Of a stretch of 64,000 bases of DNA, positions 1 to 64,000 are shown in pieces. Numbering within the stretch: position 1 is the stretch's first letter; each line of letters begins with the position of its first letter. This stretch comes from Escherichia phage JN02. The notes under the pieces were generated by a model. The model worked only from the letters and a program-made list of their open reading frames with translations. It did no database searches and was not told the DNA's origin. The DNA is taken from sequence record MT782071.1. The stretch is one strand, 5' to 3'. The position numbers were made by a program, and so were the translations under genes.

Positions 1-9
1 AATGTTTCC

Positions 10-2223
10 TTATTTGGCCGCTTCCACGGCCTTCATGAATTTAACGATTTGAGCGACCTGTTCTTTAGAAAGAGTACCACGTCGTCCCATGTATTCTGAC
101 ACAATATGATAATTGGTTTCAAATTCAATAACCATTTTATCATCGTTATCGTAAGCATTATCTTTAAGCTTATCGAAAATTTTAGCACACAATTCTAACT
201 TCCTGTTCAGGTCTGTATTAGTAGCACCTGCGAATCGATTCCATCCCCAGCGATTATTTACTGTTGAGAGTTTTGCAAAATCTTTACTGATTTCTTTGTT
301 CTTAGAGCTAAAATACTTACTAAGGAAGTTGAGCTCTTCATTACGAGTAATATGATTCAAATAAGGCTGTGCTCTACGACTTGGTGATACATACTCATCA
401 TAATCTACTTTATCGATTAGCATAATATAGTCGTTAATTGATTTTTCAAACAAACATTCTACTTCACCAAGTTTACGAACTTTCTTAGCAATCTGTGGGC
501 GAACTACAGTGAACTCTTTAATACCTGACAAATCAGCAATACGGGTCAAGAAACCAGAATCATAGTTCAACCAACCTTTATCTGCGTCAAGACATTCAGC
601 ATTAGAACGATTACGAACTATAGCATAACCTTGGATTTCATCAGCTTCACTCGCCGGAATAAAGAGATCTTCTGATACCCAAACATCGTTTTCGTTCTTA
701 AAGAACCGATGAGCACTCGGGGATTTAGGACGAGGCCCATTAGAACGAGTCTTGACTTCAATCCATGGCTTAACGATTTGTAAAAGCTCTGAAGTCTTGT
801 ACATGTTAATGTTATCGCCATCAAAGATAACTTTAAGGCGTTCCAGAAGTTTCATTGCATTTTCGTCTGTAGGGTCAACGAATAGTACGCTTTTACCAAA
901 ACCGCGTGGAACTTTACCGGTTAATTTAACCTCGTCTTTAGACATTTCAATTGAATTAAGAGCTCGCATTAATGGAACGCGTCCCTTAACGTCGTCAATA
1001 ACAATTTCAACGTTTTTAATGTTAATGCCAATCAGGCTGTTAATTGAAATGGTTGATGATGAGCTACCACTTTCACGAATACGACGAAGACGAGGGGATT
1101 CAACGATATCGTATACGATGCCAAGATTACACCACTCAGGTCCCATTTTAAAACGTTTGTACAACTCAGAATAAGTTAGCTGTTCTTTAGAGTATTTCAG
1201 TGATTCAATATTAGACCCAGCCTTTTCCATGTATTTGCGAGCGGTATAGCCAAGAGAATCAATTTCACGGAACACATGGCGTGGGTATTTACAATCAATC
1301 CATTTCTTAGAATCTTCAGCGAACAATTTAGCATCGATTTCTGCAACGCGTTTATGGATATTTGCTACTGTACGTTTATCAAATGACAGTGCTTCGCGAG
1401 ACGGGGCCACATCTAGTTCACCCATAGGGAATTTAATATAAGCTGTAGTGCATCGCGTCATCATCCATGTTTGTTCTTTAATAACACTTCCGATTGGATA
1501 TACAATACCACCATAAACAGCCATGATATTACCACGTTCACCCCATGGAGCTTCCTTGGCCAAATATACATCGTCAAATTCAGGAAAGTATTTGATATCT
1601 TTAACACCACGAACTTCTGCAATGTCACCTAGAGGACGCATAACATATGCAATTTCAGATGCGAACTTTTCAAAATCTTCTGGGTTAACAGGCACAACTA
1701 CTTCAACGCCGGTCCGGTCATCAGGACCCATCTTATCTACGAAGGTTGGCTTAATCTGTGGACCACTGTCATCTTGGTAGATTACGTAACCACGAACTTC
1801 ACCGTTGTGATAAGACGTAAGGTTAAACGTATCAGTATATGCTAATGGAGCTTTAGAGCCGAGTCCGAATCCACCAATGAAATCGTTACTCGATGTTTTA
1901 GTTGAAGCAAAATATGAGTTATAGATTCCTGGCTCTTCGTCATTACCTCGAATGGTGAAATCACTCATACCAGGACCAAAGTCTCGAACTACAAAACGTG
2001 GGTCTAAACGACCTGGAGCCTGAACAATAAACTTATCAGTGCAACCATTAAGAATTTGTCCATCGATACAGTTTGTGATTAATTCACGTACACAAGCCAA
2101 TTCTTTGTTTGTATAAAGGTCATTAGACAAAATCTTATAAACTTTGCTATTGCCTTGAATAGTAAATGCTGTGCTCTTACCGCCTGAACCAATAATCGTT
2201 TCTTTAGCCGTTTCAATAATCAT
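10..2223 (-). CDS. rIIA: rIIA protein (GHKL-type ATPase N-terminus)
   Basis: 737-aa ORF; N-terminus MIIETAKETIIGSGGKS...ELITNCIDGQ resembles T4 rIIA as recalled; sits at the end of the conserved rIIA-39-dexA-dda block. Confidence 0.85.
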   Translation of the reverse strand: MIIETAKETIIGSGGKSTAFTIQGNSKVYKILSNDLYTNKELACVRELITNCIDGQILNGCTDKFIVQAPGRLDPRFVVRDFGPGMSDFTIRGNDEEPGIYNSYFASTKTSSNDFIGGFGLGSKAPLAYTDTFNLTSYHNGEVRGYVIYQDDSGPQIKPTFVDKMGPDDRTGVEVVVPVNPEDFEKFASEIAYVMRPLGDIAEVRGVKDIKYFPEFDDVYLAKEAPWGERGNIMAVYGGIVYPIGSVIKEQTWMMTRCTTAYIKFPMGELDVAPSREALSFDKRTVANIHKRVAEIDAKLFAEDSKKWIDCKYPRHVFREIDSLGYTARKYMEKAGSNIESLKYSKEQLTYSELYKRFKMGPEWCNLGIVYDIVESPRLRRIRESGSSSSTISINSLIGINIKNVEIVIDDVKGRVPLMRALNSIEMSKDEVKLTGKVPRGFGKSVLFVDPTDENAMKLLERLKVIFDGDNINMYKTSELLQIVKPWIEVKTRSNGPRPKSPSAHRFFKNENDVWVSEDLFIPASEADEIQGYAIVRNRSNAECLDADKGWLNYDSGFLTRIADLSGIKEFTVVRPQIAKKVRKLGEVECLFEKSINDYIMLIDKVDYDEYVSPSRRAQPYLNHITRNEELNFLSKYFSSKNKEISKDFAKLSTVNNRWGWNRFAGATNTDLNRKLELCAKIFDKLKDNAYDNDDKMVIEFETNYHIVSEYMGRRGTLSKEQVAQIVKFMKAVEAAK

Positions 2224-2235
2224 ATTTTTCTCTCA

Positions 2236-2436
2236 TCACAAGTTACGTTTAAAAATTTCTGCTACTTCAAGAAGTTCTTCTTTAGTAGCTGTATCGGTTT
2301 GTATTTTATATCGAATTTCTTTAAAGCGTTCTTTAAAGGACTCTGCTGACTCGATATCAAAAAATCTTTGGATAAGCCGGAATTCCCGGAGCACTGCTTT
2401 ATCAAAAAGTTCCAAGTCCACGTTATATGTTCTCAT
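2236..2436 (-). CDS. hypothetical small protein (rIIA.1 position)
   Basis: 66-aa ORF tightly packed between rIIA and the next gene; no recognisable motif. Confidence 0.35.
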   Translation of the reverse strand: MRTYNVDLELFDKAVLREFRLIQRFFDIESAESFKERFKEIRYKIQTDTATKEELLEVAEIFKRNL

Positions 2437-2528
2437 AATATTCTCTTCAGTAGATTCCTAGGGCACTATTACTAAAGACCATATAATCTATCATCTTGTG
2501 TGTAATAGTGCCTCAGGCTATTCAGGAT

Positions 2529-3629
2529 TTACGCTGTGAAGATTTTATCCCACATCGCAACAACTGCATCTCGATTATACTTCTTCCATACTGCTTCAGC
2601 ACGTTTAACTCGAGCTTCGTACGTGTCAGTGAATTCTAATACAGCTTTTGTGTAAAGCGCAACTACTTCTTTCTTAGGAGTAGAGGAATCAATTTCTACA
2701 CGCACAGTATCTGGGTCGTATTCGAATGTCGCATGAGGATAATCCTTAAAAACTAACTGGATTACAGGGACACCTTTAGAGATGGCTTCAATAGAACTAT
2801 TCTCTACCGTACCTGTGTCAGGACACGTATTAATAAGTGCTTTAGCTGTTTTAAGACGTTCCATGATTTCACTGTGTGGAGCATCAATAATAACAGGATA
2901 TTTAGCTGGTGGTGCCCATTTACTAGGACAGTATCCTACACCATTTTCGCCTAGTGCTTTAATCGCTTCAAGAGCAACATCAGTGCGACGCATTTTAGTG
3001 TCATAACGTTGTGCACTAATAATCAAATCAGTCGCCGGAAGAACTTCAGGTTTTTCAGTCAAACAAATAACCGGATAATCTTCGGCTTCAAACAACGGAT
3101 TTGCTCGCCAATAATCATAATCAATTTTGTCAGTCAGACCTGAAGTCATATAACAATATTTGCGTTCAAATTCACGGAAGGCTTTAGTGGGAGCATAACT
3201 CTTACCACCATTCTTATGAATTTGAATAGTCTGATCCCAAATTTGAACAATGCCACGAGATACCGGTTCAAATGGTGTTGCCATAAAATTCTTATGAACT
3301 TTAGAGAGACCTGCGTCTTTAATTGCCTGAACGGTTAGTTTAGTCGGTTCCATAGTAACAACAAAATCGTATTCATGGATGCCGGCTAGTTCAACAATCT
3401 TACGAGCCATAGTATAACTCATACCTAGACTGAATTTAGTCAGATGTCCAACAGGGTGGTGTGTAACTTTCCAGTCACCAAACATGTCATTATCAAAACC
3501 GATATAATCAATATCAGCACCAATAGAAACTAAATATTTCAACACATTTAAATGTACTGCTTCAAGGCCACCTTGTACACGGTCAGGATTAAATGGGACT
3601 GCGCGAGATGGGATAAACATAACTTTCAT
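2529..3629 (-). CDS. GT-B fold glycosyltransferase (GT4-like), candidate DNA sugar transferase
   Basis: 366 aa; N-terminal MKVMFIPS...GGLE and C-terminal TGTVENSSIEAISKGVPVI resemble GT4 donor-binding motifs; occupies the T4 gene 60/mobA position. Confidence 0.6.
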   Translation of the reverse strand: MKVMFIPSRAVPFNPDRVQGGLEAVHLNVLKYLVSIGADIDYIGFDNDMFGDWKVTHHPVGHLTKFSLGMSYTMARKIVELAGIHEYDFVVTMEPTKLTVQAIKDAGLSKVHKNFMATPFEPVSRGIVQIWDQTIQIHKNGGKSYAPTKAFREFERKYCYMTSGLTDKIDYDYWRANPLFEAEDYPVICLTEKPEVLPATDLIISAQRYDTKMRRTDVALEAIKALGENGVGYCPSKWAPPAKYPVIIDAPHSEIMERLKTAKALINTCPDTGTVENSSIEAISKGVPVIQLVFKDYPHATFEYDPDTVRVEIDSSTPKKEVVALYTKAVLEFTDTYEARVKRAEAVWKKYNRDAVVAMWDKIFTA

Positions 3630-3655
3630 AATTAAGCCTTATTAAAATTAAAATG

Positions 3656-3673
3656 AAGCTCCCAAAGGAGCTT
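3656..3673 (-). terminator. stem-loop overlapping gene 39 stop, followed by U-rich tract on minus strand
   Basis: plus-strand agctcc-caaa-ggagct; minus-strand reads hairpin then TCATTTTAATTTT. Confidence 0.35.
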
Positions 3674-5489
3674 AGGACATCCATTCTTTACGAAGTTCTG
3701 AATCATCACCCAACAACATTTCAAAGAGTTCTTTCCAGTTTTCAGGAAGTTTAACTACGTCGTACACAGGGTTCTGAATCATTTCACGATATTCTGACTT
3801 TTCAAGGGAGCCTAATCCCTTGATGTATCGAATACTATGCTTAGGCAGTGTATCTTTAGCTTCTTCATACTCAGCTACAGTATAAAACCATTTTTGAGTT
3901 TTGCCAATTTGTGCAATAATTACAGGCGTTTTAACAAAGCGAATACGTCCTTGTTCAAACAATTCAGGCCAATTACTAAAGAAAGCAAGCAAAGCCGGGT
4001 AAATACTTCCAAGACCGTCATGATCGGCATCGGTCATAATTGCAATATTACGATAGTTCGTATTCTCTGCCTTTTCACCAAGAATAAGACCTGTGATAGC
4101 ACAGATATCAAAGAGCTCTTTGTTCTTCATCATATCAGCATATGACATACCCCAGCTATTCATCACCTTACCACGTAATGGGAATCCACCGTGTAGTTCA
4201 CGGTCACGAACATCAATGAGATAACCAATTGCAGAATCACCTTCTGTTAAGAATAATGTCGTATCTGCATCTTTACCGCATTGGTTAGCTTTAATGTGCT
4301 TATGAACCTTAGCTTTAGTTGCCTTTTTAGCTGCTTTAGTTTCTGCAGCCTTTTCTGCTGCCAATTTACGAGCTAATGCTGCTTCAACAATAGGCATAAT
4401 CAAGGCTTCGTTTTTAAGAAGGGCCTGAGCAATTTTCTTAGCATCTAATTGGATATGATTACGAATATCACCATACGTTGACGTTAAACGTTCTTTAGTC
4501 TGAGAATCAAAACGCATGTTGCTCATGTCTCTAATAAACATCAACATTGTGAGACATTCTTTAACACGAGCTTTAGTGACTTCAATACCCTTATATTTCT
4601 TTTTAATACCGGGCAAAAGATGTTCGCAGATATCATCCATTACACATTCAACATGATGACCACCATTTTTAGTATGGATGTTATTCACGTAAGTTAAATG
4701 ACGGAAGCCATCTGGTGATGTTGTGAATGCTATAGAGACTTTATCATTTTCTTGAATGATGTTATCTTCACCAAATTGTTTAGCAAATCGTTTAAAATTA
4801 CCATCGACCTTTTTACCATTAAATGTGAACTTGATATCAGGATAAACGACTGCCAATGTTTGAAGTCGGTCTAAAGTAATATCTAAATAAATTTGAGATA
4901 AATTATGCTCTTCAAACGAAGAGAAATCAGGAGTGAAGATTACTTTGGTGCCTTTACCTTTAGATTTCTTAGAAGACCATGATTTGTTTTCCATTCCATT
5001 TGAACAGTTAACAGTGATTTCATTTTCGCCATCTGACGTGATGCCTGTAAACAACGTAGAGAAGATATTAGTTAAACTACTCCCGACGCCGTTCATACCA
5101 CCAGTCTTGCGTTCAGAGTCATCACCAAAGTTACCACCGGCCTTTGGAATAGTCCAGGCTGCCACAGGACCAGGAATTTGTTCACCCGTTTGGTCGGTAA
5201 CTAAACCTTGTGGAATACCACGTCCGTTATCTTCCACCGAAACTTGATTATTTTTAATTTGAACATCAATTTTATTTGCAAACTTAAATGATGTACGAAT
5301 AGCTTCATCAACCGAGTTGTCAATAATCTCATCGATTAATTTAACCAGACCAGGAACATATTCAACTTGTTGATATTTACCAAACAAAAAACGCTCGTGG
5401 GCTTCTTTAGCAGAAGAACCAATATACATACCACTACGTTTCTTAATATGTTCTACATCTGACAATACCTTAATTTCATTTTTAATCAT
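3672..5489 (-). CDS. 39: DNA topoisomerase II large subunit, uninterrupted gp39+gp60 fusion
   Basis: 605 aa; GyrB-like N-terminus (MYIGSS...NSVDEA) and C-terminal Toprim (AIMTDADHDGLGSIYP) that in T4 lies in separate gene 60; continuous reading frame. Confidence 0.9.
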   Translation of the reverse strand: MIKNEIKVLSDVEHIKKRSGMYIGSSAKEAHERFLFGKYQQVEYVPGLVKLIDEIIDNSVDEAIRTSFKFANKIDVQIKNNQVSVEDNGRGIPQGLVTDQTGEQIPGPVAAWTIPKAGGNFGDDSERKTGGMNGVGSSLTNIFSTLFTGITSDGENEITVNCSNGMENKSWSSKKSKGKGTKVIFTPDFSSFEEHNLSQIYLDITLDRLQTLAVVYPDIKFTFNGKKVDGNFKRFAKQFGEDNIIQENDKVSIAFTTSPDGFRHLTYVNNIHTKNGGHHVECVMDDICEHLLPGIKKKYKGIEVTKARVKECLTMLMFIRDMSNMRFDSQTKERLTSTYGDIRNHIQLDAKKIAQALLKNEALIMPIVEAALARKLAAEKAAETKAAKKATKAKVHKHIKANQCGKDADTTLFLTEGDSAIGYLIDVRDRELHGGFPLRGKVMNSWGMSYADMMKNKELFDICAITGLILGEKAENTNYRNIAIMTDADHDGLGSIYPALLAFFSNWPELFEQGRIRFVKTPVIIAQIGKTQKWFYTVAEYEEAKDTLPKHSIRYIKGLGSLEKSEYREMIQNPVYDVVKLPENWKELFEMLLGDDSELRKEWMS

Positions 5490-5503
5490 GTTGTCTCCTC
5501 GTT

Positions 5504-5536
5504 ATGAAGGTATTCTATCATCCGAAATCTAAAGCA
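5504..5536 (-). promoter_or_regulatory. MotA-box middle promoter candidate upstream of gene 39
   Basis: minus strand reads TGCTTTA, 12 nt, TAGAAT about 15 nt before the RBS/ATG of gene 39; matches T4 middle promoter architecture. Confidence 0.45.
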
Positions 5537-5538
5537 AA

Positions 5539-5554
5539 AAGGGCCGAAGCCCTT
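5539..5554 (-). terminator. rho-independent terminator after goF-like gene
   Basis: minus strand: GGGC-TTCG-GCCC stem-loop followed by TTTTTGCTTT; overlaps the stop codon. Confidence 0.5.
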
Positions 5555-5978
5555 ATTTAAATTTAATTTTCTGAAGTGCATCAATTGCAGCCAAACGCCC
5601 TTGTTCACTTTTAACTGTAATGACCACATCGCCTGATACGATCACCGAACCATCAACAAATTCTATAGAGCCTTTTTTGAAATCTACAGCTGTATCCGGT
5701 TCCGGAACTTCTTCAAAGAATTTAAATTCTGCACCATAAAGCAGAATATCACCTTGCATACTATGAATAGTTCGGCCGTAATCGCCTACGGCTTCTACAG
5801 CAATAACCGAAACGCCGTAACCAATCATCTCTTCCACAATAAAATCTTTGGACAATAAAGTAGTATGCAGATTAGTATTAAGACGTTTACCAGTCGTATT
5901 AAGAAGTCTCAAGAAATTATCTTCTTGTCCTTTGATAATACGATATTTCTTACCAACTTCAAAACCTTTAAAAGCCAT
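5553..5978 (-). CDS. goF: GoF-like protein (mRNA metabolism modulator), assigned by position and size
   Basis: 141-aa ORF downstream of gene 39, same length as T4 GoF; sequence identity not verified. Confidence 0.4.
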   Translation of the reverse strand: MAFKGFEVGKKYRIIKGQEDNFLRLLNTTGKRLNTNLHTTLLSKDFIVEEMIGYGVSVIAVEAVGDYGRTIHSMQGDILLYGAEFKFFEEVPEPDTAVDFKKGSIEFVDGSVIVSGDVVITVKSEQGRLAAIDALQKIKFK

Positions 5979-5980
5979 AA

Positions 5981-6160
5981 TTAACCCTTCTTAAGTAAGT
6001 CGTAAAAACCACCGTTCACATGTTTAGGAGCAGAAACCCGACGAGTAGACAGACGATGACATTCAGGGCAAACATCGTTTTCTCGTTCAGAAATCCTTTT
6101 AATTTTTTCATATTCATGACCACAATCTTCAGATTGACATTTATAGTCGTATAACGGCAT
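5981..6160 (-). CDS. FmdB-family zinc-ribbon protein (59 aa), below the ORF-track cutoff
   Basis: translation MPLYDYKCQSEDCGHEYEK...CPECH has CxxxxC and CxxC pairs; AAGGAA RBS 6 nt upstream of ATG. Confidence 0.55.
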   Translation of the reverse strand: MPLYDYKCQSEDCGHEYEKIKRISERENDVCPECHRLSTRRVSAPKHVNGGFYDLLKKG

Positions 6161-6162
6161 TA

Positions 6163-6591
6163 TTATTCCTTAAAATGTGCTTTCAACATTTGATACAAAG
6201 ACCATGCCTGGTCGGTATTTTCGATAGTAATCGTCATCACCGGAAATTCAGACAATTCGTCAAGTTCACCAGAATCTTGCTCTTCAGACGCTTGATACGG
6301 ATTTCCAACTTCGTCAAAGAACTCTGCTTCATTCGTAGAGAGCCAGATAAAGTTTTCATCAAGGATATCACCACCTGTTGCGTATCCAACCGTGCCAGTA
6401 GATGTTAAAATTTTAGTAGGACGTCCGAGATGGTCAACATCTAAAATTTTAAAAGGTTCCATGCCAAGACGTCGTGCATAAATCCCATTATCAGTGTGGT
6501 CTTTAATAAACTCTTCTTGGGCCCGTTTATCTATAAATTGGTACCATGAGTTAACGCGGAATTTATTAGCCATTAGTAAGTTTCCTTCCAA
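6163..6591 (-). CDS. hypothetical protein
   Basis: 142-aa ORF, tightly packed, co-directional. Confidence 0.4.
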
Positions 6592-6845
6592 TAAGTTGTA
6601 CCATTTTCAGTGATTTCACGGAAGATGCCATAGATAGGCATTTCGTCACCGAGTTTTTCGTAAACGTAAACCACTTCGGTGTAGCATAAAAATTCGGTCC
6701 AGTTTTTCTGTACAACAACTAAATCAGGATTAAACAGAACATCTTCAAACTCATCGATGTTTGAATCAGTAGTTACGTTTTTAATGATTTGACGTTTCAT
6801 AATATTCTCCTCTTGTTTTGATAGGTCTATAGTATCATAGACCAT
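6573..6845 (-). CDS. hypothetical protein
   Basis: 90-aa ORF; promoter-like element immediately upstream (6818..6848). Confidence 0.35.
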
Positions 6846-6857
6846 AGTTGTTGTACA

Positions 6858-7382
6858 TCATTTTAGCAAAATAAAATCAACTTGTTCTGCCAATGAACGT
6901 CTAAACATTAATTGACAACTTCCGAGGATGAAATCAGGTGCTTCATAGACCGCGATGTAGTATCCTTTAGCTTTCAAGAGTTCAACATCCACCTGGTCAT
7001 CAAACCATGCATAAACCGCGTCAACACTTTCAAATCCAAAATAGAACCCTTTAGCCCAATCTTCACTCAATTCAAATGTGTGCTCAATTCTATAGTATCT
7101 TAAGATATTTTGTTCAAGGAGTTTGTCTTCATTTACTGTAGGACGATTAGGGACATTATAGTTGTCGCCGTGATGGTAGAAGTTACCTGAGAGTATTCCA
7201 TGCTTATCAAGGAACTCCCATGTTTCTTCAGAGTTGTCGGTGCCCGACCAACCGTACGGCGAACGAGGTTCTTTATTCCAAGAGGTTTCCCAAATTCTGA
7301 CGGCTTTACCGTCTTCGATAGCAATTCCTGGTAATGATTCACGTTGAGTACAAAAACTACGTTCTACGCGGTAAACTAACAT
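6858..7382 (-). CDS. hypothetical protein
   Basis: 174-aa ORF with GGAGAA RBS; early promoter cassette upstream. Confidence 0.4.
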   Translation of the reverse strand: MLVYRVERSFCTQRESLPGIAIEDGKAVRIWETSWNKEPRSPYGWSGTDNSEETWEFLDKHGILSGNFYHHGDNYNVPNRPTVNEDKLLEQNILRYYRIEHTFELSEDWAKGFYFGFESVDAVYAWFDDQVDVELLKAKGYYIAVYEAPDFILGSCQLMFRRSLAEQVDFILLK

Positions 7383-7389
7383 ATTATTC

Positions 7390-7437
7390 TCCTCTGGTTG
7401 ATATGGTTATAATATCAAAACCAGAGGAGAAGTAAAC
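7390..7437 (-). promoter_or_regulatory. early sigma70-type promoter with inverted repeat (PeSL-like cassette)
   Basis: minus strand GTTTAC -35, 17-nt spacer, TATTAT -10; inverted repeat cctctggtt/aaccagagg with proximal arm covering the RBS. Confidence 0.5.
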
Positions 7438-7441
7438 AACT

Positions 7442-7861
7442 TTATGCGAAAGCAGCCGGGCTATATTTTTTAATTTGGAATTCAGGAACTACCATGAACT
7501 GTCCAGCGAAAACGATGTTATAAAGCTTAACACCATCTTCTACCCAACGGTCGCTAATAAATCCAGCGATTTGCTTAGTTTTCCACGGCGTTCCATCAGT
7601 TGCCGCAGCAATAGTGAATTCATGGTCTTTTTCAACAGAAACTGATCTGCATAGTCCCCATTTGAACGCTTTTTCTTCTGGTTCAATGAATTGGCTTGAG
7701 ACGTAGCCAATATTACCATTAGCATCACGAACTTTAACTTGGTTACGGCCAAAAACCGGATCACTCACAGAAAGAACTTCAACCAACTTCCCGGCAACTT
7801 TAGAGCGAGAAGCAACAGATACATATACGTAATCACCTGTAGAGAGATTTACAATATTCAT
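7442..7861 (-). CDS. hypothetical protein, member of tandem paralog triplet
   Basis: 139 aa; shares C-terminal motif DRWVEDGVKLYNIVFAGQFMVV with the two upstream ORFs. Confidence 0.45.
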   Translation of the reverse strand: MNIVNLSTGDYVYVSVASRSKVAGKLVEVLSVSDPVFGRNQVKVRDANGNIGYVSSQFIEPEEKAFKWGLCRSVSVEKDHEFTIAAATDGTPWKTKQIAGFISDRWVEDGVKLYNIVFAGQFMVVPEFQIKKYSPAAFA

Positions 7862-7870
7862 AATAATTCC

Positions 7871-8398
7871 TTAAGCTTTACGAGGAGACACATAGCGAGT
7901 GATTTCAGATTCTTTAACAACTCGGAAGTCACCTAAGAATACGATATTGTATAACTTTTCACCATCTTCAACCCATTGGTCACTAATGAAGCCACACATA
8001 ATATCAGTTTTGCTTGGATATCCGTATTCGTCGATGTAATCAAATTCTTTATCGGTCTGGAATTCAACGCCTTTGCAAAGGGCCCATTTAAACTGTGTAG
8101 TAGGCTCAACGATATCGTTTGAAGCAAATTGGACTCGTATATGTTTTTCAAGGAATTTAGGACTTACGTAAGCATACTGGGCATCTTGTCCGCCAAAACT
8201 AGGAATGATTCGAACTTTAACTTCTTTAATACGTCCCATGCCATTTGTGCGAAGTCCGACAACTTCAACCAGACGACCTGCGGCTTTAGACCGGGATGCA
8301 GTTGATACACGTTTAATTTCACCAATAGTAATCATAATTTTTCTCTCTTTGTTTAAGTTGAATTCATTATACTCCATCCATCCTTGGATGTACAACAT
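7871..8398 (-). CDS. hypothetical protein, member of tandem paralog triplet
   Basis: 175 aa; motif DQWVEDGEKLYNIVFLGDFRVV. Confidence 0.45.
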   Translation of the reverse strand: MLYIQGWMEYNEFNLNKERKIMITIGEIKRVSTASRSKAAGRLVEVVGLRTNGMGRIKEVKVRIIPSFGGQDAQYAYVSPKFLEKHIRVQFASNDIVEPTTQFKWALCKGVEFQTDKEFDYIDEYGYPSKTDIMCGFISDQWVEDGEKLYNIVFLGDFRVVKESEITRYVSPRKA

Positions 8399-8934
8399 TA
8401 ATTTAGAATATTAACTACTGCACTACGTGGAACCACACTAAAGTCACCGGCATGAACAACGTTCAGAAGTTCAACCCCGTCTTCAATCCACTGGTCAGTT
8501 ACCCAGCCACTTACCGGTCCAGCGAATGGTCGACGAATTGAAACTGCTTTACACAACAAGTCTGTAGGCTCAATAGGCTTAATCAGAGTACCGTACATAC
8601 AAGCGATATCCATATCAAAGTGGAGACCATCTTTAACAGGTGCTTCTTCAATCAACAGTTCAAAGTCGGTGCTTGGAAGGGCGGTAGTAGAAATTGTACC
8701 GTATGAATTTTTAATTTCTAAGAATAACCAAGGGCCTTCAACTTGTTTGATGAAGTTAACAATAGTGAAACTATTACCTTGAGTGGCACCTAAAATTTCA
8801 CAAAACTTTTCATAAGCTCGCACTGAAGCACCGTACCAGTTGATTTGTTTTTCGTCTTTCAGGATGTAAGTAGCCGTAGTATTGATATTCATAATGTTTT
8901 CCTGTTTGGTTAAGATAGAAAGATTATACTCCAA
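8398..8934 (-). CDS. hypothetical protein, member of tandem paralog triplet
   Basis: 178 aa; motif DQWIEDGVELLNVVHAGDFSVV. Confidence 0.45.
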   Translation of the reverse strand: MEYNLSILTKQENIMNINTTATYILKDEKQINWYGASVRAYEKFCEILGATQGNSFTIVNFIKQVEGPWLFLEIKNSYGTISTTALPSTDFELLIEEAPVKDGLHFDMDIACMYGTLIKPIEPTDLLCKAVSIRRPFAGPVSGWVTDQWIEDGVELLNVVHAGDFSVVPRSAVVNILN

Positions 8935-8954
8935 CCATCCTTGGTTGTAAACTG
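8908..8954 (-). repeat. 46-bp promoter cassette, copy 1 (near-identical to 50301..50346)
   Basis: gttaagatagaaagattatactccaaccatccttggttgtaaactg; minus strand gives GTTTAC -35, inverted repeat caacca/tggttg, TATAAT -10. Confidence 0.6.
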
Positions 8955-8957
8955 GTT

Positions 8958-9635
8958 TTATCGCTGTTTTACACTTAACGGGTCAGGATTCTCAGGGACA
9001 TCTTCAAGGCCAAGCGCATAACGCTGAGCGTATTTTAACATCAAAATATCTTTAGCACAATCATGAATACTATCATGGGCAACGAATCCTTTTAGCGTAC
9101 CCATCGGTAATGGACACATACTTAATCCTCGTGTCAACGAGTAAGCTTCGATTGCCGTACGAATATCGCGTTGAGCCCAGAATTTAACCGGTTCTAATTT
9201 ATCAGTATCAATCTCGGGTTCAAGAACACCTTCATCACGATAGAGGTCACGAATCAAATCGACCAAGATCGGGAAGTCAAAGCTCATACCACGGCACCAC
9301 ATCTGTGATTTCCATTGGTCAACTTTATTAGCTCGGCAATAATCTAAAAAGATTTTAATACCTTCAAGCGTAGTGACATCGTCTTCAGACGGAGCCAAGT
9401 TTTTACGCGCTTCAGCCGATTGTTCTTTCCACCATTTCATAGTGGATTTAGCGAAAACTCGCTTCCCTTTCTGAGAAGCTAAATTAAATTTAATTCGCTT
9501 ACCTCGTTGAACAAGTTCTTCAAATGATTCAACAACTTCAGGGTCGGAATTATATGCAATAACCGCAAGGTCAATAACAGCCGCTTTTGATGTATTGCCG
9601 AATGTTTCAAAATCTATAATAACATCAGTGCTCAT
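8958..9635 (-). CDS. dexA: exonuclease A (DEDD 3'-5' exonuclease)
   Basis: 225 aa; IIDFETFG...AVIDLAVIA and GFVAHDSIHDCAKDILM match T4 DexA as recalled. Confidence 0.85.
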   Translation of the reverse strand: MSTDVIIDFETFGNTSKAAVIDLAVIAYNSDPEVVESFEELVQRGKRIKFNLASQKGKRVFAKSTMKWWKEQSAEARKNLAPSEDDVTTLEGIKIFLDYCRANKVDQWKSQMWCRGMSFDFPILVDLIRDLYRDEGVLEPEIDTDKLEPVKFWAQRDIRTAIEAYSLTRGLSMCPLPMGTLKGFVAHDSIHDCAKDILMLKYAQRYALGLEDVPENPDPLSVKQR

Positions 9636-9644
9636 AATTTTCTC

Positions 9645-10958
9645 TCAAATAAAATGGACGTCAAACCGACCACGAGTTGTGCCAACATACAATAACTGTT
9701 TAGCTAATTCTGAATCGGCATAATGGATACACGGTGTATAAACAAAGGCCGTGTCAACAGACATACCCTGGGCCTTATGGAAGGTTGATACTGGTAGTGC
9801 CTTCACCTTAGTGAACATACGTTTAGCATCCCAGAATTCGCTCCATGGAGCTTTACCACCTTTATTCCAAAATTTGTATGTTTCTGCGGTCTTAGCCAAA
9901 AACAAATTGAATTTATAAAGCTCTTCTTCAGAAGAAATAACCTTTATATCTTCACGGATGTATTCTTCATCATCCCCGTATGTTTCTACTGTAAGATTCC
10001 AGTATCGTATCATATATTCGCCTGAAACACCACGTGCTTTAACGAATGTAGACGTTTCTACAGCATCTCGAATACGAACGAATTGGCCGTTATTGAAAAG
10101 CATTTCGGTCATATTTTTACCATCTAGCTTATACGTCTTAGTAAATGGCTCCTGTAGAACAATGACTTCGTCTTTAATAAATGGTTTTTCTGTTTCAAGA
10201 AGTTTTCGGCGAATAATTGAATTTAACTTGTCCACTGACTTATTTGTGAATGCCATCATTCGATTTTCGAAAAGGTCTTCAGGAGTTTTAACGACGTTAA
10301 AATAGTTCATCATATACGATTTAAGGTCTGTATATCCATGAACACCATGCCCATCAACTACTTTATCGTAAATCCATTTGCCGTTACGAATATCAGTCGC
10401 AACATCAATAATTGGTGCATTGCTACGTTTAACTTCTGTAAGGTTGCATTGCACGAAGTCTTTGTGTGTGAAGAAAGGACTTAGATACGCAGTTGATTCG
10501 CCTGGGTCTACCGGACGAATCTGGCATCGGTCGCCGATGCCAATTACTGTACACCATTTAGGGATACTAGCTAACATTATTTTAAACAGAGAACGGTCGC
10601 ACATTGATGCTTCATCAAATAACAGTACACGACACAAGGCTAAGTCGGGAACCTTTTTCTGTTCAAACAATACGTTTTCTTCGTATGTAGTTGGGTTGAT
10701 TTTAAGAATGCTATGAATAGTCGATGCTTCTTGACCTGCAAGTTTGCTTAGAACCTTTTTAGCGGCATGTGTAGGGGCTGCTAAAATAATACCTGATTCT
10801 CCAGAAGAAATAAGGGCTTCAACGATGAATCTAGTAAGGGTTGTTTTACCTGTACCAGCAGGCCCATTAATAGTTACGTGATGTTTCTTTTCTTTAATAG
10901 CGTTCATAACAACGTTGAAGGCGTTTTTCTGGCCTTCAGTCAAATCATCAAATGTCAT
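9645..10958 (-). CDS. dda: Dda DNA helicase (SF1B)
   Basis: 437 aa; Walker A GPAGTGKTT, strong resemblance to T4 Dda; syntenic. Confidence 0.9.
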   Translation of the reverse strand: MTFDDLTEGQKNAFNVVMNAIKEKKHHVTINGPAGTGKTTLTRFIVEALISSGESGIILAAPTHAAKKVLSKLAGQEASTIHSILKINPTTYEENVLFEQKKVPDLALCRVLLFDEASMCDRSLFKIMLASIPKWCTVIGIGDRCQIRPVDPGESTAYLSPFFTHKDFVQCNLTEVKRSNAPIIDVATDIRNGKWIYDKVVDGHGVHGYTDLKSYMMNYFNVVKTPEDLFENRMMAFTNKSVDKLNSIIRRKLLETEKPFIKDEVIVLQEPFTKTYKLDGKNMTEMLFNNGQFVRIRDAVETSTFVKARGVSGEYMIRYWNLTVETYGDDEEYIREDIKVISSEEELYKFNLFLAKTAETYKFWNKGGKAPWSEFWDAKRMFTKVKALPVSTFHKAQGMSVDTAFVYTPCIHYADSELAKQLLYVGTTRGRFDVHFI

Positions 10959-11266
10959 CGTAAAGTCCCTGCAATTGGAATACTAACAATACGGCCTGTG
11001 TCCAGGATTCGTTGATATAATTTTTGCGTCTCCGCATCTAGTTTAATGTGTTTCATTTCAAGCTTATTAAACCAGAACTTACGCGGAGTTTCGACCATTC
11101 TTAGAACTCCCATTTTTAAATCTGTTTTATACTGTGTTTTCAAAGTATCAAAAACTTTATCTGCAATATCCTTTCTAAAAAATACTGCAGGACGATGCTC
11201 ATCAAGTGGAACCGGGACAGTAAATCCTTCCATATCTCGATAAACTATTGCATATACATAAACCAT
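10955..11266 (-). CDS. hypothetical protein (dda.1 position)
   Basis: 103-aa ORF with 4-nt overlap to dda. Confidence 0.4.
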   Translation of the reverse strand: MVYVYAIVYRDMEGFTVPVPLDEHRPAVFFRKDIADKVFDTLKTQYKTDLKMGVLRMVETPRKFWFNKLEMKHIKLDAETQKLYQRILDTGRIVSIPIAGTLR

Positions 11267-11268
11267 AA

Positions 11269-12015
11269 TTAACCTTTAATCAGTTGGAATAATGATGCGC
11301 TAAGTGGTAGGCCACGTTTCAATTTTAATTTACCAATGAAACCGATCTTTTCAAAACGTTGCAGACCTTGGATAACTTTATCATATGTATCGAAAAGCGA
11401 TTCAGCGTCAGTTAATTTAGTTTTAGTTTTCCAGTCAGAGCCTTTAAGAAGAACGTTGAGTTTAGTAAGTTCATGGCCTTCTGCTTGATGTGAGCCATTA
11501 ATGCGTGCTTTCAAAGCAACAATTCTAAGTTTAGATTCGTTAGATAAAGGTTGATTTTTCATCATGTTCGCCATATGCTTAACACGATTTTCACGTTTTG
11601 CTCGGATTTTTAAAATAGTACCATAAACCTTTTTAATTTGGGCCCATTTCTTCTCGTCGAGATTAAGTTTCTCTACTTTACGGGCAGAAGGATTAGCGAT
11701 ACGTCTTGCAATGACATCACGTTTCTCAATAAGTTCTTCTAATGTTAAATCAGAACGAGCCGTGTTATATTTTTTCTTAACTGGGATAACATTACCTTTA
11801 ATGTAGCCTATATCATTATTAAAACGTTCTAAGGATAATTTCTCACCTTCAACAGAGTTATTGAAAGATTCACCTGAGTAAGCGCAGACCTTTTGATCAA
11901 GAATGTTTTTAAGGTAATTAAAGTCTAAGTTAAAATCCTTAGAGCGTCTCTTCGCAGAAGCTCTGGTGTGGTCAAGACGACGATTGATTTTGTTAATTTT
12001 ATTATTTGATAACAT
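11269..12015 (-). CDS. srd: Srd-like protein (putative sigma factor decoy), by position and size
   Basis: 248-aa basic protein at the T4 srd position; identity not verified. Confidence 0.45.
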   Translation of the reverse strand: MLSNNKINKINRRLDHTRASAKRRSKDFNLDFNYLKNILDQKVCAYSGESFNNSVEGEKLSLERFNNDIGYIKGNVIPVKKKYNTARSDLTLEELIEKRDVIARRIANPSARKVEKLNLDEKKWAQIKKVYGTILKIRAKRENRVKHMANMMKNQPLSNESKLRIVALKARINGSHQAEGHELTKLNVLLKGSDWKTKTKLTDAESLFDTYDKVIQGLQRFEKIGFIGKLKLKRGLPLSASLFQLIKG

Positions 12016-12167
12016 AATATTTTCCTCTGTCTTACGGACGTTAGGTCATTTAGCTGATGGGTCTATAATATCATGCCCTCAGGTAGTGTACACTCTTTTT
12101 TCGTAAAATGCTTTAATTTTTTATGTGTTATAATGGTTCTGAGTTCCATCCGGTTATTCCAATCCAG

Positions 12168-12776
12168 TCAGTAACTGACAATAGACAGATTCCAGATTGT
12201 ATAACGTCCATCTTGAATAATAGAATCTACACGCAGTGTAGTCCCTATAGGGAGCATAAATTCACATTCGTCAGATATAAGTCTAGCATTAGACCGTCTT
12301 GTCGCTTCAGGGAAAGCTCCATTGAACTCACAAGATGGTGCAGCCAGAATCATATTAAGCATATGTTCACGGAAGTTGAAAGCAAATGGTGCATCTTTGA
12401 CGCAGAACATATTAAATGTTCCATAAAAATTATATGAAGCGAAGTTACGTGCTACACCAAACACCGGACTAAAGCTCATTACTCTGTCAAATTTAATAAT
12501 ACTACTAACGCCTTTATCGTCGAGTGTGGCCATAGTTTTCTTAGAGATTCCACGATACATTGTCTCAGGAACAGAAGACGTCCAATTTCTACGAACGATT
12601 GAACTTAACTCCTGTTGAATACAGTCTGGCTTGTTTTCCATACACTGCCAAAGGATGCTTTGTTCATTATCGTTGAATTGACTATCAATTTCGTACTGCA
12701 ATACATCTTGATATTCGGGGTTTTGAGCACGACGAACCATTTCTTCAATTTCACACTCGTTATACGGCATAAACAT
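12168..12776 (-). CDS. modA: ADP-ribosyltransferase, ModA-like
   Basis: 202 aa; YRGI motif; paralogous to adjacent ORF; T4 modA position. Confidence 0.55.
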   Translation of the reverse strand: MFMPYNECEIEEMVRRAQNPEYQDVLQYEIDSQFNDNEQSILWQCMENKPDCIQQELSSIVRRNWTSSVPETMYRGISKKTMATLDDKGVSSIIKFDRVMSFSPVFGVARNFASYNFYGTFNMFCVKDAPFAFNFREHMLNMILAAPSCEFNGAFPEATRRSNARLISDECEFMLPIGTTLRVDSIIQDGRYTIWNLSIVSY

Positions 12777-12833
12777 TTAGGTTTCTCCTATGGTTGATAA
12801 AAGTATAGTATCATCGTCAGTAGAGTTTGTACA

Positions 12834-13415
12834 CTAAAAATTCAACATTTTCAAATGAATGATTTTGTATAACCGAGATAAAGGGTCATATTCTAAGTCT
12901 TCAATTTCCACAATCTCAAATCTAGAGATACCTGAGACCATGTACTCTTGTTCAGATTCAATCATATCTAGGACATCGATACGAGTTTCTTCCATAACAT
13001 GCTTAGGGTTCTTTCCGGCAAGTACAATGTTAACCATGTTTTGATAGTAATCAAAAATGAATGGAGCATTCCTGAGACTAAGAATAGTGTACGTCTGATA
13101 TTCCCATCTCCCAGAGAATTGACGAGCTGTACTGAAATCAGTTGTGAACGATGTTACTCGTCCAGGAGACCAATGGCATCCAACAGAAAGAAGAGAAAGA
13201 CGTTCTACTTCTTCTGGAGTTACACCGCGGTAGAGTTCTACTGGTACTGTAGAAGTCATATGCTTACGAACAAGATGGTCTAATTCATAGTGGAAATCCG
13301 GGTCTTCCTTAGAATCGGTGCAAGCCCAGAGAATGTTTTGTTCTTGGCGGGTGAATTTGCTATCAATCAGATTTGTTAGGTATTCACGTTCTTGAAGTTC
13401 AGATTGACATGTCAT
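12834..13415 (-). CDS. modB: ADP-ribosyltransferase, ModB-like
   Basis: 193 aa; shares QEQNILWAC and YRGV motifs with the ModA-like ORF. Confidence 0.55.
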   Translation of the reverse strand: MTCQSELQEREYLTNLIDSKFTRQEQNILWACTDSKEDPDFHYELDHLVRKHMTSTVPVELYRGVTPEEVERLSLLSVGCHWSPGRVTSFTTDFSTARQFSGRWEYQTYTILSLRNAPFIFDYYQNMVNIVLAGKNPKHVMEETRIDVLDMIESEQEYMVSGISRFEIVEIEDLEYDPLSRLYKIIHLKMLNF

Positions 13416-13631
13416 GATAGACCTCCATTTAAAGATAAGCCTATCATAACACGAGAGGAGGGAATGTAAACTACTTTTTAAGCTTTCCTACTAAAGGACC
13501 ATCAGGACCTGGTTGTTCTAACATGAATAAGGATGCTTTAAAAAGCAATGTCAACCCTTTCACCATTCGATACCATGTCTCAAAGTCTTTTTCCTTGATT
13601 TCTAGTAAGAATTTCTCTTTAAATTTCTCTT

Positions 13632-13820
13632 TCATTTCCATGGACTCCATGGTGGAGGGTCGTCATAATAAGAGGCAAGGTCTTTCAGGGCTTCAACAGG
13701 TAAACTAAAGCCGTGTCGTTGTATAATACTATCTAGTTCATCAACAAGTTCACTACGATGCACTTTAGGAGCCTCAACTTCAGGCTCATCAAACATACTC
13801 ATCAAGTCCATATTATTCAC
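13632..13820 (-). CDS. hypothetical small protein
   Basis: 62-aa ORF, acidic, co-directional. Confidence 0.3.
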   Translation of the reverse strand: MNNMDLMSMFDEPEVEAPKVHRSELVDELDSIIQRHGFSLPVEALKDLASYYDDPPPWSPWK

Positions 13821-14277
13821 CGAGATAAAAACTAGCAGGTTCAGAGAATGTTTCTAGTGCTACGCCTTTTGTCTTAAAAAATTTCCAAATAGCTCGTTGC
13901 AAATGGGTTAAATCTGCTAATGATGTAATAAAGTATTTTTTGGCAAAATACTTATGGTCTCGCTTTTCAAATAAGTCTAAACGCTTTTCTGGATTCACAT
14001 AAACTGCATTTTCCGTAGATTCATAACCTAAGTCCTTTATGCCTTCTTCAAGACTAAACGGGGAATTTTTAGAATGAGTAATAGCTCCAACTCGCTCTAC
14101 ACGAATTTTATAACCTTTAGGAATCTGCAATTTGCAGAATTCTTCTACGATATATTGCGGATTATTTAGGCTTTTGTTAATGAGAATAGCTATTTCTAGC
14201 GGAGTCTTATCTTCTACTGGTATATGTTTAAACGACTTGGCTTCAAGCAAATACATTTTAAATAACATAGCATCCAT
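13813..14277 (-). CDS. hypothetical protein
   Basis: 154-aa ORF. Confidence 0.4.
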   Translation of the reverse strand: MDAMLFKMYLLEAKSFKHIPVEDKTPLEIAILINKSLNNPQYIVEEFCKLQIPKGYKIRVERVGAITHSKNSPFSLEEGIKDLGYESTENAVYVNPEKRLDLFEKRDHKYFAKKYFITSLADLTHLQRAIWKFFKTKGVALETFSEPASFYLGE

Positions 14278-14483
14278 TATAATTTCCTCGATGGTTCACC
14301 CATATAAAGTTTTACAATACGTTCGCCTTCATCTTCGACGAGCTTCTCTTCATGTTTCTGGAATTCTTTAGCCATATTCTCTTCAAGAACATCCAGCCAA
14401 TCTTCTGGTCCGACACCATCGTCCCAGCTTTTAAACCATTTAACTATCTTGTTCATTCGCAGCTCCCTGAGCTTGAACCACAA
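14277..14483 (-). CDS. hypothetical small protein
   Basis: 68-aa ORF; start/stop overlap with neighbours. Confidence 0.3.
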   Translation of the reverse strand: MWFKLRELRMNKIVKWFKSWDDGVGPEDWLDVLEENMAKEFQKHEEKLVEDEGERIVKLYMGEPSRKL

Positions 14484-14776
14484 TCAGAATAACTTGACCC
14501 GGAATCACCAGGCCAAGACGATACGTATGAATGATTATAACTTGAAGAGCTTGAAGCGTTAACCTGGTTTGGTTTTGGACGAACAACTTCTTCCATCATG
14601 CCGTCACCAATGTATTCCCAACTTTTTTCGTGTGTATCAGGAATAGGCATCATACCTTCGCCTGGTTTAACAGCAAACAACTTCTTCAGCATCGTAAGCA
14701 TTAATTGTTCCTCGAACAAAACGAACACCACCGTCATCCCAACGGATTTCGGCATTAAATTTGACGTCTTCACCAT
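14453..14776 (-). CDS. hypothetical protein with Ser/Gly-rich C-terminal tail
   Basis: 107-aa ORF; overlaps the upstream ORF so the true start is probably an internal Met near 14653. Confidence 0.3.
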   Translation of the reverse strand: MVKTSNLMPKSVGMTVVFVLFEEQLMLTMLKKLFAVKPGEGMMPIPDTHEKSWEYIGDGMMEEVVRPKPNQVNASSSSSYNHSYVSSWPGDSGSSYSDCGSSSGSCE

Positions 14777-14894
14777 CCATCATGAATGAGTGTACGACTA
14801 CATCATCATAATATCCAAGACCATATTTCAACGAAACTTCTTGAGCAATCAAAGCACCTAATGTGTTATTGGGTTTAATCCAACGATTTAACAT
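14667..14894 (-). CDS. hypothetical small protein
   Basis: 75-aa ORF with GAGGAGAA RBS. Confidence 0.35.
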   Translation of the reverse strand: MLNRWIKPNNTLGALIAQEVSLKYGLGYYDDVVVHSFMMDGEDVKFNAEIRWDDGGVRFVRGTINAYDAEEVVCC

Positions 14895-14918
14895 ATTGTT
14901 CTCCTCTTGAGTAAGTAA

Positions 14919-14952
14919 GAATATCTTAACATAGTTTTTAGTGGTTGTAAAC
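14919..14952 (-). promoter_or_regulatory. early promoter candidate
   Basis: minus strand GTTTAC followed by weak -10 (TTAAGA/TAAGAT). Confidence 0.3.
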
Positions 14953-14960
14953 TGTAGAAA

Positions 14961-14986
14961 CGAAAAAAGGAATCCCGAAGGATTCC
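14961..14986 (-). terminator. rho-independent terminator downstream of soc
   Basis: minus strand GGAATCC-TTCG-GGATTCC followed by TTTTTTCG. Confidence 0.6.
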
Positions 14987-14995
14987 TTAAATTAT

Positions 14996-15232
14996 TTAAC
15001 CACTTACTGGTGTAGGGGTAAACATTGCAGCGTTCTTAGTTTTCCAAGTTGCTGCATCAGAAACAACATCAGAATAAGCTGCCTTTTCTGATGGAAAGAT
15101 TTGGTAATGAGAATCTGCAATCCGATGTTCGTTTGAATAAATCTCAAACGGAACAGAAACTTCCATACCTTTAACTTCTTTACCTTCACCCGCAGGATGC
15201 GTAAAGGTTTTGATGTTTACATAACCACCCAT
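14996..15232 (-). CDS. soc: small outer capsid protein Soc
   Basis: 78 aa; GYVNIKTF...HYQIFPSEKAAYS matches T4 Soc as recalled. Confidence 0.85.
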   Translation of the reverse strand: MGGYVNIKTFTHPAGEGKEVKGMEVSVPFEIYSNEHRIADSHYQIFPSEKAAYSDVVSDAATWKTKNAAMFTPTPVSG

Positions 15233-15263
15233 AATTAACTCCTTTGTTGTTTAATTACAGGTG

Positions 15264-15271
15264 TATTTATA
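15264..15271 (-). promoter_or_regulatory. late promoter TATAAATA for soc
   Basis: exact TATAAATA on minus strand about 32 nt upstream of soc ATG, with AAGGAG RBS between. Confidence 0.5.
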
Positions 15272-15277
15272 ACTTAA

Positions 15278-15814
15278 TTAGTAACCATTATCCTGACGTT
15301 CAAAGTTGTGTTGGTTTTTCAAGTAGTAAAGTTTAAAGATTTCTTCTGCTGTAAGACCAAGACCCTGGAACATATTCAGAACGAAATGAAGAATATCAAT
15401 CATCTCGAATTTAATTTCAAGCTGGTCTTCAGGAGACAGTTCATCGATACGACGATTTCGATATTCAGCATGTTGTGCTTTCCATGGCTTCCATACAGAG
15501 CTAGCGGCTTTTTCACCATTGCTCATACCACCAAGTGAAGTCAGCAGTTCACGGAATTCATCATCAATATAATCTTTCTGATTACGCAGCCAATCAACAA
15601 CATCGCCGGCAGTGGCCAATTCATCAGGATGTTTGTTATGTTCAGGCTTGTCATTTGCCAGACGAACCTGTAAAGATTTCTGCATATCAAGCATTACCTG
15701 CAGAGGGTCTTTATCTTCGTGAATCAGAGCATTAAAATAAGCTTCTTCTGCTTTATCAACACCAGAAATAAGTTGTGAACATTCGTTAAAGTGTGCCATT
15801 ATTTTTCCTTTCAA
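15278..15814 (-). CDS. 56: dCTP pyrophosphatase (MazG-like)
   Basis: 178 aa at the T4 gene 56 position between soc and 61; call rests on size and synteny. Confidence 0.75.
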   Translation of the reverse strand: MKGKIMAHFNECSQLISGVDKAEEAYFNALIHEDKDPLQVMLDMQKSLQVRLANDKPEHNKHPDELATAGDVVDWLRNQKDYIDDEFRELLTSLGGMSNGEKAASSVWKPWKAQHAEYRNRRIDELSPEDQLEIKFEMIDILHFVLNMFQGLGLTAEEIFKLYYLKNQHNFERQDNGY

Positions 15815-15887
15815 TTCAGTATAAGAGAGTTAATTCTAACATTAATTTTATAAAGCGTAATAAATAATAGGTAACTAAGGAGATATT

Positions 15888-16085
15888 ATGTTTAAACTTC
15901 CATCGTTAATCAACGCTATTAAAGGCAATAAAAAGAAAACTGCTATCGCTGCAATAGTTGTAGGTGGCATTATTTCATGGAACTTCGGGATTGCACCATT
16001 GTTAGTTGCCCATGGTGTTATAGTTCCTTCTGTTCCATTGGATACTGTAGTTGATTTGGCCTTTGCTATTATAGGGCTTGTTTAA
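15888..16085 (+). CDS. small hydrophobic membrane protein (only plus-strand gene called)
   Basis: 65 aa, AIAAIVVGGIISWNFGIAPLLVAHGVIV; strong RBS AAGGAG 7 nt upstream of ATG; convergent with gene 61. Confidence 0.45.
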   Translation: MFKLPSLINAIKGNKKKTAIAAIVVGGIISWNFGIAPLLVAHGVIVPSVPLDTVVDLAFAIIGLV

Positions 16086-17104
16086 ATCTTCGAATAACGA
16101 GATAATCTCATTTTAGCATGCAACCCACTTGAAATATTCTGTTTCATATATTCTAAAATTTCTTGTGGTGTTGCATTTTCTTTCATTACCATATCATTCA
16201 CATCCTTTGATCTCCATGGAGCTCGGTCCCAGAACATGACACGTTCGCCTGCATCAACTAATCGCTTCATGCGAGCTATAGTATCCGGATGCCTAGGTTC
16301 ATTATCCATTACCCATACCCGACGTTCTTTAAATGGTACCACATCTAAATCTATTGAGCCGCCTGTAATAGCGATTGCATTGGGTATGAATAAACTATCA
16401 ATAGGGCCTTCCATTACCCAGACGTCTCCTTCCTTAACACGTTCAACACCATAAATTTTTGTTGCAGACTCAAACGCTTTAATAGTGATATATTTCTGAG
16501 GAGCATCTTTACGAAGTGCACGTCCTTGGAATGACTCAGCCTTCCCGTCTTTATTAAAAATAGGAATCACTAAACGTGGCTCGGGAATCTCTTTCTTATA
16601 CGTACCAGGTTGAATCTTGTTGACCAATTTAGGCCATTCTAATGTGAACCATAATCTGTTCCATGATTCTTTAGGAATGCATCGAGACTTAACATATTTC
16701 ACAATAGGATGCTCTTCAGGCAGCTTGTCAAGACGAGAACAAGACGGCAAAGAATTTATAGTCTTTTTCTCCGGTTCTGGTTTATGTTCAGGAACCTTTT
16801 CAACCTTTGGTTCCATTCTAGCTTTTTCTTTACGAACTTCCATTAGATATTCGCGGTAAAGCTCTTCATCATACTCTTTTAAGTATCCGGAAATTGTATT
16901 GTGGTATTGACAATTATAGCAATGTACATTACCAGGAGTACCGCCATAATACCATCCGCGAGCTTTCATTGCATCTGTCTGAGAGTCGCCACAAACTGGA
17001 CATCGAAATGTTAATTTAAATGTGCTTGAATTATTGATTTGTCTAAAACGAGGTAGGTGAGAAAACGCACGATAAGCAAATTCATTATCTATCCATTCAG
17101 CCAT
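16082..17104 (-). CDS. 61: DNA primase
   Basis: 340 aa; zinc ribbon CPVCGDS...CYNCQ; size and position as T4 gp61. Confidence 0.85.
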   Translation of the reverse strand: MAEWIDNEFAYRAFSHLPRFRQINNSSTFKLTFRCPVCGDSQTDAMKARGWYYGGTPGNVHCYNCQYHNTISGYLKEYDEELYREYLMEVRKEKARMEPKVEKVPEHKPEPEKKTINSLPSCSRLDKLPEEHPIVKYVKSRCIPKESWNRLWFTLEWPKLVNKIQPGTYKKEIPEPRLVIPIFNKDGKAESFQGRALRKDAPQKYITIKAFESATKIYGVERVKEGDVWVMEGPIDSLFIPNAIAITGGSIDLDVVPFKERRVWVMDNEPRHPDTIARMKRLVDAGERVMFWDRAPWRSKDVNDMVMKENATPQEILEYMKQNISSGLHAKMRLSRYSKI

Positions 17105-17143
17105 AGTATTCTCCAGAGGCCTTAAATTAATAAGGCCATCATA

Positions 17144-17638
17144 TCACAACTTATTAATATTTACTTTAATTCGCTTTCTTTTCTTGGAAGGAATTTGTTC
17201 TGGACCTTTATTTACGACTGCACCTGTAGTTGTTCCTGATGCAATAGCTTGAGGACTGCCGCCTGAATCACCAGCAACCATATCCTCAAATAAAGGGAGT
17301 TCTTTAAATATTTCTTTCTGTTGTTCTTCCGTAATGTTATAGCGTGAAGCTACAGCACTCCAGGCGGACATCATTGAGGCCATTCCATTAAGACCTGGAA
17401 CAGTGCTCATCATTCGCTTCATTGAACGAACTGAAGCATGAAAAGGTGTATACGCCGCTTTCTCTTCGGGAGTAGAAGGACGTTTAAGAACACTTCCACG
17501 TTCATCGATGATTTTGGCTTCGTATGCTTTCCATTCGGTAAAAGGTTTTTGCATTAGTCGAATAAACTTATATGCGTAAACAGAATCTATTGCAGTGTTA
17601 ATAATACCCATAGGTACCTCCTGAGTATATTTAATCAA
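17144..17638 (-). CDS. hypothetical protein (61.1 position)
   Basis: 164-aa ORF with basic C-terminus. Confidence 0.4.
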   Translation of the reverse strand: MIKYTQEVPMGIINTAIDSVYAYKFIRLMQKPFTEWKAYEAKIIDERGSVLKRPSTPEEKAAYTPFHASVRSMKRMMSTVPGLNGMASMMSAWSAVASRYNITEEQQKEIFKELPLFEDMVAGDSGGSPQAIASGTTTGAVVNKGPEQIPSKKRKRIKVNINKL

Positions 17639-17828
17639 TTACAAAGATTGCTTTGTCACCATTTATATCTGTGACTTCATATGTAGTGCCTTCATACTGT
17701 GGAATATTCCAAATTACACCATCATTAGCTTTTACGCTAATATGGCATTGGTGTTTTGAAACAACTTCGTAATCTTCAAAACTTGTAAAAACACTAATTT
17801 TAGAACCAGTGCAAATTGCAGTAGTCAT
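17631..17828 (-). CDS. hypothetical small protein
   Basis: 65-aa ORF. Confidence 0.3.
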   Translation of the reverse strand: MTTAICTGSKISVFTSFEDYEVVSKHQCHISVKANDGVIWNIPQYEGTTYEVTDINGDKAIFVID

Positions 17829-17829
17829 T

Positions 17830-18489
17830 TTAACCTCGATTCATAAATGCATTAAATATTTGATCATCAACAGAAATTTCTAATTCGGCTTCAATTGCTT
17901 CAGCCTTTTCTTCAGGTGGTAATTCGTATCCACACACTACAATTTTTTCATCGATATCAAAATATACAGAAGCAATACGATTAATGTTACTTTCAGTTAA
18001 GTCTAAATCAACATCAACATCTTTTTGACCTATACTTAAAGGATAACTAATACGGGTTATTTTATTATCTTTAACAAAGAGTCCACCAACATACTCTGTA
18101 CTACGTTTGAAGTTTACACGTTTCCGAATTGAAAGATATGATACATCTTTACCGTGAGCTCGGCTCATAGGACATAATGAATAACTAGAATAAGAGATGT
18201 CAAATCCTACACCTTCAATATGAGCCAACGTGTCATGAGTAAACCAATTATAATCATATGCCAAATCCATTATATTGTAATATGTGAAAGGCACAGGATT
18301 AACATCATATGTTGTACCTTTAAAATCTGCCCAGGCAACGATTTCGTTATCTTTAACAATTACAAAAATTACACCAATATGATATCCGTTATTATTTTCG
18401 TTCGGCGTTATATTATAACATTGTGCATTAGGAAATTTACCATATTTAAATGGCGCGTTTTTGTGCATATAATAAATCATATTATTCAC
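17830..18489 (-). CDS. hypothetical protein
   Basis: 219-aa ORF. Confidence 0.4.
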   Translation of the reverse strand: MNNMIYYMHKNAPFKYGKFPNAQCYNITPNENNNGYHIGVIFVIVKDNEIVAWADFKGTTYDVNPVPFTYYNIMDLAYDYNWFTHDTLAHIEGVGFDISYSSYSLCPMSRAHGKDVSYLSIRKRVNFKRSTEYVGGLFVKDNKITRISYPLSIGQKDVDVDLDLTESNINRIASVYFDIDEKIVVCGYELPPEEKAEAIEAELEISVDDQIFNAFMNRG

Positions 18490-18775
18490 CTGTGATTTCG
18501 GTTACGATATCTTTGTTATCGAAATTAGGGTCACAATACAAAACATAATTGTACTGCATGATACCGCCAGACTTAAGTTGTTCAACAACTTTATTAACCA
18601 TATTAGGACGGTCTCGTTTAGTGATGTTCATGATATCAGAGAAGATTTGTTGTTCAACATCTTCTTGATCTGCAGTCATTGACCACTCACAGAGGTCTTT
18701 ATCATAACCTGCCGTAACTGGAGCTGGTGCACATGATACTGCAAGTAAGATTGCTGCCAATGATAACTTTTTCAT
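18482..18775 (-). CDS. sp: Spackle periplasmic protein
   Basis: 97 aa; signal peptide plus GYDKDLCEWSMTADQ...SGGIMQYNYVLYCD matches T4 Sp as recalled. Confidence 0.8.
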   Translation of the reverse strand: MKKLSLAAILLAVSCAPAPVTAGYDKDLCEWSMTADQEDVEQQIFSDIMNITKRDRPNMVNKVVEQLKSGGIMQYNYVLYCDPNFDNKDIVTEITGE

Positions 18776-18800
18776 TTTAACTCCTTAGTTGATTTGATAG

Positions 18801-18834
18801 GACTACTATACTATAGTCCATCTATAATGTAAAC
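18801..18834 (-). promoter_or_regulatory. early promoter with inverted repeat
   Basis: minus strand GTTTAC, 17-nt spacer, TATAGT-like -10; IR ggacta/tagtcc. Confidence 0.4.
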
Positions 18835-18838
18835 AAGT

Positions 18839-19087
18839 TTATTCTTTTTCGCGAATAATAATTACTTGTTGAGGCTGCTGAGCAGATTTCTTTTCGGCAA
18901 CGATAGACCAAATTAAAGTTCCAATCCAACCAACCATCGTCCAGTTAAAGAGTAAAGATACAAAGAAGATTGCTGTTGTGCTTTTTGTTCCACGAATAAG
19001 TGCGATTACCCAAGGCAACATGTAAATGATGATTGAACCAATACCTGCGATTAAAACTGCTACTGAACTAGCTACGAATAATTCCAT
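18839..19087 (-). CDS. small integral membrane protein
   Basis: 82 aa with two hydrophobic helices. Confidence 0.4.
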   Translation of the reverse strand: MELFVASSVAVLIAGIGSIIIYMLPWVIALIRGTKSTTAIFFVSLLFNWTMVGWIGTLIWSIVAEKKSAQQPQQVIIIREKE

Positions 19088-19148
19088 GTTAATTTCCTCT
19101 TGATTTGTTATGTTTATAGTATCTTATTTTAACTTTGGCGTAAACCAA

Positions 19149-19517
19149 TTAATTAAATTTGTTTAAACGTTCAATACACTGGACGTAGTTATTTGCGATT
19201 TGTTTCTGGGTAGGCTTTTTACCAGTTGTTTCAACATAGCGAATGAATGCGATTTCAGTAGCCTGTAGACAATGTTCTTTAACGCGTTGTTCTTTTGACA
19301 TAGCTACAGTATCAGAGTCACGATAACGTTGAGCATGGGCATCAGCTTGAATCATTCGATTACCTACAGTAACCGGGTCTTCCACTTCAACTTTAGGTTG
19401 GTCATACTGTTTAACATTCGGATTGTAAATCAATTGGCCAACGTTATTAGGGATAAAGCCATGGGCACCACATCCGGTTAATCCAAATACTATTGCTAAA
19501 GCGATTAATTTTTTCAT
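19149..19517 (-). CDS. putative lipoprotein
   Basis: 122 aa; signal peptide ending LTGC (lipobox-like). Confidence 0.45.
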   Translation of the reverse strand: MKKLIALAIVFGLTGCGAHGFIPNNVGQLIYNPNVKQYDQPKVEVEDPVTVGNRMIQADAHAQRYRDSDTVAMSKEQRVKEHCLQATEIAFIRYVETTGKKPTQKQIANNYVQCIERLNKFN

Positions 19518-19577
19518 TTCAATTTCCTCTGTAGTTGATAGAAAGATAGTAACACAGTATGCGATGCTTGTAAACAG

Positions 19578-19835
19578 CTATTTTAAACTTTTGCGAAATT
19601 TGCGTTTTTCTTGACGAATCTGTCGTTTAGTCGGACGTACAGCAAATTTAACGAAGTCCACTTTGCCGTGTGGAAACTTTTCAGATGCTTCACAGTCCAT
19701 CATTAGTTCCCATCCTTCTAGAATAAGAGCTTTCCATTGTGTAGTTGATGCAAATTCGTATGTTGATGGTTTAAACACAGTTGAATACATATTATCCTCT
19801 GAAATCAGCTTCAAAAACTTTCTCGTCATTAACAA
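19578..19835 (-). CDS. small basic protein, RPTKRQ-tail family
   Basis: 85 aa; C-terminus AVRPTKRQIRQEKRKFRK shared with ORFs at 47106..47285 and 47710..47907. Confidence 0.4.
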   Translation of the reverse strand: MLMTRKFLKLISEDNMYSTVFKPSTYEFASTTQWKALILEGWELMMDCEASEKFPHGKVDFVKFAVRPTKRQIRQEKRKFRKSLK

Positions 19836-19983
19836 ATGCTTTAACTAATGCTTTGTTCACTTCAGCAAGTTGTACCGTAACCCACTCGATTTCTTCGCGA
19901 TCACCTGATAACATGATATCTTTAGTGAACATCTCACCGCTTTTAAACCAACCGATAAAAGTAACTTTAGTTAATTTGCTCAT
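19792..19983 (-). CDS. dmd: Dmd antitoxin (inhibitor of host RnlA/LsoA toxins)
   Basis: start taken at internal Met of the 70-aa ORF; FIGWFKSGEMFTKDI...AEVNKALVKAF matches T4 Dmd as recalled. Confidence 0.7.
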   Translation of the reverse strand: MSKLTKVTFIGWFKSGEMFTKDIMLSGDREEIEWVTVQLAEVNKALVKAFVNDEKVFEADFRG

Positions 19984-20297
19984 ATTTCCTCGCAAAATGC
20001 CCATTCAGCGTGATAAACTGTAGCACCTTTAGTATTATTCATTTGAACTACGTCTACCGGAGAAATTACTCGATAGAGACGTGGTTCACCTCCATAAGAG
20101 CGTGCTGCTCGTCCTGCATAAATCTTTGCTAAACCGATATCTTCAGTAAAGAATACACGATCCAAGTTTTTCTTACGTCCAGTTTCAGACAGAACTCCTG
20201 TTTCCTCAGGAGGACAAAGCATGTTTTCGATGTTAGCTGAACTACTTGAACCGTGATAAAAAATCTTAAATTCTGCTTTACAATCGATGGTTTTCAT
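19980..20297 (-). CDS. hypothetical protein
   Basis: 105-aa ORF with GGAGAA RBS. Confidence 0.35.
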   Translation of the reverse strand: MKTIDCKAEFKIFYHGSSSSANIENMLCPPEETGVLSETGRKKNLDRVFFTEDIGLAKIYAGRAARSYGGEPRLYRVISPVDVVQMNNTKGATVYHAEWAFCEEI

Positions 20298-20300
20298 TTT

Positions 20301-20352
20301 GTTCTCCAGTAGTTGATAGGTCTATAATAACACAACTACTGGAGAAGTAAAC
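20301..20352 (-). promoter_or_regulatory. early promoter with inverted repeat (PeSL-like)
   Basis: minus strand GTTTAC, 17 nt, TATTAT; IR ctccagtagttg/caactactggag with proximal arm containing the RBS. Confidence 0.5.
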
Positions 20353-20727
20353 TTAAAAACGTAATTTAGATATATCTGCGTTGATTTCGCTTTGGTTTGC
20401 GTCGTATGCAATTAAACGAACCGCTTTAGATGGGTCATTCAATGCATAGAAATGATGGAACATTGCTCGAACGATATCACCATTTACGAGTTCTACCTGG
20501 ATAGGAGAACCTTTTTCGAGTTGGAAATGTTCATAAGCTTTGATGGTTCGCAGATAATCAAGTTTTTGATTTCCGGCTCCAACAATTTGTACGATACGTT
20601 TGCCCATGTTTTCCATACGAGATACAATAGTTTTAGGAGCAAGAATAACGTAGGTTGCCAGCGGAGAAACTACTTCAACAGTTGTGTTTTCGGTGATTGC
20701 AGTAAAAATTGCTTGAGACATATTCAT
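20353..20727 (-). CDS. hypothetical protein
   Basis: 124-aa ORF. Confidence 0.4.
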   Translation of the reverse strand: MNMSQAIFTAITENTTVEVVSPLATYVILAPKTIVSRMENMGKRIVQIVGAGNQKLDYLRTIKAYEHFQLEKGSPIQVELVNGDIVRAMFHHFYALNDPSKAVRLIAYDANQSEINADISKLRF

Positions 20728-20740
20728 AGTGTTTTCCTCT

Positions 20741-20786
20741 TGGTTTGTGTAAGTACATCATATCATGCCTAGAGGAAGATGTAAAC
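20741..20786 (-). promoter_or_regulatory. early promoter
   Basis: minus strand GTTTAC, 18-nt spacer, TATGAT. Confidence 0.45.
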
Positions 20787-20789
20787 CCC

Positions 20790-20815
20790 GAAAGGAGACC
20801 GAAGTCTCCTTTTTA
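20790..20815. terminator. stem-loop just after gene 41 stop
   Basis: ggagac-cgaa-gtctcc; the T-run lies on the plus-strand side, so termination of minus-strand transcripts is uncertain. Confidence 0.3.
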
Positions 20816-22258
20816 TTAAAATTTTAACTCATTGGCTAAGCTATCTAGGTCAGCACGTGTTGCTTTGGCTTTACCTACGCGTTCCGTACGATTCACCTCT
20901 GCCTGACGCATCTGAGCACCTGCGTTTTCATTTACTGTGTTAGGTGTGTTCATGCCTTCTTGCTCAATCTCAATCCATTTCTGGTTGCCTTTACGTACAC
21001 CCATCAGGAATTTATTCCACTTATTCTTATCGCCATATCGTGATTTGATTTGTTTGATAAGTTGTTGTTCAGCTTGTGCAAGTTCTTCGGTTTCAATTAC
21101 GGCCAACATGAAATCTGCCGTTGCTGGTAAACCTGCTGATTCTGCAATATCGCTCATGTTCATATCTGAAGCATCCCATGCTGCACGTCCTACTTGAGCT
21201 GCAGTCCATAGAACTGTTTCAGATTCTACTGCTAATGCACGAAGTTCTTCTGCGATAGCTTTAACTAATGTGTAACTATTTTCAGTGTAAACTCTGATAC
21301 GACAAGACCCACAAATACCTAAGTAATCAACCATGATTACAGATGGCACAAAGTTCTTCTTGAGTTTCAATTCATTAAGCAATGCACGGAATGTATTAGC
21401 ATTAGCTCCACCAGTAGGATACTGTTTAACTACTAAACGTCCTAATGTGGATTTTGAACGCCATTTTTCCATCTTGGCTTTATATTCAGCATAAGATACG
21501 TTACCATCATCAATATCATCAAGTGATACGTCAAGCATGTTTGCATCTATACGCTTAGCGCAAACTTCTTCGGCCATTTCCATGGAAATATAAAGAACAT
21601 TATGACCTGTTTGAAGATAATCTGCAGCAAGTGAACAAAGGCCTAAAGATTTACCGACGTTAACACCGGCCATTAAAACGTTTAGTGTACCTGTTTCTGC
21701 ACCGCCTTTGGTGATTTTATTCAAAATGTTTAATTTGAACGGGACCTTACGTGCTTTATTTAGATAAGAAAGCCAGCGTGCTTCGTAGTCTTCCATCCAA
21801 TCATGTCCAACATAACTATCAAACGAAATTGAAAGTGCTTGACGCATAATATCAGGAATAGCTCCTACATCAGGCATTTTCTTGTTACGTTGTTCTGGAG
21901 GTAGTTCAGCATTAGACTGAATCTCAATGATTTTGGATGTAGCATTATACATCGCTTTTTGCTGGACATATTTCTCAGTTTCTTTAACCAGCCATTCGTG
22001 GTCTTCAGGAGTATCAGCCAATTTTTCAATTAGGTCTGAAGTTCCTTTATATTCAGCTTCAGTTAAAGAACTGTTATCTAAAGCCACCTTTAATGCGTTG
22101 ATAGACGGCATTGCATTATATTCGTTAACGTGGCTCTTTATAATTTTAAAGACGTTTTTTGCCGGTCCACGCTCAAAGTAATCAGAATCCATATAAGGCC
22201 AGACCTTAGAAAAATAAGCCTGGTCATATACTAGATGAGACAAAATAATTTCTACCAC
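20816..22258 (-). CDS. 41: replicative DNA helicase (DnaB-like)
   Basis: 480 aa; Walker A GVNVGKS; size and position as T4 gp41. Confidence 0.9.
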   Translation of the reverse strand: MVEIILSHLVYDQAYFSKVWPYMDSDYFERGPAKNVFKIIKSHVNEYNAMPSINALKVALDNSSLTEAEYKGTSDLIEKLADTPEDHEWLVKETEKYVQQKAMYNATSKIIEIQSNAELPPEQRNKKMPDVGAIPDIMRQALSISFDSYVGHDWMEDYEARWLSYLNKARKVPFKLNILNKITKGGAETGTLNVLMAGVNVGKSLGLCSLAADYLQTGHNVLYISMEMAEEVCAKRIDANMLDVSLDDIDDGNVSYAEYKAKMEKWRSKSTLGRLVVKQYPTGGANANTFRALLNELKLKKNFVPSVIMVDYLGICGSCRIRVYTENSYTLVKAIAEELRALAVESETVLWTAAQVGRAAWDASDMNMSDIAESAGLPATADFMLAVIETEELAQAEQQLIKQIKSRYGDKNKWNKFLMGVRKGNQKWIEIEQEGMNTPNTVNENAGAQMRQAEVNRTERVGKAKATRADLDSLANELKF

Positions 22259-22267
22259 GATAACTCC

Positions 22268-22630
22268 TTAAAAGAATTTAAATTTTTTCTTGGTCCGTTC
22301 ATTAAAAGCTTGTTGTACTTGCATTGTAACACATTTTTCAACATGTGGTGCAAGTTCTGCTTTTCTGTCCTGGTCAAGAACTGCAAAGTCCATTACGATT
22401 TTACCATCAACCCAGTCTAGTTTTGTAATATAGACTATATGATGAGAACCATCTTCAAGCGTAATCAGAATCTCTTGAATGACATTTTCCATTGCTGAAC
22501 GGACAATTTTAAGAGATTCATTAAACACTCGTTCTTTGCGAATGTCTTCCCCTTCCGAAGAAGGGGATTCATCAACGATTTCTAGATTTAAATCATCGAG
22601 ATTATTCATCGAAATCTTCCATTTCGTCAA
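22268..22630 (-). CDS. 40: gp40-like protein, by synteny
   Basis: 120-aa ORF between uvsX and 41; N-terminus overlaps uvsX so the start is probably internal. Confidence 0.4.
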   Translation of the reverse strand: MTKWKISMNNLDDLNLEIVDESPSSEGEDIRKERVFNESLKIVRSAMENVIQEILITLEDGSHHIVYITKLDWVDGKIVMDFAVLDQDRKAELAPHVEKCVTMQVQQAFNERTKKKFKFF

Positions 22631-23774
22631 GGTCGTTTTCTATATCTGCTGCAGACGGAGCATCAGAAGTTTTAACCGGAACTTTAGTTGTTGCTTTGCA
22701 ATTAATAAGGTCGTTAACAGCGTCATCAACTTCTTTAATAGAAGAGATAGCACCTAGCTTATATTTAGTTTCAATTGCATCTCGGAAAGGTTTGTGTTTA
22801 AACAATGGTCCCCAGAATTCTACACAATCGGTAGCTTTAGCACGCCATGATTTTTCTTCACGAATCATTTCACCTGTTTCTTCGTCAAGGAATTCACGAG
22901 CATACCAACCGGCTTTAGGCTTAACTACAAAACCAATTTCAGTTGCCATTTCTAACAAGCCACTGAATGGGTCAATACCGCCATCAAAATTAACCGTGAT
23001 TGGGAAAGTAGATTTCTCTTTAACTGTACGAGATTTTTCTGCTTTCAACGTGAAGTCATAACCGGTCAATTCTGTACCTTCTTTAACCTGACGTTTAGAG
23101 ATAAAGAATACAGTGTTAGCAGAGTAAAGAATACCTGTACCACCACCCATAATCTCTTTAGGATATAGACCGCCGATTTCCATTGCTGTATGGTTGATTG
23201 CAACACATGGAATATCTTTAATAGTCAGATAAGGAGTCACAATGCGGAACAGAGATTTAAGTGCCTTAGCACGAGACATATCACCTACAACTTTCTCGTT
23301 CAACGCATCTTCGGTTTCTTTCTTAGATGCAGTATTACCGATTGAATCGATAAAGATAATAACTTTATCACCGCGTTCAATCGCGTCAAGCTGATTAGTC
23401 ATATCAACTTTAAGTTGTTCGACAGATTGAATCGGAGTATGAACTACACGGTCCAAATCAACACCCATTGAACGAAAATAAGATTCTGAAGCACCAAATT
23501 CTGAATCATAGAACAAACAAATTGCATCTTTATATTTCTTCATATATGCTGCAACCATGGTCAGTCCAAACAACGTTTTAAAGTGTTTAGAAGGAGCAGC
23601 AAAAATAGTTAAGCCTGATTGCAACCCGGCATTCAGTGCACCACCTAATGCAATATTCAACATCGGAATACGAGTAGGGACTTCATCACGATTATTAAAC
23701 AGCTTAGACTTAGTCAAGTCTGCAGTCATTTTAGAAGTAGAAGCTTTAATCAGACGAGATTTTAAATCAGACAT
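22602..23774 (-). CDS. uvsX: UvsX recombinase (RecA family)
   Basis: 390 aa; RecA-like core, acidic C-terminal tail; position as T4. Confidence 0.9.
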   Translation of the reverse strand: MSDLKSRLIKASTSKMTADLTKSKLFNNRDEVPTRIPMLNIALGGALNAGLQSGLTIFAAPSKHFKTLFGLTMVAAYMKKYKDAICLFYDSEFGASESYFRSMGVDLDRVVHTPIQSVEQLKVDMTNQLDAIERGDKVIIFIDSIGNTASKKETEDALNEKVVGDMSRAKALKSLFRIVTPYLTIKDIPCVAINHTAMEIGGLYPKEIMGGGTGILYSANTVFFISKRQVKEGTELTGYDFTLKAEKSRTVKEKSTFPITVNFDGGIDPFSGLLEMATEIGFVVKPKAGWYAREFLDEETGEMIREEKSWRAKATDCVEFWGPLFKHKPFRDAIETKYKLGAISSIKEVDDAVNDLINCKATTKVPVKTSDAPSAADIENDLDEMEDFDE

Positions 23775-23873
23775 TGTATTTTTCCATAGGCATCATTATA
23801 TTTTACTCATGTTTAAAAGATAAGACGATTATATACTAAGGGTTATACAGCGTTTAAAACTTTAAACAGGCTC

Positions 23874-24422
23874 TTAACGAGCCCATTTGATAATTTCTGT
23901 AATCAAATTATTACGTTCGCTTGCATTAAATCCTATAACTTTGTTAGCACCATCATGATTAAGTAATTGATATGTTTGGATTTTGTTATGAATTGCAAAC
24001 TCTTCAAAATATGAAATGACTGTATTAAAACCGAATGAAGACAAAGTAATAAGGTCGTCTTCAAAACTTTCAGTCATTTCGTTACGTGTTAAAATAATTG
24101 TGAACACATCATGGGTTTGGCAAAGACGAACATAATCCTGTTCATAAACGTCAAGAACAGAGTCCGCATCTTGTCGAATACGTCCATAAACCCAGTTACT
24201 AATATATCCACGGTCTAACAGATAAATCTTAGTAGGGTCTAAATAATTCAACATCGTTTCGAAACAGCCAACTTCATTTCGAGACTTAACATCGAAACGT
24301 CCATCAACCGTTCGTTTAGGGAAATCAATCTTTACATATCTTTCACTAATTTCCATTATGTCATTAATGAAAGTTGTTTTACCAGCATTATCTGGGCCAT
24401 CTACTAAAATAATTTTAGCCAT
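23874..24422 (-). CDS. P-loop kinase, thymidylate-kinase-like
   Basis: 182 aa; Walker A GPDNAGKTT at N-terminus and LLDRGYIS resembling the TMPK DR(Y) motif; occupies part of the T4 beta-gt locus. Confidence 0.5.
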   Translation of the reverse strand: MAKIILVDGPDNAGKTTFINDIMEISERYVKIDFPKRTVDGRFDVKSRNEVGCFETMLNYLDPTKIYLLDRGYISNWVYGRIRQDADSVLDVYEQDYVRLCQTHDVFTIILTRNEMTESFEDDLITLSSFGFNTVISYFEEFAIHNKIQTYQLLNHDGANKVIGFNASERNNLITEIIKWAR

Positions 24423-24423
24423 T

Positions 24424-25323
24424 TTATTCCTCGATTACGACATCTTCGTATTTAGGTATATTATACGGTGAAGAAATTAAAGCATTAAAGTAGATGAACT
24501 CGCCAAGACCTGGATGGAATACTTCTTCAGGATTTTCGAAATATTGAATCTTCGGCCGTCCTTTAAGAATTTGATAGTACTCAGTTTTAGTTGGTTTAAA
24601 AATTCGAATCAGCGCTTCTTCAGGATACTTATTTCTATCGAAGCTATTATTTGGATCGGTTACATAAAGCGGTTGACCTAATTGAATTGCACATTCAACC
24701 ACTTGTTCAAAACGATAGCACGGGTCACTAATTCGAAATGGATGAAAAATACCATCTAGATGAATAGGAGCCAAATCACCTACAAGACGCTGCATAATGG
24801 AAGGACGTATAACTTTCTGGGTTACGATAATCTTATTACCATCTGCACCTGCGTTAACCAGCACTTCCTTTTGACGTTCATTCAACACAGTAGTTTGAAG
24901 TGAACGATTAACCGACAACATATCAGTTTTTAAGAATTCGTCAATATAAAAACGTGGTTTATTAGGGTCTGCAGTGATATTGAAATTGAATTCTACGTCA
25001 AAAGTGCCGTCATATCCAGTGATATCTGTGATTAGAAAATCACAATCATAATAATCAATTAATGAATCAACCACAAATTCATTTTCAGACCAGAAATATT
25101 TACGAGTGTTATACGCGTTATCTTTATACCATAATGGAACAAACTTAAATTCTGGGAAAAGACGTTCACATTCTTTAATATCAGATGCATTACGTGGATA
25201 TGTAATCACATCACCCGGATTAGCACGGTGCAAATGAAGTTGGAAGTTGCCATCCTTAAGGATAGCATACTCTCCAGTTTCATAAGACCGCATACTCAAG
25301 ATAGGTACGCGGAAAATAGCCAT
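24424..25323 (-). CDS. hypothetical protein at beta-gt locus (candidate DNA-modifying transferase)
   Basis: 299 aa, no motif I recognise; immediately downstream of gene 42 where T4 has beta-glucosyltransferase. Confidence 0.35.
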   Translation of the reverse strand: MAIFRVPILSMRSYETGEYAILKDGNFQLHLHRANPGDVITYPRNASDIKECERLFPEFKFVPLWYKDNAYNTRKYFWSENEFVVDSLIDYYDCDFLITDITGYDGTFDVEFNFNITADPNKPRFYIDEFLKTDMLSVNRSLQTTVLNERQKEVLVNAGADGNKIIVTQKVIRPSIMQRLVGDLAPIHLDGIFHPFRISDPCYRFEQVVECAIQLGQPLYVTDPNNSFDRNKYPEEALIRIFKPTKTEYYQILKGRPKIQYFENPEEVFHPGLGEFIYFNALISSPYNIPKYEDVVIEE

Positions 25324-26039
25324 TAGTCAAGGAATCCTTTAACATAATCAAAATCACGTTCAAACACATGGGCACTTACCATGGTATGAGTATAATCACC
25401 AACTTCTACACCACATTCGTTAGCGATATAATGAAGTAATTTTCCTTGGAGATAAAAATCCAACTGCATAACAACAGCACAGTTCTGAGAACGCATATGA
25501 CAGTGGGTATAAAGCTTACCATCGCGAATATAATAAGTCGCCGAGTCAGTACATGGATATTCAAGCGTTTCGTCCGAATCAAGCAAAGCCTGATCAGAAC
25601 TTTCTAGAATTTGGAACACAACTCTTCGAGAGTTAGGTTTATCTTTAAGTTCTTTTAGAAGAGCTGGTAATTGGGCCGCAATGCGAGGACCATAGAAAGT
25701 GTTGAAGTTCGCCGGCAAAACATCTGATTTTGGTTTAGAAATAAATTTAGCAACGTTAGGATATGCCTTAAAGGCTTCTTCTGCATCAGTTCCGCCAGAA
25801 ATCATAAATTTCCAGAAATCTTCAGCATATTCATAAGAGATGCGGTTAATACGTGGGTCGGTCATTTTGAATGATGATGGAGTGTCAACAACTACTGTCA
25901 TAGACCCAATTTCATTACAACGTCCAATACGAGAATCAGTTACGAATTCCGGGTTTTCTAAAATCTCACGATTGACTGCTTTAAATGCGGATTGAAAATC
26001 TGCGGCTTTAATATATTTCATTGTGTTATGTTTTCCCAT
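25323..26039 (-). CDS. 42: dCMP hydroxymethylase (thymidylate synthase family)
   Basis: 238 aa; YPCTDSATYYIRDGK...MRSQN aligns with the T4 gp42 catalytic-Cys region as recalled. Confidence 0.8.
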   Translation of the reverse strand: MGKHNTMKYIKAADFQSAFKAVNREILENPEFVTDSRIGRCNEIGSMTVVVDTPSSFKMTDPRINRISYEYAEDFWKFMISGGTDAEEAFKAYPNVAKFISKPKSDVLPANFNTFYGPRIAAQLPALLKELKDKPNSRRVVFQILESSDQALLDSDETLEYPCTDSATYYIRDGKLYTHCHMRSQNCAVVMQLDFYLQGKLLHYIANECGVEVGDYTHTMVSAHVFERDFDYVKGFLD

Positions 26040-26080
26040 GTTTACCTCAATACAGTTATTATATACTCAATTCATAAAGC

Positions 26081-26320
26081 TTATTTGAATTTCTTAGCGA
26101 TGTTGATATAACGTAGAGCTTCGGCATCAATACTTCCAAGGACACTATGAAGGAATGCGTCGGCATAGTATTCTAGTTGAACAGGTTCTTTAATCGCTTT
26201 AGCCGCTTTAGTTTCAAACAGGCCCATAAGGGCCTTTTTAAGAATTTGTTCGTTAGTGTTCAGTTTAATAGTCAAAATCTCTTCGTTAAGTTTATAATTA
26301 AAACTTTTTCTAGAAATCAT
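26081..26320 (-). CDS. hypothetical small protein
   Basis: 79 aa; not hydrophobic, so not an Imm homolog. Confidence 0.35.
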   Translation of the reverse strand: MISRKSFNYKLNEEILTIKLNTNEQILKKALMGLFETKAAKAIKEPVQLEYYADAFLHSVLGSIDAEALRYINIAKKFK

Positions 26321-27477
26321 TCCGGGTACCTCAAAGCGTCATCAGAGTTAGTTATATCAATAATAGATATGGAGTTTTCTGCTAACCCGTTTTTAGATAA
26401 TTGACGTTTATAATACCTTTCACAATATGTACACGTTGACCCACAGATTTCATTAGCACAATCGAAATCTGGATGTCTGAACCACCTTTTTTCTAAAAAA
26501 CCATCCAACAAAGAGGTTTCAATATTTACCGTATGTGAAAACTCAGTCTCATTTTCAAGAGTGAAAATAGTCTCTAAAGGCTTCCACAATTCCAACAAAT
26601 TACCTTCAAACTTTTCAGAAGCGTATGCTTCAAGAACTTTCAAAATGTAGTCGGTGCTACCTGTACGTCCTGAAACTTTGAATTGAGTGATACCAATATC
26701 ATTATAAAGTTTCAAATCTTGTGGACGAACAAAACGAGTTCTCAACCAGTTAAATGGGTCTGTATCACGAGCTTTAATACAGTGCTGCATAGGATATCCA
26801 TTTAAGGATTTAGCATCATCAGCTGTAACATCAGTACTATGGAAAATATAGCAAGAGTCACGATAGCTACAATGTGTTGTATACCCTTTACCAGCATTAG
26901 AACAGAACTCATTTACAAGAACTTCAAATATTATATTGTTCTTATTGCAAAACTCTGCTGCACGCTTCAGGAAAGAAACTGAACGGTTCTTATGAATTCC
27001 ACAGCAGACCTTTTTGATATTATACTGGTCATGTAAGTATTTGATTTGAGTTACAGCATCGACATGTAAAATTGTTGAAACTTCAATCTCAATGTCTTTA
27101 TTGACTTCACGAACAATTTCCATAACAACAGGGTTAGCGATAGTAATACGCCATACGCCTATTGACCAAAGATACTGAACATAGTCCTGAATAGCTTTCT
27201 TCTTCCACTCAACTAGTTCTCTTTTTGAACCAGGATTTATCGTGTTGAGTGTATAGTTAAAGCAAATACCTAATTCGTTACAACGTTTAACGTAATCTTC
27301 TAACATCTTTTTGTCAACGTCAGGAAGCCTAAAATCAGGTCTGGCTGCTACAAAAGCCATTTCTCTTGTAGAGCCATATACTTCGTTTATCAAGCTATTA
27401 GGATAAGTTTTATTGAGCTCTACGATTTTATCAAGAAGAGCTAAATCAAAATTCGTTCCGATTTTAAAAGTATTCAT
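26317..27477 (-). CDS. Cys-rich hypothetical protein in sugar cassette
   Basis: 386 aa with clustered Cys (KVCCGIH, EFCSNAG...HCSYRDSC, C-terminal CANEICGSTCTYC); no confident family. Confidence 0.35.
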   Translation of the reverse strand: MNTFKIGTNFDLALLDKIVELNKTYPNSLINEVYGSTREMAFVAARPDFRLPDVDKKMLEDYVKRCNELGICFNYTLNTINPGSKRELVEWKKKAIQDYVQYLWSIGVWRITIANPVVMEIVREVNKDIEIEVSTILHVDAVTQIKYLHDQYNIKKVCCGIHKNRSVSFLKRAAEFCNKNNIIFEVLVNEFCSNAGKGYTTHCSYRDSCYIFHSTDVTADDAKSLNGYPMQHCIKARDTDPFNWLRTRFVRPQDLKLYNDIGITQFKVSGRTGSTDYILKVLEAYASEKFEGNLLELWKPLETIFTLENETEFSHTVNIETSLLDGFLEKRWFRHPDFDCANEICGSTCTYCERYYKRQLSKNGLAENSISIIDITNSDDALRYPE

Positions 27478-27532
27478 TTTTTTGCATCTCGCGTTAATTG
27501 TGCGATGGTTTTTGCAGGTCTTACTTAAATTA

Positions 27533-27934
27533 TTATAGATTCGGTTTATATGATTTAAATGTTTCGAATTCGCCTTTATTCATAAGAGCTTTGAATTCGT
27601 CAGGACGCATAGCTTTGTCGTCGATAATCCAATCATATACTGGTTTATGTGTTAGCAAATTATGGTACTTCAAGCCAATGTTTGCCAAGTTCTGAATAAG
27701 ACTTGGGAGAATGTCAATTGCTATACGACCAGGACCTACTGACTTCATACCGCGAGCAGTGTAAAGCGTTATGGTATGCCCTGCATCATACAGGGCATTA
27801 ATGGCAGATACCATTTCGACGTCTGGTTTGAAGTTCACGTAATCACGATTGTTATTCCACTCTGTTATACAATCATCGACATCAAAACAAAGATTAAGCA
27901 TGTTTTCTACACGGTGCATTAGATTCGTTCCCAT
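27533..27934 (-). CDS. HAD-superfamily phosphatase (small)
   Basis: 133 aa; motif I FDVDDCIT, T/S motif TLYTAR, Lys HKP, motif IV IIDDK; start probably at an internal Met. Confidence 0.6.
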   Translation of the reverse strand: MGTNLMHRVENMLNLCFDVDDCITEWNNNRDYVNFKPDVEMVSAINALYDAGHTITLYTARGMKSVGPGRIAIDILPSLIQNLANIGLKYHNLLTHKPVYDWIIDDKAMRPDEFKALMNKGEFETFKSYKPNL

Positions 27935-29604
27935 TGATGAGTGATATCGCCACCGATTGGACGATAGGAAACACCAGTTTCTTTATCAGTTAGTACCCAT
28001 TTACCAGGATTTTTTGTAATCAGAGTAGCCGTTACAGGTTCTGCTACGTCATAACTAATAGAGCCGTCTTGAAGTACACGGCCCATGTTACGTAATTGCT
28101 TAGTCAGAAGTTCCATACCTTTATAATATGCGGCTACCGCTTTAAGTGGATTATTCTTGAAATAACCACCTAATGCAATCCAGATAATTGCTACAGCCAA
28201 ATGATGATACTCGTTAAATGAACTCATCTTTCCATATTTGTAAATTAATGGATTGATGTTAATAGTCACATTACAAGTTGTTTCGTCAATAGTAAACTGT
28301 CCCCAGGTCGGATTAGCGTTGAATTCATCATAACCTGAAACAGCATAAAGCACTTTAGCTTCATCGTACAATTTTGGCCCGTAAATCTTGGTTTCACCAA
28401 AATATCCACGAGGGTCGATAAACTTGACTTCGCCGTTATCAGTAATCATAGTATTACTGAAGTTCGGGTCACCATGAATAACAGAGTACTGTCCCTGAGA
28501 ACGGTTATGATAACGAATAAGGTGTTCTAAAGCTTGTTTCAACATTGGCTTCAGACGCCCAATCTTAGTGTAGTTCACATGTGTGATTTTACCAAATGAA
28601 TCAATCAATGGTTGAATACTTTCACAACGATCAATAACTTTCGTATAGAATTCTTTAGTGAAATCACGACGAACAGTTTCAGGACTTACAAAATAAGTGT
28701 CTGTGCTGAATTTCAGTGCATCTAAAATTGCATCAACAATTTGCGGACGAGCAAGACTCGATTTGGATTTAATATATTCAAATGCCGGCTTACCTTTAAT
28801 GCGTTCCATTTCAAAGTTATTTTCATTAACAGAAACTAACTGAGGAACTGAATCTGATTTCACTTTAAGATACCATGAAATCTCATCTTTCTGAAGAGCT
28901 CGGCCCTGTTCGGTTAATGCGAATTTAGTTACAGTTTCTTCACCAATTTCAACTGCATTAAAACTACGATTAAGTTCACGAACTTCATGAGCTTTTTCAA
29001 GTTTAGGCATATCACCTAAATCAATTAGATTCATAAGCTCTGATTTATTGAATGCGCCGCTGTAAAGGAATTCTACGAAATCACGTCCTTTGCAGTATTC
29101 ATGAATTTCCTCATCAGTAGAACCCATATAGAATTCCCAGTCTTTGAACTGATAAATTCCTACAACATTACCACCTGTTGAACCTACGTTAGTGATATTT
29201 TCACCGTCGAAATTATATCGACATTCGTCACCCTTAACATAGATTGCGTTAACATTCCAAGACCATGAACCAAAATCAGGAATAATATCACACCAGTTAA
29301 CAATTACATTATGGCCGTCTAAATCTTTATGTAATTTAGCAAGAGCATAAGCAGAACCATACGCTTCATCAACTGTACGAATAGTCACATTGAACCCTTC
29401 TTGCTCACAATAAGCTCGAACAGTTTCAGCAAATTTTGAATGAACTACTACAATAATTTCATCTGCGCCAAGGTCAGAATAAATTGTATACAAATTGCTC
29501 AGAATAGTGTCTTGTTTATAGTTAACAAGCACCTTAGGAATATGATGCGTTATTGGATACAAACGAGTTGCCAGTCCAGCACCAAGAATAACAGCTTTTT
29601 TCAT
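27919..29604 (-). CDS. bifunctional sugar-1-phosphate nucleotidyltransferase / anomeric sugar kinase
   Basis: 561 aa; N-terminal AVILGAGLATRL (G-x-G-T-R nucleotidyltransferase motif); C-terminal VIHGDPNFSNTMI...FIDP (APH/choline-kinase-type catalytic loop). Confidence 0.65.
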   Translation of the reverse strand: MKKAVILGAGLATRLYPITHHIPKVLVNYKQDTILSNLYTIYSDLGADEIIVVVHSKFAETVRAYCEQEGFNVTIRTVDEAYGSAYALAKLHKDLDGHNVIVNWCDIIPDFGSWSWNVNAIYVKGDECRYNFDGENITNVGSTGGNVVGIYQFKDWEFYMGSTDEEIHEYCKGRDFVEFLYSGAFNKSELMNLIDLGDMPKLEKAHEVRELNRSFNAVEIGEETVTKFALTEQGRALQKDEISWYLKVKSDSVPQLVSVNENNFEMERIKGKPAFEYIKSKSSLARPQIVDAILDALKFSTDTYFVSPETVRRDFTKEFYTKVIDRCESIQPLIDSFGKITHVNYTKIGRLKPMLKQALEHLIRYHNRSQGQYSVIHGDPNFSNTMITDNGEVKFIDPRGYFGETKIYGPKLYDEAKVLYAVSGYDEFNANPTWGQFTIDETTCNVTININPLIYKYGKMSSFNEYHHLAVAIIWIALGGYFKNNPLKAVAAYYKGMELLTKQLRNMGRVLQDGSISYDVAEPVTATLITKNPGKWVLTDKETGVSYRPIGGDITHQWERI

Positions 29605-29645
29605 GTTGTGGTCCTCATTGGTAAGTAGGAGTATTGTACACTATT

Positions 29646-29789
29646 CTAGTTAAAGCATTCATACTTTGCTTGTAGTCCAATCATAATCCATCCGATTATG
29701 AGAGTCGGAATCATTACTGGAGCCGTTAAGCTCCAGTAGATAGTCATGACAAGCATCAATAGTAAAAGTCCTATTGTTATTGCTTTCAT
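29646..29789 (-). CDS. small hydrophobic peptide (47 aa), below the ORF-track cutoff
   Basis: MKAITIGLLLLMLVMTIYWSLTAPVMIPTLIIGWIMIGLQ...; ATG overlaps the upstream stop (TAATG). Confidence 0.35.
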   Translation of the reverse strand: MKAITIGLLLLMLVMTIYWSLTAPVMIPTLIIGWIMIGLQAKYECFN

Positions 29790-30421
29790 TATTCGCCTCG
29801 TAACATGGCACCTAGTGCACCACCAGGGTGGAACTTAAGGAAGTCATTAGAGGTAAATCCACGTTCAGACGAAAGGTTGATAGCGAACGTATCGATAAGC
29901 GCTAACAACAATGTAGTAGACATTGTCGGAGCTAAAGAGTTCTCGTCAACTTCTACCGCGATGCCTGTACAGAAAGAGTAATCAAAAAGGGCTTCATTTT
30001 CTTGCGGAATGTCAGGGTTACAATGTAACAGAATCTGTTTAACCTGAGGACGAATCATACGAAGATGTTTAGCAACACCTATCATTTCTTCGGTCTTACC
30101 AGAACGACTAATATGAATCAACACATCATTAGGCGCAATGAATCCTGCATCGCCGTGAGAATAATGCCCGGTGTTCAAGTACATACTCGGGATACCGAGT
30201 GAAGCAAATGTCTCAGAAGCTTTAGTTGCAATATTAGCATTCTTACCAACACCTGTAATAATTACTCGGCTTTCATAATTGCTAAGTCCTGGGCGTCGAA
30301 GAGTTTCTAGAATAGCATTATAACGAGCAGGGTTTTGACTAATTACTTTGGCCATAGCGGCCAAAGAAGAAGCTTGTTTTACGATTGCGTCAATAGCGAT
30401 AGTAATAGGAGTAGTTTTCAT
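29789..30421 (-). CDS. SIS-domain sugar-phosphate isomerase, arabinose-5-phosphate isomerase-like
   Basis: 210 aa; VIITGVGKNANIATKAS, HGDAGFI, ISRSGKTEE and APTMSTT...FLKFHPGGALG match KdsD/GutQ/KpsF SIS signatures. Confidence 0.7.
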   Translation of the reverse strand: MKTTPITIAIDAIVKQASSLAAMAKVISQNPARYNAILETLRRPGLSNYESRVIITGVGKNANIATKASETFASLGIPSMYLNTGHYSHGDAGFIAPNDVLIHISRSGKTEEMIGVAKHLRMIRPQVKQILLHCNPDIPQENEALFDYSFCTGIAVEVDENSLAPTMSTTLLLALIDTFAINLSSERGFTSNDFLKFHPGGALGAMLRGE

Positions 30422-30461
30422 ATTTCTCTCATTTAATTAGTTTACCGTCCATGGTATTATA

Positions 30462-33173
30462 TCAAAAATCGAACATATCGAACAGAGATGCTTTCTTCTC
30501 GTAATCGAGTTTCGCTGCTGATGTGAATCCTTCAAGTGGTTTAATAAATGTCTTCTCAAGGAGAACAGTGTAGTCCATCCAATGAAGTACGTCGTCTTTA
30601 ATTAAATCTGTGATTTCAGTACCAGAAGGCCATGCGATACATTTATCACCGAATGGGTTTCCTTCACGTAAAGGCAGAACATATACTTTTTCACCTTCTA
30701 CAACTTGTGGAGCATCAATATTACCTTTGATAGCCCGGTTATACGTCAGAATTCCACGAATATGGAACGGACATTTAGGACCAGGGAATCCACCTACATC
30801 ATATTTATCAATGTTATTCGCAGAAGATACTGACGCGATGCTAATATAATTCAATTGACGGAATTCTTTTTCAAACTCTTTAAAATATTCTTGTAATGAT
30901 TCTTCACCTTCTTGAAGCATACGACGAATACATTCTTTAAGAGCTTTCTGTACTGCTTTAGGAGTCGAAGATTTCTGCGTTTCGAGACCCATGATTTTAA
31001 GCTTAGGTTCAGCGTAACGAGTACCTTCCATATCCCACACGTTTAATGCATAACGTTTCTTACCAGTCCAGAATCCACCAATACCTTTAGAACCGAGCGG
31101 AGGACCAGCGATAGCTTCTCGGTCCATGAACATTAAGTGTTGTTTATTGTTCATGTATTCACACATTTCACGGAAACCTCTATCAATAGCTGGTTCCATA
31201 CGTTCACGTGCAAACTTATCTAAGAAGTCTACCCAATGGTTGGTATCACGGAATTTAGATTCACCAACCTTATCGATAATTTTATCAGCAGATACGTAAA
31301 TAGAGTCTGTATCACCATAAAGAACGAAAGCTTCTCCTTCTGTACCACAAACTTCATTCAGATATTCATTAACTTTACGTTCAATCCACTGTAAAGCCAT
31401 TTGACCAAATGTTGTGATTGCAGTAGCATTACGCAAATCATAATAACGGAACCATACGTTACCAAGTGCACCATAAAGCGAGTTGATAAGCAATTTACGG
31501 TTAATTTGTGCAGTCATACCTGCAACTTCAGTACGTTGAGCTCTGAACAACATTTCATTAAGAGATTTAGCAGACAACTTTTTAATCTTTTCTTTAATCT
31601 CGTCAGTGAAGTCGAAACGATAATCAACATCTAATGGTTCGTCAACAGAAAGATTAGGATTATGCAATGCCTCTTTAATTATTTCACCGTTACGTTGAGC
31701 TGCAAGCATATAACCTTTATGTTCTTTACGTTGATTAAAGACCTTAGTGATTTCAGTTGGAACTACACCGTCACGGTCTTTATAATACATCATGCCGTTA
31801 GGAGAGCAACTGTACACATCTGAAGGACGTTCAGCAACAGCGTTAATATAATCATGCAGTGGAGCTACTTTAAACGTTCCTGCTATTGTTTCTGGGCTAA
31901 TATTCACTTGGCGAATAATACTTGGATACAGAGATGTGAGGTCGAAGCTCATCACATATTTGTATCGATTTGGGATAGGTTCCTTAACAAAAGCACCAGG
32001 ATAAGGTTGAACCGGGTGAGAACGACCTTGTGGAATCACCTTGTTTTGCTCTTTAAGGCTATTAAAAATAATAGCATCCCATGTTTTAATTGGGCTAAAC
32101 ACAGATTGAATCTGTATCTTAGCATAATAACCCATGTCCAAGCTCAAGTTAATGAACTGACGTTTACCATCAATTTGTAATACACGATACACGTCGATAA
32201 TGTTATAAGAAATATATCGTTGGTGATTGCTTTCACGAAGCTTAGAAATAGGGCCGTCATATTTCAGTTTACCGACGTTCAATTCAAATTCTGAAATGTA
32301 ATCCAGAGAATACGACGGTTGATTAGTAAAAGAGAATTTTTTGTAAAGGTCAATGTAATCAAGAACAGAGATACCGAACAATGTAATGATTTCACGAGAA
32401 CCATACATGTTTTCGATAACTTTAACACGAGTTTTACGATGTGGTGATAAACGTTTCGCAGTAGATTCGCCAAAAATATTCTTGATTCGGTTATACACAT
32501 ATGGAATATCAAATGACTCAACGTTCCATCCGGTTAAAATGACAGGAGTTTTCTGTTGCCAGAAGTTGAGATATTCCATCAACAATTCTTTTTCGTTATC
32601 GAACGGCATATAAATGATTTTATCGATAATTTCGGATGGAACTTCATCACCACCTTGTTCTTGAAGCTTAGCCGCAATTTCGATAGACCATTCTTCCACA
32701 TTACCGTATGGAGAATTCAAAAGGTCAAATACGTAGAACCTGTCGTCAATTGAGTCATAATGGGTGATAGCATCAATTGGATGTTTTGCTTGTGACGGCT
32801 CAGGGAACCCATCCGGAGATGTTACTTCGATGTCGAAGTTAGCCACACGAATTTTTGTATGGTCGTATTTGATTTCATAGTTATAAGTGTCAGACAAATA
32901 CGCCAATTTGAAATCGTCCATGCCAAGTGCTTCAAGTCCGATATCTTCCATGCGTTTAATCCATTGGGAGGCATCACGCATATTGGCGAACAACTTACGA
33001 GTACACGGCTTACCGTAGATATCGAAATATTTCGTAGCCTGACTTTCTGGACAATGAGCAAACAGTGATGGTTTATATTCTACTTCACGAGTACGTTCAC
33101 GGCCATTAGAATCGATGTAACGTTCAAAAATTGAATCACCAATCTGTTCAACCGTTAAGTAAAATTCTTTCAT
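30462..33173 (-). CDS. 43: DNA polymerase (family B) with 3'-5' exonuclease
   Basis: 903 aa; matches the RB69 gp43 sequence as recalled (MKEFYLTVEQIGDSIFERYID...), with Asp at both exonuclease positions; YGDTDS motif. Confidence 0.97.
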   Translation of the reverse strand: MKEFYLTVEQIGDSIFERYIDSNGRERTREVEYKPSLFAHCPESQATKYFDIYGKPCTRKLFANMRDASQWIKRMEDIGLEALGMDDFKLAYLSDTYNYEIKYDHTKIRVANFDIEVTSPDGFPEPSQAKHPIDAITHYDSIDDRFYVFDLLNSPYGNVEEWSIEIAAKLQEQGGDEVPSEIIDKIIYMPFDNEKELLMEYLNFWQQKTPVILTGWNVESFDIPYVYNRIKNIFGESTAKRLSPHRKTRVKVIENMYGSREIITLFGISVLDYIDLYKKFSFTNQPSYSLDYISEFELNVGKLKYDGPISKLRESNHQRYISYNIIDVYRVLQIDGKRQFINLSLDMGYYAKIQIQSVFSPIKTWDAIIFNSLKEQNKVIPQGRSHPVQPYPGAFVKEPIPNRYKYVMSFDLTSLYPSIIRQVNISPETIAGTFKVAPLHDYINAVAERPSDVYSCSPNGMMYYKDRDGVVPTEITKVFNQRKEHKGYMLAAQRNGEIIKEALHNPNLSVDEPLDVDYRFDFTDEIKEKIKKLSAKSLNEMLFRAQRTEVAGMTAQINRKLLINSLYGALGNVWFRYYDLRNATAITTFGQMALQWIERKVNEYLNEVCGTEGEAFVLYGDTDSIYVSADKIIDKVGESKFRDTNHWVDFLDKFARERMEPAIDRGFREMCEYMNNKQHLMFMDREAIAGPPLGSKGIGGFWTGKKRYALNVWDMEGTRYAEPKLKIMGLETQKSSTPKAVQKALKECIRRMLQEGEESLQEYFKEFEKEFRQLNYISIASVSSANNIDKYDVGGFPGPKCPFHIRGILTYNRAIKGNIDAPQVVEGEKVYVLPLREGNPFGDKCIAWPSGTEITDLIKDDVLHWMDYTVLLEKTFIKPLEGFTSAAKLDYEKKASLFDMFDF

Positions 33174-33233
33174 TTAATTTCCTTTAGACGAGTTATTGTC
33201 TTTTGTTTGTTGATGAACTTATTATACTCCAAA

Positions 33234-33249
33234 TGGGACCGAAGTCCCA
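33234..33249 (-). promoter_or_regulatory. RNA hairpin in gene 43 leader (candidate translational operator)
   Basis: tgggac-cgaa-gtccca between regA stop and gene 43 start; T4 gp43 is known to autoregulate via a leader hairpin. Confidence 0.35.
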
Positions 33250-33254
33250 TTGCT

Positions 33255-33632
33255 TTAATTACCAATTGTATATTTTGCTTTCAAAGTCCAGTCATCTTTC
33301 TGTTTAAAAGAGATAACACGGAAGTTATTAGTAAGGCCAAACAGATCTTCACGAGCAGAGTCTTCAATAACAATCAATCCCCAGTCTTCAAGCAACTGAG
33401 CAATCGAATCACGTCGCTGATAGTCTTCACCATCAATATCAACCTGACGTCCGTCCATACGCAGCATTTCTTTAAAGTGGACGATATAGTACTTACCTTG
33501 CTTTTGGAGGATATGACAAGACTGGTAAAGGACTTTATCCTTGTTATTAGCGATGCCCATACGGGTCAAAGTCTCTTTGACTTTCAGAAAATCTTCAGGG
33601 TTCTTCAATTTAATTTCAATCATTTTTACCAT
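33255..33632 (-). CDS. regA: RegA translational repressor
   Basis: [30 protein letters not shown]...[13 protein letters not shown] matches T4 RegA; true start likely the internal MIEIKL (about 33623). Confidence 0.9.
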
Positions 33633-34189
33633 TCCAATGCTAATTTTTTAAATTGTTTTTGTTCTTTCACATTTTTTGTAACTTCTTTGAGAAACTCATC
33701 AGTGACCATGGCCTTCAGTTCTTTAAGGACTATTGGCAACTTGTTATTTTTTTCAAGGAGCCGCTTATACTCAGTAGCATCATTCATGTTGATTGTGTAA
33801 TGTTTCATCAACAGTTTGATAACTAGTAACTCTGAAGTGTCTTCGACTAGTTTAGCCCATTTAGAGAATCGACGACCACGCGGAATTGCCGCCATCATAT
33901 AGTTGAAGTGCGCTTCATCACTTAATTCAGAACCGACTAAGTTCATCATGTAAACAGCTGGCATACATTCTGGGAACTGGGATAATGAGTTCTCAACCAT
34001 AAATTTTGAGTAGTCGACCTGAGCAATTGACATAGGTTTCTTTTCATTAATAGCATTAATGATTTTAAAGAATTCATTCTCAGGTTTTTCTTTAAACATA
34101 TCAGCACATTTTTGAATCGCATCAGCGTCATTAGACTTCCATGCAATTTGGTGCTCGTTAAGCTGGACGTCATCATCGAATAAGTTCAT
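33626..34189 (-). CDS. 62: clamp loader small subunit
   Basis: 187 aa; [11 protein letters not shown]...[21 protein letters not shown] matches T4 gp62 as recalled. Confidence 0.9.
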
Positions 34190-34190
34190 A

Positions 34191-35153
34191 TTATTTCCAA
34201 GTCAATTCGCAGGTCAGTTGAAGAAGCATATACATAACATGTAATTCAATATTACTTGCTAATCCATGAAACTTATTGTTTTCGCCTGCAATTTCATAAA
34301 GCGAAATAATACTTTTACCAGGTGCAACTTGGTCATAACATTCAGAAACTAATTTATCGATGAACCATGAATAATCTGCGGCATATTTTGGAGCTAATGC
34401 ACGAAGCTGTTTGATATCTTTGTTCTTCATTGCTTCGATAACATCAGAGACTGTGCCACGGTCATTAGTTACGATAGACAAAATACCAGCATCAAGAACA
34501 CCTTTAGACGAGTACTGGTCTAATTGACCAATTGTGCGACGAAAGTCCGGGAAGTTCTTTTTAACCAGAGCTGCAACAACTTTCATATCAGCGATTTCGA
34601 TATTTTCATTCTTACAGATTTCAACCATACGATGAATCATTTTCTTCATCATCGAGATTTTATCTTCTTCGGTTGGACGTCCGAATTCGATAACTCGACA
34701 ACGACTACGTAATGGTTCAATAATTCCATCGATGTTGTTAGCAGTAATAACAATAGAGCAGTTACTAGAGAATTCTTCCATAAACGTACGAAGGTGACGT
34801 TGTGATTCGGCGAGGCCACTACGGTCAAATTCATCAATAACAATAACTTTAGGCTTACCTTCCATTGAGACTGAACGAGCGAATGCGGTTAACGGTCCCC
34901 GCACAAAATCAATCTTACAATCAGAACCGTTGACGAACATCATTTCGGCATTGATATCATTACATAATGCTTTTGCTACGGTTGTTTTACCTGTACCAGG
35001 AGAAGGAGAGTGCAAAATAATATGAGGAAGTTTTCCTTTAGATACTAAAGACTTGAATGTTTCATGGTCATACGCAGGCAGAATACATTCGTCAATGGAA
35101 GAAGGACGATATTTCTGTTCTAGAATGTGTTCTTTGGAATTGATAGTAATCAT
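34191..35153 (-). CDS. 44: clamp loader large subunit (AAA+)
   Basis: 320 aa; Walker [11 protein letters not shown], Walker B VIVIDEFD. Confidence 0.9.
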
Positions 35154-35228
35154 GTAATTTTCCTCATTATCATTAAACTGGAGGATTTCTCCTCCATAAT
35201 CGTATCACAATAAACGTAAAGCTTTGAC

Positions 35229-35930
35229 TTAGAAGTCGTGAGTAGAATCGGCTTCCATCGCAATAACATAACTTACTTGAGAGCTTTCAAACTTGGCTGC
35301 AACTTTATCACCAGCTCCCCACAACATTACTTTATAGTTACCTGGCTGGATTTTCATATTAGCCATATTGATTACGAAGTTAAAATTGTTAGAACCATCA
35401 TAATCGGTAAGAGTCAAAGAATACTTAGGACGAGTTAATCCAGAATCTTCAACTTTATTGTAGCCATTGATAACAATTTTACCATCTTTATTTGTAATAG
35501 CAATTGTATCAATTTGAAGACCACGTGAAACTCGAAGCAATTGTTGAAGGTCTTCAGCTTTAATTTCAGTAATCACGGAAGCCACTGGGAATTGAATTGG
35601 CTTATTAGGAAAAACAATGGTGCTCTTGTCAGCGGCAGGCCAATAAACTGTGGAACGTGTATCTGCAATTTTAATATTGCCATCGGTGTGCATTGAAATT
35701 TCAGCATCATCAGACACTAGACTCAAAATGCTTAAGAAGCTATTCAAATCATAAAGTGCTACGTCAAAATCAATTTCATCAGAGATATTTGCTTCCGCAT
35801 AAGTGGTGCCATTAACTGCACGAGTCATAATAAATTTACCTTGACTCAGCAGAATGCCGGAGTTAATAGAGGCAAAGTTTTTCAGAATAGCGATAGTATC
35901 TTTAGACAGTTTCATTTTATTTCCTTTCAA
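35229..35930 (-). CDS. 45: sliding clamp
   Basis: about 228 aa from the likely start MKLSKDTIAIL (about 35915); position and size as T4 gp45. Confidence 0.85.
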   Translation of the reverse strand: MKGNKMKLSKDTIAILKNFASINSGILLSQGKFIMTRAVNGTTYAEANISDEIDFDVALYDLNSFLSILSLVSDDAEISMHTDGNIKIADTRSTVYWPAADKSTIVFPNKPIQFPVASVITEIKAEDLQQLLRVSRGLQIDTIAITNKDGKIVINGYNKVEDSGLTRPKYSLTLTDYDGSNNFNFVINMANMKIQPGNYKVMLWGAGDKVAAKFESSQVSYVIAMEADSTHDF

Positions 35931-35957
35931 GACAATTCAAAGTTTATAACAAATTTA

Positions 35958-36374
35958 TTATGCAGCAACCATCTGCTTTTTAATAGCTTCAGGCAGTGAT
36001 TCAATATATTCTGGAATTTTAGAAGCAACAATTTCGCCAGCTGCAATTAGTTGTTCGTCGGCATCAACACAGTAGAGATCTTCCAGACGCTCAGAACCAT
36101 CTTTATCAAGAACGATTTTTCCGCCGGCTTCAATAGAATCTTTATAGTGCTTACGCATCAGATGAATCCACATATCAGATACATCGTTATCAATAAAACC
36201 ATAAATCATAAAACGAGTTTCTTGTGGCAAAGATTGGAGTTTTTTAGCACTTACATCATCACAATGCAGGACCCATGCTTTACGAACACGATTATGGTTA
36301 TGTGGGTTAGCGTCAGTACGGATAGAAGTAACTTTCAGATCAGCAGCAGTGAAACCTTTAGCAGTAGTAAACAT
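35958..36374 (-). CDS. rpbA: RNA polymerase-binding protein RpbA-like, by synteny
   Basis: 138-aa ORF between 45 and 46. Confidence 0.45.
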   Translation of the reverse strand: MFTTAKGFTAADLKVTSIRTDANPHNHNRVRKAWVLHCDDVSAKKLQSLPQETRFMIYGFIDNDVSDMWIHLMRKHYKDSIEAGGKIVLDKDGSERLEDLYCVDADEQLIAAGEIVASKIPEYIESLPEAIKKQMVAA

Positions 36375-36386
36375 ATTATTTCTCTC

Positions 36387-36587
36387 TTATTCGTAGAAGT
36401 CGGTAACTGTCCATGCGGAATTGCGATTAGACATTATTCTATTATACTCATCTTTAAAAGCAGATTTGAGCATTTGTTCAGTAACAATATGTTCTTCACC
36501 TGAAAACGTATTGGTCAAAACATATTTTTTAATTTCAGGGACAACGAGAAGATGTTGACCGGTTGAATACTCCATGATGTTCTCCAT
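36387..36587 (-). CDS. hypothetical small protein
   Basis: 66-aa ORF. Confidence 0.3.
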   Translation of the reverse strand: MENIMEYSTGQHLLVVPEIKKYVLTNTFSGEEHIVTEQMLKSAFKDEYNRIMSNRNSAWTVTDFYE

Positions 36588-36629
36588 TTAATTTGATGTG
36601 GTCATTATAACCACATCATGTTAAAGCGT

Positions 36630-38318
36630 TTATGAAACAGTCATTACCGTAAATCGTCCAACTTTGCTCATCTGAAGATGTTGTCCATAACGTTGAGGGT
36701 CATGGTCTCGATGAGAGATAATAAACACATTAGTATTTTGTAAACTTCCAAGAATGGTATCTATAGCCTTAACAGCCTCAGAATCAACAGCGCCATCAAA
36801 AACCTCATCAAGAATCAGAGTGTTGATTTTAACGCCAGAGACCTTTTCAGCAATATCTCGCCATGTAAACAACAATGCGATATCGATACGCGCTTTTTCG
36901 CCTTGACTAAATGAAGCATAACTAAAATCTTCACGACCACGTGATTTTATAGATTCATTGAATTCTTCGTCAATAGAAAACACGTAATCGGCTTCCATGA
37001 TTTTAAGATAATGGTTAATCTGCTTGTTGAACAGAGGCACATATTTTTTAATGATAGCACCTTTAATACCAGAATCTTTTAACATATCTGTGATAATACC
37101 ACGATGGTATTTTTCAAGAACGATATCCGATTTTGTTTTAATGATTTTATCAAGTTCTTTTTGAAGCAAAGCTATCTCATCGGCATGGTCGATAAATTCC
37201 GCCGAGGCTTGTTCTATTGCAGCTTTAACTTTCTTAGCTTTATCAATAGTGGCAATCATTGCTTGTTTCTTGGTACGAATATCAGATGCAAGGTCCTGTT
37301 TAGTCTTAACATTAGCTCTATATTCGTCCACTAGGACACTCAGATTATCTCTGTGACATGTAAGTTGCTCGAATGAGTGATTACATTCGTGAAGCTTATT
37401 GGTAATCTTAGAGACAATAGGATCACCCTGGTGCAACTGTGATGCACAAGTAGGACATGTACCACCATCATGATACATCTTAATAACTTTGTTATATGAG
37501 TCAATTTTAGATTTAATCAAGAATGCTTCTTGTCCGATCTTGTTGAACGCCTCAGTAGGGTCTTCATCAAGAACGATATTAAGTAGTCGCTCATTAGCTT
37601 CTTCGATTTCTGCTTTTAATGAACGAGCTTCTTTGGCTAGGTCGTCATACATATTCTGTAGACGCGCTACATTATCACCAGATAATTTCTTTTGACGTTC
37701 GATATTCTCGTTATAAATCTTAATTTGTTGGATAACACCATCTTTCTTGGCATCGAGAACTTGTCCCTGGGAATTAAGTTCTCTAACTTGAGACTTATTG
37801 ATTTTATCCATTTCAGCGAGTGTGCCGACTTCTAAAAGGTCTTCGACAAGTTTTCTACGAGCAGGGGTGCTAAGAGCCATGAAAGGGGTATACCCTGCCG
37901 TCCCAAGCACAACGATTTGTTTAAAAGACGCGTATGACATTCCGATGCTACGTTCAAATTCTTCTTGGAAGTCACGACTGCTGGCAGATTCATCAAGACG
38001 AACACCGTCAACGGAGATTTCGAAAATATTGGGCTTTTGGCCACGTTTAATGAAGTATTTTTTACCATCGAATTCCATCCAAAGCTCAACTAAGAGCTCT
38101 TTCTTGTTCGTGCTATTAATGATTTGCCCTTTCTTAACATCACGAAATGGTTTACCGAAAAGTCCGAAAGTAATGGCTTCTAACATCGTAGATTTACCAC
38201 CACCATTTTTACCAGTGATTAATGTCTTTTGGACTTTATCTAATTGGATGTCAATAGGATTCCCACCTACCGACATGATGTTTTGATAACGAACACGATT
38301 TAATTTAAATGATTTCAT
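36630..38318 (-). CDS. 46: recombination endonuclease subunit (Rad50/SbcC-like ATPase)
   Basis: 562 aa; Walker A GKNGGGKST, coiled-coil middle, CPTC zinc hook, C-terminal LILDEVFD. Confidence 0.9.
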   Translation of the reverse strand: MKSFKLNRVRYQNIMSVGGNPIDIQLDKVQKTLITGKNGGGKSTMLEAITFGLFGKPFRDVKKGQIINSTNKKELLVELWMEFDGKKYFIKRGQKPNIFEISVDGVRLDESASSRDFQEEFERSIGMSYASFKQIVVLGTAGYTPFMALSTPARRKLVEDLLEVGTLAEMDKINKSQVRELNSQGQVLDAKKDGVIQQIKIYNENIERQKKLSGDNVARLQNMYDDLAKEARSLKAEIEEANERLLNIVLDEDPTEAFNKIGQEAFLIKSKIDSYNKVIKMYHDGGTCPTCASQLHQGDPIVSKITNKLHECNHSFEQLTCHRDNLSVLVDEYRANVKTKQDLASDIRTKKQAMIATIDKAKKVKAAIEQASAEFIDHADEIALLQKELDKIIKTKSDIVLEKYHRGIITDMLKDSGIKGAIIKKYVPLFNKQINHYLKIMEADYVFSIDEEFNESIKSRGREDFSYASFSQGEKARIDIALLFTWRDIAEKVSGVKINTLILDEVFDGAVDSEAVKAIDTILGSLQNTNVFIISHRDHDPQRYGQHLQMSKVGRFTVMTVS

Positions 38319-38569
38319 ATGTATTCTCTTCGAATGAAGTCCTCTACATATTTTAACATGTCATCTCTATCAGCAAAATATTCATCTAGTTCTGCATACA
38401 TAACAACACCTGGTGCGTACTCACAGGTAACATACATTGTTCCAAAGAAACGAGGAGTTGATTCCTCGTAATTCTCAGTCCATTCAACGATACCAATATA
38501 ACCGTCGCCAATACTAAATTCATGACGATGGATTTCATAGTCAGTCTTCGTCATTATACGCATCCTCAA
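38315..38569 (-). CDS. hypothetical protein
   Basis: 84-aa ORF. Confidence 0.35.
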   Translation of the reverse strand: MRMRIMTKTDYEIHRHEFSIGDGYIGIVEWTENYEESTPRFFGTMYVTCEYAPGVVMYAELDEYFADRDDMLKYVEDFIRREYI

Positions 38570-38798
38570 TACACGCTTCAGCCATTTTAAGAATAGAGCC
38601 AGGAGTATCGTTGTCCATTATATTAAAGCTAAATTCAATGGCCCAGTCGGTGCAGACATGAACTGCTTTAACTTCATTGCCTTCAACGCGTAATGGCTCA
38701 ATCCAATACTTGATAGTGTTCTCGAATCCATCATCATCTTTAACGTCCATTTCAACTTCAAGCCTGAGTCCAGCATTGTTAAATTCATCTAAAGTCAT
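38541..38798 (-). CDS. hypothetical acidic protein
   Basis: 85-aa ORF. Confidence 0.35.
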   Translation of the reverse strand: MTLDEFNNAGLRLEVEMDVKDDDGFENTIKYWIEPLRVEGNEVKAVHVCTDWAIEFSFNIMDNDTPGSILKMAEACIEDAYNDED

Positions 38799-39814
38799 TG
38801 TGTTGCCTCAATATAAAGTTCGTTGGAATATTTGACCAGCGCTTCTCTGTCTTCGTCTGAGATATCTGGAATCGCATCAATATATTCTTTAATGATATCT
38901 TGAAGTGATTTAATCTCGATTTCCTGGTCGTCATCAGATTCAACACTGTTATCAACTTTAGAAACCATACGAAGAGAGTGAACTACTTTTTCAAGTTCAG
39001 ATTCAAACTTAGTCAACTCTGAATCAATTTCTGATACTATAACACGTACGGCTAGATTAGTATAATCAGAATAATTGATTTTGCCTTTAAACGGATAAGT
39101 GATTCGTCGATGCCATGTTGTTTCATTAGGAATAAATTCCATACGTTCAACATCAGTGTCAAATACCCAGAATCCTCGAGGGTCGTTCTCATCACCTGCA
39201 GTAAGGGTCCATGGTGTCCCAATATATTTGACGTTAGCAGCTTCAGAGATTGTGTGGAAGTGGCCGGACCAGACTTGTTTATAGGTCTTTAAGAAATCAG
39301 GTTCAAGCCCATGAGACTTCATTCCTTTATAGAAATAAAAGCCATTCAGTTCCCAGTGCCCAACACAATACGCGGCGGAAGAAGTCTTGATGTGCTCTAA
39401 GATTTCACCTGTATTTTCTTCACACATCCATGGAACGATATCAATCAGACATCCGTCAAAATCTACAGTAGTTGGATGCTCGTAAATAGTAAAGTTTTCA
39501 AATTGAGTTAACAATTCAGAAACAGTGTTAGGTGTTATTGTATTCTTAAACGCCATGTCATGGTTTCCTATCGTGACATGAACGTGAATGCCTGCTTTAG
39601 AAATCATATCAACGATTTCACGATTGAATTCCATTGTACGATGTGTTATTGCTTTACGGACGTCAAACCAATCACCGTACTGAATCCAAGTTTTAATCCC
39701 ATGTTTCTTAGAGTATTCAATTGCTTGACGAATACCATCACGTTGAATATCTTGAACCCATGGGTCGTCTTGTTTGACTCCGATGTGGAAGTCGCCTAAG
39801 TGCAAAATTTTCAT
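38795..39814 (-). CDS. 47: recombination nuclease subunit (Mre11/SbcD-like phosphoesterase)
   Basis: 339 aa; MKILHLGDFHIG and GNHD metallophosphatase motifs. Confidence 0.9.
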   Translation of the reverse strand: MKILHLGDFHIGVKQDDPWVQDIQRDGIRQAIEYSKKHGIKTWIQYGDWFDVRKAITHRTMEFNREIVDMISKAGIHVHVTIGNHDMAFKNTITPNTVSELLTQFENFTIYEHPTTVDFDGCLIDIVPWMCEENTGEILEHIKTSSAAYCVGHWELNGFYFYKGMKSHGLEPDFLKTYKQVWSGHFHTISEAANVKYIGTPWTLTAGDENDPRGFWVFDTDVERMEFIPNETTWHRRITYPFKGKINYSDYTNLAVRVIVSEIDSELTKFESELEKVVHSLRMVSKVDNSVESDDDQEIEIKSLQDIIKEYIDAIPDISDEDREALVKYSNELYIEATQ

Positions 39815-39828
39815 ATTATTTCCTCATT

Positions 39829-39861
39829 AGTTAATTCATTCTATCATCCGTTTATAAAGCA
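39829..39861 (-). promoter_or_regulatory. MotA-box middle promoter candidate for gene 47
   Basis: minus strand TGCTTTA, 11 nt, TAGAAT; same CGGATGATAGAAT core as the element upstream of gene 39. Confidence 0.45.
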
Positions 39862-39888
39862 AAAAAAAAAGGAACTCCGAAGAGTTCC
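39861..39888 (-). terminator. rho-independent terminator
   Basis: minus strand GGAACTC-TTCG-GAGTTCC followed by a T10 run. Confidence 0.65.
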
Positions 39889-40100
39889 TATCCACATAGT
39901 ACGCCGTACAGAGGCTCATTTGAACTTTTAAATCGAATGGGCTTGTATGTAATAGTTCCTTCGGCTTTAGCTTTATCATAAGACTCTTTAAAACGTCTCA
40001 TTCTTTCTGCTTTGCCTTTACGGATTTTATCGAAATTTTCAGAAGTCGGGATGTTCGTCATGCATAAGCACCTCTCAGAAAATACCTAAATCGATTTCTC

Positions 40101-40322
40101 TCATCGTTTCCACCATTTCTTAACTTGAAATGAATCAACCCACACGAGTTGTTTTGGGTCTGCCTTTACAATAGGCGGACAAATTTCTGTAATAGAACCG
40201 TCATGATATTCCTTTTCAGAAATTTTAACACAAAGAGGACCTCCCAATTTAAGGGTGAACCCTGCGTTCAGATTAAGACGTTTAAACTTTGTTTGAACTA
40301 GCGCCATTAATGATGTCCTCAA
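40101..40322 (-). CDS. hypothetical small protein (alpha-gt locus)
   Basis: 73-aa ORF. Confidence 0.3.
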   Translation of the reverse strand: MRTSLMALVQTKFKRLNLNAGFTLKLGGPLCVKISEKEYHDGSITEICPPIVKADPKQLVWVDSFQVKKWWKR

Positions 40323-40605
40323 TAGCCTGACGAGTAGTAATCCACTGGATTTTAATTAACTTGTCATTATATGGTTGTCGTAGAATATCCCGAGATTTCT
40401 TAATAGCATATTCGTAAGCTTCGAAGTTATTTTGAATTGCTGCTTCTTGAGCATGAGCATAAAGACGGTTTAGTTCAAAACGATTCTTTTTAAGAATCTT
40501 TTCGGATTTTTTACGTGCTTCAGCTTCATTTTTCTTTTGGATTTCTTGTAGCATTTTAGCTACTGCATCTTCTGCTTCTTTATTTTCAATAATCTCGGTA
40601 GTCAT
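40282..40605 (-). CDS. hypothetical protein (alpha-gt locus)
   Basis: 107-aa ORF, coiled-coil-like. Confidence 0.35.
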   Translation of the reverse strand: MTTEIIENKEAEDAVAKMLQEIQKKNEAEARKKSEKILKKNRFELNRLYAHAQEAAIQNNFEAYEYAIKKSRDILRQPYNDKLIKIQWITTRQAIEDIINGASSNKV

Positions 40606-40606
40606 A

Positions 40607-40900
40607 TTATCTCATTAAATTAAAATAAAAACGTCCATCCTCTTCAATACAGAACTCGTACTCAACTGGAGTCCCGTTTATCGAAAATGACACGTCATGT
40701 GGGTTCAAAGGGTCGATGTCAAAATTAATTTTAAATTCACGACCCAACAGTTTTACCAAATAAGGGATTGCTTCGTCAAAAGGTTCTTCTAAGTAGTTAG
40801 AGATGTCAATTGTCATCCTCATATAAAAAATCCAAACTAGGTGAATCGCTAACAACTTCCTTCTTTTCAGCCCCAGGAGCTTTATAAGCGGATTCTTCAT
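40607..40900 (-). CDS. hypothetical small protein
   Basis: 97-aa ORF; N-terminus overlaps gene 55 so the start is probably internal (about 40820). Confidence 0.3.
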
Positions 40901-41363
40901 AATGCGTCATTTTATCGTAGATGTCTTGAATAAACGTTTCATCTACCAACGCTACCATATCATCGTCATGACTGTCGTAGACATTATGAACGAAGTAACT
41001 ATATTTCTTTGCAACTTCCTTACGTTCTTTTTTGATACGTTGGACAAAAGCATTAAAACAAGCTCGAGTTATGTATGCATGTGGGTTATTGTACTTAGTT
41101 TCGTCGAAATTATGAAGTCCCTTAATAGAGGCTTCAATCCCATCTGCAATCATCTCCTGCTTCCAAGACTGGGTATATCCTGAAAAGTTGAAACGTTTGG
41201 ACAGGCCTTCGGCGATAAGCATAATTGCTAAACCGATGGTATCATTCTGACGAATAATTTTGTTTGGGTCTTTATTATTTAAGAGCTCCTTTTTCCACTC
41301 GATTATAGCGGCGAGAAGCTCTTTATTATTCACATAGTTATTTTTAGGTTTTTGTTCAGTCAT
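40806..41363 (-). CDS. 55: late transcription sigma factor
   Basis: 185 aa; [16 protein letters not shown]...[38 protein letters not shown] matches T4 gp55 as recalled. Confidence 0.92.
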
Positions 41364-41399
41364 AAGTACCTCTTAGCTCAATTCATAGGTCTATTATAT

Positions 41400-41428
41400 C
41401 ATAATATTTAGAGACCTATCTTAAAGCA
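41400..41428 (-). promoter_or_regulatory. MotA-box middle promoter candidate for gene 55, embedded in inverted repeat
   Basis: minus strand TGCTTTA followed 12 nt later by an A/T-rich -10; IR aggtct/agacct. Confidence 0.35.
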
Positions 41429-41435
41429 CGAGATA

Positions 41436-41705
41436 CTATCGGAGCAAACAATAAGCCTGAAACACTTTTTCCATTAAACGTTTGAACTCATGGATATCGA
41501 TATAAAGCTCAGTAAGTCCGGCATTATAAAGAAAATCTAAAAAGTTCTCATGTGTTTCGTTATAGTCGCCTTCGTTTAATTGAGATACATGAGTTTCCCA
41601 AAAACCAACACCTTTAACGAATGGAAAATACGTGACTTTCATGTATTCGTCAACATAAAATTCGCCCAGCTTTTCTTCAGTTATACTGATTCGAGTTAAT
41701 TTCAT
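41436..41705 (-). CDS. hypothetical protein
   Basis: 89-aa ORF. Confidence 0.35.
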   Translation of the reverse strand: MKLTRISITEEKLGEFYVDEYMKVTYFPFVKGVGFWETHVSQLNEGDYNETHENFLDFLYNAGLTELYIDIHEFKRLMEKVFQAYCLLR

Positions 41706-41929
41706 TCTAGTTCCTTTGCTGCTTCAAGAGCAGCATCCAACGAATCAAATTGGTCAACGAAATCGATATTCAACGCATCGTCAGCCGTAGTATATAGCCA
41801 CCATTGTTTGAATTCATATTCTAGGATAAATCCAAGCCCTTCAATCTGAGAAAGACCTAGACTATTTGTACCAACTTCGTAACCAGCTAGACGCAGGTCA
41901 TTAATCAAAGTTTCTGTTAATATGCTCAT
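41702..41929 (-). CDS. hypothetical acidic protein
   Basis: 75-aa ORF. Confidence 0.35.
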   Translation of the reverse strand: MSILTETLINDLRLAGYEVGTNSLGLSQIEGLGFILEYEFKQWWLYTTADDALNIDFVDQFDSLDAALEAAKELE

Positions 41930-42258
41930 TTTACCGCCTTAACAATTTTCAGGTCAACGAATTTTTTCTTACGTTGATTTTTCATACGACGGATAGTCTT
42001 TTCAGAGATTTCATGTTTCTGATAAGCTTTAGATTCAACACCAAATGCAGCAACGTCAAATTCAGAAAGAATATATTGTACTAGAATTTCACGAATAGAA
42101 TTACGTCCAATTTTCTGGTCGTGTTTTTGCATGATTTCATAAAGACGGAATTCCCACGCGTCAAGGACTTGAGGAGTAACAATATTGCCGGATTCCAGAA
42201 GAGCAGCAACTTTATCGAAAGCGAAAGAATTAACTACGTTTTTGATTTTAGTAGACAT
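41926..42258 (-). CDS. hypothetical protein
   Basis: 110-aa ORF. Confidence 0.35.
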   Translation of the reverse strand: MSTKIKNVVNSFAFDKVAALLESGNIVTPQVLDAWEFRLYEIMQKHDQKIGRNSIREILVQYILSEFDVAAFGVESKAYQKHEISEKTIRRMKNQRKKKFVDLKIVKAVK

Positions 42259-42324
42259 ATTATTTTCCTCGGTTATTTTATTATCCGATGAGAGAATTAT
42301 ACTCTGCTCTCAAGAGTTTGTATA

Positions 42325-42564
42325 CTATTTTTTAAGCATGAAAAGTAAGTAATTTGTATCACGTGGAGTAATATCAACACCCATATCAAAGATGCCTTTA
42401 TAGATTGGGTATTTGTTTTCGGTTGTATCGAAGCTGAAACTATTTCCATCACAACTAACAGTAATAGCATCTGTTAAAATGTCATACTCAATCCTAACAA
42501 TTGAATCCCCAATTTTAACGTCGAGGTGTTTTTTGAATTTGATAAAATCTAATTCTTGGGCCAT
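42325..42564 (-). CDS. hypothetical protein
   Basis: 79-aa ORF. Confidence 0.35.
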   Translation of the reverse strand: MAQELDFIKFKKHLDVKIGDSIVRIEYDILTDAITVSCDGNSFSFDTTENKYPIYKGIFDMGVDITPRDTNYLLFMLKK

Positions 42565-42619
42565 GATATTTTCCTCAAGTTGATAGGAAGATAATATGTC
42601 TTCCTATCGTTGTACATTA

Positions 42620-42832
42620 TTAACCGAACTTTTTAGCGCCTTTCCAGCCTTCGTACATAGCTGCGCAAGTCAATAGCACAGCATGTTGACATTCTTTGTA
42701 TTTGTAAATCCAGAACCAACGTAAAAAGTCTTCGTCCTCAACACCGTTGAGTTTCATATTGGCAAAGAATTCGGCACGTTCTTCACGAAGTTGCCATGAC
42801 ACAATATTTTCAGGATTCATTTTGTGTTCCAC
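42620..42832 (-). CDS. hypothetical protein
   Basis: 70-aa ORF. Confidence 0.3.
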   Translation of the reverse strand: MEHKMNPENIVSWQLREERAEFFANMKLNGVEDEDFLRWFWIYKYKECQHAVLLTCAAMYEGWKGAKKFG

Positions 42833-43044
42833 GCCCCATTTTCATCGATGAACTTAATCCAGTCATTTACAGACCATTTAGTTGTATCACCCTTTGGATT
42901 AACATTTAAAGTATATAATCCCTGCTTAAAAAGCATTCGTTTGATATTCATAATTTCCTCAACTGTAACGATAACATTCGTTAGCTTTACGTTTGGCTTC
43001 AGTATGAGAAGTATTATAATCATAATCTTCTTTACTGTAAACAT
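42817..43044 (-). CDS. hypothetical protein
   Basis: 75-aa ORF. Confidence 0.3.
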   Translation of the reverse strand: MFTVKKIMIIILLILKPNVKLTNVIVTVEEIMNIKRMLFKQGLYTLNVNPKGDTTKWSVNDWIKFIDENGAWNTK

Positions 43045-43279
43045 CTTTTTTCAACTTACGAACTTCTTTGCGGAGTTGTCGATTCATTTCGTTCTTGACT
43101 TCAGAATCAACGCCTTTCATACGTTTCCACTTATCAGAGCGGAATATGTTTTCAACCATGTCTTTGTGGCTAACACCGTCAGGAGCTTTACGTTTACCAA
43201 AATAGTCGTAATCACGAACTTTCAAATCTTTACGACGATACGTTTTACCCATAAGTACCTCAGAGGTTGATTGATACAA
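42959..43279 (-). CDS. hypothetical basic protein
   Basis: 106-aa ORF, Lys/Arg-rich. Confidence 0.3.
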   Translation of the reverse strand: MYQSTSEVLMGKTYRRKDLKVRDYDYFGKRKAPDGVSHKDMVENIFRSDKWKRMKGVDSEVKNEMNRQLRKEVRKLKKDVYSKEDYDYNTSHTEAKRKANECYRYS

Positions 43280-43628
43280 TGCGTTTGATAAAATTCACTT
43301 CACTTACTGAAAGGTCTTTAAGACCGATTGATTCTAAACGCTGAGTAAGCGTCAACATTGGGATATAGTCCCAATGTGTTTTAGACGTTTGGTAAGTACG
43401 GACGCCATTAGCAATTTCAACGTTCAAATCGGAAATGGTAATGAATATCAGACGTTCGTTGTTTACATTAAGAGTTAGAACAACTTTCTTTGAATCTAAA
43501 CTAATCATTTTGTTTTCCTCTATAGTAGATGGTTTAATCTTAACACATCTATTGAGGATGTAAACTGTTTTATGAAAATATTTTCGATTTGAGAGGGGCA
43601 CAAGGAGATAGTGAAGTGAAGATTCCAA
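43260..43628 (-). CDS. hypothetical protein
   Basis: 122-aa ORF. Confidence 0.35.
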   Translation of the reverse strand: MESSLHYLLVPLSNRKYFHKTVYILNRCVKIKPSTIEENKMISLDSKKVVLTLNVNNERLIFITISDLNVEIANGVRTYQTSKTHWDYIPMLTLTQRLESIGLKDLSVSEVNFIKRIVSINL

Positions 43629-43673
43629 TGGATTATATTAGAAATGAGATAAAGAAGACCAGGCGGCACCTGG

Positions 43674-43982
43674 TCAATCTTCTATGATATCAGAGTCATA
43701 TCCTAATGAAATCAAGGACTTTTTAAACTCTGCAATATTCTTTTGTTTCTTATCATTTAAAAATATGACAGGATAACGAATATTAAGTGAAGTGAATCCT
43801 GCACGTTTAGCAAGAGATACGATTAAAGGACGGTCATATTCAATCTTACCATTATTAGTGAGGACTTTATAAAATGTATAAGGAGCATTGAGCTCCTTTA
43901 AAAGTTTTGTAACAGTATAACATCCTGGACAACGTCCTACTTCTTCAGGGATGCCATAGATTTCAATCTTGTTGTGTTCCAC
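43674..43982 (-). CDS. nrdH: glutaredoxin-like protein NrdH
   Basis: 102 aa; CPGC active-site motif near N-terminus; upstream of nrdG/nrdD. Confidence 0.7.
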   Translation of the reverse strand: MEHNKIEIYGIPEEVGRCPGCYTVTKLLKELNAPYTFYKVLTNNGKIEYDRPLIVSLAKRAGFTSLNIRYPVIFLNDKKQKNIAEFKKSLISLGYDSDIIED

Positions 43983-43984
43983 AA

Positions 43985-44221
43985 TTATTCCTTGCCAAGA
44001 ACAGAATTCAGTTTATTAGTAATTTTGTCCAAACGTTCATTGAATTCGTTGGAGGATAAACCCTTTTCCGGAGAAATTAAACTAATCACGAAAAATACAA
44101 CAGTAAAAGGAATAAGGAAAATAGCTCCAACTGCCATAAACAAAAAGAACGTTACAGTTGTAAGAAAATCAGCTAAACCTTTACGAAATTTATACATATT
44201 TACCCTTAATTGATTAACCAA
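43985..44221 (-). CDS. small membrane protein
   Basis: 78 aa with two hydrophobic segments. Confidence 0.35.
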   Translation of the reverse strand: MVNQLRVNMYKFRKGLADFLTTVTFFLFMAVGAIFLIPFTVVFFVISLISPEKGLSSNEFNERLDKITNKLNSVLGKE

Positions 44222-44311
44222 ACATTGATAAACACTAAACTATATTGGGAATAAAATTCTGGACCAAAATGAAAAATCATATCATTTATAGTATCCATAA
44301 TGTAATTCAAT

Positions 44312-44782
44312 TTAATCATGTTTCCACACCCCATCGGTATTTGACCAAAGTCGCTGATTATCTGATCCTCGCCACAGTTTTTTGGTCGGAAGATTTTTCT
44401 CATACTTCCCATCAATAATAACATCAACATATTTAAGCATTTCTAGTTGTTTAATATCTTCAAATTTATATCCTGTCCACAACCAAATGCTTTTATTGGG
44501 ATAAAGATTTTTTACTGTTTGAACAATGCAATGAACAACATCTCGGTTATCAGGATAGAGCGGGTCTCCTCCAGTTATAGTTAATCCTTCTATATAATCA
44601 TTATTCAAACATTCAATTAATTGTTCCAGTGTTTCACCAGTGAATGGAACGCCATTTCTAGCGTTCCATGTTGATTTATTATAACACCCTTCGCATTTAT
44701 GCAAACAACCTGTAACGAAAAGAACGACCCTGCATCCAGGGCCATTCACAAAATCGCAAGGATAAAATCTATCATAATTCAT
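44312..44782 (-). CDS. nrdG: anaerobic ribonucleotide reductase activating protein (radical SAM)
   Basis: 156 aa; CLHKCEGC cluster motif. Confidence 0.85.
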   Translation of the reverse strand: MNYDRFYPCDFVNGPGCRVVLFVTGCLHKCEGCYNKSTWNARNGVPFTGETLEQLIECLNNDYIEGLTITGGDPLYPDNRDVVHCIVQTVKNLYPNKSIWLWTGYKFEDIKQLEMLKYVDVIIDGKYEKNLPTKKLWRGSDNQRLWSNTDGVWKHD

Positions 44783-46596
44783 TGGTGTTTAACCCTATGC
44801 ATGATTTCTTTATTTTTGCCGAGATTAAATCCGCGTTCGTTCGGATTTCCCAAATAACCACAAGTTCTTCTTATTGTGTTCATCTTTTTAGGATCAGTTT
44901 CTCCACAAATAGAACAAACAAATCCATTTTCGGTAGGAGTCATTTCATGGGTACTTCCACACGTAAAACATTTATCTACTGGCATATTAACACCAAAATA
45001 ATCTAAATGTTGTGCAGCATAATCCCATACAGCCTCAAGACCTTTTAAGTTATTTTTCATATCAGGAAGTTCAACATAAGAAATGTGTCCACCTGTCGCA
45101 ATGAAATGATATGGGGCTTCGCGAGAAATCTTTTCAAACGGAGTAATATTTTCTTCTACTGAAACATGGAAACTATTAGTGTACCAGCCTTTATCAGTAA
45201 CATCCTTTACACTTCCATATTTTTCGGTATCAAGTTTACAGAAGCGATAACAAAGGTTTTCAGCGGGAGTAGAATACAAGCTAAAAGCAAAACCAGTTCT
45301 TTCAGTCCACTGCTTAAGACGAGCATTCATTTTAGTCAAAATTTCCTGTCCAATATCACGACCGACAAGAATATTCAATTCGTGAATTCCAATGTATCCC
45401 AAAGACACTGAACTTCTGCCGTTTTTAAATAACTCAATTATATCGTCATCAGGTTTAAGACGAACCCCGAATGCACCTTCTTGGTAAAGAATAGGAGCAA
45501 CAGTTGCTTTAACACCCTTTAAAGAACTAATTCTACACATCAAGGCTTCAAAACACAAATCCATTCGTTCATTGAACAATTCGGCAAATTTCTGTTCATT
45601 GAATTGTGTTCCAATATAAGAATCTAACGCAATACGAGGAAGATTCAGTGTTACAACGCCAAGATTATTACGTCCATCAAGAATTTCATTACCAGTCGAA
45701 TCTTTCCATACGCTCAAGAAACTACGGCAACCCATTGGAGAAACAGGAATAGATGAACCGGTGATAACTTTATTATTCTTAACTGAAATAATATCAGGAT
45801 ACATCCTTTTGCTTGCACACTCTAGAGCAAGCTGCTTAATATCGTAGTTCGGGTCGTCTTTATAAAGATTGACACCCTCTTCAACGAACATAACAAGTTT
45901 AGGGAAAATAGGAGTTATTCCATCACGACCAAGGCCTTTAATTCGGTTTTTAAGAATTGCCTTCTGAATAATTCGTTCAGTCCAGTCAGTTCCAGTACCA
46001 AATGTAATTGTTACAAAAGGCGTTTGTCCGTTTGAACTAAAGAGAGTATTTACTTCATATTCATAAGCTTGGAATGCGTCATAGACATCTTTTTCTGTTT
46101 TAGATTGGGCATAATTCAACGCATCAGCGATTTGCCATTTTTCTGCATCCTCAATATGTTTTGCATAGGTGCGTTTAACATAAGGAGAAAGTACTTTATC
46201 TACATTAGCAAAAGTCGTTCCGCCGTACTGATGTGAAGCAACCTGCGCAGTAATTTGTGCCATAATTGCAGTAGCAACGCCAATCGATTTAGGCGTTTCA
46301 ATTTGAGCATTACCTAGCTTAAATCCTTTTTCAAGCATTCCTTTTAAATCTACTAAACAACAATTAGTAAATGGAAGAGCAGGGGAATAATCAATATCGT
46401 GGAAATGGATAATTCCGCTTTCATGTGCTTTCATAATAAAAGACGGGACCATATTTTTGGCAATGTGCTTAGACACAATACCAGCCATAAGGTCCCGTTG
46501 AGTTGGAAAAACACGAGAATCTTTATTAGCATTCTCGTTCAAAAGATCTTTATTAGTTTTATGAATTAATCCTTCAATTTCTTTTTCAATTTTCAT
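44779..46596 (-). CDS. nrdD: anaerobic ribonucleoside-triphosphate reductase (glycyl radical enzyme)
   Basis: 605 aa, uninterrupted; C-terminal Zn ribbon CFTCGS...CSICG and glycyl radical motif RRTCGYLG. Confidence 0.92.
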   Translation of the reverse strand: MKIEKEIEGLIHKTNKDLLNENANKDSRVFPTQRDLMAGIVSKHIAKNMVPSFIMKAHESGIIHFHDIDYSPALPFTNCCLVDLKGMLEKGFKLGNAQIETPKSIGVATAIMAQITAQVASHQYGGTTFANVDKVLSPYVKRTYAKHIEDAEKWQIADALNYAQSKTEKDVYDAFQAYEYEVNTLFSSNGQTPFVTITFGTGTDWTERIIQKAILKNRIKGLGRDGITPIFPKLVMFVEEGVNLYKDDPNYDIKQLALECASKRMYPDIISVKNNKVITGSSIPVSPMGCRSFLSVWKDSTGNEILDGRNNLGVVTLNLPRIALDSYIGTQFNEQKFAELFNERMDLCFEALMCRISSLKGVKATVAPILYQEGAFGVRLKPDDDIIELFKNGRSSVSLGYIGIHELNILVGRDIGQEILTKMNARLKQWTERTGFAFSLYSTPAENLCYRFCKLDTEKYGSVKDVTDKGWYTNSFHVSVEENITPFEKISREAPYHFIATGGHISYVELPDMKNNLKGLEAVWDYAAQHLDYFGVNMPVDKCFTCGSTHEMTPTENGFVCSICGETDPKKMNTIRRTCGYLGNPNERGFNLGKNKEIMHRVKHQ

Positions 46597-47066
46597 TTTA
46601 AACTCTTTCTAAGCTGCTTTTTGAATGAAGCTATTAATTGTGTTTTGGTATCAGATTCATTATATTCAAATCCTCTTTGAAGCATCTCGGCCATCATTTC
46701 CTCTTTACCTAGTCTTGAGAACTCTTTAGTTTTGTCTGGAACAAAATTAGGATGGATATTATTATCAGAATAATCTTGTTTCAAATAAGCAAGAAGAGCT
46801 TCAAGCCATTCGAGGTAGTCGACATCACGTCCTTTAAGACCGGAACGGTTGAACTTATGCTTCATTTGACCTTCTGCTGCATTGCACAGATTACAGAGTA
46901 ACCCACGAACTCTACCTGCTTTTGGCCCGTTTAATTCGTGGTCGTGGTCAAGATGGTTACCTTGAACATCAGGGTCTAATTCACGGTGGCAAATAGGACA
47001 CTTACCGTTCTGTGCATCATAAAATTTTTGTTTTTCTTCTTTATATTTTGCGCCTGATAATAACAT
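46593..47066 (-). CDS. 49: endonuclease VII (Holliday junction resolvase)
   Basis: 157 aa; CPICHRELDP...HLDHDHELNGPKAGRVRGLLCNLCN matches T4 endo VII as recalled. Confidence 0.93.
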   Translation of the reverse strand: MLLSGAKYKEEKQKFYDAQNGKCPICHRELDPDVQGNHLDHDHELNGPKAGRVRGLLCNLCNAAEGQMKHKFNRSGLKGRDVDYLEWLEALLAYLKQDYSDNNIHPNFVPDKTKEFSRLGKEEMMAEMLQRGFEYNESDTKTQLIASFKKQLRKSLK

Positions 47067-47095
47067 GATAAACCCTTACCTTAAATAGATAAGGG

Positions 47096-47103
47096 TATTT
47101 ATA
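47096..47103 (-). promoter_or_regulatory. late promoter TATAAATA upstream of gene 49
   Basis: exact TATAAATA on minus strand about 30 nt before gene 49 ATG. Confidence 0.45.
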
Positions 47104-47105
47104 AT

Positions 47106-47285
47106 TTAGTAAACGTTATAAAAGTCTCGATGAAAACGTTTATATTGACGAATCATTCTTTTAGTAGGACGTGTTACCGAAATGATTGAAGTCCTCATGT
47201 TCGGATTGTTTGGAGCACCAATTATAACAAATTTCCAAGATTTTTGACCGTTTGTTCTTTCGCCAAAAAATAATGCAGTTTTCAT
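47106..47285 (-). CDS. small basic protein, RPTKR-tail family (59 aa), below the ORF-track cutoff
   Basis: MKTALFFGERTNGQKSWKFVIIGAPNNPNMRTSIISVTRPTKRMIRQYKRFHRDFYNVY; same C-terminal motif as 19578..19835 and 47710..47907. Confidence 0.4.
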   Translation of the reverse strand: MKTALFFGERTNGQKSWKFVIIGAPNNPNMRTSIISVTRPTKRMIRQYKRFHRDFYNVY

Positions 47286-47294
47286 AATAAGCCC

Positions 47295-47846
47295 TTAACT
47301 TAAACGTCTTTCTAAATATTCAATGTATTCCGCTGCGGCTTGCATCAGATTACCTTCATAACCGTCATTATTTTCTTGGGCGGCTAATTTAGCTAAAGCA
47401 TAAGAAATACGTTCACCTTCGAATTCGCCAAGTCCACTGCCACAAACTACTTGGTCAATTTCTTCGAGTTCATCTATTGAATGGGATTCCCAGAAGCACC
47501 AAAGAGAAGTATCACGGTCATAGATGCAAAGTTTCTCACCTGTGTTCAACATCACTTCGATAATGCCATGGTCGCCATAACCATCTTCGGTAGTAGTACC
47601 AATTACCTTGACGATTGTTCCTTTCTTTAATTCAGGAAACTTGTCTTGTAGTTCTTCGTCTTCTTTAACAATCTTGAACCATTTACCGCGAGTTTCAGAA
47701 ATATTCATATCAATATCCTCTATAAAAGTTACGATGAGAACGTTTAGCTTTGCGAAGCTGACGTTTAGTAGGACGAACTGTAAATGGTTGTCCAGAGAAA
47801 AAATTCGGATCGGTTTTAATAAGCAAATACCAATCATGTTTGCCAT
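47295..47846 (-). CDS. hypothetical acidic protein
   Basis: likely real start at the internal MNISETRG (about 47708) with GAGGA RBS; the N-terminal 46 codons of the ORF look non-coding. Confidence 0.4.
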   Translation of the reverse strand: MANMIGICLLKPIRIFSLDNHLQFVLLNVSFAKLNVLIVTFIEDIDMNISETRGKWFKIVKEDEELQDKFPELKKGTIVKVIGTTTEDGYGDHGIIEVMLNTGEKLCIYDRDTSLWCFWESHSIDELEEIDQVVCGSGLGEFEGERISYALAKLAAQENNDGYEGNLMQAAAEYIEYLERRLS

Positions 47847-47907
47847 TTTTTAATAAACGGTACAATAATTTAACTTGCATAATAATCTCTTCCCATTTCC
47901 ATATCAA
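47710..47907 (-). CDS. small basic protein, RPTKRQ-tail family
   Basis: 65 aa; C-terminus TVRPTKRQLRKAKRSHRNF. Confidence 0.4.
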   Translation of the reverse strand: MIWKWEEIIMQVKLLYRLLKNGKHDWYLLIKTDPNFFSGQPFTVRPTKRQLRKAKRSHRNFYRGY

Positions 47908-48008
47908 TTAATTCATTTATTGAAGGCTCATCATAACATGTTTCTTCGTCGTTGTAAACTGTTTCGACGTCTGGCTCGACTGTCTCCCAGCGCGCCAAAT
48001 ACCACGGT

Positions 48009-48365
48009 TTAACCCCGGAGTTTATTGAGCTCTTCATAATCAATCCAGGATTCTAGCCCTGAAGGCAGGTCACATTCAATGTTCCACAGAAGCTCTTCAA
48101 TGGCTTGCAGGCGATTATATTCTTCAACGGTAATGGTAACCATTGGTGCAACCGGTTCTGCCTTTTTAACCATCATATCGTTCATCAGGACGTAAAGGTC
48201 ATCACGAACGACAGTGTCGTTCCAACCCCATGATTTGGCTTCGTAAGCTAATGATGAAGGGAGCACATTTAAAACTTCAATAATAGTTGGAGCATCAGGA
48301 CCAAGTTCATTGGCACAAACTTCGTATACATCTTGGAAATCTTTAAGATTTAATGAATATGTCAT
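48009..48365 (-). CDS. hypothetical acidic protein
   Basis: 118-aa ORF. Confidence 0.35.
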   Translation of the reverse strand: MTYSLNLKDFQDVYEVCANELGPDAPTIIEVLNVLPSSLAYEAKSWGWNDTVVRDDLYVLMNDMMVKKAEPVAPMVTITVEEYNRLQAIEELLWNIECDLPSGLESWIDYEELNKLRG

Positions 48366-48643
48366 TTAAAATATTCTCGTAGTTGGTCAAATCCACCAAT
48401 ATGACTTCCATCAGGAGCAAACACTTGAGGCATAGTCAATCCGACTTGTGATTCACGTCCAAGCTTAACCAGAAGCTCAGCAATTTTCTCATCATCGAAC
48501 ACACCTTTTTCTGGCATAACATTAATGAATTCGAATGGCTGTTTCTTAACAGTCAGCAATCGTTTCGCATTATCACAATAAATGCATTTATGAATAGTAG
48601 AGTCATACCCGTACACTTTAAACATTATTTTTCCTTTCATCAA
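48362..48643 (-). CDS. nrdC: glutaredoxin/thioredoxin NrdC
   Basis: MFKVYGYDSTIHKCIYCDNAKRLL...GGFDQLREYFK matches T4 NrdC as recalled; start probably at MFKVYGY. Confidence 0.88.
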   Translation of the reverse strand: MMKGKIMFKVYGYDSTIHKCIYCDNAKRLLTVKKQPFEFINVMPEKGVFDDEKIAELLVKLGRESQVGLTMPQVFAPDGSHIGGFDQLREYFK

Positions 48644-49031
48644 TTAAATATGCAACGCCAAATACAATACATGTAATAAAACCTGTGATACAGATAGAAA
48701 CCAACAACACTGTACCAAAGAACCAAATCAAGTTATCTTTAGTAGTTTGTTTGATATCCATCTCACGAATTTCTATAGCTATCGTATCACCTTTATTCAG
48801 AAGCGTATAAAATGATGGAGATACACGCCTGTCAAAAACTCGTCCTTGCTCATCTTTATAGACTGCAATAAATTCTAATTTAGAATATTTTCCTGTAGAT
48901 TGGCCTGAGATTAATTCCACTACCTCCACAGGAATTACTTTAGTTTCCATGTAAGTATTCTGGCTGTTCCAAATGAATGGAATAATAGCAAAAACTAAAG
49001 CTGCGATAAAACAACGAAGGCTATATCTCAT
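48618..49031 (-). CDS. membrane protein
   Basis: 137 aa; N- and C-terminal hydrophobic helices. Confidence 0.4.
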   Translation of the reverse strand: MRYSLRCFIAALVFAIIPFIWNSQNTYMETKVIPVEVVELISGQSTGKYSKLEFIAVYKDEQGRVFDRRVSPSFYTLLNKGDTIAIEIREMDIKQTTKDNLIWFFGTVLLVSICITGFITCIVFGVAYLIDERKNNV

Positions 49032-49336
49032 TATAATGTTCTCTCAAATTTGTGGAAGCATTTACGGCATTTCAATTTCAAGTTATCAGTAGTCCAGTTA
49101 ACCAGTTGGACTTGGATAGTTCCACATTCCGGGCATGGATGTTTTGCTGCCGATTTGGCAGCATTTTCACGTCGTTCAACCATTTTCATGATTTCGTTCC
49201 ATACCGGAGGAACGAACTCTTCTTCACCGTGGATTTTATCTCGCTGAACAAATTCAATCTTTGAACTATCGTCAATAAACTTAACCAAGCCATGATTAGT
49301 GCTCATATCAATATCCTCTAAAAGACGTAGTTTCAT
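49031..49336 (-). CDS. zinc-ribbon protein
   Basis: 101 aa; CPECG...CRKC. Confidence 0.4.
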   Translation of the reverse strand: MKLRLLEDIDMSTNHGLVKFIDDSSKIEFVQRDKIHGEEEFVPPVWNEIMKMVERRENAAKSAAKHPCPECGTIQVQLVNWTTDNLKLKCRKCFHKFERTL

Positions 49337-50286
49337 TATAACACCTCAATGGCATTTCGTAAACCATCCGCTTTTGCATTCAGAGCTTTTAATGATTTAG
49401 TTTGTTCTGCAATCTGGGCTTCGACTTCTTTCAGACGAGATTTGAGATATTCGCGTTCTTCTCTTAAGTTATCAACTTTTTCTACTTTAGGTTCTTTAAT
49501 AGACTTAGGTTTATACGTATTAGGGTTCTTCAGCTTAATTTTAATACGAGAACTGAATAACATTGAACCGTTATCTTCGGTTTCGTCATACATTTCTACT
49601 ACGTCCATGATTTTTAACATCATACGAAGTTTATAAGACAGCGAACGAACGGTTTTGTTGTGCTTATTAATTTCTTCGGCTTTCATTGTACCGAGATTAC
49701 GTGAGTAGTAATAAGGAACCTGGATATCAATTGACAATGATGCGTTACCATTGCCAGTTGGTTTGAATACTGCAGTAACCCAATCCTTAACATGAACCGT
49801 ATTTGTACGGTCATCGCCGCCTGTGAATAATTTACGTGAATGTTTAAAAAGCATATTCACTTGGTTATTGAATTCACACGCAAATTTATCAGCAAATTTA
49901 GTTTCAGGAATGGTAGATAACCAATCAGCTAAATGAGTCTTTTTAACATCGTTAATAATAGTAAATTCAACCAAATCAGTTTTAGATGTCACAGATTTAA
50001 TAAAGCTTGGCTTCATAAAGTTTTTAATGTTATCACGAGCCACAGTAGAAGATAATAAACGAGAACGTTTAAACCATTGAAGCAGCGTCCCTAATGAATG
50101 AGAATACGCATTCTGAGTATCTTTACAGATATGATTTTCTTGACCTGTGTATGTACCAAAATCTCTAAGAATACCACTTACTACATTTCGGTGTGGAACA
50201 TCAAATCCTAATGAACCGGAAGCACGTTGGGCATGAACGTTAGCGATAAGACCTGCAAAATAATCAATGTAATGTGAACGTGTCAT
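49336..50286 (-). CDS. hypothetical protein with C-terminal coiled coil
   Basis: 316 aa; C-terminal heptad-rich segment LREEREYLKSRLKEVEAQIAEQTKSLKAL. Confidence 0.4.
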   Translation of the reverse strand: MTRSHYIDYFAGLIANVHAQRASGSLGFDVPHRNVVSGILRDFGTYTGQENHICKDTQNAYSHSLGTLLQWFKRSRLLSSTVARDNIKNFMKPSFIKSVTSKTDLVEFTIINDVKKTHLADWLSTIPETKFADKFACEFNNQVNMLFKHSRKLFTGGDDRTNTVHVKDWVTAVFKPTGNGNASLSIDIQVPYYYSRNLGTMKAEEINKHNKTVRSLSYKLRMMLKIMDVVEMYDETEDNGSMLFSSRIKIKLKNPNTYKPKSIKEPKVEKVDNLREEREYLKSRLKEVEAQIAEQTKSLKALNAKADGLRNAIEVL

Positions 50287-50300
50287 AATATTTTCCTCTC

Positions 50301-50346
50301 GTTAAGATAGAAAGATTATACTCCAACCATCCTTGGTTGTAAACTG
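50301..50346 (-). repeat. 46-bp promoter cassette, copy 2 (near-identical to 8908..8954)
   Basis: same 46-mer gttaagatagaaagattatactccaaccatccttggttgtaaactg; early promoter with inverted repeat. Confidence 0.6.
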
Positions 50347-50348
50347 AT

Positions 50349-51284
50349 TTATGGTTTTAATGCATTCATTGCGTTAAAAAGTTTAGAGTACTGCAACTGG
50401 AGCTTGGTAACTACTTGTTGAGCATCACGAAGCTTAGCTTGTGCTTTGTCAAGTTCAACAGACAGTTGGTCCATAGTGGCCTTGATTTGATTATAATAGT
50501 AATCTTCGGCAGGAAGAAGACCGTTAGAGATTTCCAGTTTAGTCGACGGTGAAGTGTATATAGATGGAGCAGTAAAATATGCACCTAGAACTTCAGCATT
50601 GCCAATTGGGGTTGCAGTAATTGACGCTTCGAAATTTGCATTTTCCTTTTTAAGATTTTGATAGTATTCAGAGTCTTTGTGCCACCATGGCGCAGGAACC
50701 TTTTTACCAATAGATACACGGGCCTGGATAGCGATATGGCCCTTATTCTTGATAGGGTTGATAATATTAAGCTCACGAGAATAAATTGCTTTAATCTGGT
50801 GAATATTATCACCTAACACTTCCAACGCTTGGTGGAATACACGAGCAACGTTATCATTCTTAGGTTTATACGTAAGAGTGAACTCGTTCTCACTGATAAC
50901 CATGATTTCTAACTTATCGTAAGTATATTTCAAATGTTTCATGTTAATTGCTTGAGGACGAATACGAGAAGCAATGGCCATCAGATTGTTAAGGTTATTC
51001 CGGAACTGCTTAGCGAAATATTGTCCTTCACCGCCAATACAAAAATTACGAAGTTTCTGTTTGGCTAATAAACGGCTGAACTCACCATTTTTAATGAACT
51101 CTTTAACGGGTGTGTTAGTAACGCATTCAAATTGAGTAAACTTACGAGAAGTAATCCCATAATATGAACAGATTTCCTCAATCTCTTCAGGAGTCTTTAC
51201 AGGCATACGGATAGGATTAGGACCTGGAGTATATGCGTTCGAGGTAAATTCTTTGATAAGTTCTCTACGTGTAATAAAAGCCAT
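50349..51284 (-). CDS. hypothetical protein with C-terminal coiled coil
   Basis: 311 aa; C-terminal MDQLSVELDKAQAKLRDAQQVVTKLQLQ. Confidence 0.4.
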   Translation of the reverse strand: MAFITRRELIKEFTSNAYTPGPNPIRMPVKTPEEIEEICSYYGITSRKFTQFECVTNTPVKEFIKNGEFSRLLAKQKLRNFCIGGEGQYFAKQFRNNLNNLMAIASRIRPQAINMKHLKYTYDKLEIMVISENEFTLTYKPKNDNVARVFHQALEVLGDNIHQIKAIYSRELNIINPIKNKGHIAIQARVSIGKKVPAPWWHKDSEYYQNLKKENANFEASITATPIGNAEVLGAYFTAPSIYTSPSTKLEISNGLLPAEDYYYNQIKATMDQLSVELDKAQAKLRDAQQVVTKLQLQYSKLFNAMNALKP

Positions 51285-51310
51285 TTTATATTCCTCATGT
51301 TGAAAAATTT

Positions 51311-51340
51311 ATTATACTCCAACCATCCTTGGTTGTACAT
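51311..51340 (-). promoter_or_regulatory. early promoter with inverted repeat (variant of the 46-bp cassette)
   Basis: attatactccaaccatccttggttgtaca; minus-strand -35 GTTGTACA-like, -10 TATAAT. Confidence 0.45.
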
Positions 51341-52335
51341 CATTCCTTAAGAAGTTTTACTACCTGAATAAGATTAGCTCGTTCTGTTTTATTTTTACTG
51401 TTTAAGCCTGCTAATCGTGAGATTTCATCGTCAGTCTGTTGAATAGTTACATTAAGTTCGTTAATCAAAGCTTCAAAGTATTTGATTTGCTCAGCATGTT
51501 TTGATTCAAATTTCTGAACCGGAATAACGTCTTGGTTCAGTTCATCAATAAGGTCTTTAAGAGCATCTTCTTGGTTGATATCATATTCAACTTCTTTTAT
51601 TTCTTCAACGAGCTCGTCTTTATATCTAACGTCTTTTAGTCCTGGAGCTGGTCCTGAAATCTCTTCTTTAAGAGTACAAACATATACATTACGGTATCTA
51701 ATGCCGTCTCGCTTGATATCAACTTCGTCAATAAATCCACAATGTTTAAGTCCAGAGCCGATTATGTCAAAATATCCTTGACGTTGTCCTTCAAACGTTA
51801 CACGAACTACTAAGACAGTTTTGCCACCAACCTTTTGAAGCTCACATTTATAAAAGTCTGTTGAACCTGAATAACGTGGATGAGTTTTAAAGTTCATCTG
51901 ACGATCTAGGCCCATTTGTAAGCGTGCTGATACGGCCATAAAACGTGTTTGGTTCTCGTTAAGATGAGCAACAATCCGTTTCAAAGGCATTTTACCCTGT
52001 TCACGACCGAACAAATCAGTACGTCCTAGATTACGCAGGATGTTGTTAGAGTTAATCATCGACAGAACGTTAAGTTTATTCAGCGCGCTGAAGATTCCAT
52101 CGGCCATTGATTTTCCGTAACCTTTACACGCTTTAATAAGCGCTCGCGGTAGATTAGTATAGATTTCAGACGGCATATGAAAATCAAATTTACTAGTCAA
52201 TAATTGATGAACTTGGATAGCAATTTGCTCATAATTAAGTGCTCTGCGATCGTTATGGTCTTTAAACCACACTTTAATCTGTGAAGCACATAAACCGTTA
52301 ATTTCATGTTTTACCGCATCAGATGTAATGCTCAT
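51340..52335 (-). CDS. hypothetical protein with C-terminal coiled coil
   Basis: 331 aa; C-terminal IKYFEALINELNVTIQQTDDEISRLAGL. Confidence 0.4.
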   Translation of the reverse strand: MSITSDAVKHEINGLCASQIKVWFKDHNDRRALNYEQIAIQVHQLLTSKFDFHMPSEIYTNLPRALIKACKGYGKSMADGIFSALNKLNVLSMINSNNILRNLGRTDLFGREQGKMPLKRIVAHLNENQTRFMAVSARLQMGLDRQMNFKTHPRYSGSTDFYKCELQKVGGKTVLVVRVTFEGQRQGYFDIIGSGLKHCGFIDEVDIKRDGIRYRNVYVCTLKEEISGPAPGLKDVRYKDELVEEIKEVEYDINQEDALKDLIDELNQDVIPVQKFESKHAEQIKYFEALINELNVTIQQTDDEISRLAGLNSKNKTERANLIQVVKLLKE

Positions 52336-52397
52336 AACTATTTCCTCAGATTGAATTGGAACTCAGAACCATTATAACCCGTCCTTGGGTAAAGCGT

Positions 52398-52925
52398 TTA
52401 TGCGTGAACCGTCTTTAAACGTTCTTCAAATTTCCGAAGAGTACTAATACGTTCTGCTTTCTGTTTTGTATAGTTTGCAATACGTTCTGAAGTGAGAGCG
52501 TATCGTTCATTTACTGTTTCTTTCATGAAGTCAGGGATTTCACGAGAAGCTTTAATTTCATCAAACTTATCGAGTACTGCCTGGTCTTCAGCGATTAAAT
52601 TTTCGTACATCTCGATATCTTTCTTGATAAACTCGATATCTTCCTGGGTTACTTTGGATAAACGAGATGCTTTATCCTTTTTGTACTGCTCGTTAGTTTC
52701 ACGAGACCAGAATAATGTACGTTTTTTGTTAGTGTTTTTGTAGACTTCCACAATTCCAACTGAATCGATGATAACAATCCAATTCCAACGAGATTTGAAA
52801 ATCTGACCTCCGTCCACGGTAATCTCGTTACCATAAGCAACGTCATTAAAGAACTTGCTTTGTGCTTCAGATTTAAATTTACCGTCGTTATAATTTACCA
52901 GGTTGAAAATATCTTTAGCGTTCAT
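52398..52925 (-). CDS. hypothetical protein
   Basis: 175-aa ORF with GGAGGT RBS. Confidence 0.4.
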   Translation of the reverse strand: MNAKDIFNLVNYNDGKFKSEAQSKFFNDVAYGNEITVDGGQIFKSRWNWIVIIDSVGIVEVYKNTNKKRTLFWSRETNEQYKKDKASRLSKVTQEDIEFIKKDIEMYENLIAEDQAVLDKFDEIKASREIPDFMKETVNERYALTSERIANYTKQKAERISTLRKFEERLKTVHA

Positions 52926-52930
52926 GTTTT

Positions 52931-52981
52931 ACCTCCAGTAGTTGATAGGTCTATAATAACATAACCATAGACCTTGTAAAC
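52931..52981 (-). promoter_or_regulatory. early promoter with inverted repeat around -10
   Basis: minus strand GTTTAC, spacer, TATTAT; IR aggtctat/atagacct. Confidence 0.45.
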
Positions 52982-52983
52982 AA

Positions 52984-53271
52984 CTAAAAGAAACTTTTTT
53001 CGGTATTTTTTCCACTGAACCAAACCGACTTCGGGACTTTCTGTAATTTTTCGGATTTAAGTTTCTCTTCCTGTTCTTTCTTATATGCATCCTTGTCGTA
53101 CTGGAACAACTCTAGGGCATTCTTTTGCAGACGGTCTAAGGTAATTAAGGCTTTAGTTTTTCCTTTCAAGGAAGAGTCCTGGCGAACCTCCTCGCTATAT
53201 TGCATCGTAGAACTAACCATACGATGAGCATACAGTTCAACTGCGGCTTTAATTTTTTGCATAAAATCCAT
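52984..53271 (-). CDS. hypothetical protein
   Basis: 95-aa ORF. Confidence 0.35.
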   Translation of the reverse strand: MDFMQKIKAAVELYAHRMVSSTMQYSEEVRQDSSLKGKTKALITLDRLQKNALELFQYDKDAYKKEQEEKLKSEKLQKVPKSVWFSGKNTEKSFF

Positions 53272-53409
53272 AACATATCCTCTTTGATTTGTACACCATT
53301 ATTTTTAAATATTTCTATGCCCTCAGTAGGTTCCTGGTGTCCTTCTTTGAGGTAAGCCATATGATTATTCATCTTTATGGCTTTTGTTACCTCAGAACTT
53401 CCTATAAGC

Positions 53410-54411
53410 TTATTTCAGTAAAGTTACTTCAGAGATTTCCTCCCAACCATCTTTATCAGTTGAAATAAAATCTGCTACATAAAGAGCCGTACGTAATGAT
53501 ACGTTGCGAAGACGAGATACGTTAGCCTTCATCCAGGACAATGCTTTATACGTTTCTGCATCTGTCAGACCACGTTTCTGCATCATGTCAGTAGATAATA
53601 TTACATCTTCAACTCGAACCATAATCTCTTCATTAGAGTGTACTCCAAGGTCGAGATACACTGAACGAGATACTAAAGCTTGAAGGTGTGGAGCAAGCTT
53701 CGAACCGCGTTCTAACTCTTTATCGATATCAACGTTTGTAATGAAAACGATAGTACCTTCAAACTCAAATTCTTTATCAATACCCTTATCATCGAGATAA
53801 GATGACGCAGTGCTCCAACAAACTTTGCGTTTATCTCCGGTATCTAATGCTGCTTTAAGAAGGTTCAAGATGTCCATATCTGAGAATACGTCAACGTCGT
53901 CGATTAAGAGAACGCTATCTGCATCACGGTTGAGCCAAAGTTGTTCGTAAAGGCCAATACCAGAGATTTTACCATTAATGCTTTTGTATTTGATGAAACC
54001 ATTATCGTTAGCATTATTAAGTGCTTTATCCAGAGAATACGTCTTACCAATACCAGCTGCACCTGAAATAATGAGTGAACGAATTTTGCCATCGATAATG
54101 CCATTCGTCATCATGTTCATTACTTTAAAGCGTTTGTTGATACGAGTTTTCATATCTTCAGTGCTTTCAACAACTGCAACTGGTGATGTCTCAACTCCTT
54201 CCATTACGATGTCTGATTTGAAGACCCATACTCCACGTTCAGAACCATCAATCATAACGAAAATTTTACCATCACCTAAGTGGGAACATTCAGGATTAAG
54301 CTTTGCCGGGAACCAGGTCTTTGTAGCAACATAAGAACCAGAGATTTCGTTATTACGATAGATACCTTTTTTGATTTGAACGTTGAACATTTTATTCTCC
54401 AATTTACTCAT
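53410..54411 (-). CDS. P-loop ATPase (AAA-like)
   Basis: 333 aa; Walker A GAAGIGKTY, Walker B VLLIDDVD. Confidence 0.5.
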   Translation of the reverse strand: MSKLENKMFNVQIKKGIYRNNEISGSYVATKTWFPAKLNPECSHLGDGKIFVMIDGSERGVWVFKSDIVMEGVETSPVAVVESTEDMKTRINKRFKVMNMMTNGIIDGKIRSLIISGAAGIGKTYSLDKALNNANDNGFIKYKSINGKISGIGLYEQLWLNRDADSVLLIDDVDVFSDMDILNLLKAALDTGDKRKVCWSTASSYLDDKGIDKEFEFEGTIVFITNVDIDKELERGSKLAPHLQALVSRSVYLDLGVHSNEEIMVRVEDVILSTDMMQKRGLTDAETYKALSWMKANVSRLRNVSLRTALYVADFISTDKDGWEEISEVTLLK

Positions 54412-54508
54412 TTCGTTTCGATAGGTCTATAATAACATATCCTAAAAGCATGTACACTACTTTTTAAAAATATTTTAACCCCCTAAAGGGACCCGAAGGT
54501 CCCCATAT

Positions 54509-54775
54509 TTACTTATCGCACTTAGCAACATAATTAGGCATATCACAGAATACGGAGCGAGTAACTACTCGTCCCTTTGACCATGCTTCAGTTGCTTGTC
54601 CAGCCGTGCTATTAATATAGCTTGATTTAATGTTCTCAATACCCTGAGAATGTGATGCATTTACAGAACCATTAGAAGGTCCAGAAGACTGGTTACCACC
54701 AGCTCCTGCACCCGTGGTAGCACCAACAGAGAATGCCATCATTACTGCGAATAAACCAATTACTAATTTTTTCAT
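54509..54775 (-). CDS. secreted/periplasmic small protein
   Basis: 88 aa with N-terminal signal peptide MKKLVIGLFAVMMAFSVGA. Confidence 0.4.
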   Translation of the reverse strand: MKKLVIGLFAVMMAFSVGATTGAGAGGNQSSGPSNGSVNASHSQGIENIKSSYINSTAGQATEAWSKGRVVTRSVFCDMPNYVAKCDK

Positions 54776-54806
54776 ATTTACCTCAAGTTAAGGGTTATTT
54801 ATCTAC

Positions 54807-55796
54807 TTATTTATAGTAAGAATTATGATTTTCGAGATAGACTTGTTCAAGGAAGTCATCCCAGAAACTCATATCTACTTTTTGTTGCATACCGTTCTTG
54901 GCAGCTTGTTCTGACGCATGTTCAACTTGGTCAACGATATCTTCTAGGAATTCTTGTACAGTTTTAAACGTATGTTTACCAAGCTTAACATCAAGAATAA
55001 ATGGAGCATCCTGAAGTGGGTAAACCAGGTCGCCTGTTTTGTAAATTTCTAATAATTGAAGTCCACCACGACATGCATGACTCAATGCTTTCCAGTCAAT
55101 ACCTTCATTAGCTTCTGCCTTACGAGCACGTTCGCCATAGTTCTCTTCTAGTTTAACAAGGATGGCATTGAACTCTTTATTGGTTAACGTGTCTTGGAAT
55201 TTACGGTCCAACAGATTATAGAATGTTTGCTTACCTGTTTTCTCGTTTTCGGTTTCAACCCATGAAGCAAATTCACCTACAGGCAGAACATTCTTCATAT
55301 GTGATAAACGAATTACTGCACCATTATCAAAGTATTGTCCCCATTCATTAGAACGTTTAAGGGCTTGACGAAGAATAGCCAGTCGAGAACCCTTGACACC
55401 ATATTTAGAAGCTTGCTTACGGACATACCCTAAATAAGATTTCATGTTAGTGGTATAGAAGCGAGACCTGTTATCTTGAATATACTTCCATACATCAGGC
55501 AAATCAGATTTAACTACTAGACTTTGTGGAGTGTGAAGCATATCTAATGCGACTGTTTCACCATCTGCAGCTAGTTTAAAGAAATATTTGAGACTATACA
55601 ACTCATGGTCAACGTCGTCTTTTGTGTTCTTAGAAGACGTGTTATTCGTGTTCTTGCTCATATGTTCTTTAACGTTACCGGTCAAGATATCACGAGCATG
55701 AGGGACGTAAATTTCTTTAAAATCGACGTCCGATTCAGGAGTAGACGTTCCATAAAGGTGACTACCAAAGTAGCCTTTCATAATTGTTTTCATCAT
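54807..55796 (-). CDS. predicted nucleotidyltransferase (Pol-beta superfamily)
   Basis: 329 aa; N-terminal GSHLYGTSTPESDVDF resembles the hG[GS]...D-x-D nucleotidyltransferase motif. Confidence 0.45.
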   Translation of the reverse strand: MMKTIMKGYFGSHLYGTSTPESDVDFKEIYVPHARDILTGNVKEHMSKNTNNTSSKNTKDDVDHELYSLKYFFKLAADGETVALDMLHTPQSLVVKSDLPDVWKYIQDNRSRFYTTNMKSYLGYVRKQASKYGVKGSRLAILRQALKRSNEWGQYFDNGAVIRLSHMKNVLPVGEFASWVETENEKTGKQTFYNLLDRKFQDTLTNKEFNAILVKLEENYGERARKAEANEGIDWKALSHACRGGLQLLEIYKTGDLVYPLQDAPFILDVKLGKHTFKTVQEFLEDIVDQVEHASEQAAKNGMQQKVDMSFWDDFLEQVYLENHNSYYK

Positions 55797-56266
55797 TTAG
55801 CCTTATATTCAAGAGTAGGACAGATTTTTTCTTTACGAGCTTTAAGGTATTCACCTATTAATGATTTCTTACGTTCAATAGGCTCAAGTCCATTTTTAAT
55901 TCGTTCTTGGTTTTGTGCAATGAGCTCAATTTCTTTATAATATTTTCTGTCGTTATATTTGTCTAACAACCAAGACGGGCCAATTACCAACCCGGTAGCA
56001 ATAAAAGCCATGACTGCTACCATTAAAATGCCTACGCCAATTGAGGCCGGAACTAATGTCCATAGACTGCTAAAAACAAAGAATCTAGTTAAAAATTCCT
56101 GGCCAATGATTACGACTGCTGCTAAAATAGCAAATCCAATAATTGAAACAGCCAATACTGGGATTAACGTTTTCCAAAAATAAGCACACAACGTTTTCGG
56201 ACGATTCCATGTACTATTGAACATGGCATAAATTTTAAAGTGCCAAGAGTTTTCATTGATAATCAT
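55793..56266 (-). CDS. integral membrane protein
   Basis: 157 aa; multiple hydrophobic helices. Confidence 0.4.
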   Translation of the reverse strand: MIINENSWHFKIYAMFNSTWNRPKTLCAYFWKTLIPVLAVSIIGFAILAAVVIIGQEFLTRFFVFSSLWTLVPASIGVGILMVAVMAFIATGLVIGPSWLLDKYNDRKYYKEIELIAQNQERIKNGLEPIERKKSLIGEYLKARKEKICPTLEYKAK

Positions 56267-56275
56267 AATAATTCC

Positions 56276-56818
56276 TTATTTCAAAGTCGGGATAATAGAA
56301 TCAAGATAAGCTTTAAGAGCAACTGCTTCATTTTTGTCTAATGTAATGATATGTTGACGAAGGTCGTCAATTTGGCGAATAACTACGACATCACCGTCTT
56401 CATAAGAAGGATTAACTCCCAGGACTGTTGTATAATCAGGGCGGTCCTGATTTGTAATAAAAGCATTACGGCATTTAGCCCATTGAAGTTTGGCCTTTTT
56501 GGCTGTTTCAGATTCCATGAATTCTTTCACTTTAGCGACGAATGTTTTCCAATTATTAATAGAAAAACATTCGTCTTCAGTTTCGATATTAACCCCACTA
56601 TAAAGTCCGTGATAAAAACGAACTTGAAGGTCTTCATTAATGTTAATTACAGATGCATGGCCGGGTGGATTGAGTTTCAAAATCTTGTCCAGTTCCATAG
56701 GAAGAATAGTGACCGCATCATCTTCTTGTGTCAGAACATACACATGGCCACGTTTTTCGATACATAAATCACCAAACAACTCGGTCGTTTCAATTACAGT
56801 TTTCATATTATTCACCAA
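56276..56818 (-). CDS. hypothetical protein
   Basis: 180-aa ORF; likely start at the internal MKTVIE Met. Confidence 0.4.
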   Translation of the reverse strand: MVNNMKTVIETTELFGDLCIEKRGHVYVLTQEDDAVTILPMELDKILKLNPPGHASVININEDLQVRFYHGLYSGVNIETEDECFSINNWKTFVAKVKEFMESETAKKAKLQWAKCRNAFITNQDRPDYTTVLGVNPSYEDGDVVVIRQIDDLRQHIITLDKNEAVALKAYLDSIIPTLK

Positions 56819-56987
56819 TTAAAGTTTCGACAAAATTCACCAAAGCATTCTGGCAAGCATCAACCTGATTTTCATAAAAGTCTACGTTATCATTTACCGC
56901 ATGATAAGCTACATCATTCAAATCTGAATCGGCTTCACGTAAGTCATGGATAAGGTCCATCAATTTATTAGCTTGTTCACGGGTCAT
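56808..56987 (-). CDS. hypothetical acidic small protein (about 58 aa), below the ORF-track cutoff
   Basis: MTREQANKLMDLIHDLREADSDLNDVAYHAVNDNVDFYENQVDACQNALVNFVETLIGE. Confidence 0.3.
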   Translation of the reverse strand: MTREQANKLMDLIHDLREADSDLNDVAYHAVNDNVDFYENQVDACQNALVNFVETLIGE

Positions 56988-57151
56988 TTTACCATACTCG
57001 TTTCAATAAGATTCACTATGCCGTTTACCATGTTATAAGTAAACATCGGATAATTGTATTGTACTACAACATAAGCGATAAGCAAAAGTTTCATTTTGTT
57101 CTCCATTTGTTTTGGTAGGATTACTATATCATAGACCTACCAAGACGTAAA

Positions 57152-57442
57152 CTACCGATTGTGTTTTAAAATGCTATAAAGAGCTTCTACTTGGCTTGCA
57201 TCCAGGTAAATAACATCATCATCTTGCTCAATGGAAATCCCACCAGTATTACCTGCAACAAAATTACATTCGCATACTTCAACTGGGCGGTATACGTCAC
57301 CAACTGGATGCTCAGGTTCCAGAACAATCACACCATTTTCAAAATTACCACTTGGGTCATACAACATTACAGTTTCCTCGCTAACCATGAAAAGAATAAA
57401 CCAATTAAAACAGGCCCTATAGCCATTGTTAACCAAGCCCAA
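57152..57442 (-). CDS. hypothetical protein
   Basis: 96-aa ORF. Confidence 0.35.
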   Translation of the reverse strand: MGLVNNGYRACFNWFILFMVSEETVMLYDPSGNFENGVIVLEPEHPVGDVYRPVEVCECNFVAGNTGGISIEQDDDVIYLDASQVEALYSILKHNR

Positions 57443-57458
57443 GGTTCAAGATAGTAAA

Positions 57459-57650
57459 TCATCTCATGCTCCTGTGCCAACAGTTTCTTGGTTCACGTTT
57501 AAAAATTTCATCACGCATTGATTGACAACCAACACAAAACATCACTACCATATCATCTTCAGCGCTTTCAGGTAAAAGTTCAAGTACACCGTCTTCAGAT
57601 TTTCCAGTATAATCGTAAAGCATAATATCCTCACATAATCTCGTTAACAT
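57459..57650 (-). CDS. hypothetical Cys-containing small protein
   Basis: 63-aa ORF. Confidence 0.3.
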   Translation of the reverse strand: MLTRLCEDIMLYDYTGKSEDGVLELLPESAEDDMVVMFCVGCQSMRDEIFKREPRNCWHRSMR

Positions 57651-57849
57651 ACATTTGCAATTCGGTGTGGGCTTCGGCCATCTTTTTCATAGCTCTGTTA
57701 ATGTCGATGTCTCCATCTTCGCAACCATGAGCATTTTCCCAATCAGACACCGCATTAGCGTACTCTTCAATCAAAAACATCAACTTAGAAATCTTTTCTT
57801 TACGTGTCATAACGTTCTCCTCTAGTAAGTAAAGACTACTATAACACAA
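57631..57849 (-). CDS. hypothetical small protein
   Basis: likely start at the internal MTRKEK (57810) with GAGGAGAA RBS, since the promoter cassette 57811..57866 overlaps the annotated N-terminus. Confidence 0.35.
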   Translation of the reverse strand: MCYSSLYLLEENVMTRKEKISKLMFLIEEYANAVSDWENAHGCEDGDIDINRAMKKMAEAHTELQMYVNEIM

Positions 57850-57875
57850 CCTGAGGAGAAGTAAACTGCTAAATG

Positions 57876-57905
57876 CAAAAAAGCCCCAACCGTAAGGAAG
57901 GGGCT
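57876..57905 (-). terminator. rho-independent terminator downstream of rI
   Basis: minus strand AGCCCC...GGGGCT stem followed by TTTTTTGCATTT. Confidence 0.55.
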
Positions 57906-57911
57906 AGTAAA

Positions 57912-58214
57912 TTAGATAGATGTAGGCTCTAATTTTATTTTCATGAACTCGGCAAATTGTCTGGCAGTTTTTATGCCTTGTTCATGACATTCAAATGCAT
58001 CGTCACAGGGGCTATTTTTGTAATGCTTTGCCATATACTTATAGAATTTTTCAGAATTCTCGACATTTTGAATTTCAAACAAAGTATATACGTTTTTAAT
58101 CCCTGATTCCATAAAGTTATCAAAATATGGGTCGGTGTACGCAGTACCAACGTTAGGAGTTGTTGCTGCAAAAAACCCCAGCATCGCCATGACAGCTATC
58201 GCTCTTAAGGCCAT
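57912..58214 (-). CDS. rI: lysis inhibition regulator RI (antiholin)
   Basis: 100 aa; signal-anchor then DPYFDNFMESGIKNVYTLFE...PCDDAFEC matches T4 RI as recalled. Confidence 0.8.
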   Translation of the reverse strand: MALRAIAVMAMLGFFAATTPNVGTAYTDPYFDNFMESGIKNVYTLFEIQNVENSEKFYKYMAKHYKNSPCDDAFECHEQGIKTARQFAEFMKIKLEPTSI

Positions 58215-58226
58215 ATAGGCCTCCTG

Positions 58227-58439
58227 TTAATTTTGGCCAGTATTTATTTTTCGCCTTTGGACGGCCTTAACATCTGTGAGGTATTTTTCCAGCTTGCGCT
58301 TGCGTGTATAATCAGCTTTAGAACCAGTTTGACGGATATCCTCGTTTAAATGAGAAATAGAATGTCCTAATTCTCTTCGGATTTCATCCAATTGGGTTAC
58401 AGTAAGATTACGAAGTTGTCTTTCGTTTAATTGCTGCAT
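58227..58439 (-). CDS. hypothetical protein (rI.1 position)
   Basis: 70-aa ORF. Confidence 0.35.
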
Positions 58440-58466
58440 ATATACCTCTTGGTTAGATATTAGTAT

Positions 58467-59048
58467 TTATAACAACCCTGTCAAATCATTCCAATGCTTC
58501 CGGCATAATGACACGTATCTATCGGTATCACCAATTTCAATTTGACTGCCATCTGTAATTGGAAGTCCGTCTTCCGTGACTCTAGCTACCATTGTGGCCT
58601 TTTTACCACAATGACAGACACCTTTAAGTTCAACAAGCTTATCGGCAATAGCCATTAATGCTTGAGAACCTTCAAATAGATTACCTTTAAAATCTGTTCG
58701 TAGTCCATATGCCATTACCGGCACATTGTATACGTCAACAATACGACTAAGTTGATACACCTTTTCAGTAGTTAAGAACTGAGCTTCGTCAACAAATACA
58801 CAATGAATATCCTTTTGTGCCGCAGCCCATTTATAGAATTCAAAGATATCCATGTCTTTTGTAATTATATTGGCGTCCTGACGAATACCAATACGAGAGA
58901 CTATTTCACCTTTTGAATCGCGAGTATCAATAGCCGGTTTAAGAACTAATACACCCATGCCACGTTCTTTATAGTTATGTGCGGCAGTAAGTAATGAAGC
59001 AGACTTACCAGCGTTCATAGCGGCATATGTAAAAATTAAACTAGCCAT
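58467..59048 (-). CDS. tk: thymidine kinase
   Basis: 193 aa; P-loop AAMNAGKS, C-terminal zinc ribbon CHCGKKAT...CRKHW. Confidence 0.9.
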   Translation of the reverse strand: MASLIFTYAAMNAGKSASLLTAAHNYKERGMGVLVLKPAIDTRDSKGEIVSRIGIRQDANIITKDMDIFEFYKWAAAQKDIHCVFVDEAQFLTTEKVYQLSRIVDVYNVPVMAYGLRTDFKGNLFEGSQALMAIADKLVELKGVCHCGKKATMVARVTEDGLPITDGSQIEIGDTDRYVSLCRKHWNDLTGLL

Positions 59049-59057
59049 AAGAGTCCC

Positions 59058-59240
59058 TTATAGTGAATTCACGTAGTCAATGAGTTCTTGTTCTTTCCTG
59101 TCAAATGATTCCATCAATGCTTGATATTCTTCATCTGTTAAAGGAGCATATTCATCGTACGCATTGGTGGCTGCTTGCTCATCCAATAGGTCATGAATAA
59201 GTTCAAACAGTTTAGCTTTCTCTTCTTTAGTTAATTTCAT
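59058..59240 (-). CDS. hypothetical acidic small protein
   Basis: 60-aa ORF. Confidence 0.3.
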   Translation of the reverse strand: MKLTKEEKAKLFELIHDLLDEQAATNAYDEYAPLTDEEYQALMESFDRKEQELIDYVNSL

Positions 59241-59464
59241 TTAGGTTCACCTTCTTTAACGAAATCTGGGTAAGGGTAAAATCCTGAGTAAAACCCTTCA
59301 CCTTTATGATTGCTACAACCTTTGTTCGAACAGTAACACCAATAATCAAAATCACAAGCCATTTCGTCATTGCATAAAGCAAAAACTACAGGCCATTCGC
59401 ATTTTTCGCATTTAGCACCTGTAAGAATTTTTGTTTGACTCATAGCCATGTCACCTTTAAGCAA
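59237..59464 (-). CDS. Cys-rich small protein
   Basis: 75 aa; CEKCEWP...CYCSNKGC. Confidence 0.35.
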   Translation of the reverse strand: MLKGDMAMSQTKILTGAKCEKCEWPVVFALCNDEMACDFDYWCYCSNKGCSNHKGEGFYSGFYPYPDFVKEGEPK

Positions 59465-59667
59465 TATTCTTCTACATGTTGTTTACGGCCTTTCTTATCA
59501 ATAAAGGTATATTCAACGAATGTTCCGATGTAGTCTTTATCTACATCATGTGGACTATTAATTGGACATTTGGTACGACAAATGCGTTCCCATTGACGAA
59601 TAATTACTGCCTTATTCTTTGGGTCATATGGATGTGGATAATGTATATTCATAATAATGGTTCCCAA
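59440..59667 (-). CDS. hypothetical small protein
   Basis: 75-aa ORF. Confidence 0.3.
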   Translation of the reverse strand: MGTIIMNIHYPHPYDPKNKAVIIRQWERICRTKCPINSPHDVDKDYIGTFVEYTFIDKKGRKQHVEEYCLKVTWL

Positions 59668-60146
59668 TCAACAATCACAATTTCTAGTTTAGTGGAATAC
59701 GTATCTAAAATCTCTTCGATGACATCCCAGTTTCCACCACCAATACCTGCACCAATTCTTGGCATATAAATTACAGGCTTTGTTATCTTATTCTTTCCGA
59801 ATTCATTTAATTCTATTATACAATTCATTAAAGCAGAGTACTCAAAATTAGGTCCCGGCTCAAACTGCGTATAAAGATTAAAGCAATAAGCTTTATGGGT
59901 CTTAAAATATTTTTCATAAACCGAATAAGTCCCGAGTTTAGACTCGTCTCCGAATTCGGTTTGAAGTTTATCAGCTTCCAGAATTTTTGGATAAGCCTTT
60001 GCTAATTGTCCTGCCACACCGGCGCCCATTGTATGAAAACAATTACACCCATGAGCGATATTATTACCTTTAGAAAACAGGGCGACAATATCGCCCTTGA
60101 TATAGTTTTTAATCACTTGCTGCAAGTCCTCTATTATAAGAGTCAA
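59649..60146 (-). CDS. macro-domain protein (ADP-ribose binding/processing)
   Basis: 165 aa; NIAHGCNCFHTMGAGVAGQL resembles the macro-domain glycine-rich ADP-ribose-binding loop. Confidence 0.5.
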   Translation of the reverse strand: MTLIIEDLQQVIKNYIKGDIVALFSKGNNIAHGCNCFHTMGAGVAGQLAKAYPKILEADKLQTEFGDESKLGTYSVYEKYFKTHKAYCFNLYTQFEPGPNFEYSALMNCIIELNEFGKNKITKPVIYMPRIGAGIGGGNWDVIEEILDTYSTKLEIVIVDWEPLL

Positions 60147-60456
60147 CTAGACGGTCCACCATAGAATTGCATGCTGCCTTATCTTTAGGTTCCGCCACCG
60201 AGCATTCTAATATTTGCCATTTTTTATAGTATCTTTTAATTAAGGTAGACGCCTTGAACCTACTAGACGCCCCATCTTTTTCTCCGTCTTTATACGCATA
60301 TAACAATTTTTGTGAAAAATCTACTTTACACTCTTGACTTTGACCACAATAATCAGACGCCGTTCTGTTTGTATACTCCGTTATATCAGTGTATGTAGTA
60401 TTAGCAAGAGCGTTAAATGAAACCAAGCCAACTATTAAAGCCAACATTTTGGTCAT
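60109..60456 (-). CDS. secreted small protein
   Basis: 115 aa; signal peptide MTKMLALIVGLVSFNALA, several Cys. Confidence 0.4.
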   Translation of the reverse strand: MTKMLALIVGLVSFNALANTTYTDITEYTNRTASDYCGQSQECKVDFSQKLLYAYKDGEKDGASSRFKASTLIKRYYKKWQILECSVAEPKDKAACNSMVDRLVDSYNRGLAASD

Positions 60457-60995
60457 TCTTTTATTTCCAGTAGTTTATTTGATTTAAGGTAATTGGCCTT
60501 TTCTAGGACTTCAGAAGCATATTTACTTCCAGCACTTGTCTTCCATCCCGCATTATATGAGGATATAGCTTTTCTTATATCCCCATTATGTATATTTAAC
60601 CAATAAGAAAATTCGATATAAGCCCATCTAGCTGAATTAGACCGCTTAGATAGCATTTTCTTAATTTGGGCATCAGTCATATTATAACCAAGCTGGTTAA
60701 TTCGTGCCCTCATTGTTGGTAGATAATTTTGGAACATTCCATACGCATGGTGACCTTTCTTATCTTTAAGATTAATACCGGCAGATGATTCCTGCCATAG
60801 TATTGCGGCCATTATGTACCCAAGTCCTTTCTTATGCATATTTTCATGCGTTTTAAATTTTCCGTCCTTAGAAAACTGTTCCCCAAACTGATAAGCATAA
60901 TTCAAGTTATCGAGTTGGACATTACTAAAAGTATGCTCGGAGCTATGTGCTGATAATGAAAGAGCAAATAGACCAGCGAGTAGTGCTTTTCTCAT
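60453..60995 (-). CDS. periplasmic lytic transglycosylase-like protein (SLT domain)
   Basis: 180 aa; signal peptide; ILWQESS...YGMFQ resembles the SLT catalytic-Glu motif. Confidence 0.5.
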   Translation of the reverse strand: MRKALLAGLFALSLSAHSSEHTFSNVQLDNLNYAYQFGEQFSKDGKFKTHENMHKKGLGYIMAAILWQESSAGINLKDKKGHHAYGMFQNYLPTMRARINQLGYNMTDAQIKKMLSKRSNSARWAYIEFSYWLNIHNGDIRKAISSYNAGWKTSAGSKYASEVLEKANYLKSNKLLEIKE

Positions 60996-61003
60996 GTTTA
61001 CCT

Positions 61004-61462
61004 CTAGATTTTAATCACTGCTTTAGAAGCTTTTCCTGGTAGTCGTTTACTGTTAATAATAGCCATTCTGCATTGAAGAGTCTTCATTTTGAATGCTGGA
61101 TTTTCGCGACAGACTGTGAGTCCTAACCAAAGATTTCCATCAGTTATTTCTAAACGGCCTGGGCGATATTCGACGCCTTCGACAAAATCTTCATCAACAT
61201 CTGGACGTGCCGGCATTGATAAAAATTCTGCAACTTCTTTAACATGATTTTTTACTTTACGAAATAATTCAAAAACGTAGTTCTCATCTATTTCTCTCTG
61301 GATGGCACGATCTAAGAGATGTTGAGAATACTTGATATGAAAGCCTGGTAGTCCAAGAGACTTTGCAGCATCTTTTATACCGGCATTTATTTTGCGGAAC
61401 TCCGTTTCAAAGATTCGACGGAGTTTATTACGGCGGATAAAAACGTCTGAATTGATAGTCAT
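61004..61462 (-). CDS. regB: RegB site-specific endoribonuclease
   Basis: 152 aa; size and position as T4 RegB. Confidence 0.75.
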   Translation of the reverse strand: MTINSDVFIRRNKLRRIFETEFRKINAGIKDAAKSLGLPGFHIKYSQHLLDRAIQREIDENYVFELFRKVKNHVKEVAEFLSMPARPDVDEDFVEGVEYRPGRLEITDGNLWLGLTVCRENPAFKMKTLQCRMAIINSKRLPGKASKAVIKI

Positions 61463-61470
61463 TTTGATTT

Positions 61471-61519
61471 CTCCTCTAGTTGACAGGTCTATAGTAACAC
61501 AACTAGAGGAGAAGTAAAC
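61471..61519 (-). promoter_or_regulatory. early promoter with inverted repeat (PeSL-like) upstream of regB
   Basis: minus strand GTTTAC, spacer, TACTAT; IR ctcctctagttg/caactagaggag, proximal arm contains the RBS. Confidence 0.5.
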
Positions 61520-61860
61520 TACTCTTTGAAAGGAATTAACTTTTTAACTGCTTTAGATACTTCGTCACGAACCTGGTGGAAGTTCTTGAGCTGTTCAAGG
61601 CGTTGTTCGTAATACGCAATCTCATCTTCTTCAAGACAATCGTCAGCGTCTTCTTTCAGATATGCCTTGTACTCATTAAAGAGGGCCCATAGGCGATTCT
61701 CAAAGTCATCAAGGCTTTGAATTTTCTTGTGCTTCGGAACAAGGCCAAAAGGATTGCTTTCAGTTATGCGTCGAGATGCTTCATAATGAGTTCCAAAGCC
61801 TGATAGGATTTGAGCCATTAGTATTTTTCCTCTGGTTGAAATACCGCACGACAAGCCCAC
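61519..61860 (-). CDS. hypothetical protein
   Basis: 113-aa ORF. Confidence 0.35.
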
Positions 61861-62231
61861 ATACTAGCTTCCTTTAGGCGTTCTTTAGCACAGTTCAATT
61901 GGGACAAAGCCATCAGAGCTTCAGGAGTATTTGCTGATAATGCTTCTTCTGCCAGGGCGTCTAGAATAAGTCCTAAACGAACTTCAGCATCTTTAATAGC
62001 GTTCACTTTACCGATTTTATCATCGGTATGCGGCTTGTAGCCTTTGATGTCTTCAATCGACATAAGGAATTTCCTCATCGGTGGCAAGGTCATATTCGAC
62101 CAATTGGATAGGCTCATTAATACCATATCCGCGTACAGTGATATCAGTTGACGGATATTTTCCAGTAATATCACCCGTTCTAAATGCTTCAATGAATGAT
62201 TGCTCGCCTGAGCAACTAAACCAGGCGGCAA
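61818..62231 (-). CDS. hypothetical protein
   Basis: 137-aa ORF overlaps the upstream gene; probable true start at the internal MSIEDIKG (about 62063). Confidence 0.35.
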
Positions 62232-62277
62232 AACATTTTAAAACATCTTCAGACCCTTCTATAATCAATTTAGCCAT
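62053..62277 (-). CDS. hypothetical acidic protein
   Basis: 74-aa ORF. Confidence 0.35.
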   Translation of the reverse strand: MAKLIIEGSEDVLKCFAAWFSCSGEQSFIEAFRTGDITGKYPSTDITVRGYGINEPIQLVEYDLATDEEIPYVD

Positions 62278-62639
62278 TATAGACTCTCAGTAAAGGTACG
62301 AGCGATAACGTCGCGTTGCTGTTCCGGAGTCAGAGAGTTAAAGCGAACTGCATAACCGGATACACGGATGGTCAGCTGCGGATATTTTTCTGGATGCTTA
62401 ACTGCATCTTCCAGAGTTTCGCGACGCAGAACGTTAACGTTCAGGTGTTGACCGCCTTCAATTTTAACTTTAGGTTGATGTTCAATTTCAATTTCACGGG
62501 CATTCAAACCGTAGAAAATTTCTGGGTCTACAATAGCGTCTTCTTTAAAAGTCTTAGAGACAATAATCCGGGCTTGAGTACCGTCTTCAAAATAAATAGT
62601 GCCTTTATGTGCACCTTCAAGAATTTGATATACTTTCAT
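62277..62639 (-). CDS. glycyl-radical cofactor protein (GrcA/YfiD-like)
   Basis: 120 aa; C-terminal [25 protein letters not shown] is the pyruvate formate-lyase type glycyl radical signature. Confidence 0.6.
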
Positions 62640-62645
62640 ATAACC

Positions 62646-63002
62646 TCAATTAGAAAATAAATTTATCCAAGTTTTTTCTTTAATCAAAAATGGGTCGGAA
62701 TTAAACGCCATTAAACTTTGAGTGATTAATCCCTTAAATGGCCCATCAATAAATTCCATTTTGAAATGCGGAATACTAGTCATTAACCGTGTATTAGGAG
62801 CAGTACAAAGAACATGCTGCCCTGCGAACGGACCTTTAGTCAAACGATATCGTTTAGGTTTAAAATGGTAGATCTCGTAATTTTCTACAAGAGCCCTTTT
62901 ATTGCATACTGGGCTGTTATAACAATACTCAAAAACTTCAATAGTGGTCATCATTGCATTCCAATCACAAAAAATTGAGGACGAGCAATACCGCCGATGC
63001 AA
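62646..63002 (-). CDS. hypothetical protein
   Basis: 118-aa ORF; probable start at the internal MMTTIEV. Confidence 0.3.
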   Translation of the reverse strand: MHRRYCSSSIFCDWNAMMTTIEVFEYCYNSPVCNKRALVENYEIYHFKPKRYRLTKGPFAGQHVLCTAPNTRLMTSIPHFKMEFIDGPFKGLITQSLMAFNSDPFLIKEKTWINLFSN

Positions 63003-63526
63003 TATTTGCTTTTGCAGCAGTACTGTACTGATTTAATATGGACATTGTAAATCTTATCCATATCAGGAGCTTTAATAGGCTCGTCAATTATATACAGAAT
63101 ACGAGAAAGCGTTAATCCACGGAATTTAGAACCTTCATTGCCAATAAAACTACGGACAGAATCAGTAAATAAACGGAATCGAATATCGTCGCTAGAATAA
63201 CGTGAAAATTCTTTTTCAATGTTGCCAGCAGAAATTTTAGCATAAGCTGAAGTATTAGAAAGAACAATAACTGTTCCACCGTCATACAGCCAATTAGCAG
63301 CAAAGTTAGTCACAGCAATTGATTTACCTGATTGTCTGCCACCGTCTAAACGAAGTGTACAGTACTGCTTGAGTACGTCTTCAAATGGTGGGACATAACC
63401 GTTCTTACAAATTTCTTCTACTCTAGCATCAGAATGGTGTGTAAAAGCATTCATCAGGGATAGATAAGGTCCGGTTAAAAATGTTCTCATATTATTTCTC
63501 TTAAGGTTTGGGCCATTCCGTGGCAC
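62951..63526 (-). CDS. hypothetical protein
   Basis: 191-aa ORF; probable start at the internal MRTFLTGP (about 63490). Confidence 0.35.
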   Translation of the reverse strand: MPRNGPNLKRNNMRTFLTGPYLSLMNAFTHHSDARVEEICKNGYVPPFEDVLKQYCTLRLDGGRQSGKSIAVTNFAANWLYDGGTVIVLSNTSAYAKISAGNIEKEFSRYSSDDIRFRLFTDSVRSFIGNEGSKFRGLTLSRILYIIDEPIKAPDMDKIYNVHIKSVQYCCKSKYCIGGIARPQFFVIGMQ

Positions 63527-63662
63527 ATGTTATGTCCTTCGACTCGCTATGTAAACCCATTACCGCATTGCGCTCGACCTTATTACAGGTTGGAAAAGGT
63601 ACATCACTCAGAGGACTCGACGTTCATGAGGAGAGGTTGCGTTTCCCTTTATTAGGCAAGAA

Positions 63663-63992
63663 TTATACTCTAGGCTTTTGAGCTTGTTTGGTATTGGATT
63701 CCCATGCGGCTTTGGTAATTTTGTTAGCGGCATAACCAAAGGCATTAGATAGAACACCTTTAGAGTTGAATACATCCAATCCAATAAGTACACCGGCTGT
63801 GTTAAATTTAGGAGCAAAGTACGCATTAGTTTTAGAAAGAGCTTTTTTCAATTCAGGGTCTTGAACCAAGCCATCAAAAATGCCTTTACTATTTACTTTA
63901 TATGTTACTTTGGGATTTTTACCTTCTTCGATAGCAGCTTTCTGTTCCGCAGATAATGTAACTTCAGTGATAAACTCTTGATATGTTTTCAT
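63663..63992 (-). CDS. internal head protein with capsid-targeting N-terminus
   Basis: 109 aa; N-terminus MKTYQEFITE resembles the T4 internal-protein targeting sequence; Lys/Ala-rich. Confidence 0.55.
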   Translation of the reverse strand: MKTYQEFITEVTLSAEQKAAIEEGKNPKVTYKVNSKGIFDGLVQDPELKKALSKTNAYFAPKFNTAGVLIGLDVFNSKGVLSNAFGYAANKITKAAWESNTKQAQKPRV

Positions 63993-64000
63993 TTTGTTCC

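Follow-up and report, generated by a model that had tools for sequence, protein, structure and literature searches.

The window analysed here, a stretch of 64,000 nucleotides from Escherichia phage JN02 (sequence record MT782071.1), carries near its start a gene for a 366-aa glycosyltransferase in the following setting:

2529..3629, minus strand: gene for the 366-aa glycosyltransferase of GT-B (GT4-like) type, with an ATG start
10..2223, minus strand: rIIA, downstream of the glycosyltransferase gene in the direction of transcription
2236..2436, minus strand: rIIA.1 (Pfam T4_RIIA1, E 2e-30), also downstream of the glycosyltransferase gene
3672..5489, minus strand: gene 39, encoding the topoisomerase II large subunit (605 aa), upstream of the glycosyltransferase gene

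The 366-aa open reading frame (ORF) described in the initial annotation is present exactly at 2529..3629, on the minus strand, and no competing long ORF was found in this interval. Gene 39, whose product shows GyrB, HATPase and Toprim domains, exists in JN02 in its full-length, unsplit 39+60 form, with the glycosyltransferase gene lying directly between it and rIIA.1. In T4, by contrast, 60, 60.1 and mobA occupy the same interval, and the earlier placement of the gene in the T4 gene 60/mobA slot is thus borne out by T4 gene order. The GC content of the gene is ordinary in comparison with its neighbours. A 1.5-kb query over the locus retrieved 163 phage records at a nucleotide identity of at least 90%, nearly all of them Escherichia or Shigella Mosigvirus (RB69-like) phages, and the window is 95-97% identical to RB69 DNA over its first 34 kb, which makes it a Mosigvirus genome. 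Elsewhere on the minus strand (7442-8934), three consecutive ORFs of 139, 175 and 178 aa share a conserved C-terminal motif, ...ISDRWVEDG.KLYN(I/V)VF.G.F.VV..., and match a run of motB/motB.1-like paralogues annotated in RB69. In Shigella phage JK45 (NC_054940.1 1923-4723), the glycosyltransferase locus itself bears a tandem duplication of about 503 bp, giving the order full glycosyltransferase gene, 92-nt spacer, a 136-aa ORF with a match to the transferase's C-terminal portion, and the spacer again; this duplication could be genuine or an artefact of assembly.

The gene had also been assigned its own terminator-flanked slot. Indeed, hairpins are found on both of its sides, and a promoter-like site lies farther upstream:

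3656..3673, minus strand: small hairpin (AAGCTCC-TTTG-GGAGCTT) with a T-rich tail, from a terminator-pattern scan
2448..2520, minus strand: extended stem-loop in the 92-nt spacer between the stop codon of the glycosyltransferase gene and the start codon of rIIA.1
5512..5538, minus strand: T4-type middle (MotA-dependent) promoter-like site, TTTGCTTTA-N12-TAGAAT, from a pattern search

This assignment is right only in part. The upstream element, with a 7-bp stem that overlaps the gene 39 stop codon just ahead of the glycosyltransferase start, has a stability indistinguishable from that of shuffled sequence (z -0.87); Bas46 and HY126 keep its stem with a varying loop, and it may be terminator-like or, alternatively, an mRNA-stabilising element. 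The downstream stem-loop is far from random (minimum free energy -28 kcal/mol, z -4.29, none of 200 shuffles as stable) and is likewise conserved in Bas46 and HY126, but it has no T-tract. This hairpin could be an undescribed regulatory RNA element; an Rfam search with both flanking hairpins returned no match. The promoter-like site is located just upstream of gene 39, adjoining a bidirectional GC-rich hairpin at 5539-5554, and is the probable source of a transcript covering gene 39 and the glycosyltransferase gene. As sigma-70, MotA and late promoter patterns were all absent from the minus strand between these two genes, the glycosyltransferase gene seems to share a transcript and not to be an autonomous unit. 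The simplest inference would be that it is transcribed along with the topoisomerase gene around the time of replication, probably in the early or middle period.

No profile HMM of Pfam or NCBIfam matched the 366-aa protein at E<=1, which places it outside GT4/Glycos_transf_1 as defined by sequence models (PF00534, PF13439, PF13692 and related). Two distant members of its family gave only sub-threshold matches to the GT4-conflict model PF20706 (E 0.003-0.07), and when PDB sequences were searched with the family profile, 9iqz was the only glycosyltransferase to be found. The glycosyltransferase call therefore had to rest on structure. PHROG 8302, which carries the label "unknown function", matches the protein with an E value of 1.5e-221. 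In a PDB sequence search, a single full-length match at 98-99% identity was obtained, 9iqz/9ir0, released on 2025-07-16 and described as "phage HY126 glycosyltransferase" and as the same protein "with UDP". The 9ir0 crystal thus supports UDP binding, its HY126 protein being 99% identical to that of JN02. In addition, an AlphaFold model based on a 13-sequence family alignment (pLDDT 91.8, pTM 0.88) replaced a poor earlier model from six sequences (pLDDT 63.9, residues 109-188 unmodelled). The protein comprises two Rossmann-like beta/alpha/beta domains, with the nucleotide-sugar located in the C-terminal one, as in GT-B enzymes.

The conserved residues of the family appear to fit a GT4 donor-site pattern, with equivalence to the GT4 signature residues judged by place in the predicted secondary structure rather than by residue-level structural alignment. 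A G20-G21 loop after strand 1 and R208-x5-R214, where the C-terminal domain begins, show little or no variation, as do E276 and E281 on an acidic helix, although the latter form an E-x4-E and not the canonical GT4 E-x7-E. Structure comparison returned PimA, BshA, WaaG, sucrose-phosphate synthase and BGluT as the closest folds, at identities of 10-14%. These are bacterial retaining GT4 enzymes, from which the phage protein differs in its E-x4-E and in its proposed acceptor, a DNA-borne sugar. Structure shows that "GT-B, GT4-like" is right at the level of the fold, whereas formal GT4 membership by sequence does not hold.

The family is small. Of 5.8 billion protein clusters, a word-indexed search yielded only five that belong to it, an exhaustive profile search of 1.84 billion representative proteins yielded 11, and no sequence bridge to cellular glycosyltransferase families could be built. 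Every member with genomic context stems from a T4-like phage, the contigs of the distant members being too short to show linkage to a sugar cassette. One 35%-identical member of 394 aa, on the T4-like JGI metagenome contig Ga0489998_000752 (3040-4224), adjoins a DNA ligase and a phage DsbA-like gene, which gives the family a third genomic location in addition to the arabinose cassette and the slot between rIIA and 39.

At 98.6% identity, the JN02 protein is the orthologue of RB69 ORF003c (RB69p003, gp3), and further orthologues are Bas46 bas46_0103 and the HY126 glycosyltransferase. It differs from its HY126, RB69 and Bas46 counterparts by only 5-7 substitutions (M49T and T191N among them), none of which falls at a family-invariant position. 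The HY126 GenBank translation (PP658200.1, 1744-2844) reads L288-G289, unlike PDB 9iqz, JN02 and every family member, which have an invariant P288-V289; either the genome record may be wrong here or the construct that was cloned may differ. Contrary to the novelty that the initial annotation implied, the enzyme is already known: Thomas et al. 2018 picked ORF003c as the arabinosyl-hydroxymethylcytosine (hmC) transferase by HMM/HHpred similarity to T4 alpha-gt (PMC6024577), the Bas46 record labels bas46_0103 a "putative hmC-arabinosyltransferase", and a crystal structure (2025) and a pathway model (2026) followed. In the literature outside He et al. 2026 and Mahler et al. 2025, we found no report of direct enzymatic activity of RB69 gp3 or of the JN02 protein. 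The "Aat" of Mahler et al. 2025 is presumably the orthologue of the 366-aa glycosyltransferase gene. As relayed in the part of PMC13216743 that cites Mahler et al. 2025, deletion of the arabinosyltransferase "Aat" sensitised Bas46 to a defence system.

The chemistry of RB69-type DNA has been revised since the gene was proposed. RB69 DNA was first reported to contain arabinosyl-hydroxymethylcytosine (PMC6024577), but NMR and LC-MS subsequently identified beta-D-Araf-(1-3)-alpha-D-Araf on 5-hydroxycytosine (5hoC; PMC13326640), and the same picture holds for the Mosigvirus NP (PMC13390438). RB69 gp48 is a 5-hydroxy-dCMP (5hodCMP) synthase with activity shown in vivo (PMC13326640), and JN02 has a ThyA-like gene whose product is 98.3% identical to gp48. 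The hmC-DNA acceptor named in the initial annotation is therefore outdated, RB69-type DNA carrying arabinose on 5-hydroxycytosine (PMC13326640, PMC13390438). In JN02, the ThyA-like gene belongs to a complete RB69-type cassette at 23874..30421, between uvsX and the DNA polymerase gene, which encodes a nucleotide kinase, a 299-aa glycosyltransferase and ThyA-like, U32-like, HAD-like phosphatase, NTP-transferase/kinase and SIS-domain isomerase proteins at 95-98% identity to RB69 gp45-gp55:

24424..25323, minus strand: 299-aa cassette glycosyltransferase, orthologue of RB69 gp46:47 and DLP3 gp79
25323..26039, minus strand: ThyA-like 5-hydroxy-dCMP synthase (Pfam Thymidylat_synt, E 5.5e-15; 98.3% identical to RB69 gp48)
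26317..30421, minus strand: UDP-arabinofuranose supply genes (Pfam Peptidase_U32, NTP_transferase plus kinase-like, and SIS matches)
27919-29604, minus strand: NTP-transferase/kinase of 561 aa, a single intact ORF

The ThyA-like product would make the base that is later arabinosylated. The supply genes encode the U32-like protein, the HAD-like phosphatase, an AfhE-like bifunctional NTP-transferase/kinase and a SIS-domain arabinose-5-phosphate isomerase, with products 95-98% identical to RB69 gp50, gp51 and gp55; the UDP-arabinofuranose (UDP-Araf) pathway has been described for HY126 AfhE/AfhF and for RB69 (PMC13326640). The 299-aa transferase is 46% identical to DLP3 gp79, matches RB69 p047 plus p046 end to end, and is the proposed first (alpha) arabinosyltransferase, making the acceptor for the 366-aa enzyme (PMC13326640). 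Thus, as expected for a genome bearing a member of an arabinose-extending family, JN02 has a 5hodCMP synthase, a UDP-Araf pathway and a proposed first arabinosyltransferase. In the RB69 reference record, the cassette transferase is split into p046/p047 and the NTP-transferase/kinase into p052/p053. Both are intact in JN02, and this fits the published attribution of the RB69 splits to errors in sequencing.

The 366-aa gene lies about 20 kb from this cassette and is, as had been claimed, unlinked to it in JN02. It is also, as suggested, a second candidate transferase separate from that of the cassette: BLASTP detected no similarity between the 366-aa and 299-aa proteins, which are hence not redundant paralogues. 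BLASTP and tblastn searches with T4 alpha-gt and beta-gt against the 366-aa protein and the whole window, including both syntenic T4 positions, gave only matches with E>1, and by sequence the protein belongs to neither of these glucosyltransferase families (GT72/GT63). Its likeness to T4 alpha-gt (GT72, PDB 1y6f/1xv5) is confined to the fold, with no detectable sequence similarity. Moreover, alpha-gt occupies a different genomic slot and transfers glucose to the hydroxymethyl group of hmC, whereas the 366-aa enzyme is proposed to transfer arabinofuranose to a sugar hydroxyl.

For RB69, it has been proposed that gp46:47 adds the first, alpha-linked arabinose and gp3 the second (PMC13326640; PMC13390438). 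A tblastn survey of 50,697 phage records agrees with this division of labour. The 299-aa cassette transferase occurs in 348 records from many genera, including phages of Escherichia, Klebsiella, Serratia, Enterobacter, Proteus, Yersinia, Edwardsiella, Pectobacterium, Shewanella and Acinetobacter, while the 366-aa family is found in only 211, with one copy in Mosigviruses and two places each in 55 Acinetobacter phage records. Within Mosigvirus, the two transferases occur at a ratio of about 1:1 (155 and 153 records at an identity of at least 95%). Copy number of the 366-aa family follows sugar number: Thanatos has no copy and mono-arabinosylated DNA, RB69, Bas46/47 and NP have one copy and di-arabinosylated DNA, and DLP3 has two copies and tri-arabinosylated DNA (sugar numbers from PMC13326640, PMC12923530 and PMC13390438). 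JS98 (Dhakavirus) carries the cassette transferase but no member of the 366-aa family. Its rIIA.1-gene 39 slot (NC_010105.1 2437-3024) consists of 588 bp with several stable hairpins and no long ORF, and no remnant of the glycosyltransferase gene was found in the JS98 and T4 slots.

The JN02 protein is homologous over its full length to gp76 and gp77 of Acinetobacter phage DLP3, which are designated beta-arabinosyltransferases 2/3, with 40% identity to gp76 and 43% to gp77, and thereby belongs to the RB69 gp3/DLP3 gp76-77 family (PHROG 8302). In DLP3, the two genes stand in tandem inside the arabinosylation cassette, beside the kinase, the first transferase and the 5hodCMP synthase, a linkage that the Mosigvirus gene lacks. 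Together and in the presence of UDP-Araf, gp76 and gp77 convert RB69 DNA to a tri-arabinosyl form in vitro; they are inactive on bare 5hoC DNA, and each is inactive alone (PMC13326640). These two family members use UDP-Araf to extend arabinosylated 5hoC in DNA (PMC13326640). The DLP3 arrangement nevertheless differs from that in JN02, with two in-cassette copies that are needed together and a trisaccharide product, as opposed to one copy outside the cassette. As the identity between gp76 and gp77 (57.5%) exceeds that of either to the 366-aa protein (only 40-43%), the Acinetobacter duplication followed the split between the two lineages, and RB69 gp3 would be a co-orthologue of both rather than of gp77 specifically. 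Since neither DLP3 paralogue works by itself, the notion of a single-copy enzyme acting alone is an assumption.

Based on these results, we consider it highly probable that the 366-aa protein is the accessory second DNA arabinofuranosyltransferase of Mosigvirus (RB69 gp3/ORF003c). We infer from the distribution of the family that it adds sugar number two, and the suggestion in the initial annotation that it "adds a further sugar" agrees with both the distribution and the published RB69 gp3 proposal (PMC13326640, PMC13390438). By analogy with the DLP3 paralogues, its acceptor would be DNA and its donor UDP-Araf. In the proposed mechanism, a soluble enzyme of two Rossmann domains, with GT-B, GT4-like architecture, would bind UDP-arabinofuranose made by the phage's own cassette and act on replicated phage DNA whose 5hoC already bears one alpha-D-arabinofuranose from the 299-aa cassette transferase. 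Addition of a second arabinofuranose, presumably in beta-1,3 linkage, would give rise to mixed mono- and di-arabinosylated DNA as seen in RB69, Bas46/47 and NP, and the bulkier modification would shield the DNA from host nucleases.

The other role that the initial annotation had allowed, glycosylation of the base itself, would have the 366-aa enzyme place the first arabinose directly on the 5-hydroxy group (formerly 5-hydroxymethyl) of cytosine in DNA. The 2018 proposal for ORF003c, made from similarity to alpha-gt (PMC6024577), and the annotation in the Bas46 record both point in this direction, and activity on 5hoC DNA has yet to be shown for the 299-aa cassette transferase (PMC13326640). 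However, the family is absent from most cassette-carrying genera (Klebsiella, Serratia, Enterobacter, Proteus, Dhakavirus and Shewanella), Thanatos achieves mono-arabinosylation without it, the JS98 slot is an ORF-less gap with no gene remnant, and the DLP3 paralogues extend arabinosylated DNA while being inactive on bare 5hoC DNA (PMC13326640). We therefore regard a primary role on the base as very unlikely. The joint requirement for gp76 and gp77 (PMC13326640) raises a different concern, namely that the protein needs a partner or a complex, for example the cassette transferase or the replisome clamp, and might itself act as a scaffold or specificity subunit. T4 alpha-gt is reported to interact with gp45 (reference list of PMC6024577), which would be in keeping with such an arrangement. 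On the other hand, the signature residues for nucleotide-sugar binding are all conserved and the HY126 crystal contains UDP, which renders a catalytically dead scaffold unlikely, and Mosigviruses make the disaccharide with a single copy; we give a partner-dependent role little credence.

One might also suspect that the enzyme modifies something besides DNA (for instance a glycan of the host envelope, a protein of phage or host origin, or a free nucleotide still awaiting incorporation), because the closest folds are GT4 enzymes acting on lipids, small molecules and polysaccharides (PimA, BshA, WaaG and sucrose-phosphate synthase) and because the gene is unlinked to the cassette in JN02. In addition, PMC13326640 leaves unsettled whether the first sugar goes onto the nucleotide or onto DNA. 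Yet homologues reside within the DNA-modification cassettes of 55 Acinetobacter phage records and have in vitro activity on DNA (PMC13326640), the family occurs in T4-like phages alone, with only 11 clusters among 1.84 billion representative proteins, and its copy number tracks the number of DNA-linked sugars. A non-DNA acceptor thus appears extremely improbable, and addition of a second arabinose to DNA remains the reading that we favour.

For this second arabinose, the stereochemistry deserves attention. The linkage in the product is beta (PMC13326640). The nearest structural relatives of the 366-aa protein are all retaining enzymes, and the two facts can be reconciled only if UDP-D-Araf is donated as its beta (1,2-cis) anomer. 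Decaprenyl-phospho-beta-D-Araf in mycobacteria may provide an analogy for such a beta donor. We put forward only tentatively, as an unlikely combination, that the 366-aa protein may be a retaining GT4-like enzyme that uses a beta UDP-D-Araf donor to form a beta-(1-3) linkage on DNA, in which case the 299-aa transferase would be inverting.

The JN02 result is a confirmation of a known gene, fold and proposed role rather than a discovery. If direct proof for a single-copy enzyme is still missing, JN02 would offer an intact, well-modelled enzyme with which to settle the stereochemistry of polyarabinosylation. Knowing which gene adds the second sugar is useful for phage engineering, for the choice of therapeutic phages and for preparing defined modified DNA in vitro. 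DNA arabinosylation enables RB69-like phages to evade restriction enzymes and some CRISPR-Cas systems, as well as the glycosylases directed against glucosylated T4 DNA, and which defences remain effective depends on the number of sugars.

Follow-up and report, generated by a model that had tools for sequence, protein, structure and literature searches.

Early-promoter cassettes of an RB69-like phage contain an inverted repeat that may hide the Shine-Dalgarno sequence on read-through transcripts

At 7386-7440 of a 64,000-nt stretch of Escherichia phage JN02 DNA (MT782071.1; this whole stretch is called the window below), a putative early promoter and the start of a gene share an inverted repeat, one arm of which lies inside the promoter and the other over the ribosome-binding site. 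The locus raises the question of whether this arrangement ties translation of the gene to transcripts that start at its own promoter. Our analysis reveals that early-promoter hairpin cassettes of this kind are real, conserved and, probably, functional. From their anatomy, the energetics of folding and the selection on pairing, all documented here, we infer effects on translation and on RNA cleavage by the phage endoribonuclease RegB. We estimate a probability of about 0.55 that the cassettes act as translational insulators that bind expression to the local early promoter, RegB gating being a probable second effect.

The window comes from an RB69-like T4-type phage. Over positions 6500-9500, megablast finds 96-98.6% identity to Mosigvirus genomes (GADS24, HX01, the O157 typing phages and also RB69), and the window as a whole is collinear with RB69 from position 1 to about 63.8 kb, broken at eight breakpoints. 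All relevant genes are carried by the minus strand. Four of them are served by a cassette: a motB.2 homologue of 174 aa (6858-7382; cassette 1); an RB69ORF040c-like ORF of 105 aa (19980-20297; phrog_2110; cassette 2) directly upstream of dmd; a mobD.2a homologue of 59 aa (57631-57810; DUF7438; cassette 3); and regB, the gene for the GGAG-specific endoribonuclease, of 152 aa (61004-61462; Pfam REGB_T4, E 8.8e-69; phrog_1323; cassette 4). The RB69ORF040c-like ORF has no Pfam match and is kept at 55-99% identity in 50 T4-like contigs of IMG/VR. Neither known RNA families (Rfam, gathering thresholds) nor tRNAs (ARAGORN) were found in the window.

The four sites share the sequence GTTTACTTCTCC. With up to one mismatch allowed, it has four matches in the window, all of them exact and all on the minus strand; shuffled sequences give an expectation of 0.25, and four matches were reached in none of 100 shuffles. 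At each site the minus strand reads GTTTAC, a 17-nt spacer and TAnnAT, as the earlier note had claimed, which is an early-type promoter by sequence match only. The -10 hexamers are TATTAT at sites 1 and 2, TATAGT at site 3 and TACTAT at site 4, always with TG immediately 5'. A consensus promoter scan lists sites 1-3 and flags the TG there, site 4 falling under its 9-of-12 threshold. At least 12 nt are common to the four copies, and sites 2 and 4 are alike over most of the cassette. The first base of the -35 is 55-57 nt from the ATG, and GGAGAA is separated from the ATG by 4-6 nt at every site.

All four cassettes are on the minus strand: cassette 1 at 7380-7437 (-35 at 7432-7437, -10 at 7409-7414, ATG at 7380-7382); cassette 2 at 20295-20352 (20347-20352, 20324-20329 and 20295-20297, respectively); cassette 3, which is weak, at 57808-57866 (57861-57866, 57838-57843 and 57808-57810); and cassette 4 at 61460-61519 (61514-61519, 61491-61496 and 61460-61462). 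The 5' arm is the opening 13-14 nt of the spacer, directly after the -35, and the 3' arm ends in the GGAGAA Shine-Dalgarno (SD) sequence. Thus, TTCTCCTCTGGTT (7419-7431) faces AACCAGAGGAGAA (7387-7399) in cassette 1, TTCTCCAGTAGTTG (20333-20346) faces CAACTACTGGAGAA (20302-20315) in cassette 2, and TTCTCCTCTAGTTG (61500-61513) faces CAACTAGAGGAGAA (61469-61482), which includes the SD of regB, in cassette 4; these are perfect inverted repeats of 13, 14 and 14 bp. In cassette 3, the arms TTCTCCTC (57853-57860) and GAGGAGAA (57815-57822) form 8 perfect pairs. The placing of one arm between -35 and -10 and the other over GGAGAA, as described before, is therefore true of all four sites, whereas the repeat length of 11-14 bp given with it applies to sites 1, 2 and 4 and not to site 3.

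Perfect inverted repeats of at least 13 bp with loops of 10-45 nt occur at sites 1, 2 and 4 only in the 64-kb window, and five 13-mer windows have an inverted-repeat match, against a mean of 0.065 in dinucleotide shuffles. The loops of the cassette stems are 19-23 nt long, and both the -10 and the predicted start of transcription are within them. The predicted +1, 7 nt past the -10, lies 3-4 nt 5' of the 3' arm. Because this start falls in the loop, locally initiated transcripts are predicted to lack the 5' arm and to carry the ribosome-binding arm only, in agreement with the earlier note.

Fold energies, which had been suggested as a check, set three of the stems apart from shuffled sequence: cassette 1 folds at -23.9 kcal/mol (z -7.3), cassette 2 at -21.7 (z -5.5) and cassette 4 at -21.6 (z -4.9), while cassette 3, at -13.5 (z -1.4), is indistinguishable from shuffles. 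The cost of opening the SD, computed as the ensemble cost of a single-stranded SD, changes with the start of the RNA. For RNA beginning 60 nt upstream of the -35 it is 18.8, 15.6, 7.7 and 13.4 kcal/mol at sites 1-4, and for RNA beginning 150 nt upstream it is 18.0, 15.1, 7.3 and 15.4 kcal/mol, compared with 4.1, 2.6, 2.3 and 3.1 kcal/mol for RNA from the predicted +1. The idea that read-through RNA with both arms could sequester the ribosome-binding site is thus supported by prediction at sites 1, 2 and 4 (13-19 versus 2.6-4.1 kcal/mol). By the same measure, the T4 hairpins of gene e and I-TevI cost 13.4 and 12.4 kcal/mol, and masking of the SD on read-through RNA at these three sites is predicted to be at least as strong as that by the gene e hairpin. 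With their longer loops, the cassette stems would fold more slowly than the gene e hairpin, whose loop is 8 nt.

Read-through RNA is expected at sites 1, 2 and 4 from the arrangement of the surrounding sequence. Each of the three directly adjoins an upstream ORF on the same strand, with 10, 6 and 5 nt, respectively, between its stop codon and the 5' arm, and at site 4 the -35 shares its first base with this stop codon, TAG. Upstream promoters on the same strand are 0.4-2 kb away, and no convincing terminator was found between them and the three sites, the only matches being two weak 5-bp terminator-like ones upstream of site 4. Just upstream of the weak cassette 3, after rI, lies an intrinsic terminator (57876-57905, minus strand; AGCCCC...GGGGCT and a T run), whose long, interrupted loop let it escape the consensus terminator scan. 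The same association is seen more broadly: of 109 distinct cassettes that have no terminator upstream, 30 carry a strong spacer-leader duplex, defined as one at or below -15 kcal/mol, compared with 1 of the 23 that stand behind a terminator (Fisher p 0.015, for sequences that are partly related), and this lone strong stem looks like the result of a false terminator call. Orthologues of the RB69ORF040c-like ORF that stand behind a terminator have just 5-6 residual pairs left.

The interpretation in the earlier note is borne out wherever it could be computed, and these features suggest how the cassettes may work. Initiation at the local promoter would give a leader of about 20 nt with the 3' arm only, so that the SD would be free and the gene translated at once. 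RNA started upstream would have both arms, and the resulting helix of 13-14 bp would hide the SD from 30S subunits. With the SD masked on read-through RNA, expression would track the gene's own immediate-early promoter and would end with the shut-off of early promoters, even if read-through RNA persists.

The principle of such a control is not new, as it is a variation, with an early promoter swapped for a late one, on a control already known in T4. Long transcripts of e, soc, 49 and I-TevI have the SD or AUG locked in a helix, and a promoter inside the hairpin region gives rise to a translated RNA without the 5' strand; the hairpins of e and I-TevI block translation of long transcripts, by about 100-fold in the case of e (PMC3014915). 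The window cassettes resemble these genes in that their SDs are predicted to be buried on upstream-started RNA, at a cost in the same range, and in that RNAs from the internal promoter are predicted to lack the 5' strand. They differ in the type of promoter, which is late and gp55-dependent (TATAAATA) in the T4 genes but early and sigma-70-type here, with the 5' arm in the -35/-10 spacer, and in the loop, which is about 8 nt in the known T4 hairpins. Since the internal promoters are early-type, the cassettes are a variant of the e/soc/49/I-TevI set rather than members of it: a late internal promoter delays translation until late, while an early one would confine it to the earliest transcripts. 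A functional analogue is found in bacteria, where CT-rich anti-SD motifs within sigma-54 promoters silence read-through translation by pairing with the ribosome-binding site (Levy et al., bioRxiv 10.1101/086108). Those motifs are 3-5 nt long and at most 25 nt from the SD, whereas the window helices have 13-14 bp, belong to phage early promoters of sigma-70 type, are located some 32 nt before the SD and have been maintained through covariation. A full-text literature search, which mostly did not reach the older subscription-era T4 papers, found no earlier description of an early-promoter/SD hairpin.

Spacer-SD pairing is not confined to the window. In a whole-genome scan of T4, the spacer pairs with its own leader past the 1% non-cognate quantile at 7 of 26 early-promoter candidates (alc, alt.-3, ndd.4, regB, nrdC.8, denV and motB.2); the corresponding counts are 3 of 18 in the window and 4 of 28 in RB69. 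Valerie et al. reportedly noted possible stem-loops before denV and orf61.9 in 1986. The T4 regB stem, in which UUUUCCUCUUGACUG pairs with CAGUUAAGAGGAGAA, has 15 pairs, two of them G.U, and that of T4 motB.2 has one G.U pair and a one-base bulge; the inner sequence of both is unlike that of the window. In T4 ndd.4 (166749-166807), the annotated start at 166764 is inside the predicted stem, and a GGAGG-N8-ATG start at 166749 is a better fit to the cassette layout.

The regB loci in IMG/VR have compensatory inner stems in four lineages: CTCTAGTTG with CAACTAGAG, CTCTTGACTG with CAGTTAAGAG, CTCTTTATG with CATAAAGAG, and CTGTAAG with CTTACAG. The spacer-SD stem is nevertheless dispensable, as two regB lineages (L018/L019 and L021) are without it. 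L018/L019 have a hairpin of 7 bp, GGGCCAT/ATGGCCC, about the -10 in its place, and the L021 locus has a terminator upstream. Relatives of motB.2 in IMG/VR amount to three near-identical loci and are uninformative.

A MAFFT alignment of whole cassettes was out of structural register, and an alignment of the arms only, from 13 cassettes, was used instead. In this alignment, which is biased towards structure because its register is set by complementarity, 89% of cells are paired, compared with 73% in shuffles (0 of 500 reach the observed value) and 44-55% with slid partners. Both sides have changed in 9 of the 14 pairs; the part of the stem that does not vary and is always paired is the core of the SD. 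An unbiased sample was obtained from IMG/VR by collecting every match to the pattern GTTTACTTCTCC-N28-40-GGAGAA, in which the outer six pairs alone are fixed. Among the matches with a -10 and an ATG, the helix extends by 5-10 more pairs in 11 of 24 distinct sequences, with GGTTTGACAT, TCTTTTCT, TGTAGATG and TCATG as new inner sequences, whereas the 10 matches that lack promoter context all stop after at most two further pairs. Internal mismatches in the stems, which are defined by Watson-Crick pairs, are G.U in nine cases, A.C in two and other in four (binomial p 0.03); the G.U excess comes mostly from the T4 cassettes and is weaker once the duplicated alc/alt.-3 cassette is removed. That varying inner stems are kept complementary, partly through G.U pairs, points to selection on the pairing as sense-strand RNA, rather than as DNA or antisense RNA.

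An alternative role is suggested by the promoter-early stem-loop (PeSL) cassettes of T4-type phages, to which the earlier note had likened the four sites. In such a role, the stem-loop would attenuate or terminate upstream transcription and the repeated cassette would let the ORFs on either side be shuffled by homologous recombination; that the stem overlaps the SD would be incidental. The likeness is evident in the format, as the PeSLs of RB49/phi1, PST/T4 and nt-1/KVP40 are repeated intergenic cassettes of early promoter, stem-loop, SD and start codon, and one RB49 stem-loop showed the behaviour of a strong terminator when assayed with lacZ; termination or attenuation and recombination are the functions proposed (Arbiol et al. 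2010, PMC2839356; Comeau et al. 2014, PMC4122927). In the window, a stable promoter-associated stem-loop is present at three sites, the fourth being weak. Junctions of indels or replacements fall at the edges of PeSL cassettes, and two of the eight RB69 breakpoints of the window are at cassettes (61523, at the -35 of regB, and 43485-43519). Near-identical cassettes also occur at unrelated loci (8952 and 50344 in the window; alc and alt.-3 in T4), and the rarity of strong stems behind a real terminator is predicted by attenuation as well.

The likeness does not extend to the stem-loop itself. All five published PeSL stem-loops are upstream of the transcription start, situated before or around the promoter and in T4/PST just upstream of it, and none pairs with the SD; they are read as terminators and recombination sites, with no mention of pairing with the ribosome-binding site in either paper, and the words ribosome and translation are absent from the 2010 one (PMC2839356, PMC4122927). 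No T run follows any of the window stems, their tails are A-rich and the terminator scan called none of them terminator-like; an identity as intrinsic terminators was judged unlikely for lack of a T tract, and one as RNase III sites was set aside because 13-14 bp is probably too short. The loops of 19-23 nt also argue against termination, as does a 3' arm that always ends in the SD, with an SD core that is invariant and always paired. Recombination, for its part, needs neither complementary arms nor compensatory changes nor G.U pairs. We thus consider it rather unlikely that the PeSL-type role is the whole explanation, while a recombination role probably exists in addition to masking and is compatible with it.

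The close spacing of upstream stop codons and 5' arms at sites 1, 2 and 4 raises the possibility of translational coupling, in which the SD on read-through RNA stays masked until a ribosome that ends the upstream ORF melts the outer 5' arm, making downstream translation proportional to upstream translation. In the fold model, a ribosome at the upstream stop that covers 10 nt (forced single-stranded) lowers the opening cost to 5-7 kcal/mol at sites 2 and 4, and with 13 nt covered the cost falls to 1.4-1.9 kcal/mol. Orthologues of regB retain the spacing, with about 8-12 nt from the stop to the start of the 5' arm. Site 1, however, is still masked at 12.3 kcal/mol with 13 nt covered, and tight spacing is general in a densely packed genome. 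Moreover, T4 gene e is in a gap of about 37 nt after nudE and is yet repressed about 100-fold on long transcripts (for the repression, see PMC3014915). Coupling therefore appears unlikely as the main function, and masking on read-through RNA continues to be the reading that we prefer.

A further aspect is the link to RegB. This enzyme cuts GG^AG in early SDs, with GGAGRAYARAA as the consensus of strong sites; RNA structure protects from cleavage, and in T4 in vivo RegB cuts its own SD and the GGAU SD of motB.2 (PMC3014915, PMC1702504). The 3' arms of the cassettes consist of GGAG and an A-rich tail that fits this consensus: over the seven positions of the consensus tail, the SDs of sites 1-4 match at 6 (GGAGAATAATA in cassette 1), 7 (GGAGAACAAAA in cassette 2), 4 and 4. 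RegB/S1 sites are defined as unstructured, whereas those of the cassettes are predicted to be exposed on local RNA and helical on read-through RNA, an alternation that is not described in PMC1702504 or PMC3014915. Given that exposed SDs should be good RegB sites and that RegB spares structured ones, the same switch would decide which RNAs RegB inactivates, and regB itself would be expressed in a short, self-limiting pulse. The early appearance of RegB protein in a T4 omics paper is consistent with this, without being decisive.

The same facts, together with the presence of regB itself among the four genes, could be taken to mean that the hairpin acts on RNA decay only, by keeping RegB and exonucleases away from the GGAG or from the 3' end of the preceding message, the effect on translation being unimportant. 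A helix that buries the SD at 13-19 kcal/mol necessarily blocks 30S binding too, and a decay effect is for this reason more easily understood as another outcome of one switch than as an alternative to it; as the sole function, it has a low probability. A DNA-level element, either a cruciform with an effect on promoter activity or an operator bound by protein on both sides of the -10, is highly improbable despite the symmetry of the repeat about the -10, as the inner half-sites vary while complementarity is kept (TCTAGTTG, AGTAGTTG, TCTGGTT, TCTTGACTG, TCTTTATG, TGTAAG, GGTTTGACAT, TCTTTTCT and TGTAGATG) and recognition by one common protein would call for an unvarying sequence, the 9 to 2 asymmetry of G.U over A.C is meaningless in duplex DNA, and loops of 19-23 nt disfavour cruciform extrusion.

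The insulator and its RegB effect can be combined into a wider reading, which we put forward tentatively, as one that is less likely than not to hold in full. In this combination, the origin of a transcript would set both its translation and its RegB sensitivity: local immediate-early RNA would first be translated, after which RegB would cleave its exposed GGAG, and read-through RNA would undergo neither. The switch would make regB a pulse generator, would operate at about a quarter of T-even early promoters (judging from the 7 of 26 in T4) and would account for part of the selectivity of RegB for early messages. If masking works as proposed, polycistronic read-through would be kept from contributing to the expression of a defined group of T-even early genes, among them regB, motB.2, denV and alc, and synthesis of their products would track only the brief activity of their own promoters. 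Such cassettes would be the early counterpart of the hairpins with late promoters in e, soc, 49 and I-TevI. Their stem-loop would have a concrete role other than termination, and there would be a structural reason for RegB cutting some GGAG sites on some transcripts only.

Other early promoters in the window show related arrangements. In a further scan, about 18 minus-strand promoters of the T4 early type share the spacing between -35 and ATG, and two of them are weaker members with spacer-SD pairing. At 43506-43565 (minus strand), the spacer sequence ATCCTCAATAGATG pairs with CATCTACTATAGAGGA, with a bulge (-13.2 kcal/mol, z -3.4), and the predicted SD opening cost is 7.2 kcal/mol on read-through RNA versus 1.4 kcal/mol on local RNA. 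The pairing partners at 20725-20786 (minus strand) are TTCCTCTAGG and CCAAGAGGAA, and it is from the promoter of this member that read-through enters cassette 2. A second class of cassettes, at 57094-57152, 52923-52981 and 18773-18834 (all minus strand), has an inverted repeat of 8-11 bp across the -10 that stops short of the SD, and T4 has a class with a repeat across the -10 ending before the SD at mobD.2, dmd and others.

Two further cassettes on the minus strand, at 8892-8952 and 50284-50344, are identical over about 45 nt (CAGTTTACAACCAAGGATGGTTGGAGTATAATCTTTCTATCTTAAC), each with a small hairpin within the spacer, and part exactly at the SD; from their sequence, they look like a duplicated or exchanged regulatory module. 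The comparison with RB69 reveals several differences in the neighbourhood of cassettes and elsewhere. The segment upstream of the regB cassette has been replaced (61523-61813), with the junction exactly at the -35, and the junction at 43485-43519 is inside the cassette with the weaker stem at 43506-43565. The interval 57193-57534 is 341 nt long in the window and 73 nt in RB69, and a 410-nt segment at 59248-59659 is absent from RB69.

Follow-up and report, generated by a model that had tools for sequence, protein, structure and literature searches.

The prototype of the MotB family is the MotB protein of phage T4, which is synthesized abundantly early in infection and binds tightly and non-specifically to both host DNA and modified phage DNA (PMC6070864). 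It co-purifies with H-NS and StpA only when DNA is present, is toxic to E. coli and provides a two-fold gain in burst size, and the phage transcriptome was barely altered when motB was knocked down (PMC6070864). MotB also alters the footprints of H-NS, and 75 host genes are upregulated, one third of them members of the H-NS regulon (PMC7827196). Patterson-West et al. (2021) assigned 102 homologs from phages to MotB (Category 1) or to MotB.1-like groups, which have a C-terminal domain in common, proposed that one of the two genes, motB or motB.1, is a duplicate of the other and, on the basis of HHpred, proposed an OB fold (cold-shock-like) for the C-terminal domain of MotB (PMC7827196). Phage RB69 was described as carrying two motB genes, one motB.1 gene and a 29-aa peptide (PMC7827196, section 3.2). 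Deletion of T4 motB.1 produced no phenotype, and MotB.1 had no effect on the level or stability of a reporter mRNA; its N-terminal domain was reported to be an LSm/SH3-like barrel related to GoF and Frd.2, and AlphaFold3 gave no confident hexamer of the protein (PMC12152347). The three-gene cluster analyzed here is already known: it has been published for RB69, is annotated in RefSeq records of relatives and is represented in Pfam and the PHROGs. As a finding, the cluster is ordinary and adds little.

Gene order and family membership of the locus

Three consecutive minus-strand ORFs were found directly downstream of dexA in the window, by which we mean the whole 64-kb stretch of DNA that was analyzed, and every gene of this region is likewise on the minus strand. 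In order of transcription, the region begins with dda (9645-10958) and continues with dexA (exonuclease A; 8958-9635), the upstream neighbor that anchors the locus according to the annotation of the homologous regions of HX01, GADS24, RB69 and T4. These are followed by ORF3 (8398-8892), a motB.1 ortholog encoding 164 aa, by ORF2 (7871-8335), the canonical motB ortholog encoding 154 aa, and by ORF1 (7442-7861), a second MotB copy of the RB69ORF010c type encoding 139 aa. Downstream of the three lie a motB.2 homolog of 174 aa (6858-7382; annotated as motB.2 in RB69 and assigned to phrog_1106), cef (6573-6845) and then goF; both goF and a second goF-like gene are located 1 to 3 kb downstream of the cluster. 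The layout of the window, dexA–motB.1–motB–second motB–motB.2–cef, is that of RB69, where the four corresponding genes are called motB.1, motB, "similar to motB" and motB.2. The gene order of the RB69p013–RB69p010 locus (motB.1, 29-aa peptide, motB, "similar to motB") is identical, and its proteins are 84 to 99% identical to those encoded here. Conversely, the order in T4 is dexA–motB.2–motB.1–motB–cef, compared to dexA–motB.1–motB–motB-b–motB.2 here, and T4 has one motB-type copy whereas Mosigviruses have two.

The segment from 7300 to 9700 was 95 to 99% identical to many genomes of Mosigvirus, the RB69-like T-even phages. The matching locus of these relatives carries the RefSeq annotation "MotB-like transcriptional regulator," which in the HX01 RefSeq record corresponds to ORF1 and ORF2. 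Exact database matches exist for ORF1, for ORF3 and for a 175-aa reading of ORF2, the last two under phage JN02 accessions, and the ORF3 protein is identical to JN02 QNI20556. The window belongs to Mosigvirus (RB69/HX01/JN02-like). The cluster lies where MotB is expected, in a Tevenvirinae genome within the early region from dexA to cef, and is transcribed with its neighbors, and ORF2 lies in the same dexA–cef early region as T4 motB, with an early-type promoter at the homologous spot. The region is probably the early cluster of motB.1, motB and motB-like genes of a T-even phage related to RB69 (Mosigvirus), and ORF2 of this cluster would act like T4 MotB by orthology.

A preliminary description of this DNA had proposed that the three ORFs share a C-terminal motif, and the motif is present as written in all three (DQWVEDGEKLYNIVFLGDFRVV, DRWVEDGVKLYNIVFAGQFMVV and DQWIEDGVELLNVVHAGDFSVV). 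When compared by BLASTP, ORF1 and ORF2 were 42% identical over their whole length (E = 8e-32), and ORF3 was 30 to 34% identical to ORF1 or ORF2 over approximately 70 C-terminal residues (E = 5e-11 and 2e-10), so that the pairwise similarity is far above chance. All three ORFs exceeded the gathering score of 25 bits for Pfam PF17613 (motB), with 75.6 bits for ORF1, 125.4 bits for ORF2 and 36.8 bits for ORF3, and are members of this family. ORF2 spans the whole model (positions 2-157 of 162, E = 2.6e-36), and ORF3 covers profile positions 82-153 only, which are its C-terminal part. Among the PHROGs, ORF1 (E = 6.6e-51) and ORF2 were assigned to phrog_1671 (MotB-like) and ORF3, over its full length, to phrog_2333 (E = 1.3e-81). 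The two-domain architecture of MotB, a KOW/SH3-like N-terminal domain with an SRSK.AG.LVEV motif followed by the conserved C-terminal domain, was found as well. The ORFs had also been said to differ at their N-termini, which is correct for ORF3; ORF1 and ORF2 have an N-terminal domain in common (VS.ASRSK.AG.LVEV).

An HMM of the C-terminal domain detected exactly three copies in the 64-kb window, those in ORF1, ORF2 and ORF3, and no further copies, including any counterpart of the RB69 29-aa peptide. The motB.2 homolog was considered as a fourth family member and rejected, as it gave no match to this HMM; its BLASTP comparison with ORF3, the only one of the three ORFs with which it was compared, was not significant (E = 0.34). 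When a profile of the shared domain was searched against 1.84 billion proteins, the family comprised approximately 25 clusters at 50% identity, and the domain was always C-terminal, in proteins of 100 to 250 aa. MotB is a small family whose members are restricted to T4-like phages.

Gene starts and promoters

The lengths of 175 and 178 aa initially given for ORF2 and ORF3 proved incorrect, the true products being 154 aa (ATG at 8335) and 164 aa (ATG at 8892); the length of 139 aa given for ORF1 stands. The 178-aa reading would begin at a TTG (8934) that falls within the spacer of ORF3's own promoter, and the 175-aa reading at an ATG (8398) that is upstream of the ORF2 promoter. In an alignment with T4, RB69, HX01 and GADS24, the stretch encoding the extension of the 175-aa reading contained indels in HX01 and RB69 whose lengths are not multiples of three. 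Because the longer starts conflict with the promoters, and that of ORF2 also with these indels, ORF2 and ORF3 were assigned lengths of 154 and 164 aa, as in the HX01 annotation.

Two strong sigma-70/T4-early-like promoters were found, which agrees with the proposal that these are early-type genes. The early-type promoter of motB.1 (TTTACA-17-TATAAT; 8923-8951, minus strand) scored 11/12 in a consensus scan, and transcription from it is expected to start near 8916, approximately 24 nt before the ATG at 8892. The early-type promoter of motB (TGTACA-17-TATAAT; 8366-8394, minus strand) scored 10/12 and sits within the spurious 175-aa N-terminal extension of ORF2; at the corresponding position, T4 likewise has GTTTACA...TATAAT. 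The regions upstream of ORF3 and ORF2 contain a 64-nt repeat with 78% identity. Thus, of the promoter-like elements that had been attributed to each ORF, those of ORF3 and ORF2 were confirmed, and no comparable site was found for ORF1. The ribosome-binding site of ORF1 overlaps the ORF2 stop codon, and since its start is only 9 nt past that stop (TAAGGAATTATTATG), ORF1 is co-transcribed with ORF2.

The promoter core CCAAGGATGGWTGGAGTATAAT occurs as an exact 22-mer four times in the window, at 8366, 8923, 50315 and 51311, with approximately 24 nt of 5'UTR before an ATG in each case and a chance expectation of 0.01 matches. The two ORFs of 311 to 316 aa behind the other promoter copies, together with an upstream ORF of 331 aa, were considered as a paralog array and rejected, as they have no detectable mutual similarity. 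PeSL cassettes (Arbiol et al. 2010; Comeau et al. 2014), known from T4-type phages, combine a strong early promoter with a stem-loop terminator and recur in variable regions. In the window, an early promoter with its 5'UTR is repeated in near-identical form before ORF3, ORF2 and two other early genes, and the consensus TTTACW-N17-TAYWAT matches the PeSL promoter of T4-type phages (PMC4122927). Judged from its sequence, the fourfold promoter repeat resembles the promoter part of PeSL cassettes (PMC2839356, PMC4122927); no PeSL-type terminator-like stem-loop was found beside these promoters on the minus strand.

A separate feature was observed at the motB.2-like ORF, whose GAGGAG ribosome-binding site is buried in a 12+6-bp hairpin (7386-7431; -23.9 kcal/mol, z -5.7). 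A promoter-like site at the same ORF has its -10 element in the loop of the hairpin. Only transcripts that start there would leave GAGGAG free. Hairpin-buried ribosome-binding sites with a promoter in the loop are known from other T4 genes.

Domain composition, age and selection

In ORF2, a disordered linker formed by residues 66-79 connects a KOW/SH3-like N-terminal domain, which is basic (net +6), to a C-terminal domain of the MotB type (FKW...DQWVEDGEKLYNIVF). ORF1 has the same two domains, but its linker is shorter and its N-terminal domain is near neutral. T4 MotB (PF17613; PHROG 1671) has this two-domain plan in common with both and is approximately 45% identical to ORF2 and 36 to 37% identical to ORF1, which is shorter than T4 MotB by approximately 15 to 25 linker residues. 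The N-terminal part of ORF2 carries a charge of +6 and its C-terminal domain -4, for a net charge of +2, and ORF1 has a net charge of +1, with 0 in its N-terminal part; both are less basic than T4 MotB, which has a net charge of +6.

ORF3 is composed of a predicted SH3/LSm-like N-terminal barrel plus one helix, a linker bearing FDMDIACMYGTLIKP and a MotB.1-type C-terminal domain (PTDLLC...GWVTDQWIEDGVELLNVVHAGDFSVVPRS), and it is acidic, with a net charge of -8. Its alignment with 17 MotB.1-type homologs placed it in the MotB.1 subfamily (PHROG 2333; Category 2 of PMC7827196), with the N-terminal barrel and PTDLLC...GWVTDQWIEDGVELLNVVH domain of that group encoded directly upstream of motB, and T4 MotB.1, which Kim et al. 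(2025) place in an LSm-like family, has all three of these features in common with it. Compared to the intact MotB.1 proteins of Tequatrovirus (143 to 145 aa), ORF3 was 47 to 54% identical, and compared to the MotB.1 of most Tequatrovirus it has approximately 20 additional residues, which include FDMDIACMYGTLIKP.

AlphaFold2 models made with family alignments had mean pLDDT values of 81.8 for ORF3 and 80.8 for ORF2, and each contained two small all-beta domains and a low-confidence linker. In both models, the C-terminal domain was made up of four strands, a short helical turn and a fifth strand, an order that is typical of SH3-like small barrels, and the N-terminal domain of the ORF3 model was a five-strand barrel plus a helix. 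The models point to a pair of small SH3/KOW/Tudor-like barrels in each protein; they support the KOW-like N-terminal domain described for MotB (PMC7827196) and are consistent with the SH3/LSm-like one described for MotB.1 (PMC12152347). For the C-terminal domain, neither a helix placed between the third and fourth of the five strands nor structural matches to OB-fold proteins, as expected for an OB fold, were found. The models thus argue against an OB fold for the shared domain and favor tandem SH3/KOW-like barrels over a KOW plus OB arrangement. No solved structures were found among sequence relatives at E <= 0.5, and in a Foldseek search against viral models the confident matches were family members only.

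We also considered whether the three genes are a tandem triplication, as had been proposed. Their paralogy was confirmed for the C-terminal domain; the remainder of the claim was not supported, as ORF3 has a different N-terminal domain and is a MotB.1 ortholog, and ORF1 is a deep branch. A MotB.1-type gene was located directly upstream of motB in 21 of the 21 related loci assessed (17 from IMG/VR plus reference phages), which represent several genera. The N-terminal parts of the proteins encoded by this upstream gene were variable, and the proteins were either of the MotB.1 type, with approximately 145 to 165 aa, or approximately 180 or 250 aa long. The ORF1 type was present at at least 80% identity in 207 of the 760 phage records with at least one MotB relative, and none of the 760 had a match in the 60 to 80% identity band; this type also occurs in Tequatrovirus CrRp10, in the array dexA–motB–motB-b. 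In a neighbor-joining tree, ORF1 was placed on a long branch that fell outside the canonical MotB proteins as a whole (68 of 100 bootstraps), and its distance from ORF2 was approximately that between ORF2 and T4 MotB. A recent tandem duplication giving rise to ORF1 and ORF2 was rejected on the basis of this placement, and by these sequence comparisons the second motB copy is old and branches deeply. Chimeric proteins were found as well: P0155 and P0218 combine an ORF1-type C-terminal half with an N-terminal half of the ORF2 type and of the T4 MotB type, respectively, and in P0060 and P0062 a C-terminal domain of the MotB.1 type follows an N-terminal domain that is KOW-like. Taken together, the distribution, the tree and the chimeras indicate an old, recombining, modular family in a variable early region, not a recent triplication.

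Rapid divergence was not supported either: orthologs within the genus are 84 to 99% identical with dN/dS values of 0.04 to 0.25, although dN is still above that of dexA and dda. Calculated as pairwise averages among Mosigvirus orthologs, dN/dS was 0.04 to 0.11 for ORF3 (with one near-identical pair, which has very few changes, at 0.43), 0.11 to 0.25 for ORF2 and 0.08 to 0.19 for ORF1, compared to 0 to 0.04 for dexA and dda and 0.13 to 0.26 for goF. These values demonstrate that ORF1, ORF2 and ORF3 are under purifying selection. The three evolve faster than the replication genes, like their non-essential neighbors.

Proposed role of the cluster and alternatives

The genes had been described as being of a type associated with host takeover, and this holds for the T4 prototype, with its DNA binding, alteration of H-NS, toxicity and doubling of burst size (PMC6070864, PMC7827196). 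By orthology with T4 MotB, the cluster is likely to act in nucleoid remodeling early in infection. ORF2 would be an abundant early protein that, as T4 MotB does, binds double-stranded DNA non-specifically, and its charge suggests that binding would be probably mainly via the basic KOW/SH3-like N-terminal barrel. It would shift host H-NS and StpA on the DNA, leading to derepression of H-NS-silenced genes and making the infected cell a somewhat better host. ORF1 would be an old second copy with the same fold plan, in which the net positive charge of the N-terminal domain has been lost, and probably a sub-functionalized partner of ORF2. ORF3 would present a different SH3/LSm-like N-terminal barrel on the same C-terminal module, and it is unlikely to coat DNA because it is acidic.

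The C-terminal domain common to the three would be a small five-stranded SH3-like barrel, and its D-x-W-x-E-D-G ... L-x-N-x-V core is invariant. From the pattern of charge we infer that DNA is bound by the N-terminal barrel and that the weakly charged C-terminal barrel is the common module, most likely one for interaction or oligomerization and not the main DNA-binding surface. This pattern also suggests a division of labor among the copies: by charge, a MotB-like activity on DNA and H-NS would be compatible with ORF2, doubtful for ORF1 and unfavorable for ORF3. A more specific proposal, to which we assign a low probability, is that the C-terminal barrel is a hetero-oligomerization module through which MotB, the second MotB and MotB.1, with their basic, neutral and acidic N-terminal barrels, form mixed complexes on DNA. 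If this were true, the ratio of the paralogs could tune the remodeling of the nucleoid and H-NS.

A different possibility for MotB.1 (ORF3), and perhaps for ORF1, is that they act on RNA as LSm/Hfq-like chaperones or mRNA-stability factors, like goF. The relationship of the MotB.1 N-terminal domain to GoF and Frd.2 (PMC12152347) is consistent with such a role, as are the five-strand barrel plus helix predicted for ORF3, its acidity, which makes it an unlikely DNA coat protein, and the proximity of goF and the second goF-like gene. However, neither the level nor the stability of a reporter mRNA responded to T4 MotB.1, the AlphaFold3 hexamer was not confident (PMC12152347), and a protein with a net charge of -8 would also be a poor general RNA binder; we consider a role on RNA improbable.

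It is quite improbable, too, that these genes encode anti-defense or counter-immunity factors, as a diversifying tandem family of which each copy neutralizes a different bacterial defense. The preliminary description had offered anti-defense as an alternative to host takeover, and the analyses described here yielded no evidence for it. Their location in a non-essential, variable early region would suit such factors, and so would the variation of the array (motB.2-motB.1-motB in T4, motB-motB-b in CrRp10 and three copies in Mosigvirus), the swapping of N-terminal domains on a constant C-terminal domain and the dN values above those of dexA and dda. Against this, the dN/dS values of 0.04 to 0.25 are pairwise averages in which diversifying selection is not seen, the copies are old and not recent expansions, T4 MotB has its DNA/H-NS activity and its effect on fitness in ordinary laboratory strains (PMC6070864, PMC7827196), and the family was without a link to any defense system in the MotB literature examined. 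Finally, the reading of one or more copies as decaying duplicates, or pseudogenes in the making, with the motif as residual similarity, is largely refuted and has only a minute probability: the reference records of T4 and RB69 have a MotB.1 that appears truncated or split and one phage has a truncated, 92-aa ORF1 homolog, but here, as in most relatives, each of the three ORFs is intact (clusters of 181 and 205 members, and ORF1 orthologs in 207 records), dN/dS is well below 1, and a re-sequenced clone of T4 does not have the truncation.

The MotB.1 protein of the T4 reference record (NC_000866; 119 aa) ends just after DQWI and is without the last approximately 26 residues of the domain, which is intact in ORF3; it is truncated because of one extra G, and the downstream frame still codes for VELLNVVHAGEYSVVPRSAVVAILN. 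The re-sequenced T4 clone (MZ375356.1) is without the extra G, and its MotB.1 is 143 aa long. Of the two forms, the one of 143 aa was counted on 256 contigs and that of 119 aa on 2; the T4 frameshift site was not matched in IMG/VR in either of two exact-pattern scans. The reference form of T4 MotB.1 seems to reflect a one-base artifact or variant. This truncation bears on the reading of experiments with the 13.8-kDa form, and, on the hetero-oligomerization proposal, the negative results published for T4 MotB.1 may be due in part to the truncated 119-aa form, which is without the last strands of the module. With all of its paralogs intact, the phage type described here is cleaner than the T4 or RB69 reference for studying the shared C-terminal module within a motB.1–motB–motB-like cluster. 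The RB69 record has motB.1 in two pieces, a product of 132 aa and the 29-aa peptide, compared to the one intact 164-aa ORF in the window; the 29-aa peptide is the frameshifted tail of motB.1, severed from it by two single-base insertions in that record.

Reading frame of motB.1 in T4 and RB69

The T4 reference sequence of motB.1, from which a 119-aa protein ("13.8 kDa") is predicted, was found to carry one surplus G after ...CAATGGATTG (NC_000866; 2700-2860 of the T4 comparison locus L003, minus strand), and this base causes the conserved C-terminal domain to be cut off. The motB.1 gene of a re-sequenced T4 clone (MZ375356.1; comparison locus L023, 1090-1250) lacks the surplus G and encodes 143 aa, and the intact form was present in 256 contigs versus 2 for the truncated form. 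Either the reference was missequenced at this base or the surplus G is a strain variant; the truncation matters for published work in which the 119-aa protein was used. The 29-aa "Category 3" peptide of RB69 is in fact the end of motB.1: in the record (NC_004928; comparison locus L004, 3877-4373, minus strand), two insertions of one base each part this C-terminal piece from a 132-aa ORF. The motB.1 gene is a single intact ORF of 164 aa in the window (8398-8892, minus strand) and in phages HX01 and GADS24.

Promoters and predicted hairpin around the motB genes

A 22-nt promoter core, CCAAGGATGGWTGGAGTATAAT, occurs in four exact copies in the window (8366-8387, 8923-8944, 50315-50336, and 51311-51332, all on the minus strand), compared to 0.01 expected, and each is separated from an ATG by a similar 5'UTR of approximately 24 nt. 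The last two copies lie ahead of ORFs of 316 and 311 aa, between which there is no detectable similarity. Together with the 5'UTR, the copies resemble the promoter part of the PeSL (promoter-stem-loop) shuffling cassettes of T4-type phages.

The motB ortholog, ORF2 (7871-8335, minus strand), is preceded by an in-frame "extension" of 21 codons (8336-8398, minus strand) that contains the ORF2 promoter and whose start ATG overlaps the stop codon of motB.1 (TAATG). In many relatives, gene callers give ORF2 versions of 165, 172, 175, 186, or 197 aa, while in HX01 a separate 22-aa CDS, "modifier of transcription," is annotated at this position instead. Both the long versions and the 22-aa CDS look like annotation artefacts.

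Upstream of the motB.2-like gene (6858-7382), the RNA is predicted to fold into a strong hairpin at 7386-7431 (minus strand; -23.9 kcal/mol, z -5.7). The 3' arm of the hairpin covers the GAGGAG ribosome-binding site of that gene, and the -10 element of a promoter-like site, TTTACT-16-TATTAT (7436-7409), falls in its loop. The hairpin would mask the gene from translation in read-through transcripts and leave it unmasked in transcripts initiated at the promoter-like site.

Small-barrel genes and natural chimeras

Both goF and a second ORF, of 141 aa, at 5553-5978 and 6163-6573 (minus strand), matched phrog_622 (E values of 1e-37 and 1e-21), with no similarity to each other by BLASTP. The 5.5-8.9 kb region, comprising this pair and the MotB genes, is a cluster of small-barrel protein genes.

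Natural chimeras were also seen in the MotB family (database proteins P0155, P0218, P0060, P0062, P0273, and P0276). In some, a canonical MotB N-terminal half is followed by a C-terminal half of the type in ORF1, the second MotB copy (7442-7861, minus strand); in others, the N-terminal domain is KOW-like and the C-terminal domain of MotB.1 type. A linker motif, D-x-D-(V/I)-x-x-M-Y...P, recurs ahead of many MotB.1-type C-terminal domains and is additionally present at the extreme N terminus of the 180-aa forms.

Follow-up and report, generated by a model that had tools for sequence, protein, structure and literature searches.

Repeated early promoters as probable joints for the loss of single accessory genes in RB69-like phages

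Four closely similar intergenic elements in an RB69-like phage genome are very probably early promoters whose paired direct repeats recombine with one another, such that single genes are excised and an intact hybrid promoter is left in their place. Host sigma-70 RNA polymerase would recognise the four copies and start early transcripts for motB, motB.1, nrdC.3 and nrdC.5, and each cassette would serve as a complete expression joint, composed of a stop codon, a -35 hexamer, a 17-nt spacer, a -10 hexamer, a short leader with a Shine-Dalgarno (SD) sequence and an ATG. Because the copies constitute direct repeats around single non-essential genes, the recombination and replication machinery of the phage would be expected to cross over occasionally between two of them. 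Such a crossover would excise the intervening gene, and the one hybrid promoter that remains would drive the next gene. The anatomy of the cassettes, their positions throughout the genus and the natural deletion alleles in which the flanks switch inside the core can all be read directly from the genomes, as described below.

The stretch of DNA analysed (64,000 nt, hereafter the window) starts near genome position 1 and is 97-98% identical to Mosigvirus (RB69-like T-even) genomes, for example GADS24, HX01 and PhAPEC2. An exact-match search of the window locates the 46-mer GTTAAGATAGAAAGATTATACTCCAACCATCCTTGGTTGTAAACTG at 8909-8954 and at 50301-50346, and the same search returns zero matches across 100 shuffles. 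A preliminary description had reported a 46-bp string at two loci about 41 kb apart, which is accurate except that the first copy starts at 8909 rather than at 8908. A 26-nt core, TTATACTCCAACCATCCTTGGTTGTA, is also present exactly at 51312-51337 and with two mismatches at 8367-8392 (0 expected). The copy at 51311-51340 had been called a degenerate variant; it is present, but since its 26-nt core is exact it is not really degenerate over the promoter. The related copy noticed near 8365-8397 likewise exists, with its core at 8366-8394. The four copies (A through D) and the genes around them are as follows.

7871-8335, minus strand: motB-like gene, served by copy A
8366-8394, minus strand: predicted promoter core of copy A; -35 TGTACA, N17 spacer TCCAAGGATGGATGGAG, -10 TATAAT; 10/12 consensus positions; motB.1 upstream, motB-like gene downstream
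8398-8892, minus strand: motB.1 homologue (164 aa, C-terminal MotB domain), bracketed by copies B and A
8923-8951, minus strand: predicted promoter core of copy B; -35 TTTACA (8951-8946), N17 spacer ACCAAGGATGGTTGGAG, -10 TATAAT (8928-8923); 11/12; between dexA and motB.1; 46-mer at 8909-8954
8958-9635, minus strand: dexA, upstream of copy B
49336-50286, minus strand: nrdC.3 homologue, served by copy C
50315-50343, minus strand: predicted promoter core of copy C; TTTACA-N17-TATAAT; 11/12; between nrdC.5 and nrdC.3; 46-mer at 50301-50346
50349-51284, minus strand: nrdC.5 homologue (311 aa, DUF7235), bracketed by copies D and C
51311-51339, minus strand: predicted promoter core of copy D; TGTACA-N17-TATAAT; 10/12; abuts the nrdC.6 stop codon, upstream of nrdC.5
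51340-52335, minus strand: nrdC.6 homologue, whose stop codon abuts the -35 hexamer of copy D

When read on the minus strand (reverse complement), the repeated sequence takes the form caG-TTTACA-ACCAAGGATGGTTGGAG-TATAAT-ctttctatcttaac, in which the -10 hexamer is perfect. The core spans 26-29 nt. In copy A both arms of a palindrome within the spacer are altered (A to T and T to A), and these two changes relative to the other copies are compensating. All four copies occupy short intergenic spaces on the minus (coding) strand, in regions where the genes are encoded on this strand and the neighbours are homologues of T4 early genes. Only 0-6 nt separate the upstream stop codon (of motB.1, dexA, nrdC.5 and nrdC.6 for A, B, C and D, respectively) from the -35 hexamer, with the dexA stop codon lying 6 nt upstream of that of copy B. 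On the other side, a leader of 26-30 nt, which carries an SD sequence 5-9 nt before the ATG, leads into the motB-like gene (A), motB.1 (B), nrdC.3 (C) or nrdC.5 (D); counted from the -10 hexamer, the ATG follows at 30-36 nt, in agreement with the earlier remark that the string sits just upstream of gene starts.

Two pairs of direct repeats result from this layout, namely B and A, which are 557 bp apart and bracket motB.1, and D and C, which are 996 bp apart and bracket nrdC.5. The length of the direct repeats ranges from 27 to 46 bp among the copies, and the longest exact runs shared by A and B are only 10-11 nt. At nucleotide level, the similarity between copies stops short of the flanking coding sequence; the repeats are stand-alone intergenic cassettes, as had been proposed, rather than parts of longer duplicated coding segments.

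Sequence features indicate that the cassettes are promoters. A consensus scan ranks the four copies as the best sigma-70-like sites of their regions (A 10/12, B 11/12, C 11/12 and D 10/12), and all four combine T4-type early promoter hexamers with N17 spacing and TATAAT. Each sits on the coding strand immediately before a gene of the early region that is equipped with an SD sequence of its own. Upstream of the -35 hexamer, around -40 to -44 where UP-like sequence would lie, copies B (gataaaaccag) and C (cataaatcag) are A-rich, and A and D less so; this segment overlaps the end of the upstream coding sequence. A regular-expression scan of the window yields about 20 early-promoter-like sites, all on the minus strand and none on the plus strand, and one common spacer occurs in only these four. 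The exclusive use of the minus strand by such sites is consistent with a uniformly leftward early region.

Existing predictions agree with this assignment. A hidden Markov model built on the T4 early consensus had yielded, among the predicted early promoters of RB69, Pe:8387, Pe:8947, Pe:51019 and Pe:52042 (Nolan et al. 2006, PMC1524935, Additional file 3), and these are the positions at which we located the RB69 orthologues of A, B, C and D. The sites in the two studies are thus orthologous, but the published list gives coordinates only and does not note the common spacer, the bracketing of genes or the indels. Copy B is also annotated as a promoter in the GenBank record of SA79RD. From their match to the consensus, the four copies are therefore predicted to be paralogous T4-type early sigma-70 promoters, as the preliminary description had supposed, and it is from this resemblance that we infer their activity and early timing. 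In RB69 itself, copy A (8339-8465) carries a T-to-C spacer variant, a TATAAA -10 hexamer and a shorter leader, which fits its low HMM score of 6.2 (Nolan et al. 2006), and motB.1 is annotated there as two ORFs, RB69p012 and RB69p013.

The identity of two 46-nt sequences 41 kb apart had been taken as a sign of recent cassette movement, and a transposition-like event in this genome would account for a match that is exact over 46 nt while the adjacent intergenic bases differ. However, BLAST searches with the B and C cassettes give matches in about 190 Mosigvirus records at no more than four places per genome, and the same four loci are occupied across the genus. Phages of the Dhakavirus genus (the JS98/JS10 group) carry the cassette at a single place, at the equivalent locus, and no copy of this spacer family was detected by BLAST in Tequatrovirus. 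Pattern scans of IMG/VR, in which four positions of each palindrome arm were left free, and of metagenomes, with one free position per arm, returned 10 loci each, every one of which corresponds to one of the four Mosigvirus loci or to the single Dhakavirus locus, and neither scan revealed a new gene context for the cassette. Terminal repeats, target duplications and a transposase are likewise absent. Recent transposition is therefore a very improbable source of the identity. Because RB69 has the same arrangement, with its B and C copies sharing about 47 nt, the cassette is, as judged from these comparisons, old and positionally stable rather than recently moved.

The genes that the repeats bracket are missing cleanly from some relatives. 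In phages G2469, AV109 and PTE-Eco05, nrdC.5 is absent and the order is nrdC.6, one cassette, nrdC.3. At this junction the upstream flank is that of copy D (69-70 of 70 nt), the downstream flank is that of copy C, and the switch from one to the other falls within the common sequence TACAACCAAGGATGGTTGGAGTATAAT. A 180-nt query across the hybrid nrdC.6/nrdC.3 junction aligns contiguously in 21 of 155 Mosigvirus records and is split in the rest, with some phages represented twice in these counts by GenBank and RefSeq entries. The same nrdC.5-less junction is carried by a metagenome contig (L033). The leader alleles that follow the junction differ (ctttc, gaatt, gaacc and gaatc), which suggests either that nrdC.5 was lost in more than one event or that sequences were later exchanged between phages. 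Elsewhere in one of these genomes, AV109, a homing endonuclease gene is annotated at 7123-7944, where it separates endonuclease VII from nrdD; it is absent from this position in G2469 and PTE-Eco05.

An equivalent loss is evident at the other pair. Phages AV115, phi25-307 and PTK lack motB.1 and have the order dexA, one cassette, motB, and a metagenome contig (L030) carries the same dexA/motB hybrid cassette without motB.1. AV115 and PTK have a B-type spacer followed by an A-type leader, which places the crossover in GGAGTATAAT. In phi25-307 a B-type -35 hexamer is followed by an A-type spacer, which places it in or near TACA. There are, then, at least two types of motB.1 junction with different crossover positions. 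As counted with a coding-sequence query, motB.1 is present in approximately 148 records. The proposal that the repeats are substrates for recombination is thus borne out by relatives that lack exactly the gene between two copies and in which the crossover lies inside the core.

Every combination of presence and absence is found for the two genes, with both present in the window, only motB.1 in F2, only nrdC.5 in phi25-307 and neither in AV115, and the two losses are therefore independent. Since T4 and Dhakavirus carry the corresponding genes, their presence is presumably ancestral, and the absence of motB.1 or nrdC.5 looks most simply like a derived deletion; it is on this basis that the events are treated here as deletions rather than insertions. 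Some of the hybrid types could stem from a single deletion and subsequent exchange between phages. The pathway is also best stated conditionally. With exact runs of only 10-11 nt shared by A and B, the motB.1 deletions may reflect microhomology or slippage rather than classical homologous recombination.

A third indel is bounded by promoters that do not belong to the cassette family. Phage phi25-307 also lacks the motB.2 homologue (near 3414-3574 of the phi25-307 sequence L017; the promoters concerned lie at 6857 and 7436 in the window), and at the junction the upstream half of the motB.2 promoter is joined to the downstream half of the cef promoter, such that the indel is bounded by two early promoters of different sub-families. 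Bounding by promoters is therefore a general feature of the indels in this region. This third case also bears on the idea that excision of the bracketed genes is the work of a dedicated site-specific recombinase with the palindrome as its recognition site. The palindrome is indeed central in the repeat, and Arbiol et al. speculated on a protein of this kind for the stems of promoter-early stem-loops (PMC2839356). However, the joined promoters of the motB.2 indel have no such palindrome, the motB.1 crossovers fall at different positions (one in TACA and one in GGAGTATAAT), and no recombinase candidate is associated with the cassette. We consider the involvement of such an enzyme highly unlikely.

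The leaders provide some indication of how the copies may have exchanged sequence. At locus C the leader starts with ctttc in the window, RB69 and AV109, with gaatc in JS09, with gaatt in G2469 and with gaacc in PTE-Eco05. Copy B always has ctttc, and the copy A leader begins with gaatt. Clustered differences at locus C that match a paralogue plausibly represent short gene-conversion patches. Because the Dhakavirus orthologue also reads ctttctatc (or ccttttatc), ctttc may be ancestral at locus C and gaatc, gaatt and gaacc derived. A recent conversion of C by B was considered as the source of the 46-nt identity and set aside, given that RB69 has the same B = C leader and that the Dhakavirus orthologue reads ctttctatc.

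The C-terminal half of the motB.1 protein matches the MotB domain (PF17613, E = 4e-9), and the neighbouring motB-like protein is 30% identical to motB.1. Because the two genes share this domain, the A/B pair may go back to an old tandem duplication in which a promoter and its gene were copied together. For the C/D pair, an explanation by paralogy was rejected, as nrdC.3 and nrdC.5 have no similarity to each other. Three tandem genes of the MotB family, two motB-like genes and motB.1, occupy 7442-8892, and a 49-nt imperfect repeat is found between the two motB-like genes (7775-7823 versus 8261-8309).

Sigma-70 promoter spacers are usually free to vary, and the uniformity of the cassette spacer is not explained by promoter function alone, whether among copies or between genera. 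Within the spacer, between the -35 and -10 hexamers, lies the inverted repeat CAACCA-agga-TGGTTG, with arms of 6 bp and a loop of 4 nt and with no U-tract. Comparisons within Mosigvirus carry no signal on this matter, since every early promoter is near-invariant at orthologous loci. Comparison with Dhakavirus is more instructive. At the single Dhakavirus locus, the proteins on either side of the cassette match nrdC.5 and nrdC.3 at only 20% and 23% identity, and over 4 kb the blastn alignments between the two genera are limited to nrdC.8, a short part of nrdC.2 and an 80-nt island, which is the cassette itself. Within this island the spacers are identical at 15-17 of 17 positions. Two orthologous control promoters exhibit the reverse pattern, in that their flanks are kept (45/55 and 43/55) and their spacers have diverged (6/16 and 9/17).

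These findings raise the possibility that the palindromic spacer has a function of its own, and that the likeness of the copies is maintained by purifying selection rather than by recombination. The spacer might be an operator bound by a DNA-binding protein of phage or host. Alternatively, read-through transcripts might contain it as an RNA hairpin together with a GGAG processing site, for example one cut by the RegB endoribonuclease. In either case it would mark out a small group of early genes that are regulated together, and this explanation is compatible with recombining promoters rather than exclusive of them. In its favour, spacers are conserved where flanking proteins and DNA are not, the control promoters are reversed, and the variation in the arms consists of a compensatory A-T to T-A swap. 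One further arm change, a single observation, is the A to G in the 5′ arm of the locus-C copy TTTACAGCCAAGG from metagenome contig OQVL01012178.1 (L024, near position 424), which in RNA would still allow a G-U pair, whereas in DNA the Watson-Crick pairing would be lost. However, the hairpin is short, and the four intergenic regions, when folded as RNA, score no better than shuffled sequences (z from -0.4 to +0.3). In 3 of the 8 distinct cores the closing pair is lost through a T-to-C change, and the control promoters number just two. A single covarying pair, which is all that we found, may represent one event or could reflect quasipalindrome-templated mutation. An Rfam search of the whole window found no match. 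An RNA element or intrinsic terminator was accordingly rejected as a candidate, given the unremarkable folds, the lack of a terminator-like site beside the cassettes and the absence of an Rfam match. We know of no protein that binds the spacer palindrome.

On balance, selection on a functional spacer as the reason for the likeness of the copies seems unlikely, although it deserves to be kept in mind. The more specific proposal, that the spacer together with the GGAG abutting the hairpin constitutes a regulatory site inside the promoter (an operator or a signal for mRNA processing or stability) that would mark a regulon of motB, motB.1, nrdC.3 and nrdC.5, is somewhat more doubtful still. Alternatively, the spacer may owe its conservation to lateral exchange of the cassette between genera that infect the same cell.

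Other spacers in the window also have unusual features. Three further early-promoter-like sites, at 7387-7431, 20302-20346 and 61469-61513 (minus strand), contain a perfect inverted repeat of 13-14 bp (TTCTCC..GTTG / CAAC..GGAGAA), whose 5′ arm lies in the -35/-10 spacer and whose 3′ arm covers the SD GGAG, with the -10 hexamer in the loop. Transcripts from the promoters at these sites would have a free SD sequence, and read-through transcripts would have it locked in a hairpin. At the nrdC.8 promoter (52915-53010, compared with Dhakavirus sequence L020, 800-900), the UP region, -35, -10 and leader are conserved and the spacer is completely different. At this site the leader CTACTGGAG is complementary to the spacer of Dhakavirus, TCTCCAGTAG, but not to that of Mosigvirus. 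This arrangement suggests that spacers may be swapped by crossovers within the hexamers.

The preferred interpretation, that repeated early promoters recombine, has several implications. The more than 150 sequenced RB69-like phages provide a natural example, resolved to the nucleotide, of repeated early promoters that would serve as seamless joints for the loss, and presumably the gain, of single accessory genes, in that every deletion restores an intact promoter to the gene that follows. On this basis motB.1, nrdC.5 and motB.2 are the accessory genes predicted to be unstable, a prediction that bears on phage engineering and therapy genomics. The conserved spacer adds a small puzzle to the regulation of early promoters.

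The corresponding T4 promoters offer a first point of comparison. At the T4 junctions dexA/motB.2 and motB.1/motB, promoters of the GTTTAC-N17-TAYWAT type are found in the same orientation and gene neighbourhood, but their spacers are unrelated to that of the Mosigvirus cassette. Gene order differs as well, being dexA-motB.2-motB.1-motB in T4 versus dexA-motB.1-motB-motB-like-motB.2 in this phage. In the T4 motB promoter (7130-7305), an inverted repeat GGGACC..GGTCCC brackets AGAGTATAAT and is followed by a second such sequence, GGAGTATAAA; this tandem arrangement of -10-like sequences resembles the 'degraded/slipped' elements of Comeau et al. (2014, PMC4122927).

The closest known system is that of the promoter-early stem-loops (PeSLs), which were described for RB49/phi1 (Arbiol et al. 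2010, PMC2839356) and later also in PST/T4 and nt-1/KVP40 (Comeau et al. 2014, PMC4122927). Recombination between PeSLs deletes, inserts or swaps ORFs in hyperplastic regions and can release mini-circles (PMC2839356, PMC4122927). As in those phages, the Mosigvirus cassettes are similar, repeated early sigma-70 promoters with an SD sequence and ATG, they occur in hyperplastic early regions around small non-essential genes, and the breakpoints of the indels that separate close relatives fall within the repeats. The cassette also conforms to the consensus published for PST/T4, TTTACW-N17-TAYWAT (Comeau et al. 2014, PMC4122927), and the promoter, SD sequence and start codon at the 3′ end, the bracketing copies and the indels within the element are all found here.

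These shared properties might suggest a canonical PeSL in the strict sense, which is a promoter preceded by a terminator stem-loop that insulates each gene, since there are several copies in hyperplastic early regions, where they adjoin small non-essential genes and mark the sites of indels. In published PeSLs the stem-loop is located just upstream of the -35 hexamer and terminates transcription (PMC2839356, PMC4122927). Here, in contrast, the stop codon 0-6 nt from the -35 hexamer leaves no room for a stem-loop upstream. The only inverted repeat is the 6-bp element inside the spacer, which is not terminator-like, having no U-tract and an unremarkable folding energy, and no terminator-like site on the minus strand adjoins any copy. 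The two systems differ further in that the whole 17-nt spacer is common to the Mosigvirus copies, which number only four per genome. Strict membership is therefore improbable, and the cassette is better regarded, from its sequence features, as PeSL-like in its presumed recombination. Neither of the two PeSL papers (PMC2839356, PMC4122927) deals with RB69-type phages, no mention of RB69 was found there, and among the papers searched we found none linking PeSLs to RB69 or Mosigvirus. PeSL-type shuffling is thus already known, and Mosigvirus is a genus in which it was previously undescribed. The idea is extended here to promoters for which a terminator stem-loop would not be required in order to play a role in recombination.
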